From a virus (lineage: Duplodnaviria; Caudoviricetes): 33,061 nt of DNA. The DNA is taken from positions 1-33,061 of the IMG/VR virus record IMGVR_UViG_3300032315_000710; one strand, given 5' to 3'. Below, one piece after another: positions 1 to 33,061 of this stretch (position 1 is its first letter; each line of letters begins with the position of its first letter). The translations under genes were made by a program, and so were the position numbers. The notes under the pieces were generated by a model, which searched no databases, was not told the DNA's origin, and was given only the letters and a program-made list of their open reading frames with translations.

Positions 1-34
1 GGTACACGATGAACGCTACATACGGATAATAGTT

Positions 35-715
35 ATGGCTATTGCGTACAATGCTAATATAGTGACTTCCGGTCTCGTATTATGTTTGGATGCAGGTAAC
101 CCCCGCAGTTATCCTGGTACAGGTACATCTTGGAGAGATGTAGGCGGCACATATTCGCCCAGTACTTTAGTAAACAGCCCAACATATACATCAACTAGTC
201 CTGGCTTTTTCACATTTGATGGCGTAGATGACTATGGTACATTGCAAAACACTACATTAGGCAACGGTAACTTAGCTTGGACTTGTAGCGCCTGGGTTAG
301 AACCACAACAACAGTAAATGCTTTGGGGTTAGGCTCAGTACTGTCGAATGCTAGCGGCGGCCCGGTGTATTCGATGATGGGTGTAAATAATGGTAAAATT
401 GTTTATTGGACTTATCAAAATAGTGCTTGGGCTCAAAAGTTAGGTGTTGCTACCGTAAATGATAATATCTGGCACATGCTGACATGGGTTAACTATGCCA
501 ATACTACTATGGATATGTATGTAGACGGAGTGCTGGATAGTAATGTCGCAAACTCTACATCAGGAAACAATAATCCAATTGATAGATTAGGCGGGTCTTG
601 GTCTGGTTCTTTTTCGGGAGCAATTTCTCAAATTCTAATTTACCAATCAGTTTCGTTGTCTGCGGCGCAGATACTACAGAATTATAATGCTGCAAGAGGG
701 AGATATGGCAGGTGA
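35..715 (+). CDS. LamG/concanavalin A-like lectin domain protein (probable virion-attached adhesin), array member 1
   Basis: N-terminal IVTSGLVLCLDAGNPRSYPG, W-x-x-x-x-W / WHMLT / YVDG beta-sandwich pattern, C-terminal QILQNYNAARGRYG shared with downstream paralogs. Confidence 0.8.
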   Translation: MAIAYNANIVTSGLVLCLDAGNPRSYPGTGTSWRDVGGTYSPSTLVNSPTYTSTSPGFFTFDGVDDYGTLQNTTLGNGNLAWTCSAWVRTTTTVNALGLGSVLSNASGGPVYSMMGVNNGKIVYWTYQNSAWAQKLGVATVNDNIWHMLTWVNYANTTMDMYVDGVLDSNVANSTSGNNNPIDRLGGSWSGSFSGAISQILIYQSVSLSAAQILQNYNAARGRYGR

Positions 716-1386
716 GTGTTTCATATAACTCCTCAATTGTAACTAATGGGTTAGTATTATGTCTAGATGCAGGTAATCCCCGCAGTTATCCGGGCACAGG
801 TACTAATTGGTTTGATGTTAGTGGAAATAATAATACTGGTGCATTGATAAACGGCCCAACATATACTAGTGGAGTTAACGGATATTTTACTTTTGATGGG
901 GTAAACGATGAAGTAAGAACCTCGTTATTTAGTAATGCTCGTACTAATGTTACTATGAGCGGGTGGTTTTATGTGAATTTAGGAACAGTAGGCACGTTTC
1001 TAAGTAACGGTGATGATCCAGCCGGATACTGTATAGGAATAGGTGAGTATTTTAGTACTGCTGATAATCAAGTAACTGCATTGTTTGGCTATATCAGATG
1101 GATATTGACTGGTGTGTACTATCAATATACCGGATGGCATATGGTAACTATGACATTAAATAATGATGGGACACCGTCAATATATATTAACGGCAATTTA
1201 GTAGGAACTTATCCCGGAACAATATCTAATATACCGACTGTTGGTACAGGTTTTTCTGTAGGTTCTCAGTGGGGAATTCGTTACGCTAATACTAGGTCGG
1301 GTAATGTTAATTTTTATAACCGAGCATTAACCGCAGCAGAAATAACACAAAACTTTAACGCATTACGAGGGAGATATGGAATATGA
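712..1386 (+). CDS. LamG-like lectin protein, array member 2
   Basis: Same terminal motifs; GTG start overlaps upstream TGA (GTGA). Confidence 0.8.
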   Translation: MSVSYNSSIVTNGLVLCLDAGNPRSYPGTGTNWFDVSGNNNTGALINGPTYTSGVNGYFTFDGVNDEVRTSLFSNARTNVTMSGWFYVNLGTVGTFLSNGDDPAGYCIGIGEYFSTADNQVTALFGYIRWILTGVYYQYTGWHMVTMTLNNDGTPSIYINGNLVGTYPGTISNIPTVGTGFSVGSQWGIRYANTRSGNVNFYNRALTAAEITQNFNALRGRYGI

Positions 1387-1652
1387 GTTTAACAGCAGAT
1401 AACGGTCTAACATACGTTACGCTTGATTTGAGCGAAGCGTCATCATTGGACTTTGAACAGATAGAACAAACATCAATTGATACACTTCGTATCAGTGTAG
1501 ATGGAACTGAAACAATTGTCAAGTGGATAACTGCAAACGGTGTTCCTAGCTCAGTGGCAGCACTAACTACTAAAGGCCCGTACATGACGCACGATGAAGC
1601 ATTAGAACTAATGGCTACTGAAGCGTGGACTATTGATCTTCCTTTGGTATAA
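1383..1652 (+). CDS. Small acidic hypothetical protein accompanying LamG genes
   Basis: 89-aa ORF, ATGA overlap with upstream gene. Confidence 0.65.
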   Translation: MSLTADNGLTYVTLDLSEASSLDFEQIEQTSIDTLRISVDGTETIVKWITANGVPSSVAALTTKGPYMTHDEALELMATEAWTIDLPLV

Positions 1653-1655
1653 GCA

Positions 1656-2324
1656 ATGGCACTCGCACATTCCCCTTCTATTGTAACTAGCGGATTAATT
1701 TTTTGCGTAGATGCAGGGAATCCAAGATCATATTCCGGTAGTGGAACAACTTGGGGCGACATCAGTGGCAACGGTTTTGACAGCACATTAACTAACGGAC
1801 CTGTGTATACTTCGGGAGTGAATGGATATTTTACTTTTGATGGAGTTGACGACTTTTCTTCGGTTCCTATTAACTCAGCTTTCAATACACCCAGTGTTAC
1901 TTTCGAAGTTTGGGCATATCTACAAACGATAAGTGACAGGCATATTTTATATGTTAACTGGCAGGGCAACGCACTTGAGGTAAACAGTGATCGAAGTGTT
2001 GTAATGTATAATTTTAGCAGCCAAGGGCAACAAGGCGCAGGGTCCTCCGCCGGAGCAATTAATTGGGATACCTGGAATCATTTCGTTGGCGTTTATGACG
2101 ACGGCGCGCAAGCGTTATACATTTATGTGAACGGCTCGCTATTGGGAACAAGAACCTCGACTCCCTCAACTATATACGGCGTAGGTACCCACTTGATTTC
2201 GGGAGTTGCCTTTGGGGGAGAAGTAAAAGGAAGGATATCCGTTGTCAGACATTACAATACTGCATTGTCTGGGACTCAGATTTTACAAAACTTCAACGCC
2301 CTCAGAGGGAGATACGGAATATGA
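1656..2324 (+). CDS. LamG-like lectin protein, array member 3
   Basis: MALAHSPSIVTSGLIFCVDAGNPRSY...QILQNFNALRGRYGI; WNHFVGVYD and IYVNG motifs. Confidence 0.8.
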   Translation: MALAHSPSIVTSGLIFCVDAGNPRSYSGSGTTWGDISGNGFDSTLTNGPVYTSGVNGYFTFDGVDDFSSVPINSAFNTPSVTFEVWAYLQTISDRHILYVNWQGNALEVNSDRSVVMYNFSSQGQQGAGSSAGAINWDTWNHFVGVYDDGAQALYIYVNGSLLGTRTSTPSTIYGVGTHLISGVAFGGEVKGRISVVRHYNTALSGTQILQNFNALRGRYGI

Positions 2325-2935
2325 GTGTAGGATATAACCCTTCTATTGTAACTAACGGGTTGATTCTCTGTTTAGACGCGGCTAATCCAAGAAGCTATCC
2401 TGGTTCCGGGTCTAATTTTTTCGATGTTAGTGGTAATGGAAATCACCACACCTTGGTTAACTCCCCCACATTCAGTAACGGAAGATTTACGTTGAACGGT
2501 GTAAACCAAGGATTCAGTAGACTATCTTCAATGAACGGAGTTACCAACGCATGTACAGTAGTTGTTTGGTATGCGTCTTCTGACACTACTGAACTTTGGG
2601 TTAAGGGAAGCCAAAGCAATAGTTATTATTTGTCGGCGTCATACGGAAACGATTATTATCATAGTAATTGCGGCACTCCAACTAATTATGTAGACTTAGC
2701 GTTAACTATCAATCCATCTACGCCCATTAACTATAGAAATGGTGTGTTTCGTATGTGGGAAGCAAAGAATGTAGACTTCGTAACTGCATTCTGGAGTGCA
2801 TATGAATGGTATTTGTACCCAGAACCTTGGCCACTTTTAGGTGATGCATCTGTTGTTATGATTTACAATAGAGTATTAACTGCCGCAGAATCAGCACAGA
2901 ACTACGCCGCCTATAGGGGGAGGTACGGCGTGTGA
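2321..2935 (+). CDS. LamG-like lectin protein (divergent core), array member 4
   Basis: Conserved terminal motifs with a divergent middle. Confidence 0.7.
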   Translation: MSVGYNPSIVTNGLILCLDAANPRSYPGSGSNFFDVSGNGNHHTLVNSPTFSNGRFTLNGVNQGFSRLSSMNGVTNACTVVVWYASSDTTELWVKGSQSNSYYLSASYGNDYYHSNCGTPTNYVDLALTINPSTPINYRNGVFRMWEAKNVDFVTAFWSAYEWYLYPEPWPLLGDASVVMIYNRVLTAAESAQNYAAYRGRYGV

Positions 2936-4176
2936 GCTTAGCACATTCCCCTTCTATTGTAACTAGTGGATTACTACTTGCGTATGATATGAGCAATCCA
3001 GGTCGCTCTTGGAAGGGGGCACCAACCACAAACTTAGTTGACCAAACAATAGGTATTTACAACAATGTGCCCGGAGATGTATCAGTAACATTAGAAGCAA
3101 CTTCAGAACGGTATTTGGGTGCAGTCGTTTATAAAGAAACTATTACTCCGTTAACAGCAACCGGAGTAGGTTATCTAACTAACGGCAACAATCCGGGTAT
3201 TGGAATAGTATATAATGGTGGCGGTGGCCTAGCAAACCAATATACCGGTCATGCTGTTTTTTATCGTCCTGAAGGTCCTGTGTTCTCTACTCCGCTGTAT
3301 TCAAATTATTCAAACATTCCTGGTTACGGCGCCGGCTCGTTGGGCTCCAATAGATCAGTATCGCAAGGTGATGGCTGGTTTCGCGGAGAAGTAATATGGT
3401 TTGATACTGTCACTAGAACAGACGGTAAATACTGGGCAATAAACCCAGCCGGTGCAGCAGTAAACGTTCCTATTATTATTTATTGGGCGGGTCCTTTTAA
3501 AGAAGATCGTAACTCTAGCAATCTAGTCTCGCCGTATGTTATCGGTACACGAGCAAATACGCAATCGCTGCTAGATTTAACAAATACAACCGTGTTAACT
3601 ACAAACAACTTAACTTATAATAGTGATAATACTTTTAATTTTGCCGGGGACAATGACACAAGTACAGTCACTGTCCCGCTATCAACTGCATTTAATAAGA
3701 TTACCGGTACTATTGGTATGTGGGTAAATCCTACTAGCTATTCTGGTTCAAATGGTTTATTTGTAAACAGAGATAATAACACCGCTAATGCGACCGATTG
3801 GTTTTGGATTGGATCTTGGGATAGCGCGAATACTTTTTACTTTAGATTAGGCGATGGGTCAGCTTGTTGCAATAATGATTTGAACGTGAGCAACTGGGCA
3901 TCAGTTTGCCCAGTTAACACTTGGACATACGTCACTTGTTCATGGCTATCAGGCGGCGAATCTCGTATATACACTAATGGAGTTTTACAAACATATAGGA
4001 GTATATCCTCAATTCCAGCAACTAACCCAACTTCTACTGGACGGATAGGGCTAGGGCACAACGGTCCCGGAAGCTGGAACGGCAAGATAAGTGCCACTCA
4101 GATATACAATAGGCAATTGTCTGAAGCTGAAATTATTCAAAACTTTAATGCTTATCGAGGGAGATACGGAATCTAA
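2932..4176 (+). CDS. LamG-like lectin protein with ~190-aa inserted domain, array member 5
   Basis: N-motif GLLLAYDMSN..S.KGAPTTN, then an insert, then a LamG domain ending IIQNFNAYRGRYGI. Confidence 0.75.
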   Translation: MSLAHSPSIVTSGLLLAYDMSNPGRSWKGAPTTNLVDQTIGIYNNVPGDVSVTLEATSERYLGAVVYKETITPLTATGVGYLTNGNNPGIGIVYNGGGGLANQYTGHAVFYRPEGPVFSTPLYSNYSNIPGYGAGSLGSNRSVSQGDGWFRGEVIWFDTVTRTDGKYWAINPAGAAVNVPIIIYWAGPFKEDRNSSNLVSPYVIGTRANTQSLLDLTNTTVLTTNNLTYNSDNTFNFAGDNDTSTVTVPLSTAFNKITGTIGMWVNPTSYSGSNGLFVNRDNNTANATDWFWIGSWDSANTFYFRLGDGSACCNNDLNVSNWASVCPVNTWTYVTCSWLSGGESRIYTNGVLQTYRSISSIPATNPTSTGRIGLGHNGPGSWNGKISATQIYNRQLSEAEIIQNFNAYRGRYGI

Positions 4177-4886
4177 TGGCCCTGGCACATTCCCCTTCTA
4201 TTGTAACTAATGGGTTGATTCTTTGCTTAGATGCAGGCAATCCAAGAAGCTATCCGGGTTCCGGCACGACCTGCAATGATGTTAGCGGTAGAGGAAATAA
4301 CGGAACACTAGTTAACGGTGTTAGCTTTAGCAGTAGTAATATGGGGACATTCGTGTTTGATGGAGTAGATGACTATATCAACGTGAGTAACCCGGCGAGC
4401 TTAAATCCAGGCGCAAACAGTTTTACAATAGACAGTTGGGTTTACCAAAAAGATAACGGATTTAATGGCATAGTAGATGCAAGAGGTGCCGGCTTACATG
4501 GATTCTTGTGGATATTAAACTATACTTCAGCTGGGTACATATCTTTTTTCTTAAATACGACTAATGACGTTGATCAAAATGTTTATGTATCAACTGTTGC
4601 AACATTCACTGACGTACTTGCTTGGATGAACATTAGCGTTGTCGTTGATAGAGGTATAAATAATATAACTTTTTATAAAAATGGTATACAGCAAGGCGCC
4701 AGCGTCACTATAACTTCAGGGGGAACGGTTGATCCTGGTTCTGGATATATTTACTATGTGGGCGGCGATTTGGGGGGTCCCGAAGCCAATATTAATTTAT
4801 CGGCTATTAAACAATACAACCGTGCCCTTTCAGCACAAGAAATATTGCAGAACTTTAATGCTTATCGAGGGAGATATGGAATATGA
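4176..4886 (+). CDS. LamG-like lectin protein, array member 6
   Basis: Conserved terminal motifs; TAATG overlap. Confidence 0.8.
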   Translation: MALAHSPSIVTNGLILCLDAGNPRSYPGSGTTCNDVSGRGNNGTLVNGVSFSSSNMGTFVFDGVDDYINVSNPASLNPGANSFTIDSWVYQKDNGFNGIVDARGAGLHGFLWILNYTSAGYISFFLNTTNDVDQNVYVSTVATFTDVLAWMNISVVVDRGINNITFYKNGIQQGASVTITSGGTVDPGSGYIYYVGGDLGGPEANINLSAIKQYNRALSAQEILQNFNAYRGRYGI

Positions 4887-5242
4887 CACACTTTGCTAGA
4901 GTGCAAAATGGAATAGTGACAGAAGTTATCGTCATTGAGCAAGATATGATTGACACTGGCTTGTGGGGACCTCCGCAAGAGTGGATTCAGACTAGCTATA
5001 ATACCCACGCCGGAGTTCATACCCAAGGCGGAATGCCATTACGAAAGAACTACGCTGGTGTTGGCTACACGTATGATACAGAGTTAGATGCTTTTATTCC
5101 TCCAAAACCATTTAATAGTTGGGTACTTGATGAAGATAGGTGTCAATGGAAGGCTCCGGTAGAATGTCCACAAGACGGCAACGTCTATTCATGGAATGAA
5201 GTAAGTCAAGCGTGGGAAATATCCAACGCTGCACCTTTGTAG
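4883..5242 (+). CDS. Hypothetical phage protein, possible tail-fibre assembly/accessory factor
   Basis: MTHFA...WIQTSYNT...RKNYAGVGYTYD...DAFIPPKPF pattern, recalled as typical of genes beside glycine-rich phage fibres. Confidence 0.6.
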   Translation: MTHFARVQNGIVTEVIVIEQDMIDTGLWGPPQEWIQTSYNTHAGVHTQGGMPLRKNYAGVGYTYDTELDAFIPPKPFNSWVLDEDRCQWKAPVECPQDGNVYSWNEVSQAWEISNAAPL

Positions 5243-5253
5243 GGAGAACAACA

Positions 5254-7479
5254 ATGGCAGTCTCCTCTGGACCAAGTATTGCATCGCCCACTGATACCGT
5301 ATGTGTTTTTGCAACCTCAGGAGTCTTTACTCCTTCCTTTACAGGCACGATTGAAATTCTCGTAGTCGCTGGCGGCGGCGGGGGCGGCTCCGATATGGGC
5401 GGAGGCGGCGGCGCAGGTGGCGTCATTAGTAGTAGAAGTGTATCTGTAACTGCAAACTCACCTGTCACAGTTACAGTTGGTGCAGGTGGTACAGGAGCGC
5501 CTGCTGGTCAAGGCGGACACGCAACTACAAAAGGAACAAATGGCGGAAATAGTGTATTCGGTGGTAATACCGCCATCGGCGGCGGCGCGGCCGGAACATC
5601 ATACTACACGTTTGGCAACAGTTTTGGAAATAGCGGTGGTTCCGGTGGAGGTGGTTCCGGTTATAATAACGGCGTAACGCCTGCGTTGTCTACCGGGACA
5701 GGCTTCGGGGCATCTGGTACCGGTACTGCTGGTCAAGGAAATCGCGGCGGTTGGGGGAACAGTGCTTATTATAGCGGCGGTGGTGGTGGAGCAGGTGGAG
5801 CAGGTGCAGACGGGAATAATACACCTAACGGCGGCCCCGGCGTGTTAAATGGAATACTCAATCGAAATCTTTATTGGGGAGGAGGCGGCGGCGGCGCTGC
5901 ATATACCCTAGCAAACGGAGGTAACGGTGGCATCGGTGGAGGCGGAGGCGGAGCAGTCGGTGTCACTACCGGAGGCACCGGGTATAACAATGGTTCTCCT
6001 GGTGGAGGAGGCGCTCCGGGCTCACAGACAAACACCCCCGGCGGGAATGGCGGCCAAAATACCGGCGGCGGTGGAGGCGGCGGCTCCCACTACAATTTTA
6101 CAAATCAGGGAGGAGATGGCGGTTCTGGTATCGTAATCGTGAGATACAATTCTTCTTTGGGTTCAAGCACAGGCGGCGCCGTCCTCTCGTTAGGAAACAT
6201 GGCATTGTGCTTAGACGCTACCAACCCACTGTCAAATGTGGGTAATCGTTCAATTATTAATTGGAATAGTTGGACAGTTGGATCCGGTAGTGTTGATGGT
6301 TATGGCCAAGTCGGCCAGCAGGCAGAAAATGAAAGAGTAGTCGCAACTAACCCATGGGGTAATAATGCAGTAGTGTGGGAGGCAAGACCGCTGGGACAAA
6401 CTGATGATGACGGCGGTTGGGTTACGTCTTCTTTCAATATTGATAACACCCAATTATATCGCTACTCGGTATGGGTGCGCCGTACTTCAAGCACATCAGG
6501 TGGTACTTTTTATCTAGGAACGGGAGGCAACGGAGATGGCGTTCGCAGAATAAACGACGGTGTAGTAGAAAGCAACCCGTACTGGGAGTGTAGCAATACA
6601 GGGTTTTTGGCACAGAATACTTGGTACTTGTTTGTAGGTCATATATACCCGGCTAATACTACTTTCACTGGTAGAAATCCTACTACAGGATACTATACCA
6701 TTAACGGTAGAGCAGGGAACATAAGTGGCTGCAATGTCGGAAATGATCTAAAGTGGAGCAACAACTCAACTACTAGCATACATCGAACATTTTTGTACTA
6801 CTGTCCTGATAACACCACACGATTACAATTCTATCAACCTCGTGTAGATTTATGTGATGGCACAGAACCCAGTATTGAAGAATTACTCAATAACGCAGGC
6901 AATACGTGGTACGACGTAAGTGGTAATAATAACAACTGCACATTCGTAGATTTGCCTTCTACTAACACAGGATTCTACACCTTCAATGGTACCAGCAATT
7001 ATGGCACGGTGATTAACAATGGTACTTTGAATTTTTCATCAGCACAAACGTTACAGATGGTACTGAGACACACCTATACTGTAGGCAGAAGAAACCCTTG
7101 GGACCAAGCATACGGTGGCTACGGTACATGGACTCATGAACAGGGCGAGAACATCACCCAATTCTACGGAAATTCGGGCGTCAACGATAATCCTTATGTA
7201 GGAGTATCTAGTGCTACTACTCCTAGAAGTGTCTGGAATGTTTTATGTGCAGTGAGAAGTACTAGCGAATTTAAGTGGTACTTAAACGGAGTGTTAAGTA
7301 ATACTACCGCGAATCCATACGGTATATTAGCTAACACAGCAGCTAATATCAACATCGGATATGGTTATGCAGGATTTTGGCAAGGTGATATGGCTATGGT
7401 TACTGCATATACTAGGGCACTAACCGATGCCGAAGTAGCACAAAACTTCAATGCTATCCGCGGTAGATTTGGGTTATGA
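5254..7479 (+). CDS. Glycine-rich repeat + LamG fusion protein (fibre-like), array member 7
   Basis: Likely start ATG 5254 after GGAG SD; VVAGGGGGG...GGDGGSGIVIVRY glycine-rich domain, a second insert and a C-terminal LamG ending NFNAIRGRFGL. Confidence 0.8.
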   Translation: MAVSSGPSIASPTDTVCVFATSGVFTPSFTGTIEILVVAGGGGGGSDMGGGGGAGGVISSRSVSVTANSPVTVTVGAGGTGAPAGQGGHATTKGTNGGNSVFGGNTAIGGGAAGTSYYTFGNSFGNSGGSGGGGSGYNNGVTPALSTGTGFGASGTGTAGQGNRGGWGNSAYYSGGGGGAGGAGADGNNTPNGGPGVLNGILNRNLYWGGGGGGAAYTLANGGNGGIGGGGGGAVGVTTGGTGYNNGSPGGGGAPGSQTNTPGGNGGQNTGGGGGGGSHYNFTNQGGDGGSGIVIVRYNSSLGSSTGGAVLSLGNMALCLDATNPLSNVGNRSIINWNSWTVGSGSVDGYGQVGQQAENERVVATNPWGNNAVVWEARPLGQTDDDGGWVTSSFNIDNTQLYRYSVWVRRTSSTSGGTFYLGTGGNGDGVRRINDGVVESNPYWECSNTGFLAQNTWYLFVGHIYPANTTFTGRNPTTGYYTINGRAGNISGCNVGNDLKWSNNSTTSIHRTFLYYCPDNTTRLQFYQPRVDLCDGTEPSIEELLNNAGNTWYDVSGNNNNCTFVDLPSTNTGFYTFNGTSNYGTVINNGTLNFSSAQTLQMVLRHTYTVGRRNPWDQAYGGYGTWTHEQGENITQFYGNSGVNDNPYVGVSSATTPRSVWNVLCAVRSTSEFKWYLNGVLSNTTANPYGILANTAANINIGYGYAGFWQGDMAMVTAYTRALTDAEVAQNFNAIRGRFGL

Positions 7480-8690
7480 GTGTAGCATCCGGACCTAAAA
7501 TAACTACAGACGGGTTGATATTTTTGTATGATATGGACAATATTCAATCGTTTATAGGCGCGGTGGCAACCAATCAGTTTGCTATTCCTACTCCTGACGG
7601 TAGCAATAATGTTACCTTTGAAGTGCAAGGTACGGGGACATTTCAGCGATTGTATTCAGGAACGTTTGATAACTATAGCATCACTAATAATGATGTAGTA
7701 TATAGGTACGATCTAGTCGCTGCGGCCGGCTGCTATTATCACGGAAATGACGTTGCTATTACTTCGGGTCAGTGGGCAACATTTACATTTGATTATTATA
7801 TTTCTCCAGGGGCAGGCGGGTATCCCGTAACTAATTATCTTGCTAACTTTGAGGGAGTGGTAAGCGGCTCAGCATCCGATCCTACCCCATCTATTATGGG
7901 TGTTTGGAAAACAGCTACGTTCACCTCACAAGCTAGTTCTACTGGACTTTGCAGAATGCTATTATATCCAGGCGCATGTAATGGTACTAGTTTGGCTACG
8001 AGTGGATTTATTTTGTATAGAAACCCGCAGGTTATAATCGGTTCGTCTAGCAACACTACTGCACCGTTTACGGGGCCATTTGGAGCAAGAAGCTCTACTC
8101 AAGCTTTGCAAGACGTAACGGAAATCAACTCTATAACAATTAACTCATTAACTTATAATTCAACTGGAACCGCATTTAGTTTTAATGGGTCAACTAACTT
8201 TTTTATGTCCCCGACTCTACAAACATTTGGCAATAATACGACTTGGGAAGCATGGGTAAATTGTGAACAAGATATCAGTAGTTTCAATATGTTTATGGGC
8301 AGGTATTTGCCTTACTTTAGTTTTTACGCAGGAAATAGTTTGTATTTTTCAAATTATGTGAATGGTGTACAGCAAAGCATCCACGCTACTTCACCTACCT
8401 TATCATTAAATACGTGGTATTTGGCAACATTCACTACCTCGTTTGACGGCACGAACACTACTATGAAAATATTTACTAATGGCACCGAGACAGCAACTGG
8501 AACTTTTTCAGGTGCTCAGAACAACTTTGCCGGTGTTAACTTTATGGTAGGCGATGGCAATAACGGCAGCAATGCTAGTTGGTATCCTTTTAAAGGAACA
8601 GTGGACAGCGTAAAAGTATATAACAGAACACTATCCGCAGGCGAGATACTACAAAACTTTAATGCAGCAAGAGGAAGATATGGAGTATGA
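7476..8690 (+). CDS. LamG-like lectin protein with inserted domain, array member 8
   Basis: GLIFLYDMDN..S..GAVATN start like member 5; ends EILQNFNAARGRYGV. Confidence 0.75.
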   Translation: MSVASGPKITTDGLIFLYDMDNIQSFIGAVATNQFAIPTPDGSNNVTFEVQGTGTFQRLYSGTFDNYSITNNDVVYRYDLVAAAGCYYHGNDVAITSGQWATFTFDYYISPGAGGYPVTNYLANFEGVVSGSASDPTPSIMGVWKTATFTSQASSTGLCRMLLYPGACNGTSLATSGFILYRNPQVIIGSSSNTTAPFTGPFGARSSTQALQDVTEINSITINSLTYNSTGTAFSFNGSTNFFMSPTLQTFGNNTTWEAWVNCEQDISSFNMFMGRYLPYFSFYAGNSLYFSNYVNGVQQSIHATSPTLSLNTWYLATFTTSFDGTNTTMKIFTNGTETATGTFSGAQNNFAGVNFMVGDGNNGSNASWYPFKGTVDSVKVYNRTLSAGEILQNFNAARGRYGV

Positions 8691-8860
8691 CAACGTTAAG
8701 AAACAACATCGATCCTGAAACCCAACAAATCAGAATATCATTCTGTACAGTATGCGAAGAAAACATAGAACTACCCTATCCAAAATGTAGACTTAATGAT
8801 ATTCCGCTTTCAGTACAAACCTCAGAAGAACAAGAAACCTGCCCGCTCAACAAGTGGTGA
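8687..8860 (+). CDS. 57-aa Cys-rich protein (CxxC...C...CPxxKW), absent from the ORF track
   Basis: MTTLRNNIDPETQQIRISFCTVCEENIELPYPKCRLNDIPLSVQTSEEQETCPLNKW; ATGA-coupled; resembles ORF 20839-21069. Confidence 0.7.
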   Translation: MTTLRNNIDPETQQIRISFCTVCEENIELPYPKCRLNDIPLSVQTSEEQETCPLNKW

Positions 8861-8870
8861 TAAGTACATT

Positions 8871-9317
8871 GTGATTAACATATTCCTATTAGACTACTAT
8901 GCTCGTCTTCGGGCCTGGCATGACCTCAAAGAATCCTTGAAGAATGCTGACCTTCAAACGATATGTGTTGAGGTCGATAAGTTTTGGCAAAGATGCCCAA
9001 TGAGCAATCACTATCTGCATCCGGCAGACATAGAAGATTGGCCTGACCCATGGATCTTATTGAACGATAACAACTATTGCTATTACGGTCGTGCTTTGGG
9101 TATGCTGTATACGCTGATTTTATTGGGCGTAAAAGACATTGACTTTGTTGACGCAATAGACGATAATGCAAATGAAGTTGTATTAGTCTTGGTTGACAAC
9201 GCAAAATATGTAATGAATTGGTGCCCGGATTCGGTATTAAATACTGATCTAACCCAATTCAAAATCGGACAGCGTCTTGACACAGACTCGTTAATAAAGA
9301 AATTAGGCAAACCATGA
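8871..9317 (+). CDS. Hypothetical protein upstream of nrdA
   Basis: Likely GTG start at 8871 (the track's 8796 start overlaps the previous ORF); stop overlaps nrdA ATG. Confidence 0.65.
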   Translation: MINIFLLDYYARLRAWHDLKESLKNADLQTICVEVDKFWQRCPMSNHYLHPADIEDWPDPWILLNDNNYCYYGRALGMLYTLILLGVKDIDFVDAIDDNANEVVLVLVDNAKYVMNWCPDSVLNTDLTQFKIGQRLDTDSLIKKLGKP

Positions 9318-11626
9318 CCATCAATGTGATAAAAAGATCAGGAACTAGAGAACCACTAGCACTTGAAAAGTGGCAACACCAAATCACTAAGGTTTGCAAC
9401 GGAACGGCTGATATCAGTCAGTCAATGATTGAAATCAAAGCACATCCAAACTTTTTTGATGGCATTACTTCCAGAGAGATTGACGAAATCACTCTTAGAG
9501 CCATCGTAGACTTGATCGATGTTGAATCAAATCCTGACATTGGTCACACAAACTACCAGTATGTTGCAGGAAAGCAGCGCCTATCCATGCTTAGGAAAGA
9601 CGTTTACGGCAGCTATACTCCGCCGTCGTTGTATGAAATCGTAAAGAAGAACATTTCGGTTGGCCTTTACACTCCTGAACTCTTGGAATGGTATTCCGAA
9701 GATGACTGGAATAAGATGAATGAGATCATCGATCACAGTAAGGATGAAGAATACTCATACGCAGCAATCGAGCAGCTTATTGAAAAATATCTTGTTAAAA
9801 ATAGAGCTACAAAGGAAATATATGAGACTCCTCAAGTTAGGTATATGGTGGCAGCAGCTACAGTCTTCCATGTGGAAGAAACTAGCAAGCGCCTCAAATT
9901 CATTAAAGAATACTACACTGCTGCCAGCGATGGTTTATTTACTCTGGCTACTCCTGTACTTGCTGGTCTCGGGACCCCTACTAAGCAGTTTTCAAGTTGT
10001 GTCCTTATTCGTAGTGACGATGATCTTGATAGTATCTTTGCGTCAGGAGAGATGATGGCCAAATATGCTAGCAAACGTGCTGGCATTGGCTTAGAAATCG
10101 GAAGACTTCGCCCCTTAGGTTCGCCTATTCGCGGCGGAGAGATCATGCATACTGGTATGATTCCGTTTCTAAAGAAGTGGTTCGGTGACTTGCGTTCTTG
10201 CTCACAGGGCGGAATTCGCAATGCGTCAGCTACTGTGTTCTATCCTATCTGGCATCATCAGTTTGATGATTTGATCGTCCTCAAGAACAATCAAGGAACT
10301 GAAGAAACTCGTGTTCGTCATATGGACTACGGTGTCGTCCTGTCAGCTTTGTTTTGGCGCCGCTTTAAGAACAAAGAAAACATAACATTCTTTGATCCAA
10401 ACGAAGTTCCTGACTTGTATGAAGCATTCTATAAGAACATTAAAAAGTTCGAAGAACTCTATGTGAAGTATGAGAAGCGCAAGGATCTTCGCAAGAAGAC
10501 TATGAGTGCCGAAGAAGTATTCAAGAGCGGTATTCTCAAAGAACGCACGGACACAGGTAGAATCTATCTTGTGTTCATTGACAATGTGATGAATCAAGGA
10601 CCGTTTGACCCTGAGTACCATACGATCTATCAAAGTAACCTATGCTGTGAGATTTTACTTCCCACTAAATCTTTCCGCCGTTTGGACGATGAAAATGGCC
10701 GCATTGCCTTGTGTACACTCGGTAGCATGAATTGGGGAGCATTCAGAAATCCAGAAGACATGCGGAGAGCGTGTCGTATCCTGCTTCGCAGCTTGAACAA
10801 TATTCTAGACTATCAGGACTTCTTATCAATTCAATCAAAGCTTTCCAATGATGAGATTCGTCCAATCGGTATCGGCATCACTAACCTTGCATACTGGCAT
10901 GCTAAGCGCGGCTACAGATACGGCGAGCAAGATTCATTGCAAGATGTCAAGACATGGGCGGAACACCAGGCATACTACTTGACGGAAGCGACCGTAGAAC
11001 TTGCTAAGGAGCGCGGCCCGTGCTTGCACTCATCTAAGACTCGATATGGACAGGGTGTATTTCCTTGGGAACTCAGAGCAAACGGCGTCAATGAACTGGC
11101 AAACTTTGCGCCTGATCTAGATTGGGAAACACTGAGAACAGAAATGAAAGAACACGGGGTGCGTAACGCAACTGTCATGGCTATCGCACCAGTTGAATCT
11201 TCATCGGTGGTGATCAACTCTACGAACGGTATCGAAATGCCAATGTCATTGATTTCTGTCAAGGAGTCAAGAGCAGGATCGTTCACCCAGGTAGTTCCTG
11301 AATACCAAAAGTTGAAGAACAAGTATCAGATGATGTGGGACCAAACAGATTGCGCTCCGTATCTCAAGACTGCTGCTGTTTTGGCAGCGTATGTTGATCA
11401 ATCAATCTCAACTAACACATTCTATAATCCTGCACACTTCCCTGATCGCAAAGTACCGACGACGTTGATCGCTAAGAATCTAATGCAGGCTCAGCTTTGG
11501 GGCATTAAAACTTTCTACTACTCTCTTATCAATAAGCAGGGCTCAAAGGAAATAGAAGACGAAGCACCGCTCATGCCCATTGACTTCTTTGAAGAAGATT
11601 CTGATTGTGAGAGTTGTAAGTTATAG
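9314..11626 (+). CDS. nrdA: Ribonucleoside-diphosphate reductase class Ia alpha subunit
   Basis: N-terminal ATP cone (VIKRSG), TPTKQFSSC, CSQGGIRNASA, SNLCCEI active site, KTFYY and C-terminal CESCKL. Confidence 0.97.
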   Translation: MTINVIKRSGTREPLALEKWQHQITKVCNGTADISQSMIEIKAHPNFFDGITSREIDEITLRAIVDLIDVESNPDIGHTNYQYVAGKQRLSMLRKDVYGSYTPPSLYEIVKKNISVGLYTPELLEWYSEDDWNKMNEIIDHSKDEEYSYAAIEQLIEKYLVKNRATKEIYETPQVRYMVAAATVFHVEETSKRLKFIKEYYTAASDGLFTLATPVLAGLGTPTKQFSSCVLIRSDDDLDSIFASGEMMAKYASKRAGIGLEIGRLRPLGSPIRGGEIMHTGMIPFLKKWFGDLRSCSQGGIRNASATVFYPIWHHQFDDLIVLKNNQGTEETRVRHMDYGVVLSALFWRRFKNKENITFFDPNEVPDLYEAFYKNIKKFEELYVKYEKRKDLRKKTMSAEEVFKSGILKERTDTGRIYLVFIDNVMNQGPFDPEYHTIYQSNLCCEILLPTKSFRRLDDENGRIALCTLGSMNWGAFRNPEDMRRACRILLRSLNNILDYQDFLSIQSKLSNDEIRPIGIGITNLAYWHAKRGYRYGEQDSLQDVKTWAEHQAYYLTEATVELAKERGPCLHSSKTRYGQGVFPWELRANGVNELANFAPDLDWETLRTEMKEHGVRNATVMAIAPVESSSVVINSTNGIEMPMSLISVKESRAGSFTQVVPEYQKLKNKYQMMWDQTDCAPYLKTAAVLAAYVDQSISTNTFYNPAHFPDRKVPTTLIAKNLMQAQLWGIKTFYYSLINKQGSKEIEDEAPLMPIDFFEEDSDCESCKL

Positions 11627-11675
11627 TGTTAGAAACAAATTGTAAGATCATATTAGACAGCGGGCATCATTAACC

Positions 11676-12260
11676 ATGCAATTAGTATACATCCACGGTG
11701 CTAGTGCGACTAGCGACAGCTTTAACTATTTAAGAACTAAGCTAGGTGACGGCATTGATATCAACTACGACAGTCGCAACGGATTTGAAAATAATCTTAG
11801 CGATATGCTGGATACCTTGAAGAACGTCAACAACATCGTATTTGTAGCACATAGCTTAGGCGGCATATATGCACTGCATATTGCCAATGCTATACCTAAG
11901 CAGGTAGCAGGTGCTGTCACGTTGAGTACACCGTACGGCGGATCCGAAATAGCAGATATTGCTAAATACTTTTTACCATTCAGCCAATTAATGCGTGACA
12001 TAGGTCCTAATAGTCGGATCATGAGACAAGCTAGTCGGTTTAAAATTCAGCATCCTTGGACTAACATAGTTACAGTAAGGGGGCAAAGTACGTTTATTGT
12101 TCACCCCAACGATGGAGTGGTCACTGTAGAAAGCCAAAAACGACATAAGGGCATGGAATTGGTTGATGTAAACTGTAACCATTTCGAAGTCTTACTATCT
12201 AACACCGTGTCTAACATCATTAAAGAACGTTACAGAATCATAAAGGAATCACGAAAATGA
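11676..12260 (+). CDS. Alpha/beta hydrolase (esterase/lipase-like)
   Basis: YIHG oxyanion motif, AHSLGG nucleophile elbow, STPYGGS, NDGVV acid and NHFEVL His. Confidence 0.85.
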   Translation: MQLVYIHGASATSDSFNYLRTKLGDGIDINYDSRNGFENNLSDMLDTLKNVNNIVFVAHSLGGIYALHIANAIPKQVAGAVTLSTPYGGSEIADIAKYFLPFSQLMRDIGPNSRIMRQASRFKIQHPWTNIVTVRGQSTFIVHPNDGVVTVESQKRHKGMELVDVNCNHFEVLLSNTVSNIIKERYRIIKESRK

Positions 12261-12463
12261 AAAATAGAATTTTAGAAGCGTTGGCAAAGCAGTTTGAAGC
12301 AGGCATTCAAAAGCATCAGCTTAACATTGATATCATGCTTAATAACCCAATGGCAATCCATGAGCATACTGATTACATGGGTGCGATTGAACTTGAGCTT
12401 GCCCGTATTGCAGAATATCAGGATAAACTAGAAGCACTCGGTCAGTTTAGAGCAGATCATTAA
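12257..12463 (+). CDS. Small hypothetical phage protein
   Basis: 68-aa helical ORF with AAGGA SD. Confidence 0.7.
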   Translation: MKNRILEALAKQFEAGIQKHQLNIDIMLNNPMAIHEHTDYMGAIELELARIAEYQDKLEALGQFRADH

Positions 12464-12483
12464 ACTATTAAGGGATTGAGAAA

Positions 12484-13584
12484 ATGAGCAAGGCACAGTA
12501 TAACCTAACGACTAAGACAGACTATCTTAACCGCAAGATGTTTCTTGACCCTGCCGGTCCTGTGACCATTCAGCGTTTTGAAGAAGTCAAGTATAACAAG
12601 CTACAGAAGATTGAACAGACTGCTCGCGGGTTTTTCTGGGTTCCAGAAGAAGTAAATCTTTCTAAAGACGCAAACGATATGAAGGATGCTAGTGAAGCAA
12701 TTGTTCATATCTTTACTAGCAATGTTCTTAGGCAGACTGCACTTGATAGTTTGCAAGGTCGTGCCCCGGCTCAAGTGTTTACCCCGGTATGCTCTATTCC
12801 GGAACTTGAAGCTATCATGAGTAACTGGAGCTTTTTTGAAACGAACATTCATAGCCGCTCGTATTCTCACATCATCCGTAACATCTATAATGTTCCTAAG
12901 GAAGTGTTCAACACGATTCATGATACCAAAGAAATCATTAATATGGCTTCTAGTGTCGGAGAATATTATGATAAGCTACACGCTTTAAATTGCAAAAAAG
13001 AAATTGGAATAGAATTAGGTGAGCAAGAACACATCAATGCAATTTGGCTAGCCCTTCACGCATCATACGCACTTGAGGCGTTTAGATTTATGGTATCGTT
13101 TGCTACATCGCTCGCAATGGTCGAGAACAAGATGTTCATGGGTAACGGTAATATCATCAGCTTGATCCTGCAGGACGAGTTACTGCATAAGGAATGGACT
13201 GCATGGATGATCAACCAAGTTATCAAAGAAGATTCTCGTTTTGCTAAAGCAAAGATCGATTGTGAACCAGAGGTTCTTAGGATTTATCAAGATGTGATTC
13301 GTGAAGAAAAAGAATGGGCAGCGCATCTCTTTAAGAAGGGACCAGTTATCGGACTTAACGAACGCATCATGATTGACTTTGTTGACTACAACGCAGTAGA
13401 TGCGCTTAAGCAGATCGGCATCAAGTATTGGAATCCGGCACCGAAGACCACACCTATCCCGTGGTTCAACAAGCATATGGATACTTCCAAAAAGCAGACA
13501 GCTTTGCAAGAATCAGAATCTACTAACTATGTTATCGGAGTCATGTCCGACGCACTTGACTATGACGAATTACCAGAACTATGA
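12484..13584 (+). CDS. nrdB: Ribonucleotide reductase class Ia beta subunit
   Basis: FFWVPEEV, QTALDS, ETNIHSRSYSHI (radical Tyr), LEAFRF and QDELLH di-metal ligands. Confidence 0.97.
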   Translation: MSKAQYNLTTKTDYLNRKMFLDPAGPVTIQRFEEVKYNKLQKIEQTARGFFWVPEEVNLSKDANDMKDASEAIVHIFTSNVLRQTALDSLQGRAPAQVFTPVCSIPELEAIMSNWSFFETNIHSRSYSHIIRNIYNVPKEVFNTIHDTKEIINMASSVGEYYDKLHALNCKKEIGIELGEQEHINAIWLALHASYALEAFRFMVSFATSLAMVENKMFMGNGNIISLILQDELLHKEWTAWMINQVIKEDSRFAKAKIDCEPEVLRIYQDVIREEKEWAAHLFKKGPVIGLNERIMIDFVDYNAVDALKQIGIKYWNPAPKTTPIPWFNKHMDTSKKQTALQESESTNYVIGVMSDALDYDELPEL

Positions 13585-13733
13585 AAAGTCTTCCGTACAG
13601 TGATCTAAGCAACCGCAACTTAACGAGCAAGAAGCCCAATCGTGAAGAAGCTGAACACAAGAAGGAAGACCGCAAAGAGATTCAAAAGATGCTGGGCTAC
13701 TCTAGAATAAGTAGCTCCTCACCCAAATACTAA
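13581..13733 (+). CDS. 50-aa basic hypothetical protein, absent from the ORF track
   Basis: ATGA-coupled to nrdB: MKSLPYSDLSNRNL...SSSSPKY. Confidence 0.45.
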   Translation: MKSLPYSDLSNRNLTSKKPNREEAEHKKEDRKEIQKMLGYSRISSSSPKY

Positions 13734-13771
13734 TCAATACTAGAACATTAAGATTTATAAGGAGAAACAAA

Positions 13772-14005
13772 ATGAACGCAATTATTTGGTCTAAGGATCA
13801 ATGTCCGTATTGTGTGCAAGCAAAGACACTTCTAACACAGAAGGGTATTGTTTTTGAAGAGCGCAAGATCGGCGTAGGCTATACTAAAGAAGATTTACTA
13901 GAAGCAGTACCTAGTGCCCGAACTGTACCCCAGATTTTCCTCGACGGTGAACTCGTCGGTGGATTTACCGAACTTAGAGCTAAACTGCTAGCCGAAGCAG
14001 CATAA
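13772..14005 (+). CDS. Glutaredoxin
   Basis: CPYC, RTVPQIF, GGF motifs; AAGGAG SD; adjacent to RNR genes. Confidence 0.95.
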   Translation: MNAIIWSKDQCPYCVQAKTLLTQKGIVFEERKIGVGYTKEDLLEAVPSARTVPQIFLDGELVGGFTELRAKLLAEAA

Positions 14006-14015
14006 AGGAAAAACC

Positions 14016-14315
14016 ATGAAGTTAGAAGTCAATTCAGTATACACGTTCAAGCTAAACAGCGGTGAAGAACTAATCAGTAAGGTATTAGGTATCGACGGGG
14101 ATGAGATTCTCATTCACGATCCGCTTTCAGTCGCTCCGGGTCCGCAGGGAATAGGACTCATGCCGGGGCTCTTTACTGTAGAACCCAAGTCTGAGGTAAG
14201 ACTAAATACTAATAATGTTGCTTTCTATGCGTTGACTGATTCTAGTGTCAAGGCAAAGTATATCGAAGCTACGACTGGAATTAAGATTCCTGATAAAAAA
14301 CTTATAATGGGGTAG
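14016..14315 (+). CDS. Conserved phage hypothetical protein (possible Sm-like fold)
   Basis: TFKLNSGEELI motif recalled from T4-like phage proteins; good SD. Confidence 0.6.
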   Translation: MKLEVNSVYTFKLNSGEELISKVLGIDGDEILIHDPLSVAPGPQGIGLMPGLFTVEPKSEVRLNTNNVAFYALTDSSVKAKYIEATTGIKIPDKKLIMG

Positions 14316-14316
14316 T

Positions 14317-14586
14317 ATGGCACAACTTAGTAGAAAAGGCGATCAGAATGATGCAGGCGGGCAGATCGTTAGAGGGGCAGATACCGTCTTTGCTAACGGT
14401 AAACCCATCGGCTTGCATGTGAGTGACATCACTCCTCACCCCAACGGAAGCAAACACAAAGCAGCAAAGACTACTGAGGGTAGTCCAACTGTATTTGCTG
14501 AAGGGGTCGCTGTTCTACGAGTTGGTTCAGGCAACGATTGCGGACACAAGATAAATCAGGGTAGTCCTGATGTGTTTGTACCATAA
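14317..14586 (+). CDS. PAAR-domain baseplate spike tip (T4 gp5.4-like)
   Basis: SRKGD...VFANGKP...H...GSPTVFAEG..V.RVG...CGH.I.QGSPDVF. Confidence 0.9.
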   Translation: MAQLSRKGDQNDAGGQIVRGADTVFANGKPIGLHVSDITPHPNGSKHKAAKTTEGSPTVFAEGVAVLRVGSGNDCGHKINQGSPDVFVP

Positions 14587-14595
14587 GGAAATAGT

Positions 14596-17508
14596 ATGGC
14601 AGACACAGGTAAACAAAGTCCATTAGGTATCAATCTATTAGGCTCTACGCTACAGAACATCGGATTAGGAATAAACAAAGTAGTTGCTGATTATTTAGGT
14701 TCTAGTAAGAACAACGCAACTTATTCGTTTGGGTCAATAGTACAAGGTAGCTCACTTAGACTGCTCACTTGGGCAATTAATGATGGCTATCTCAGAGGCC
14801 CCGGCGACAGTAATAATACACTAACTGACGAAACGTATGACAATCTAATTTCAATCGGTGCTGGTGTCATACCTGCACTAGGAAATTCCGTGTCTGCCAA
14901 ATATGTAGTAGAAGACCCGGCTGGCGTATGGACAACTCAAGCATTAGCATACGCAGCACAAAGGGGCGTGACCCCTGCTCTTCCTGGCCCAGCAAACAGC
15001 GGCTACGGTATTACTGGAAACACTGATAACGGACAGCAAGCAACTTGGTATCCTTACGATACGACAAACCCAAACAAAGCAGTAACGCAGTGGGGATTCT
15101 TGAGGCTCTTTGCTCTACAAGCATGGAACGAATTTAATTATAACACTGCTACCCCGCTACAGACAACCCCGCAGTATAAAGATTTCTTGTCATCATTCAT
15201 GACGTTTAATTCGTTTATGACGAATTCTAATCAAGCAATCTATGCTATAGACAATTCTAATACGTTCATGGAAGGGGCATATAGCAACATGAACGATCTA
15301 ATTAGCGGTGACATCTCCGGTGTCTCGCTGTCTGCTGCTGACTTTGGTGCTGATCTAGAAAACTTAGGGAAAGCACTTGATCTAAAATACATTGCAACAT
15401 TCGGAACGCCGTCAACGCTACTAGCTACAATCGGAAAGAGCGGTGCAATGACGAAGGACTTGGGCCTTGCCTTGCTAGCAGCAGGCTTGTCTAACACTGA
15501 AATTGCAAACATCACAGGCGGTATCGTACCTAATTCCAACGCAGACTTAGAACAAAAAATCTACGGTGCGTTCTTGATCATCACGGGTGAAAACCTAACA
15601 CACGTTCTCGCCCCGTTGCAATGTAAGACCCAAGGGTTAGAAACTCTCGCTGATCTTCTAAACCTGCGAAAGATGTTTCCAATCAGTTATGAATCATTGA
15701 CTGTTCCCGTATACAACGGGACTTTAGGTTTACCTACTAATAGTAAGACATATTATCCTATCTATGTCAACGGCGGAATCAATCTTAACATCGACAGTCC
15801 TGCAATCAAAGAGTATGTAGGTACCATCGTTCCTACCGGAACACCCCCAATCTTTAATAGCACTGTGAGTCCTGCAAACTACCAAGAATTGCCGAAAGGA
15901 TTTGGCTCTTATCTAGCAGGCATCATTCCGGCTGATCAAGCTTTGGCTGCTGGTGCATTCTCTTATTCGATGCGTCAAATCAAAAACATCGACTCGTTGA
16001 ACTTTGAGAAATTTTCTAGAGTCTCTAAGGGCATTGAAAACACGGCTGATCTACCGCTTGTCGCTGGTACAAACAAGCCAACTAATCAAGAAGCGACTGA
16101 CGACAGCAAGAGGATATGTTCATTGGGTTCGGGTCCTGCCGGGTCTTACACGATGAGCGACTTCTTTGGCTCGATGTCGGGACTTCCTTATCCTTGGAAA
16201 AGAATCAGTCAACGTATCACGCAACTTGATACTAGTGCATTAGCTAGTATCTATCAGCAATTATACCTTGCTGTTACATGGGAACCCGCTACTGTTACAG
16301 TGAACTACACTACGTATACGGTCGGACCAGATACTTATTATACGGTAACTGGACTAACCATCAATAACAAGGGCGGCGGCTACGGTAGAGGTGGTGCAGC
16401 CTCTCCTACTATTACTATATCTAACGGAGGTTCCGGTACTACTCAGATTGGAATCAACGATCAAGACGCAATGTCAGACGGCTTCGGTACATATGGTAGA
16501 CTAACATCAGTAGCGTTGACCTCTGCTGGCACAGACTCAACGTCTATTCCTACAGCAACAGTCGAGTGCCCTCCCACTTCAGGATCGGGTGGATCAAATA
16601 CTCCAAGCGGCACTACTGGTTGGAACAACCCAATGAACGCAGTTGTTCAAGGATACATCGACCAAGCAAACGCAGAGATCGCAAGAATTGCAGCAGTTAC
16701 CGCTAACTCAAGCGCCGTGCTACATTTGAATGAATATTGGAATATTCTAGGTATGCAATTGGCAAGAGAACAGCGTTCACGCTATACAGGATTTTCTCCT
16801 GTGAGTGTTCCGATAGACTTGTTTGCAAACCCATACCCGACGAGCATCTACTCTTTCATCGATTCAATGCCTACGTTCTCACAAGACACCAAACCGCACG
16901 GAGCAGTACAAACTATTGAAGCTATATCTGATATGGACTTAGTGGGCGGTCAAAGTGCAGTTGCTATGATGCGCCAAGAACGCAATCAATCTAGATTGCA
17001 AAAGTTGGGCATAGACCCTGATAATAATATTCCTGATGCTCCCTCACCGAGTCTTGTTAAGACATTACTAGCTAACGGAACTGTTCCGGGAGCAGTTGGT
17101 GGCATTGCCGGCATTGCTTGTCCAGACAACGGAGAGTATACACTTCCTGCATGGTCTACTAATACGATGGATGGTGAAGAAATTGTTCCTGAACCGGAAG
17201 GGCTATACGTAGCACCTATTGGATTCCAACAGACAGCAGGATTAAACAACGGAGACATCACGCCTATCCTAGCGTGTGATCCAAACCCTGTTGTTGCGTT
17301 GCTTGTTCCTGCAGGACCTGCAATCGTTCCGGAAAGCCGCACAGATAGTGTTGTGATCATTGCACCTCCTTCAGAATATAATCCGGCTAATTTACCACCA
17401 AACTTGGATCCAAACTATATCAGCAGTACCGTGCTACCGTCTACGTTGAGCATACAGAAAGCAATTGATCATGTGGTCGACTGCAACTGCGATTGCTGGG
17501 TGCAGTAA
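14596..17508 (+). CDS. 970-aa probable virion structural protein
   Basis: Follows PAAR gene; contains a TINNKGGGY...PTITISNGGSG repeat typical of phage baseplate/tail proteins; Pro-rich tail ending CNCDCWVQ. Confidence 0.6.
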   Translation: MADTGKQSPLGINLLGSTLQNIGLGINKVVADYLGSSKNNATYSFGSIVQGSSLRLLTWAINDGYLRGPGDSNNTLTDETYDNLISIGAGVIPALGNSVSAKYVVEDPAGVWTTQALAYAAQRGVTPALPGPANSGYGITGNTDNGQQATWYPYDTTNPNKAVTQWGFLRLFALQAWNEFNYNTATPLQTTPQYKDFLSSFMTFNSFMTNSNQAIYAIDNSNTFMEGAYSNMNDLISGDISGVSLSAADFGADLENLGKALDLKYIATFGTPSTLLATIGKSGAMTKDLGLALLAAGLSNTEIANITGGIVPNSNADLEQKIYGAFLIITGENLTHVLAPLQCKTQGLETLADLLNLRKMFPISYESLTVPVYNGTLGLPTNSKTYYPIYVNGGINLNIDSPAIKEYVGTIVPTGTPPIFNSTVSPANYQELPKGFGSYLAGIIPADQALAAGAFSYSMRQIKNIDSLNFEKFSRVSKGIENTADLPLVAGTNKPTNQEATDDSKRICSLGSGPAGSYTMSDFFGSMSGLPYPWKRISQRITQLDTSALASIYQQLYLAVTWEPATVTVNYTTYTVGPDTYYTVTGLTINNKGGGYGRGGAASPTITISNGGSGTTQIGINDQDAMSDGFGTYGRLTSVALTSAGTDSTSIPTATVECPPTSGSGGSNTPSGTTGWNNPMNAVVQGYIDQANAEIARIAAVTANSSAVLHLNEYWNILGMQLAREQRSRYTGFSPVSVPIDLFANPYPTSIYSFIDSMPTFSQDTKPHGAVQTIEAISDMDLVGGQSAVAMMRQERNQSRLQKLGIDPDNNIPDAPSPSLVKTLLANGTVPGAVGGIAGIACPDNGEYTLPAWSTNTMDGEEIVPEPEGLYVAPIGFQQTAGLNNGDITPILACDPNPVVALLVPAGPAIVPESRTDSVVIIAPPSEYNPANLPPNLDPNYISSTVLPSTLSIQKAIDHVVDCNCDCWVQ

Positions 17509-17530
17509 AAACTTTTTAGTAATTTTTCGG

Positions 17531-17559
17531 TTGACAACGGGTACGCCTTTTGCTACACA
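17531..17559 (+). promoter_or_regulatory. Sigma70-type early promoter
   Basis: TTTTTCGG-TTGACA-N17-TACACA (GC before -10); ATG 6 nt after -10. Confidence 0.7.
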
Positions 17560-17565
17560 TGAATC

Positions 17566-17865
17566 ATGGACAGCAAGAAAGAAAAAACAATGTGGGCACT
17601 CGCACAAGTTCTTGATAGTTTTTCCGATCTTCCCAACGAGCGTTTTCACACCTTTGCTGTGAAGTATGAAGGTGAAGTCGTAGGGGAACTCAAGTTTGAT
17701 CGCGGTCGCTGGAAGTCAGCAGGCGGTCCTGCTTGGAAGGGAACTCTGTTCAAGACTGCACTTCATGGACGCACTGATTCATCTGGATGCGTCGGTGCTG
17801 TTTATTACAGTAAAGATAAGCGCAAGGTGCTTGACTGGTTCAAGACGGGTACCGCGTCCTCCTAA
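17566..17865 (+). CDS. Hypothetical early protein
   Basis: ORF directly after promoter; start could also be the internal ATG at 17590. Confidence 0.65.
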   Translation: MDSKKEKTMWALAQVLDSFSDLPNERFHTFAVKYEGEVVGELKFDRGRWKSAGGPAWKGTLFKTALHGRTDSSGCVGAVYYSKDKRKVLDWFKTGTASS

Positions 17866-17896
17866 GAAATTATAAGTCATCAATAAGGAAAGACCT

Positions 17897-18166
17897 ATGA
17901 AAAAGATTTTGATTGCTGCAATTGCTGTATCTCTTGTCGCTGTGGGCGTGGTTTCAGCCGGCCCAAGTGAACGTCACTGGAAGGGCTATATTAGCCGCTC
18001 TGAACACTATTCACCTCGTTCTCATTCCCGTCAGGTAGAGATTTTCGAAGATCGTAACGGGTGTCAATATCTTGTAGTCACTAGTACTTCGTCGAACGGA
18101 TCGGCCGACAGCGTTAGTATTACCCCGCGGATTAACTCTGCTACCCTTCAACCGCATTGCAACTAG
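17897..18166 (+). CDS. Secreted/signal-peptide hypothetical protein
   Basis: MKKILIAAIAVSLVAVGVVSA signal peptide; D.NGCQYL...ITPRI motif; AAGGA SD. Confidence 0.7.
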   Translation: MKKILIAAIAVSLVAVGVVSAGPSERHWKGYISRSEHYSPRSHSRQVEIFEDRNGCQYLVVTSTSSNGSADSVSITPRINSATLQPHCN

Positions 18167-18176
18167 GAGAATAAAA

Positions 18177-18449
18177 ATGCGTGAACAACTCGGCGTTATG
18201 ATTTCAGCGACCTACAACCTGATTTCGGATAGCGCGAACGATGGTGAAGGCCAGCAAGGCAGCATCAAGGCAGATTTCGGTGTGAACAGGATTCCGACGC
18301 TGGAAGAGGTCCAAGCTTCACTGGACAACGCGATCAAGGTTTTCAACGACACTCTGGGCGTTGATGATACCCGTCTGATCAACATGCGCGATTTCGGTTT
18401 TGCCGAACCTCGTTCGATGCAATGGCCTCCGATTGAGAGTGAAGCCTAA
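18177..18449 (+). CDS. Hypothetical protein
   Basis: AGGAG SD, 90 aa. Confidence 0.7.
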   Translation: MREQLGVMISATYNLISDSANDGEGQQGSIKADFGVNRIPTLEEVQASLDNAIKVFNDTLGVDDTRLINMRDFGFAEPRSMQWPPIESEA

Positions 18450-18598
18450 TGGCTAAGATTATCGGGTCTATAGGGCTGGCCTTTACGCCGCTCGTGGTCT
18501 ATGCCTCTTATGAGGCTGATTCGTTCTGGCTGTTTTGTGTAGCAGCATGGGTTGCATTGGCCAGCATTCTTCTAGCTTTTACTAAGGAAACAAAATGA
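18449..18598 (+). CDS. 49-aa two-helix membrane protein, absent from the ORF track
   Basis: MAKIIGSIGLAFTPLVVYASYEADSFWLFCVAAWVALASILLAFTKETK; coupled at both ends. Confidence 0.6.
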   Translation: MAKIIGSIGLAFTPLVVYASYEADSFWLFCVAAWVALASILLAFTKETK

Positions 18599-18780
18599 TT
18601 AAATATCGTGTTGTTGAATCTTGCGAGGGATATGAGCCTTACTCGAAAGAGTTTACTAGCGAGACACTGGCAAGAGCTTTTTTTGAGGATCGTTTTAGGC
18701 TAGTGAAGGCTCACAACGGTAAGGTTGAGCTTTTTGAAGTTCAATGGAACGTGATCGACTTTTTTGTGAGCAACCGATGA
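18595..18780 (+). CDS. Hypothetical protein
   Basis: AAGGA SD; ATGA coupling. Confidence 0.65.
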   Translation: MIKYRVVESCEGYEPYSKEFTSETLARAFFEDRFRLVKAHNGKVELFEVQWNVIDFFVSNR

Positions 18781-18965
18781 AAAAGGATTGGATTAAATAC
18801 CCGATTTACTTTGTTGGGTTCATCCTGATGTGCCTTCTTATTGTTATTCTGTCTAGCTCTAACAACGCAGCCAAGAAAGAGCGTTGCGAGGCACAAGGCG
18901 GAACTTTCATTGAGAACGAGTTTCAGTCTGATCGTTCGATGTGTGTTTATGGGAAGTTGGGATAA
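18777..18965 (+). CDS. Small single-pass membrane protein with Cys pair
   Basis: Start at coupled ATG 18777; hydrophobic helix then C-x-x-x-GG...C. Confidence 0.65.
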   Translation: MKKDWIKYPIYFVGFILMCLLIVILSSSNNAAKKERCEAQGGTFIENEFQSDRSMCVYGKLG

Positions 18966-19210
18966 TGGCTAGAACTATATTCGGCAAAGTGTTTCGCGCT
19001 CTAGCAATGACGCGAGAATATAAAGATGGGAACACTTTTGGCTTCGTCTGGCGGTGGTGGAATCCCCTTGTGTATTTGGCAATTCCGCCCATTATCCTGT
19101 TTTGTATTTTGTTTGCAGGTATTCCCGAAACTTTCCGTCGCCCCCACGACTTAGGCTTCGGGGTAAACCCTTATTTCAAGCGGAAAAATATTCCTTTAGA
19201 ATGGGTCTGA
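18965..19210 (+). CDS. Small membrane protein
   Basis: TAATG-coupled start; WRWWNPL plus a hydrophobic helix. Confidence 0.65.
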   Translation: MARTIFGKVFRALAMTREYKDGNTFGFVWRWWNPLVYLAIPPIILFCILFAGIPETFRRPHDLGFGVNPYFKRKNIPLEWV

Positions 19211-19288
19211 CAAGGCACGAACCTCTACCCTTAATTAAGTGTACTGCCAGTCGATTGATAAATACGTATAACGAGGAAAGTGTGGTTT

Positions 19289-19708
19289 ATGAGTCTGGAT
19301 CTTTGGAAGACTGATGCAGAGATTAAAGAAGAAAATCTAAAAAATCTCGAATGGCAGAAGAACAATTTAGAGTACGATCTTCTGTCCACTGATTGGATCT
19401 TGGAGAAAGTACGCAACTCTGATACTTACGCACAGAATCTCTATGCGGCTCTGTGTAACAACGACTTCATCAAGAATGAGGTTTGGCCTATTCTAAAAGA
19501 AGATACTTGGGGTTGTACTTGGCGTTATGCAGGCGGTATAATTGCTGACATACAGGAAAAGGGCGACTATATGGACTGGTATTGTTCCGGCATTGGCCCC
19601 TCGGATTCTTCCAAAGAATATGTTACTGAAAGCATAGTAACCGACGAAATAAAAGACGACCTATTGAAGTTGGGTTGGCTAGTTAGGAAATATAATGAAT
19701 CTGAATAA
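19289..19708 (+). CDS. Conserved phage hypothetical protein
   Basis: YAQNLYAALCNN...W.CTWRYAGG..A...GDYMDWYCSG; upstream TAAATA and GAGG. Confidence 0.75.
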   Translation: MSLDLWKTDAEIKEENLKNLEWQKNNLEYDLLSTDWILEKVRNSDTYAQNLYAALCNNDFIKNEVWPILKEDTWGCTWRYAGGIIADIQEKGDYMDWYCSGIGPSDSSKEYVTESIVTDEIKDDLLKLGWLVRKYNESE

Positions 19709-19839
19709 TTTAGGAACAGGAAAGAGGCTCGTGCAGCATGTTCTTTCTAGCGCAAACGTAAAGAACTGGTCAAGAGTTCATCAGCAGAAGTCAACTGAGC
19801 AGACAAAAAACCCGCTCAATCCTGAGTTTGTAAAAAAGA

Positions 19840-20103
19840 ATGGGCGACCCTGATACAAAATTTAAGAAGTCCAAGCGCCTTCTTAAGACGGCCGCCGCTA
19901 TTGATAAGCAAGTTAGCATTGCTAAAGAAGTAGGTTTGCCTGTACGAAAGGATCAACCACATCGATATGCTAAAATGCACTCGACAAACTGTGGTGACCC
20001 TACTTGCTATATGTGCGGTAACCCAAGAAAGTTTAGCAAAGAGAGAACCATGCAAGAGAAAAAGTTCATCGAAGGTGCAAAGCTTGATGCCCGAAATGAT
20101 TGA
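19840..20103 (+). CDS. Basic hypothetical protein with CxxxxCxxC zinc-like motif
   Basis: H..NCGDPTCYMCGNPRK. Confidence 0.7.
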   Translation: MGDPDTKFKKSKRLLKTAAAIDKQVSIAKEVGLPVRKDQPHRYAKMHSTNCGDPTCYMCGNPRKFSKERTMQEKKFIEGAKLDARND

Positions 20104-20196
20104 CTAACAAGCAGTCCTGCATTATATTAGACAGATACGCTCTGGGTTTCAGAGTTGAATCCTGCTAGAGTACCAAATTTATACGGAGAAAATATA

Positions 20197-20739
20197 ATGA
20201 TTGACGAATCCCAATTACCTAATGTCGTACCTGCTGTAACTTTTAAGACTCGTGTCCGCGATGACTCTATCGAAGGTCCGAATCCTTTTCGTTGGCAGGA
20301 TACAACTTCATATGATTACTTTGCAGGAAAGCGAGTAGTTCTATTCTCGTTGCCAGGTGCATTCACACCAACCTGCTCAACGTATCAGCTTCCTGGCTTT
20401 GAACAAAACTTTGATCAGTTCAAGGCTCTTGGAATTGACGAAATCTACTGCGTATCAGTCAACGATTCGTTTGTCATGAATTGCTGGGCTAAGGATCAGA
20501 ATTTGCAGAACGTCAAGGTTATCCCAGACGGTTCTGGGTTGCTCACTGCCAACATGAACATGCTTGTTCAGAAGGACAATCTTGGTTTCGGTGTACGCTC
20601 TTGGCGCTATGCTGTTGTTGTCAACAACGGGCATATCGAAAAGTGGTTCATTGAGCCGGGCATTGAACATAACTGTGCGGCGGATCCATACGGCGAAACC
20701 TCGCCTGAAAACATTCTTGCATACTTACGTACTACCTGA
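20197..20739 (+). CDS. Peroxiredoxin (Prx5-type)
   Basis: SLPGAFTPTCS peroxidatic motif, SVNDSFVM, GFGVRSWRY; start after GGAG SD. Confidence 0.93.
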   Translation: MIDESQLPNVVPAVTFKTRVRDDSIEGPNPFRWQDTTSYDYFAGKRVVLFSLPGAFTPTCSTYQLPGFEQNFDQFKALGIDEIYCVSVNDSFVMNCWAKDQNLQNVKVIPDGSGLLTANMNMLVQKDNLGFGVRSWRYAVVVNNGHIEKWFIEPGIEHNCAADPYGETSPENILAYLRTT

Positions 20740-20752
20740 GCGAACATAAGGA

Positions 20753-20788
20753 CAGGGCTGAAGCACTTTCTAATGAGTGTTTCGGTCC
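20753..20788 (+). terminator. Stem-loop after peroxiredoxin (possible terminator or stabiliser)
   Basis: GGGCTGAAGCACTT/GAGTGTTTCGGTCC hairpin; no clear U-tract. Confidence 0.4.
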
Positions 20789-20838
20789 AACCTGCCAGAT
20801 AAATACTAGTTTATCTATAGAGAAAGATAAATAAATCT

Positions 20839-21069
20839 ATGATAGAAATACTTAAACAGAGACTTCAGGGTTTAAAAGATGCTGCTGCTCTTCTTTCCGA
20901 AGAGGAAAGAAATGTTAGGTATGACGTATGTAAGTCATGCGAACACTTCGTTTCCTTGACTAATCAATGCACCAAATGTGGGTGCTTCATGGCGGCAAAA
21001 ACTTATCTTCCCTTTGCAGAATGTCCTGTTGGCAAGTGGAATAAAGTAAAAAGAAATCAGCAGGGATAA
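20839..21069 (+). CDS. Small Cys-rich metal-binding protein (DUF6171-like)
   Basis: R...CKSC...CTKCGC...K......CPVGKW; TAAATA at 20800 and 20828. Confidence 0.75.
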   Translation: MIEILKQRLQGLKDAAALLSEEERNVRYDVCKSCEHFVSLTNQCTKCGCFMAAKTYLPFAECPVGKWNKVKRNQQG

Positions 21070-21084
21070 AAAGGATTAACTACG

Positions 21085-22716
21085 ATGCAACAATATATTA
21101 TTGACTTTGTTAACAGTGCTACTGACGCAGAAATCAACGCATACCTAGATTCGTGTGGAGCAACTATAATCAAGAGCTTCAATGCGTTTGAAAAAGTAGT
21201 GCTAGTAGAATGCTTGGAAGTTCCACCTGCCAGTGACATCGTAGAACATATTAAAGATGATGATCACACCAATCACATCAAGCTGTTGACTACTATTCCT
21301 ATCCAAATGCCCGTTCTTCCTGCTGAAGGCAGCAAGACAGTTCAAGTCAGCGAGCAAAAAGATTGGTGGAAAGTCTATAGTGGTTCGGTAGTAGACTTAG
21401 ATGCTCCTAGCTTCCAGCTTCCATTAAGCGGTGCTGGGTCAGTCGTGTATTTGTTAGATAGCGGTATCAAGTTGGATCATTCAGAGTTCGAAGGTGCAGA
21501 CATTGAATGCTTGTACTCACTCACCGACGACTTTGTTGATAGAAAAGGTCACGGCACTGCTCTTGCAAGTGTGATCGTAGGGAAGACTTGCGGAATCACT
21601 AATGCGAAACTCAAAGTAGTTAAGTTGTTTGACACTGAAGTTCCTACTAGGCTAAGTGATTTCTTGAGTGCGATGGACGCGGTATACAACGACTTTGCGA
21701 CAAACAACTTGTATGGTATAATGAATTGTAGCTGGGCCATTGCAAGAAACGAATACATCGAAGCAAAGATGCAGGCTTTGTTCCGAGCAGGAATACAGAT
21801 CGTAGTTGCTTCTGGAAATGATGGGTCTGATATCGGTGATGTAACTCCTGCAGCAATGCCCGAATCAATCGTTGTTGGAGCGTACAATGCTTCTCTTTTA
21901 CCTTGCGACTTCTCAGATTATACCGGAACATCAGCCATTAGCGTAACTCCAGGTAGTACTAACGGCGGCAAGCTTTCGGGATGGGCACCCGGAGAGGACA
22001 TTTACGCTGCTAAATTAGACGGTGGTTATGGATTTTCTTCTGGAACTTCGATGTCAGCGGCTATTCATTCTGCGATCATCGCGTACAATGTGACATTGCC
22101 TCCTTTTCAGTTTGATGATAGTGTTAACGCGATCTGGAATAATGCAACAAGAAACAATGTATCATTCCTTGCTAAAAAAGGATTGTTGATGTTGGACGAT
22201 CCGAAATATCAAAACTCTCCTAATCTGGTTAGCCTTTTAATTACTGATATGAGCGAACCTTATAATAATGTTCGTCCAGCATTGTTCGCTGCGATATTTG
22301 CAGGTGCACCATTTAGAATCGTCATGTTTAACCCGATGAGTATTTCTTCAGTGACCTTACATGACCCGCTGCCGAGCGGAATGTCGATCAACCAAGGTGG
22401 AGTTTTGAGCGGATACGTTGATTCAGTAGAGGGTGACAGTGAAGATCATACCTTTTCGTTGAGCATAACAGACCTAGACGGTAACACCAGTGACGGGATT
22501 CTGAAAATTAGGATTCTGAAAATTTTGCCTAAACACACGCGAGCGTCGTACGATGTAAATGCTATCGTTCCGTATCAATTGAATGAGAATACCTGCGATG
22601 GGGGTTTCCCGCAGGCCTGTAGTGACACCAGCGAATGCTCGTCCTCCGAATGTGATTTTTTCGGACAAAACTGCGTTTGCCCCCCAAAAAGCAACGCCTG
22701 CGCCTGCGTAGGATAA
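21085..22716 (+). CDS. Subtilisin-family (S8) serine protease with prodomain, Ig-like domain and Cys-rich tail
   Basis: Catalytic triad VYLLDSG, GHGTA, SGTSMS; oxyanion ASGN; LPSGMSINQGGVLSG Ig-like repeat; 8 Cys in the last 40 aa. Confidence 0.9.
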   Translation: MQQYIIDFVNSATDAEINAYLDSCGATIIKSFNAFEKVVLVECLEVPPASDIVEHIKDDDHTNHIKLLTTIPIQMPVLPAEGSKTVQVSEQKDWWKVYSGSVVDLDAPSFQLPLSGAGSVVYLLDSGIKLDHSEFEGADIECLYSLTDDFVDRKGHGTALASVIVGKTCGITNAKLKVVKLFDTEVPTRLSDFLSAMDAVYNDFATNNLYGIMNCSWAIARNEYIEAKMQALFRAGIQIVVASGNDGSDIGDVTPAAMPESIVVGAYNASLLPCDFSDYTGTSAISVTPGSTNGGKLSGWAPGEDIYAAKLDGGYGFSSGTSMSAAIHSAIIAYNVTLPPFQFDDSVNAIWNNATRNNVSFLAKKGLLMLDDPKYQNSPNLVSLLITDMSEPYNNVRPALFAAIFAGAPFRIVMFNPMSISSVTLHDPLPSGMSINQGGVLSGYVDSVEGDSEDHTFSLSITDLDGNTSDGILKIRILKILPKHTRASYDVNAIVPYQLNENTCDGGFPQACSDTSECSSSECDFFGQNCVCPPKSNACACVG

Positions 22717-22719
22717 TGC

Positions 22720-23604
22720 ATGACTCCTTGGTTCAAAGTCAATGGGAAACTATTAGACTTCACGACTGTTGAATTTAAGGAAACCGTGAAGTACCCTATC
22801 ACGGCAGCAATCGAAGCAGTAAACGACATTGTAGAAAACTATCCGGCCCCTTACAACGTACTAGTAAGCGGCGGTATAGATAGCCAAGCTATGTTATATG
22901 CATGGAAGATGTCGGACCACCCATTCAATGCTGTCTCGTTTCGGTACAATCAAGATTTTAATTGGCACGACATAAAAACATTACCTCAATTTTGTGAACA
23001 AGAAAACATAGAGTATAAAATCATTGACTTTGACTACCTTGATTTTTTAGAAAATGAGTACGACAGCATAGCAAGAAAATATTGTTGCAGCAGTCCACAA
23101 ATAGCGATGCATATTAAAATGGCAATGATGTTGCCCGGAACTAATGTTTTCTCTGGAAATTTTCTATTAACGCAAGGTGCAAGTTTGTCTTGTGCCGTTT
23201 TGGGCACATATAGATTTAGTGTGACAGAAGAAGGAAAAAACACCATTCCTTATTTTTTCTTACACACGCCGGAATTGGCATACAGTCAAAATTACTTTAG
23301 GTATTCTAATCTACCCGCCCCGCAAACAGGTGATTCGGACTATCATCGACATGCTAATACATATCAAGAAATGGGATTTCCGGTAATACCTCAAGAAAAG
23401 AAACTTACTGGATTTGAAAAGTTTAAAGAACATTACGACAGTCACCAATATGTTTTAATGGATAAAACTAACCGATTGAGATACCACGGCAAACCAAGCC
23501 ACCGCCCATTCGATTGGTTATTCAGATACCCATATGAAAAAATGTTTGGGGATTCTCCCCTTAGCTATGTCTTGAATCCTCACCCCCTACTGATCGTAGA
23601 ATGA
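22720..23604 (+). CDS. PP-loop (adenine nucleotide alpha-hydrolase superfamily) ATP pyrophosphatase-like protein
   Basis: VLVSGGIDSQAM motif; KLTGFEKFK. Confidence 0.75.
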   Translation: MTPWFKVNGKLLDFTTVEFKETVKYPITAAIEAVNDIVENYPAPYNVLVSGGIDSQAMLYAWKMSDHPFNAVSFRYNQDFNWHDIKTLPQFCEQENIEYKIIDFDYLDFLENEYDSIARKYCCSSPQIAMHIKMAMMLPGTNVFSGNFLLTQGASLSCAVLGTYRFSVTEEGKNTIPYFFLHTPELAYSQNYFRYSNLPAPQTGDSDYHRHANTYQEMGFPVIPQEKKLTGFEKFKEHYDSHQYVLMDKTNRLRYHGKPSHRPFDWLFRYPYEKMFGDSPLSYVLNPHPLLIVE

Positions 23605-23635
23605 TCGGTCAGCACAACTGCATAAGGACAAAATT

Positions 23636-23842
23636 ATGAAAATGTATAACACACCCAAAACTGAAACGGTTATTACCGAAGAAGACTCGGTTGACAAGAA
23701 AATCAAGCTGCTGGATTTAAAAGTTTCTAGACTAGCAGAAGAAGTTAGTCGTATTAAGTCTATGGTACAAGCTACAAGTCGCCAAACTCGCCGCCAAAAT
23801 ACTGACATCAATAATTTAACGACGGTCGTCCGCAATAGATAA
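23636..23842 (+). CDS. Small coiled-coil hypothetical protein
   Basis: AAGGA SD; heptad pattern. Confidence 0.6.
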   Translation: MKMYNTPKTETVITEEDSVDKKIKLLDLKVSRLAEEVSRIKSMVQATSRQTRRQNTDINNLTTVVRNR

Positions 23843-23848
23843 AAAAGG

Positions 23849-23877
23849 TTGACACTGTTACCCAAACTTGCTATAAA
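23849..23877 (+). promoter_or_regulatory. Sigma70-type promoter
   Basis: TTGACA-N17-TATAAA, preceded by GC. Confidence 0.75.
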
Positions 23878-23900
23878 AAGGTATAGCAAGGAGATTGATT

Positions 23901-24147
23901 ATGACTCGTAACGAAGAACTTGAAACTCTCATCAATGAACTTTGGGAATCGGATGAAGCCTCTGCCCTAACCAATCAAGCTGCTCGTATGCTTGTAATAC
24001 TGCGTGACGAAGTTTACCGTCTTCGTAAAAAGTCGGTTGAAGATGGATGGATGGATCCTTAACCCTGATCGTAGTGGTGGCCAGTTCACGCAAGATGAAA
24101 TCAATCGCGGCGACGAACAATTTGGTAAGTGGCATCGCGGCCGGTAG
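23901..24147 (+). pseudogene. Hypothetical gene frameshifted at a GATG tetranucleotide repeat
   Basis: Promoter + AGGAG SD + ATG 23901; stops at TAA 24060-24062, but removing one 4-nt unit from 24042-24056 gives an 80-aa ORF ending ...GWILNPDRSGGQFTQDEINR...GR at TAG 24147. Confidence 0.6.
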
Positions 24148-24190
24148 TCTGCATTAAGGGATAAATGGGTAACAGAGTGAAGAAAAGTTA

Positions 24191-24219
24191 TTGACTTCAC
24201 CCTGTATACCTTATATAAG
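24191..24219 (+). promoter_or_regulatory. Sigma70-type promoter, probably leaderless transcript
   Basis: TTGACT-N17-TATAAG, ATG 6 nt downstream. Confidence 0.65.
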
Positions 24220-24225
24220 AAGACT

Positions 24226-24549
24226 ATGGCAAAGCGTTATCTATATACATTCACTAGACAGGACATCTTCAAAGAGTATCAGCTTGTGCAGACTGCACAT
24301 GTTGCGTACAAATTAGGTTGTAGGATGGATAAAGATGCGGATCCGGACAATACGTATTTCACATGCGTTGGTGTTCGCAACCTTGAAGCACTAAACGCAG
24401 TTGCTAAGATTCTGGATGAGTTCAATTACCACTATGAACGTTTTATTGAACCTGATTTGAACAACGGGGAAATGACTGCAATCGCAGTATACCCCAGAGA
24501 CGAAGACAAGCGGGATATTCTGCTTGCTTTTAACCTTCTAAAATTTTGA
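24226..24549 (+). CDS. Peptidyl-tRNA hydrolase type 2 (PTH2)-like protein
   Basis: R.D....QLVQTAH, V.NLEAL, F.EPD..NG..TAIAV.P and C-terminal L.L pattern of the PTH2 fold. Confidence 0.65.
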   Translation: MAKRYLYTFTRQDIFKEYQLVQTAHVAYKLGCRMDKDADPDNTYFTCVGVRNLEALNAVAKILDEFNYHYERFIEPDLNNGEMTAIAVYPRDEDKRDILLAFNLLKF

Positions 24550-24560
24550 GGATAGCAGTA

Positions 24561-24857
24561 ATGAAAAATATTATACTGACAAGTTGGAATTTCATTTTTG
24601 ACTACAACAAGAGCCCTCTGCGACATATTCCTGAAGGCAACATTAGACATATGATCTATCAGATGTTGGGTTGGATGTGGGCTATTTCCTTTTCTATTGC
24701 GATCGGAAGTTATACCTTTCTTGCTATTAGCTTGATCGGACACGCAGTACTCATCAGTGCAGCAGCGATAACCGTAGCAGTATATACTACGGCAACAGTA
24801 AAACCAAAGGCGTTCCGTGTTGTTTTGGGTCGCCGACCCGACGGTGAACATAACTAA
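24561..24857 (+). CDS. Conserved membrane protein
   Basis: WN.IFD...SPLRHIP...RHM..Q.LGWMW followed by hydrophobic helices. Confidence 0.7.
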   Translation: MKNIILTSWNFIFDYNKSPLRHIPEGNIRHMIYQMLGWMWAISFSIAIGSYTFLAISLIGHAVLISAAAITVAVYTTATVKPKAFRVVLGRRPDGEHN

Positions 24858-24870
24858 GAAAGAAGATACA

Positions 24871-25932
24871 ATGGCGTACTTTCTAAAGTCCGGTACTACG
24901 TATAAGGTTTCGTCAAAGGAATCGATGGACCTGCACGAATCACTTCCTGCAGGTAACTACACAGTTGGGCAGGATATGTTCGGTAACTTCTTCCTTGAGC
25001 AGATCGATTCGTTCGAACTGCCAAAGAAGATGTACGGTGATTCGCTTCGTCATACCGATCGTATCATCAATACCTTCTTTGCTCGTCCAGCGCAAACAGG
25101 CGTTATGCTGAACGGCGAAAAAGGTTCGGGCAAGACGATGCTTGCTAAGAACGTTGCTAACGAACTTGCAAAGCAAGGTGTTCCGACTATCGTGATCAAT
25201 CGTGATTGGACCGGTGACGGCTTCTTCAAGCTGTTGCAGGATATCGATCAGCCTTGTGTTGTTCTCTTTGACGAGTTCGAAAAGGTCTACGCTTCGGCCG
25301 ATCAGGAACAAATCCTCACTCTGCTTGACGGCGTGTTCGGCTCTAAGAAGCTGTACATGTTCACTGTCAATGATAAGTGGCGCGTCGATCAGCACATGCG
25401 TAATCGTCCCGGACGTATCTACTACATGCTTGATTTCAAGGGTCTCGGTGCTGAGTTCATCGTTGAGTATTGTGAAGACAATCTTACTGAACAGAAGTAC
25501 ATTGATCAGATTGTTTCAATCGCAAGCCTGTTTGGTGAGTTCAACTTCGACATGCTCAAGGCTCTTGTTGAAGAAATGAATCGCTACAACGAAAGCCCGA
25601 CTGATGCTCTTGCGATGCTAAATGCAAAGCCCGAGTTTGATACCGGCACGAAGTACGCGGTTGAAGTTATTCATATGGGTAAGGCAGTTGAAAAGCCCCA
25701 CACTTCTGAGTTCAGCGGCAACCCGCTGAGCCCTAAGGGTTTTGGGATTGAGTTTGATACTGACCCGAACGACGCTGATTCGGATTGGACATGTGTCCGA
25801 TTCAACCCCAACTCGTTGATTAACCTCGACGCACAGGCAGGGAAGTTCATCTTTGAAGATCAAGGAACTCGTGTCATTCTGACTCGAATGCGAGAAAAGG
25901 CTTATTACGACTACTCTAGCTTGCTGTTCTAG
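24871..25932 (+). CDS. AAA+ ATPase
   Basis: Walker A GEKGSGKT, Walker B VLFDEFEK, LLDG, sensor/Arg-finger TVN...RNRPGRI. Confidence 0.92.
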   Translation: MAYFLKSGTTYKVSSKESMDLHESLPAGNYTVGQDMFGNFFLEQIDSFELPKKMYGDSLRHTDRIINTFFARPAQTGVMLNGEKGSGKTMLAKNVANELAKQGVPTIVINRDWTGDGFFKLLQDIDQPCVVLFDEFEKVYASADQEQILTLLDGVFGSKKLYMFTVNDKWRVDQHMRNRPGRIYYMLDFKGLGAEFIVEYCEDNLTEQKYIDQIVSIASLFGEFNFDMLKALVEEMNRYNESPTDALAMLNAKPEFDTGTKYAVEVIHMGKAVEKPHTSEFSGNPLSPKGFGIEFDTDPNDADSDWTCVRFNPNSLINLDAQAGKFIFEDQGTRVILTRMREKAYYDYSSLLF

Positions 25933-25977
25933 CTTGTCTTGTAGTGCGTATAAACATCTTGTAAAGGAAACAGTAAT

Positions 25978-26505
25978 ATGAGTCAATTTGGAACTGGAAC
26001 ATGGGTGGATGCTGTCAAAAACAGCATCCCCGAACACCTCTCTCACCTAGAGAGAAATATTGAAATCGTCATGACCCAACACGGACTAGACGAGGTCGAT
26101 GCACACGCATGTGCATTAGCTGCTGCTATAGCATCGGGGAACGGTGAGCTTGCATTTGAAATCTCAATGAACGGTCCTTTGTTTGGCAAGGTCGAACGGG
26201 AACTAGTAGCGCAATCGGTTGTGAGTATGTCAATTGACACGGTGTATCTATCTTACCTAGCCGCAGTTGACATTGCAGATTATAAATCTCCGAAGCCACA
26301 CCCGCTAGAAATTTTCGAACCGATCATGACTGATGAAACGGGCAAGGCTGCGATGTATGCGTTTGCTGCTGCAATCGTGTTAAAGCAAAATAGAGCATTC
26401 GCACTTGTTGACCTGCTCAATGGGCGTGGCTACACTCGTGAGCAAGTTCAAGGCATTGCTGCTATCGCAGCCGTAGTTTCGGCAATCAACAAAATTGGTG
26501 TTTGA
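25978..26505 (+). CDS. AhpD-like (alkylhydroperoxidase D/CMD fold) protein lacking CxxC
   Basis: W.D.VK..IP...N, LDEVDAHACALAAA, GYT.EQ...IA.IAAVV resemble AhpD; CxxC position reads KQNRAF. Confidence 0.6.
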   Translation: MSQFGTGTWVDAVKNSIPEHLSHLERNIEIVMTQHGLDEVDAHACALAAAIASGNGELAFEISMNGPLFGKVERELVAQSVVSMSIDTVYLSYLAAVDIADYKSPKPHPLEIFEPIMTDETGKAAMYAFAAAIVLKQNRAFALVDLLNGRGYTREQVQGIAAIAAVVSAINKIGV

Positions 26506-26558
26506 TTCCTGTCACTGTAAGACTGCTTCAAAAATATTTTACTGCGGCAATTTTTCGG

Positions 26559-26587
26559 TTGACATGGAAAACTAACGGTACTATAAC
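26559..26587 (+). promoter_or_regulatory. Sigma70-type promoter
   Basis: TTTTTCGG-TTGACA-N17-TATAAC. Confidence 0.75.
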
Positions 26588-26617
26588 AAGACATAGAGTT
26601 TGAAAACGGAGATTGTT

Positions 26618-26785
26618 ATGAAAATGATTTGGGTTCTGGGATACGATCAATACTATCCCAGCGGCGACAACTTCGAAGCGTCGTTTGAGACTTATGAAGA
26701 AGCCGAAGCGTATGTTGAGAGTGAAAAGGCCAAAGACTATCCCCGCGATTACTATCGAATTGTTGATATCTCTGATAGGCTCTAA
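26618..26785 (+). CDS. Small acidic hypothetical protein
   Basis: GGAG SD; YDQYYPSG.NF..SF.T.EEA. Confidence 0.7.
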   Translation: MKMIWVLGYDQYYPSGDNFEASFETYEEAEAYVESEKAKDYPRDYYRIVDISDRL

Positions 26786-26798
26786 GGCGATTTTTTTC

Positions 26799-26827
26799 TT
26801 GACAACAGTTTTGTTGTGATATATAAA
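26799..26827 (+). promoter_or_regulatory. Sigma70-type promoter at the head of the tRNA/ncRNA operon
   Basis: TTGACA-N17-TATAAA. Confidence 0.7.
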
Positions 26828-26913
26828 GAGTAATATGTAGTGCAAATTGACGAAAAGTTGAAAAACTAGCCGTTAAAATGCACTGTTTGAAACCAGGACT
26901 AAATAAACATACT

Positions 26914-27057
26914 ATGATTACTAACCGTTCGATATCGCTGAAACAGCATGACACCAGACTTTGGGGACAACTCTCCGTGTTGGGTCAAGTTGCATTGGCA
27001 TATCCGACAGATATTCGCAGTGCCTTTAATTCAATGGAAGGGGTACCGGGTGGATAA
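26914..27057 (+). CDS. 47-aa possible leader peptide
   Basis: MITNRSISLKQHDTRLWGQLSVLGQVALAYPTDIRSAFNSMEGVPGG after TAAATA; followed by a terminator-like hairpin. Confidence 0.45.
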   Translation: MITNRSISLKQHDTRLWGQLSVLGQVALAYPTDIRSAFNSMEGVPGG

Positions 27058-27088
27058 GTAAACATAGTTATAAACATGTTTATTTTGC

Positions 27089-27123
27089 CCCTGGGAATCG
27101 AAAGAGACTCAGGGTTTTCCTTT
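27089..27123 (+). terminator. Intrinsic terminator/attenuator-like hairpin
   Basis: CCCTGGGaaTC-GAAA-GAgaCTCAGGG followed by TTTTCCTTT. Confidence 0.55.
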
Positions 27124-27348
27124 AGTAAGAGGCATAAATCTCTTACAGTTAGGGTGAGAGACCTAACAAAAGTGCAAGTCGGAACGAGGCTGCAAAGCAC
27201 TATAAAAAAAGAACGGGCGGTGATAGGGATGAAATCTGCGGAGAGAACGCAGAGAGTAAAAACTTTCAGTGAGGAACATTATGATTCCTCGCAAGCGGGC
27301 AAGTCCGAAATGCCGGACAACATAGTCTCGCTTGTCAACAAAAGGCTA

Positions 27349-27439
27349 ACCATTTATTATTTAAGAACATGAGAGAAGAACATTAGCCCCGGGCTGCGAA
27401 CCCGGTTGCGCCCTCTACTGTTCTTTAATAATGAATGGT
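27349..27439 (+). ncRNA. Long-stem-closed RNA cassette A
   Basis: ACCATTTATTATTTAAGAACA / TGTTCTTTAATAATGAATGGT imperfect stem enclosing a CCGGG-ctgcgaa-CCCGG hairpin. Confidence 0.55.
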
Positions 27440-27471
27440 CAATAAAGATTAATGAATACCATCAAAGTTAT

Positions 27472-27554
27472 GCTGCTGTAGTTCAGTCCGACGTAAGAAC
27501 ATCACGCTAATAATGTGAAGGTCACGAGGGTCGTATGCCTCGTCAGCGGCACCA
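27472..27554 (+). tRNA. Atypical tRNA-Ile(AAT)
   Basis: GCTGCTG/CAGCGGC-A-CCA; TCACG-CTAATAA-TGTGA; enlarged D loop and non-canonical T loop. Confidence 0.6.
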
Positions 27555-27561
27555 TTTTTAT

Positions 27562-27635
27562 TGGGGAATAGTGTAATGGTAACACACCGGTTTTTGGTAC
27601 CGTCATTCTGGGTTCGAGTCCTAGTTCCCCAGCCA
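27562..27635 (+). tRNA. tRNA-Gln(TTG)
   Basis: Cloverleaf, U1-A72, G73, encoded CCA. Confidence 0.92.
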
Positions 27636-27640
27636 AACAC

Positions 27641-27716
27641 GCTGCCTTAGCTCATATGGTAGAGCGTCGGTTTAGTAATCCGAAGGCGGTCAGTTCGATC
27701 CTGACAGGCAGCACCA
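27641..27716 (+). tRNA. tRNA-Thr(AGT)
   Basis: Canonical cloverleaf, loop TT-AGT-AA, ACCA end; U31:U39 as in the Thr(CGT) gene. Confidence 0.85.
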
Positions 27717-27724
27717 TTCTTTAT

Positions 27725-27801
27725 GGCTCCTTAGTTCAACCGGATAGAGCGCCTGCCTTCGAAGCAGGAAGTTGGGGGTTCAAATCCCTCAGGGGTCGCC
27801 A
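27725..27801 (+). tRNA. tRNA-Arg(TCG)
   Basis: CCTGC-CTTCGAA-GCAGG, GGATA D loop, GCCA. Confidence 0.9.
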
Positions 27802-27807
27802 CTATAT

Positions 27808-27884
27808 GCCCGCGTAGCTCAGCTGGATAGAGCATCAGACTACGAATCTGAGGGTCGGAGGTTCGAATCCTTCCGCGGGCGCCA
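27808..27884 (+). tRNA. tRNA-Arg(ACG)
   Basis: Canonical; TCAGA-CTACGAA-TCTGA. Confidence 0.95.
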
Positions 27885-27974
27885 ATTCTACCTTAAAGAC
27901 TAATTGATGCCTGGTTGCTAAATGCATAAATCCAGAAGCGTATAGATTAGCGCCCGTGCGGTGGTTGTTTTTAT

Positions 27975-28048
27975 GTACGCTAAGTGTTACGGTAGCACCA
28001 CTGGTTCCAACCCAGTTAGCGTGGGTTCGACTCCTACAGCGTATGCCA
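27975..28048 (+). tRNA. tRNA-Trp(CCA)
   Basis: ACTGG-TTCCAAC-CCAGT, G73, CCA. Confidence 0.8.
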
Positions 28049-28054
28049 ATTCAT

Positions 28055-28337
28055 TTCTCAATAGTGTAAAGGAAAAATCCTAGTAGCTATGGTGAAAGAG
28101 TATTTGGAACATTGCTAATAAAATCTAGAGTAATATCACACAGTAGCAAACGCAAAGGCTTAAAAAACTGTGAGCCGGGGAAGAGCCGGACAGGCTTTGT
28201 GATATGGAATAGTGCTGAAAACAATGCTAAGAGTATTTGAGTAGTCATATTGAAACGATGAAGTACGTGGTAACACTCCGGCATAGCATTTGCGTTTGGA
28301 GCCGGAATTGTTGGTTCAAGCCCAACTTGAGAAGCCA
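28055..28337 (+). ncRNA. 283-nt tRNA-framed RNA (Gln-like acceptor, D and T arms) with ~200-nt D-loop insertion and 18-nt anticodon loop
   Basis: TTCTCAA/TTGAGAA-G-CCA, GTGT/ACAC D stem, GTTGG-TTCAAGC-CCAAC T arm, TCCGGC/GCCGGA stem. Confidence 0.7.
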
Positions 28338-28419
28338 AAATACTATGGAGCCGTATACACGGTAAGGTTCGATCACTTCACTGGTGTTTAGTGTGATTGG
28401 CTGCTCCGCCCAATTTTAT

Positions 28420-28496
28420 GCTCGCGTATCTCAGCCAGATAGAGCATCAGATTACGAATCTGCGGGTCAGAGGTTCAAATCCTGCTCCCGCACCCA
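28420..28496 (+). pseudogene. Degenerate copy of tRNA-Arg(ACG)
   Basis: Close to 27808-27884 up to the T loop, but acceptor strands no longer pair. Confidence 0.7.
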
Positions 28497-28603
28497 AGTC
28501 ATGAGCCCTGTGAAGTGCCACCCTGGCGGTCGAAGGTGGAAGTCACAGCAGGGCCACGACAGATAGCGGAAGCCCATGATCACCTCCGCTATACCAATTT
28601 TAT

Positions 28604-28679
28604 GCTAGGTTAGTGTCAGCGGTTAGCACACGAGTTTGTGGAACTCGGTGGATTGGTTCAAATCCAATACCTAGTACCA
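28604..28679 (+). tRNA. tRNA-His(GTG), alphaproteobacterial type
   Basis: CGAGT-TTGTGGA-ACTCG; G1:U72, A73, T at -1. Confidence 0.88.
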
Positions 28680-28686
28680 ATATCAT

Positions 28687-28761
28687 GCACCCTTAGCTCA
28701 GTGGGAGAGCATCACCTTGACATGGTGGAGGTCGCTGGTTCAAATCCAGCAGGGTGTACCA
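28687..28761 (+). tRNA. tRNA-Val(GAC)
   Basis: Canonical; loop TT-GAC-AT. Confidence 0.92.
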
Positions 28762-28769
28762 AAGTTTAT

Positions 28770-28834
28770 GCGGCCACATGCAAGAGCTACCTTCCGAAAG
28801 TAGCAAACAGCATAGAAAAATAGTGGCCGCGCCA
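28770..28834 (+). ncRNA. 65-nt CCA-ended RNA lacking D and T arms
   Basis: GCGGCCAC/GTGGCCGC-G-CCA enclosing ATGC..GCTAC/GTAGC..GCAT. Confidence 0.55.
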
Positions 28835-28840
28835 TATCAC

Positions 28841-28928
28841 GGAGTTGTGCTAGAGTGGACGATTAGACTATCTTGGAAAGGTAGCGTACCGCAAGGTACC
28901 GTGGGTTCGAATCCCACCGACTCCGCCA
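28841..28928 (+). tRNA. tRNA-Ser(GGA)
   Basis: Long V-arm GTACC-GCAA-GGTAC, G73. Confidence 0.92.
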
Positions 28929-29603
28929 CTATATCGGGGAGTAAGTCAGCGGTAGACGTTTTGGTTTGGGACCGGGAGGTTGTTCGCCCCACGCTCTCTC
29001 TAAACAAAACCAACATTTACCACAGGGTAGTTGACCGTAATCGGTACTACAACTTTTGGTCAGCGGGTAAACTGACTCTGTTATACCTTGTTCTAGATAT
29101 ATACCATATATGTCCTGTTTGGTTAAATTTGTCAGCGGCCTATATTGCCCGTTCCAACTCAAAGGACGTGTAACCAACGGCGATCTGGTTCTTTCGTATA
29201 AAAATTCAAACCGGTCGATGCCCTGTATATCAGTAGCAGATGGGTTACAATTGGTGCCGTATAATACGGATTTCACAATTTGTTGATGGTAGAGCATCTT
29301 GTCAGGTAGTAGGTTAATACTGCTGCTGCCTTCGGCGTCGGAGTTACACACCGACATGTGCTGTATAACATTATAATTGTTAGTCAATCGACAAATCTCT
29401 GATAATACGTCAGCACAAACTTTGTGTTGACACAGATTTCGCTGAACGGTACTGATAGTGAACAAGTGTATTTCTGTATCTTTTATTTGGTCTAATACCA
29501 AATATGCTAGTAAAGAACTATCAACACCGCCGGAAAAGCTAATACCTATAGCACCTGAAGGCAGTTCTAATGTGATATCGTTGTTTATGACTAGATGATG
29601 CAT
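28929..29603 (-). CDS. QueC-like (7-cyano-7-deazaguanine synthase family) PP-loop protein
   Basis: ISFSGGVDSSLL PP-loop, P....TKQDI, T.SC-x8-CGKCWFC.ER zinc motif; TAAATA 5 nt upstream of ATG. Confidence 0.8.
   Translation of the reverse strand: MHHLVINNDITLELPSGAIGISFSGGVDSSLLAYLVLDQIKDTEIHLFTISTVQRNLCQHKVCADVLSEICRLTNNYNVIQHMSVCNSDAEGSSSINLLPDKMLYHQQIVKSVLYGTNCNPSATDIQGIDRFEFLYERTRSPLVTRPLSWNGQYRPLTNLTKQDIYGIYLEQGITESVYPLTKSCSTDYGQLPCGKCWFCLERAWGEQPPGPKPKRLPLTYSPI
28935..28980 (+). pseudogene. 5' part of tRNA-Pro(TGG), truncated before the T arm
   Basis: CGGGGAG-TA-AGTC-AGCGGTA-GAC...TT-TGG-GA; no T arm or 3' acceptor strand. Confidence 0.65.
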
Positions 29604-29644
29604 AGTGATATTTATTATATTTTTGAAGTGATTACACTGAACTG

Positions 29645-29687
29645 ATCGGGGAGCAAGTCAGCGATAGACAGCCTGGTTTGAGACCAG
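29645..29687 (+). repeat. Second degenerate copy of the tRNA-Pro 5' half (direct repeat of 28933-28975)
   Basis: 35/43 identical by manual alignment. Confidence 0.75.
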
Positions 29688-29766
29688 TTTATAGAGATAC
29701 TCTCCGTGAGACGTTGCACAACAGTCTTGCGGAGGAAAGGGGACAGTGCAACTCCCCTGAGAGATT

Positions 29767-29862
29767 GGAAGCGTGGCAGAGCATGGCTGAATGCACCGGA
29801 TTCGAAACCCGGAACTCCTGTTACAACGGGTGTCGTGAGTTCAAATCTCACCGCTTCCGCCA
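29767..29862 (+). tRNA. tRNA-Ser(CGA)
   Basis: GGAAGCG/CGCTTCC-GCCA, loop TT-CGA-AA, long V-arm. Confidence 0.88.
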
Positions 29863-29867
29863 AAAAC

Positions 29868-29979
29868 ATGCAGGCTAGACGAACGTTACCGGTGGTGGAA
29901 CTTGGTATACACATCTGGTGATGAGCCAGACTTTGCTTAGGCATTTGCGGGTTCGAATCCCGTCCTACCTAGACTGCAT
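29868..29979 (+). ncRNA. Leu-like tRNA body without CCA, closed by a different terminal stem
   Basis: GTGGAA..GGTATACAC D arm, TCTGG-TGATGAG-CCAGA, V-arm, GCGGG-TTCGAAT-CCCGT; ends ATGCAGGCTAG/CTAGACTGCAT. Confidence 0.6.
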
Positions 29980-29983
29980 TTTT

Positions 29984-30119
29984 TATTTTTGGAGTTTCTC
30001 GTGTGTTTGGATCACTGTCGGTCGGCAGAAACGATATGCAGACAGGTGAATCGCAAAGAGAGAGTGTTCGACCAACGCAGGATGGAGAAAAACAATCACG
30101 ACCATCGGCTCCAAAAGTA
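29984..30119 (+). ncRNA. Stem-closed structured RNA B with possible pseudoknot
   Basis: TTTTGGAGT/GCTCCAAAA closing stem; internal GGTCG complementary to hairpin loop CGACC. Confidence 0.5.
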
Positions 30120-30143
30120 TTTTTATTTGAGGTCATATTTCGG

Positions 30144-30172
30144 TTGACTTTGGGTAGAGTATCGTCTACATT
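30144..30172 (+). promoter_or_regulatory. Internal sigma70-type promoter
   Basis: TTTCGG-TTGACT-N17-TACATT. Confidence 0.7.
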
Positions 30173-30183
30173 AAGAAAATAGA

Positions 30184-30218
30184 GAGAGCAGCGATGTTGT
30201 CTCGTTCTTTGACATTGT
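30184..30218 (+). promoter_or_regulatory. rrn-like antitermination leader (boxB-like hairpin + boxA)
   Basis: GAGAgCAGC-gat-GTTGTCTC hairpin then CGTTCTTTGACATTGT, just after the promoter. Confidence 0.65.
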
Positions 30219-30242
30219 TAAAAATAACAAGTCTCTTATGAG

Positions 30243-30356
30243 ACTTGTTAGATGAATGCTACGTTGAGCCACCCAAAGGCTCATAACCGTACAAAGGTTT
30301 ATGTGGGTTCGATTCCCACGTGCGGGGTTTGGGAACGTAGTATTCTTCTAACAAGT
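30243..30356 (+). ncRNA. Long-stem-closed tRNA-like cassette C
   Basis: ACTTGTTAGATGAATGCTACGTT / AACGTAGTATTCTTCTAACAAGT; three internal hairpins including GTGGG-TTCGATT-CCCAC. Confidence 0.7.
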
Positions 30357-30361
30357 ATCGT

Positions 30362-30495
30362 ATGATCTGGTGTTCTTAGAAAGGGAGTTCCTGTTAAGTG
30401 GCGAACTCTTTACTCTGACTAGTACAGAGAGGATAGGTCAGTATCCTAGGGAAGTGCAATTCTTCCAAACTCTCTTTCTAAGAACATCAGGTTAT
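30362..30495 (+). ncRNA. Long-stem-closed cassette D
   Basis: 28-bp continuous stem (with G:U); internal hairpins ending in GGAAG-TGCAATT-CTTCC. Confidence 0.7.
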
Positions 30496-30499
30496 CAAG

Positions 30500-30612
30500 T
30501 CAAGACAAAGTAGGCCCTAAAGCTCTTTGTCCCGCCCTCGCAAGCGGATATAGAATGGTTTAGGACATTCTATGCAGGATCGTTCCCTGCCGAGGGTATA
30601 TCTTTGTTCTGA
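30500..30612 (+). ncRNA. Stem-closed cloverleaf-like cassette E
   Basis: ACAAAG/CTTTGT and GCCCT/AGGGT closure; hairpins CCGC/GCGG, ATAGAATG/CATTCTAT, GCAGG-ATCGTTC-CCTGC. Confidence 0.55.
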
Positions 30613-30746
30613 ATTGTGTGTTTCCCGGGATAAACACAGTCAGGACAACATCGGTCGATGTTGCCACCGTGTCATCGCTGATGTAAAATAAGCGTATAGC
30701 TATATGTGACGAGCGCGTAGCAGTTAACGGTGGCCTGAAATCCCTT

Positions 30747-30849
30747 ATGAATTTATTAGATGAACACTATATCCGATCGTAAAATCTTCCCGCCTAGTGC
30801 TTGATTGCGGGGACTGGGAGTCCCGCTAGTGTTCTTCTAATAAATTTAT
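30747..30849 (+). ncRNA. Long-stem-closed cassette F
   Basis: ATGAATTTATTAGATGAACACTA / TAGTGTTCTTCTAATAAATTTAT (22 bp + one U:U). Confidence 0.7.
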
Positions 30850-30923
30850 GATGCTCAACAGTCGAGGGACTGAGCCGATGAATTTCGGTCGAGCCTGAGT
30901 TCGACTCTCAGGGTGCATCACCA
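30850..30923 (+). ncRNA. Aberrant CCA-ended tRNA-like RNA
   Basis: GATGC/GCATC-A-CCA, CAGTC-GAGG-GACTG in place of D arm, GCCGA-TGAATT-TCGGT, CCTGAG-TTCGACT-CTCAGG. Confidence 0.55.
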
Positions 30924-31009
30924 GTTTTCGGCTAAGACTGATCATCTTAGTTCGGATAGTCCAAAGCAAGCACCACTGGTACCTGATCAGTATTCATGCG
31001 CTAGCTTTT

Positions 31010-31081
31010 GCTTCGTTCGTCTATCGGAGAGGACACTGGCCTTGGGGCCGGAAAGATGGGTTCGATTCCCATACGAAGGTT
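31010..31081 (+). pseudogene. Glu-like tRNA body with 6-nt anticodon loop, no CCA
   Basis: CTTCGT/ACGAAG, GTCT..GGAC D arm, CTGGC-CTTGGG-GCCGG, ATGGG-TTCGATT-CCCAT. Confidence 0.55.
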
Positions 31082-31100
31082 CGGCTATTTACATATTAAT

Positions 31101-31176
31101 GCTCCTGTAGCTCAGTTGGTAGAGCACCTGACTGAAGATCAGGGTGTCGTCGGTTCGATTCCGTCTGGGAGCACCA
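31101..31176 (+). tRNA. tRNA-Phe(GAA)
   Basis: CCTGA-CTGAAGA-TCAGG, ACCA. Confidence 0.9.
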
Positions 31177-31224
31177 TAATTTTTCTTTGTTGGTATCAGC
31201 AGAGTAAATACATCATACTACTAT

Positions 31225-31310
31225 GCGGATGTGGCGGAATTGGTAGACGCCCCAGTTTTAGGTACTGGTATCGTAATGGTGTGGGGGTTCGAGTCCCTTC
31301 ATCCGCACCA
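31225..31310 (+). tRNA. tRNA-Leu(TAG)
   Basis: Canonical Leu D arm, V-arm, A73. Confidence 0.93.
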
Positions 31311-31391
31311 AAATTCAGAAATAGCAAGAACCCATGAAACTGTTTTAGCGATGAAACAGCGGAGGCTGTTATTTCTGATACGATGTCGTGG

Positions 31392-32033
31392 CTAAAGCTG
31401 CAAGGTGTACCTTGAATTGCCCTCGTTAAAGACAGCTAGTACATCTATATCTCGAAAAAGAGTAGGGTAATCAAAATTTTCTTTTTTTGAAAAGGATTTG
31501 AGCCCTTTAAACCTAAACTGATATTTAGGATATGGGTCATCGTCTCTGTTTTCTAGAGTTAACAACTCACCGGGAAATACTTTGAACCATTCTCCTTGTA
31601 TAGACAGCAAGTTAGTAAGTCTGGCAGTGTATTCAGGTATTTGGTCTTCTTCTAGAATTATAACTTCAGTAGTGTCTCGGTTTCTACCCCAATTAAGAGT
31701 TTTTCGTGCGATCATCTGACTTACTACTTGTGACTTGTAGTCTAACCTAACTGTATAGTACAATTTGCTAGATTGCTTAAACACTTCTTTTAGTAAATCC
31801 ACAGAATAATGATATATCCTTAATAAGTCTGTAACATGAAGTTTTATTAAAATATCCTTATTCTGTGACATACATAGAATTTCATTGACTCGCGCAATAT
31901 ATTCTTCGGAACTTGAGTTATTCCTGTGTTCAAGCATGACTTCACCTAGGTTCAGAACACCTAATTCATCAGCGATTGTTCCTGCTGCGGATGTGCTGCC
32001 GGAACGAGGATTAGAAATGATTGTATACAACAT
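31392..32033 (-). CDS. Sulfotransferase-like (Stf0/P-loop type) protein
   Basis: Start ATG at 32033 (TAAATA 5 nt upstream); ISNPRSGST 5'-PSB-like loop, LGE, IKLH, R.D...QVVS..IA. Confidence 0.7.
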   Translation of the reverse strand: MLYTIISNPRSGSTSAAGTIADELGVLNLGEVMLEHRNNSSSEEYIARVNEILCMSQNKDILIKLHVTDLLRIYHYSVDLLKEVFKQSSKLYYTVRLDYKSQVVSQMIARKTLNWGRNRDTTEVIILEEDQIPEYTARLTNLLSIQGEWFKVFPGELLTLENRDDDPYPKYQFRFKGLKSFSKKENFDYPTLFRDIDVLAVFNEGNSRYTLQL

Positions 32034-32071
32034 ATCTGTATTTAGTACACAACACACTTTAAGTAAGTTAT

Positions 32072-32157
32072 GCCCCGATGGTGGAATCGGTAGACGCGGG
32101 AGACTCAAAATCTCTTGCCCAAAAGGCGTGGGGGTTCAAGTCCCTCTCGGGGCACCA
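32072..32157 (+). tRNA. tRNA-Leu(CAA)
   Basis: Canonical; loop CT-CAA-AA. Confidence 0.93.
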
Positions 32158-32167
32158 GCTGATTCAC

Positions 32168-32243
32168 GGGTCCTTAGCTCAGTTGGTAGAGCATCTGACT
32201 TTTAATCAGATTGTCGCGGGTTCGAACCCCGCAGGACCCTCCA
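32168..32243 (+). tRNA. tRNA-Lys(TTT)
   Basis: TCTGA-CTTTTAA-TCAGA; U73 discriminator. Confidence 0.92.
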
Positions 32244-32246
32244 AGT

Positions 32247-32344
32247 TTACAACGTGGTGTAATGGTAGCACAGGAAGTCCGAGAGTCGTAATGATGGGTA
32301 GGCAGCAAGATGCCAGGATGCGGGTTCGATTCCCGGCGTTGTAA
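32247..32344 (+). ncRNA. tRNA-like RNA with remodelled anticodon region, no CCA
   Basis: TTACAACG/CGTTGTAA, GTGT-AATGGTA-GCAC D arm, CGGG-TTCGATT-CCCG T arm, ~50-nt middle without a canonical anticodon arm. Confidence 0.6.
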
Positions 32345-32350
32345 TTAAGT

Positions 32351-32538
32351 TTGTAGTGGGTGTTGGAAGTATTAGTCACAGAGCCTAGGCTGGCCAGTTG
32401 AATCTCTGTAAAGGATGACGGTTCAAGTACGCATCATGGCAACCATCTGACGATGACTTCAACAACGAACCCAACTGACCGGCGCTTATAATTGGTCGAT
32501 AATGCCGCTGATGTTGTGGATCAGCGGGCCCACTACAA
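32351..32538 (+). ncRNA. ~190-nt multi-stem pseudoknotted RNA (manA-motif-like candidate)
   Basis: TTGTAGTGGG/CCCACTACAA closure; TGTTGgAAGT/ACTTCAACA; loop segments CAGTTG and GGTTC complementary to GAACC-CAACTG. Confidence 0.7.
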
Positions 32539-32545
32539 TTCAATT

Positions 32546-32619
32546 GCCCTGTTAGTTAAATGGTAGAACGACTGTTTCGTAATCAGTAGGCGGCAGTTCG
32601 ATTCTGCCACAGGGCACCA
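32546..32619 (+). tRNA. tRNA-Thr(CGT)
   Basis: Loop TT-CGT-AA, ACCA. Confidence 0.9.
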
Positions 32620-32624
32620 AGTTT

Positions 32625-32718
32625 GCTCCCTTAGTTTAGCGGTAAAACACCTGGCTTATATCCAGCATCGTCTCCAGATTAGAGAGCGTCACAGGTTCGA
32701 ATCCTGTAGGGAGTACCA
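32625..32718 (+). tRNA. tRNA with TAT anticodon (Ile-AUA reader?) and long variable arm
   Basis: GCTCCCT/AGGGAGT-A-CCA, CTGG-CTTATAT-CCAG, V-arm TCTC-cagatta-GAGA. Confidence 0.75.
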
Positions 32719-32848
32719 AACTTGTTAGATGAACACTGTTCGGGTAGAAACTAGACTAGTGAAGTCATATTGCCGCTTCTTCAGTAACTAGTGAGGGTTC
32801 GAGTCCCTAAGGCGGCTTCGTTTCTTACAGTGTTCTTCTAAACAGTTT
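32718..32848 (+). ncRNA. Long-stem-closed cassette G
   Basis: TTAGATGAACACTGT / ACAGTGTTCTTCTAA; internal AGGG-TTCGAGT-CCCT; GCCGCTT/AGGCGGC complementarity. Confidence 0.7.
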
Positions 32849-32851
32849 ATT

Positions 32852-32937
32852 GCCTAGGTGGTGGAATGGTAGACACGCAACGTTGAGGTCGTTGTGGACG
32901 AAAGTCCGTGAAAGTTCGAGTCTTTTCTTGGGCACCA
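32852..32937 (+). tRNA. tRNA-Leu(GAG)
   Basis: CAACG-TTGAGGT-CGTTG, V-arm GGAC-GAAA-GTCC. Confidence 0.92.
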
Positions 32938-33042
32938 ATTTTTTCAAAACTAATAGATTATTTATAGATTTTGGTTGCACTAAGTCCAATCATAGTGTAT
33001 ATAATATAGACAGTCTAAATATGATAATACATAGGAGTTAAT

Positions 33043-33061
33043 CATGGCGGTACTAGCCTTA
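33043..33061 (+). CDS. Start of a gene truncated by the window end (MAVLAL...)
   Basis: AGGAG SD then ATG. Confidence 0.5.

Follow-up and report, generated by a model that had tools for sequence, protein, structure and literature searches.

What is the role of a long RNA stem that recurs among the tRNA genes of a Caudoviricetes virus and encloses a different RNA each time? The stretch analysed here (the window) comprises the 33,061 nucleotides of IMG/VR record IMGVR_UViG_3300032315_000710 and holds three such cassettes, two of them next to tRNA or tRNA-like genes:

30240..30359, + strand: cassette C; family helix, 68-nt insert, T-arm at 30303-30319
30747..30849, + strand: cassette D; family helix, 57-nt insert, no T-arm
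30850..30922, + strand: atypical CCA-ending tRNA-like gene with a cloverleaf fold, directly 3' of D
32718..32848, + strand: cassette G; family helix, 87-nt mini-tRNA insert, T-arm at 32793-32809
32852..32937, + strand: tRNA-Leu(GAG), with the 3' arm of G as its 5' leader

A covarying helix shared by phage tRNA arrays

The idea of an earlier note on this DNA, that a shared stem surrounds exchangeable inserts, is borne out by our data, for the stem is kept in other phages and covaries strongly. C (30243-30356), D and G are indeed closed by helices of 22-23 bp with a TTAGATGAA/TTCTTCTAA core, a U:U pair and the pair change TGCT/AGTA (vs CACT/AGTG), and their inserts (68, 57 and 87 nt) are unrelated to each other. 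Folding z-scores are -6.95 (C), -5.50 (D) and -2.99 (G), and closing-stem scores 23.1, 21.1 and 14.5, respectively. Thirty dinucleotide shuffles reach 16.1 at most, and coding DNA of the window 13.5; G, whose stem score alone lies within the shuffle range, carries the family motif. Its helix begins on the CCA of tRNA-Ile and its insert is 98% identical in L157.

Cassettes C, D and G belong to a real family that is absent from Rfam. In the window and 20 related loci no Rfam family covers a cassette, the only trace being a 15-bit tmRNA fragment on a C-type T-arm, and neither ARAGORN nor Rfam calls a tRNA on these three or on the further elements A, E, F and H (see below). The tRNA-like gene at 30850..30922 (93% homolog in L183) is likewise called by neither. 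The family has 49 distinct elements with 37 unrelated inserts (44-103 nt) at 40 loci, and each genome has one to six near-identical copies of the helix.

Going by this comparison across phages, the helix is shown to be a conserved, covarying and strand-specific 23-bp RNA duplex of phage tRNA arrays. All but one of the elements (48/49) have a same-strand tRNA within 700 nt and none (0/49) an opposite-strand one; tRNAs lie on the element's strand in 24/24 loci from two tight-motif viral scans. Pairing continues past the search pattern in 22/24 of these and in 24/27 metagenome loci, yet in only 1/120 loose-pattern loci (that scan gave mostly chance matches, one locus being real) and 1/51 GTDB loci; window G, L143 and L157 were excluded by this extended-stem filter. 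In the helix alignment, 96.4% of cells are paired with two-sided change at 12/21 pairs, which 0/500 shuffles reach, and G.U pairs outnumber A.C mismatches by 54 to 5. As for genomic setting, 24/49 elements stop 11-13 nt 5' of a called tRNA, and among related loci five cassettes lie 4-27 nt downstream of GOLLD RNA, with three elements starting 4-5 nt after it. A CCA just upstream is absent in 36/49 elements, so anchoring on CCA was dropped as a family rule. One further record, G007, has no match to model R1, and its negative protein searches are uninformative on carriers.

Looser relatives and doubtful elements

Four more elements of the window had been grouped with the cassettes:

27349..27439, + strand: cassette A; 27-bp stem with U:U, upstream of the array's first tRNA-Gln
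30362..30495, + strand: cassette E; 28-bp near-perfect stem, GTTCTT/AAGAAC half-site inverted
30500..30612, + strand: F; folded RNA with a short closing stem, no family motif
29984..30119: H

Judged by their stems, A (z -5.82, closing-stem score 18.8) and E (z -7.25, score 25.2) are looser relatives of the family. They do share a GAACA/TGTTC core, though not in the same orientation, E's copy being inverted, which was overlooked earlier. Stems occur at A's slot in L123, L126, L127, L129, L131-L134 and G001, and the C/D/G-type stem model recovers the one in L133 (E 2.7e-4) while missing that of the window. The same architecture could not be upheld for F (z -2.5, motif absent), a weak candidate although 98% conserved in L167/L168, or for H, whose stem score of 10.9 is in the chance range (z -1.98, motif absent) and which has no homolog among the related loci compared.

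Helix geometry and RNase III

To our minds, the shared helix is probably a processing stalk for host RNase III, used several times in a long phage tRNA transcript with a promoter-hairpin-boxA leader like that of rRNA operons. Among the roles suggested for the stem, predicted RNase III processing took the lead when family geometry was set against published RNase III rules. Over 37 clusters, pairing spans -11 to +11. Outside the search patterns, the outer end has A-U at -10 in 32/37 and G.U at -9 in 21/37, the inner end U.G at +10 in 14/37 and U-A at +11 in 18/37. In E. coli RNase III sites each end has a UA/UG distal box, the two lying 22 bp from each other (PMC1540722, PMC3867540); by these rules, which may not be the host's, the family consensus helix appears to have RNase III geometry, with A-U/G.U at both ends and 22 bp between them. 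The distal-box wobble is present in this consensus but at neither end of the window's C, D or G, and according to a review (PMC3867540) distal boxes are not conserved across species.

In the preferred register both pb2 pairs are A-U and pb4 has no G-C; pb2 as A-U/U-A together with a pb4 other than G-C holds for 37/37 clusters on both halves, at positions fixed by the search patterns. The mean there is 6.3 of 8 (ten other registers, 4.2 at most), and the best-register mean of 6.32 compares with 4.86 +/- 0.09 for pair-shuffled stems. These figures come from a scoring chosen post hoc with pb2/pb4 inside the search patterns, and the common descent of the 37 stems makes them nearly a single observation. 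For the unbiased A-type set the result is only borderline (5.33 vs 4.98, P 0.055), and E with three other stems has no excess in RNase III score (P 0.5). The window copies reach C 5, D 4 and G 6 of 8, about the shuffled level; on the published linear consensus D scores 15/16 and G 16/16, in a register two nt off the preferred one, but a random helix scores 14/16 there in 7-8% of cases. Two predicted cut registers remain for the window copies: after 30252/30348 or, alternatively, 30250/30350 in C, after 30760/30837 or 30758/30839 in D, and after 32729/32838 or 32727/32840 in G. Sequence conservation in the family looks tighter than RNase III sites usually need.

The second part of this reading concerns the leader upstream of the C-E-F block:

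30144..30172, + strand: sigma-70-like promoter, TTGACT-17-TACATT
30182..30203, + strand: small hairpin with a GNRA loop, abutting boxA in a boxB-like position
30204..30214, + strand: boxA-like element GTTCTTTGACA, after promoter and hairpin

The promoter (9/12 consensus) is not significant alone but kept upstream of boxA in relatives; a similar hairpin is found in L124, L137, L160, L164, L167, L173 and G006, and the GTTCTTTGACA element lies on the tRNA strand in 13/18 sources checked, some of them overlapping. The boxA is identical to that of the Sphingobium rRNA leader at 16/18 nt, its core recurs in a Chitinophaga rRNA spacer, and a query against plasmids gave chance matches only. It is likely, on this likeness, that 30204..30214 is a NusB/S10 loading site, and a separate conserved leader at 30144-30214 suggests that the array copies rRNA-operon logic.

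The following course may then be envisaged. NusB/S10 would load at the 30204 boxA and shield the untranslated array from Rho termination; RNase III would cut both arms, most likely at GA^U (5' arm) and UC^U (3' arm), so that the tRNA that follows would keep a leader of 11-13 nt for RNase P, the RNA that precedes (a tRNA, GOLLD or a further cassette) would gain a short tail, and the insert would be freed as a small RNA retaining 9-10 bp from the inner part of the helix. Through the conserved arms, inserts could also be exchanged by recombination. Neither an RNase III nor a dsRBD gene turned up in searches that covered 5 phage records each. For T4, E. coli RNase III is described as involved in tRNA maturation (PMC4810235). 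The sole RNA run found (contigs, 0.06 of words) misses the cassettes, leaves 29.1-31.0 kb uncovered but for one thin bin and weighs neither way.

In a rival account that we find doubtful, albeit worth weighing, the helix stays uncut. It would close the ends of a mature RNA of 100-160 nt, released through RNase P at the next tRNA and 3' trimming on the upstream side, and would serve as a protein handle (an RNase III sponge or a site for another dsRNA binder of host or phage). In about half of the elements the 3' arm does end a few nt from the first base of the next tRNA, so near that RNase P alone could free that end; the register that is best on the linear consensus (mean 12.9 of 16) has G-C at pb4, where binding is allowed and cutting blocked; up to four cassettes stand back to back (G006); and the U:U with its neighbouring bases is invariant, partly through search design. 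Against this, the phage records tested yielded no gene for Ro60, a dsRBD or RNase III, G.U pairs sit at twofold-symmetric positions, and the inverted half-site in E fits a twofold-symmetric enzyme, which allows inversion, more readily than a handle with direction.

As to the host itself, NrdA has its nearest matches (58%) in phages of Xanthomonas and Ralstonia, and the peroxiredoxin homologs, with no taxa attached, give no clue. The 16S stalk of Sphingobium, in one of five operons, starts GATGAA as does the phage stalk, which may be chance; model R1 has no match in the five rRNA loci, Sphingobium included. In GTDB, the one real locus is a tRNA/GOLLD contig of 1195 bp assigned to a Rickettsiales MAG; this is probably phage DNA that was binned there, and we did not count it as evidence on the host.

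Inserts: conserved families or filler

Comparison among phages shows, at the level of sequence, that the inserts form conserved families and swap at one slot. The C insert, with two predicted pseudoknot pairings (loop CCCAAA/TTTGGG and CCGTAC/GTGCGG), is 97% conserved in L170/L171, keeps both pseudoknot partners in G006 (hairpin 2 and T-loop altered) and is replaced at its slot by another insert in L167/L168; its exact pattern hits 0 viral loci, these homologs having come via other scans. The E insert, present in 7 IMG/VR loci, is cloverleaf-like with AGTGG, a T-arm at 30450-30466 and complementary loops CTGAC/GTCAG. T-arms, claimed earlier for C, D, E and G, pass a stem-plus-loop test in C, E and G and fail it in D, as do A, F and H. 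Family-wide, a T-arm occurs in 12/37 insert clusters (shuffled mean 0.18), placed first in two (L178, L203). As a general rule, 'diverse tRNA mimics' finds no support with T-arms in these 12/37.

Could the inserts be filler or tRNA genes in decay, cut out and broken down as 23S intervening sequences are, so that the stalk alone matters? We regard this as rather unlikely. Inserts alone are as a group about as stable as shuffles (median z -0.29; below -1.5 in 9/37) and 29/37 clusters have a single member, as such a view would have it. But families of inserts are found again in other phages and show compensatory changes there, T-arms exceed the shuffled mean as above, and E's CTGAC loop stays constant in 5/5 variants while its stem varies. 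For E, the compensatory changes seen by eye lie in a poorly aligned stem, and RNAalifold on five E inserts finds 0 pairs with two-sided change. This rival concerns the insert only and is compatible with RNase III cutting. Circularisation lacks consistent support among the records searched (RtcB in 1/5, T4 Rnl1-type ligase in 2/5).

There is little chance, we think, that a mobile or recombining module (MITE- or attC-like) has its DNA-level ends in the arms, the RNA fold being incidental. Insert swap at one slot among close relatives (L167 vs window) and the tandem cassette runs would suit it, whereas orientation is fixed with the tRNAs (48/49 same strand, 0 opposite), G.U exceeds A.C (54 vs 5), spacing to tRNA starts is fixed and whole-record scans place the G001, G002 and G006 matches within their tRNA islands. 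Least probable is that the cassette 3' arms are themselves boxA sites loading Nus factors, as was also suggested: A's 3' arm matches E. coli boxA at 10/12, but C, D and G do so at 6, 7 and 8 of 12 and the family at 6-9 (7 or fewer in 36/49), the match is lost in syntenic homologs of A, C's 3' arm is predicted to be buried in the helix (unpaired probability 0.08; NusB:NusE binds boxA in single-stranded form, according to PMC2800207), and a distinct boxA already exists at 30204.

Implications and relation to known systems

If RNase III does cut the stalk, exact small-RNA ends are set by each cassette. The family would then mean at least 37 new phage RNAs, directly makeable and testable, and non-coding RNAs traded as modular accessory genes; it would hint at how long untranslated tRNA/GOLLD islands get transcribed (boxA) and cut, and make testable an old question, the role of non-tRNA RNAs in phage tRNA clusters. 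Should the stalk alone matter, it would still be an undescribed, if modest, processing signal. Beyond this we can offer, tentatively, a wider view in which the phages would imitate an rRNA operon (promoter, boxA and RNase III stalks in series) so as to express dozens of exchangeable structured RNAs, among them tRNA-elbow mimics, pseudoknots and kissing-loop folds. These would be swapped like accessory genes and possibly act, as decoys or aptamers, on host defences that sense tRNA or bind RNA.

The cassettes resemble YrlA in joining a long terminal stem to a tRNA-like T-arm module (in a third of inserts), but in YrlA the interior is most conserved and in the cassettes the stem. A link to Y RNAs and Ro60 was not sustained: the YrlA motif near the 5' end, GNCGAAN0-1G (PMC4201824), appears as GNCGAA in 0/49 elements, and a TROVE gene, expected for YrlA within 4 kb on the same strand, in 0/10 phage records (3 of them at least 90% complete) and in none of the 26 proteins scanned in the window, itself a genome fragment. 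Rfam RF02553 (YrlA) has no match in the window and, in 20 related loci, 23-25-bit matches only (gathering score 69), on tRNAs and off the cassettes. We also rejected attC, CRISPR repeats and ribozymes of the HDV-like or pistol type, as the order of parts is wrong and Rfam gave no match. GOLLD (RF02032) islands are the same kind of phage tRNA island, but the cassettes are small and outside the GOLLD model, and the window has no GOLLD.

The T4 tRNA cluster contains non-tRNA stable RNAs (species 1 and 2), and we know of no repeated stalk with exchangeable inserts in T4. Among 50,697 GenBank phages including T4-like ones the C block has no match and D only short chance matches, and 29900-33061 has tRNA matches only. 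The likeness to T4 is the processing of a phage tRNA polycistron by RNase III of the host (PMC4810235), an action predicted here. The stalks of rRNA operons and T7 early sites (R1.1) are close as well: in both, a helix of about 22 bp arises from the sequences on either side of the enclosed RNA, and the family consensus has their UA/UG-type distal boxes and A-U at pb2, joined, for rRNA operons, by a promoter-hairpin-boxA leader and interspersed tRNAs. T7 R1.1 has U:C at pb4 where, in the preferred register, the family helix has U:U, beside a predicted cut. What sets the cassettes apart from these stalks is that one near-identical stalk serves 1-6 times in a genome and, across phages, surrounds at least 37 unrelated swapping inserts.

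The phage fragment and its stem-framed RNAs

The 33-kb virus record encodes nrdA/nrdB, glutaredoxin, PAAR and LamG-domain genes and is therefore a piece of a large tailed phage. Its tRNA array holds seven candidate cassettes, each an RNA insert enclosed by a closing stem, and our Rfam search of the window covered none of them with a family.

~26.8 kb to window end, + strand: tRNA array (17 ARAGORN calls; 19 Rfam tRNA matches above gathering score)
27349-27439, + strand: cassette A
29984-30119, + strand: cassette H
30204, + strand: boxA-like element GTTCTTTGACA, 3' of a promoter-like site and GNRA hairpin, 5' of cassette C
30240-30359, + strand: cassette C
30362-30495, + strand: cassette E
30500-30612, + strand: cassette F
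30747-30849, + strand: cassette D
32718-32848, + strand: cassette G

Ranked by length, the inverted repeats of 26.5-33 kb have C, E, A and D in the first four places and G in the seventh. The closing stem scores 25.2 in E, 23.1 in C, 21.1 in D, 18.8 in A and 14.5 in G (the highest control values are 16.1 over 30 shuffles and, for coding DNA, 13.5), and folding z-scores run from -7.25 (E), -6.95 (C), -5.82 (A) and -5.50 (D) to -2.99 (G), -2.50 (F) and -1.98 (H). C, D and G do have in common what the earlier note had seen in them, namely core, U:U and compensatory change. The T-arm it claimed for C, D, E and G is present in C, E and G and absent from D, as it is from A, F and H; the cassette architecture it gave to F and H is weak for F and unsupported for H.

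Other elements of the array also depart from ordinary tRNAs. Three RNAs lack an Rfam match: a closed element at the array's head (26900-27085; syntenic in L121-L124, L126, L127, L132-L134, L157), a structured RNA immediately 5' of A (27205-27345; kept at 75-99% in L123, L124, L126, L127, L132-L134, L157, L170) and a 190-nt multi-hairpin RNA with a 10-bp closing stem (32350-32540; kept at 74-94% in L136, L147, L167, L170 and others). The second, partly covered by a single low-depth contig of RNA run X1, may form a pseudoknot, as one of its hairpin loops is complementary to sequence close to its own 3' end. A tRNA-shaped gene at 28056-28338 carries ~200 extra nt besides acceptor stem, T-arm and CCA, a tRNA-like RNA at 29865-29985 (homologs in L126, L136, L137) has a canonical T-arm and extended closing stem without CCA, and atypical or degenerate tRNAs at 27472-27551, 28420-28492, 28929-29000, 31010-31080 and 32248-32344 were missed or weakly called by ARAGORN/Rfam. 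Two protein genes lie antisense within the array (28929-29603 and 31392-32108, minus strand), one a QueC/PP-loop-like ORF, the other a 238-aa ORF without Pfam match whose start resembles a sulfotransferase P-loop. Related phages carry CUA-anticodon (amber suppressor-like) tRNAs (L128 4658, L130 981, L131 4318, L135 5230, L143 1834, L159 11380).

Conservation of the family helix

The stem-framed cassette family is real. Two tight motif patterns for the family helix, the common ~23-bp stem with U:U closing C, D, G and relatives, retrieved 24 IMG/VR loci, all 24 with same-strand tRNAs (3-22 each) beside the element; further sets came from a metagenome scan (27 loci), a C-type scan (64) and a GTDB scan (51), plus loose-pattern and syntenic loci. 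An extended-stem filter, which required pairing beyond the search pattern, passed 22/24 tight IMG/VR, 24/27 metagenome, 28/64 C-type, 1/51 GTDB, 1/120 loose-pattern and 0/14 syntenic loci; it favours pairing, yet its pass rates differ between sets, so the pairing is not its product. This left 49 distinct elements from 40 loci, some on identical or near-identical contigs, in 37 insert clusters, and a tRNA lies within 700 nt on the same strand in 48/49 and on the opposite strand in 0/49. Within the helix G.U exceeds A.C by 54 to 5, so it forms in RNA of the tRNA strand.

A covariation check of the kind that the earlier note had proposed finds the helix conserved and covarying in related phages: across 34 aligned elements 96.4% of cells are paired (38-48% in slid controls), with two-sided change at 12 of 21 pairs (0/500 shuffles). 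The covariance model matches C, D and G in the window and nothing else there, and among phage records three sites in G001, one each in G002 and G003, at least six in G006 and none in G007, those of G001, G002 and G006 within tRNA islands. G001 and eight syntenic loci have A-type stems, altered in sequence, ahead of their first tRNA-Gln. Long stems at L160 17894-18060, L164 11451-11617 and L142 2443-2609 share only the helix's outer AGACTT-type end; with another inner half and no U:U, they are possibly a sister family.

Position within tRNA islands

In 24/49 elements the distance between the C of TCTTC and the start of the next called tRNA is 11-13 nt, and in 26/49 it is 11-15 nt; in the window, tRNA-Leu follows G by 13 nt and an uncalled CCA-ending cloverleaf follows D by 12 nt. 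In G006 four back-to-back cassettes precede tRNA-Met. CCA just 5' of the element is present for G and absent in 36/49, so CCA anchoring is not the rule for these 49 elements. Three elements begin 4-5 nt, and two 25-27 nt, after GOLLD, a structured RNA of phage tRNA islands; at L269, L255, L233, L178 and L198 the GOLLD RNA directly 5' of the cassette embeds a tRNA, and L203 has a manA RNA match (174-346) inside its cassette-bearing array.

Inserts

Loci L167/L168 resemble the window in leader, arms and downstream E and hold a different insert in the slot of C, while L170/L171 have the C insert plus one additional cassette. Insert families are met more than once (that of C in L170 and G006, that of E in seven loci, that of G in L157, others across contigs), and that of L158/L136/L248 shows two-sided changes within the insert. 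In G006 the C insert retains its complementary segments and differs in hairpin 2 and T-loop, which suggests a double pseudoknot; the segments show no covariation. The E loops CTGAC and GTCAG, the latter part of the search pattern, could kiss. The idea that inserts are tRNA mimics may fit a third of them: a T-arm occurs in 12/37 clusters (0.18 by chance), 11 of the 12 with a D-loop-like motif, and the other two thirds are not tRNA-like. As a group, inserts by themselves fold no better than shuffles. That the phages carry an exchangeable library of defence-related RNAs in these cassettes seems to us rather doubtful.

Proposed RNase III geometry and the leader

RNase III boxes were aligned with the helix, numbered from the G of GATGA, by the layout of T7 R1.1. 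Pair numbers were taken from PMC1540722. Pairing spans -11 to +11; at positions free of search patterns we find A-U at -10 in 32/37 and G.U at -9 in 21/37 (outer), U.G at +10 in 14/37 (C-G in nine more) and U-A at +11 in 18/37 (inner). E. coli RNase III has UA/UG as its distal box and strictly needs the wobble there; its two boxes together cover 22 bp, A-U or U-A is required at pb2, and G-C at pb4 blocks cutting and not binding; T7 R1.1 has U:C at pb4 (PMC1540722, PMC3867540).

In the family consensus, the register GA^U (5' arm)/UC^U (3' arm) agrees with the E. coli rules on both halves and puts U:U at pb4. By a score picked after the data were seen, among members that share descent, it averages 6.3 of 8 (ten other registers, at most 4.2), the best-register mean being 6.32, with 4.86 +/- 0.09 in pair-shuffled stems; one member reaches 8 of 8, equalled by 3/20,000 shuffles. 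Several points speak against this reading: besides the shared descent and the late choice of score, the window copies reach only 5 (C), 4 (D) and 6 (G), P is borderline at 0.055 for the unselected A-type set, and a group of E and three other stems gives no signal (P 0.5). The rules are also E. coli's and may not fit the host.

A second register, two nt outward, was scored on a published weak linear consensus (PMC4357697): its mean is 12.9 of 16, and D reaches 15, G 16 and C 11, where random helices attain 14 in 7-8% of trials and 16 in 0.4%; it places G-C at pb4. A further point against is that mapped E. coli sites are reported to match the consensus poorly (PMC5371410). Phage genes for RNase III, dsRBD and Ro60 were not found (0/5, 0/5, 0/5 and 0/10 phage records), which implies a host enzyme, and E. 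coli RNase III is reported active in T4 tRNA maturation (PMC4810235). We lean towards the helix being a variant of RNase III-stalk processing, with cleavage predicted.

As for the proposal that the 3' arms act as boxA, they match it poorly (6-9 of 12) and the 3' arm of C is predicted paired. The boxA-like element at 30204, in the leader of C, has a predicted unpaired probability of 0.42 and lies on the tRNA strand in 13/18 sources checked, some of them overlapping; G006 carries it twice, once ~110 nt 5' of its C homolog. It is identical to a Sphingobium rRNA leader at 16/18 nt, and its core is present in a Chitinophaga spacer; that the host is an alphaproteobacterium is a weak guess. In rRNA leaders boxA sits after a small hairpin and loads NusB:S10 (PMC13753749).

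Comparison with known systems

The cassette family is apparently undescribed so far: we found no printed description in the open literature covered, which includes PMC12286853 and PMC10690425. Four stem motifs are absent from six supplementary files of PMC10690425, and its three remaining files may list single members. The suggested link to Y RNA (YrlA) is not supported, as three Y-RNA features (PMC4201824) are lacking here. The system that the cassette helix would work most like is the RNase III stalk of rRNA or T7.
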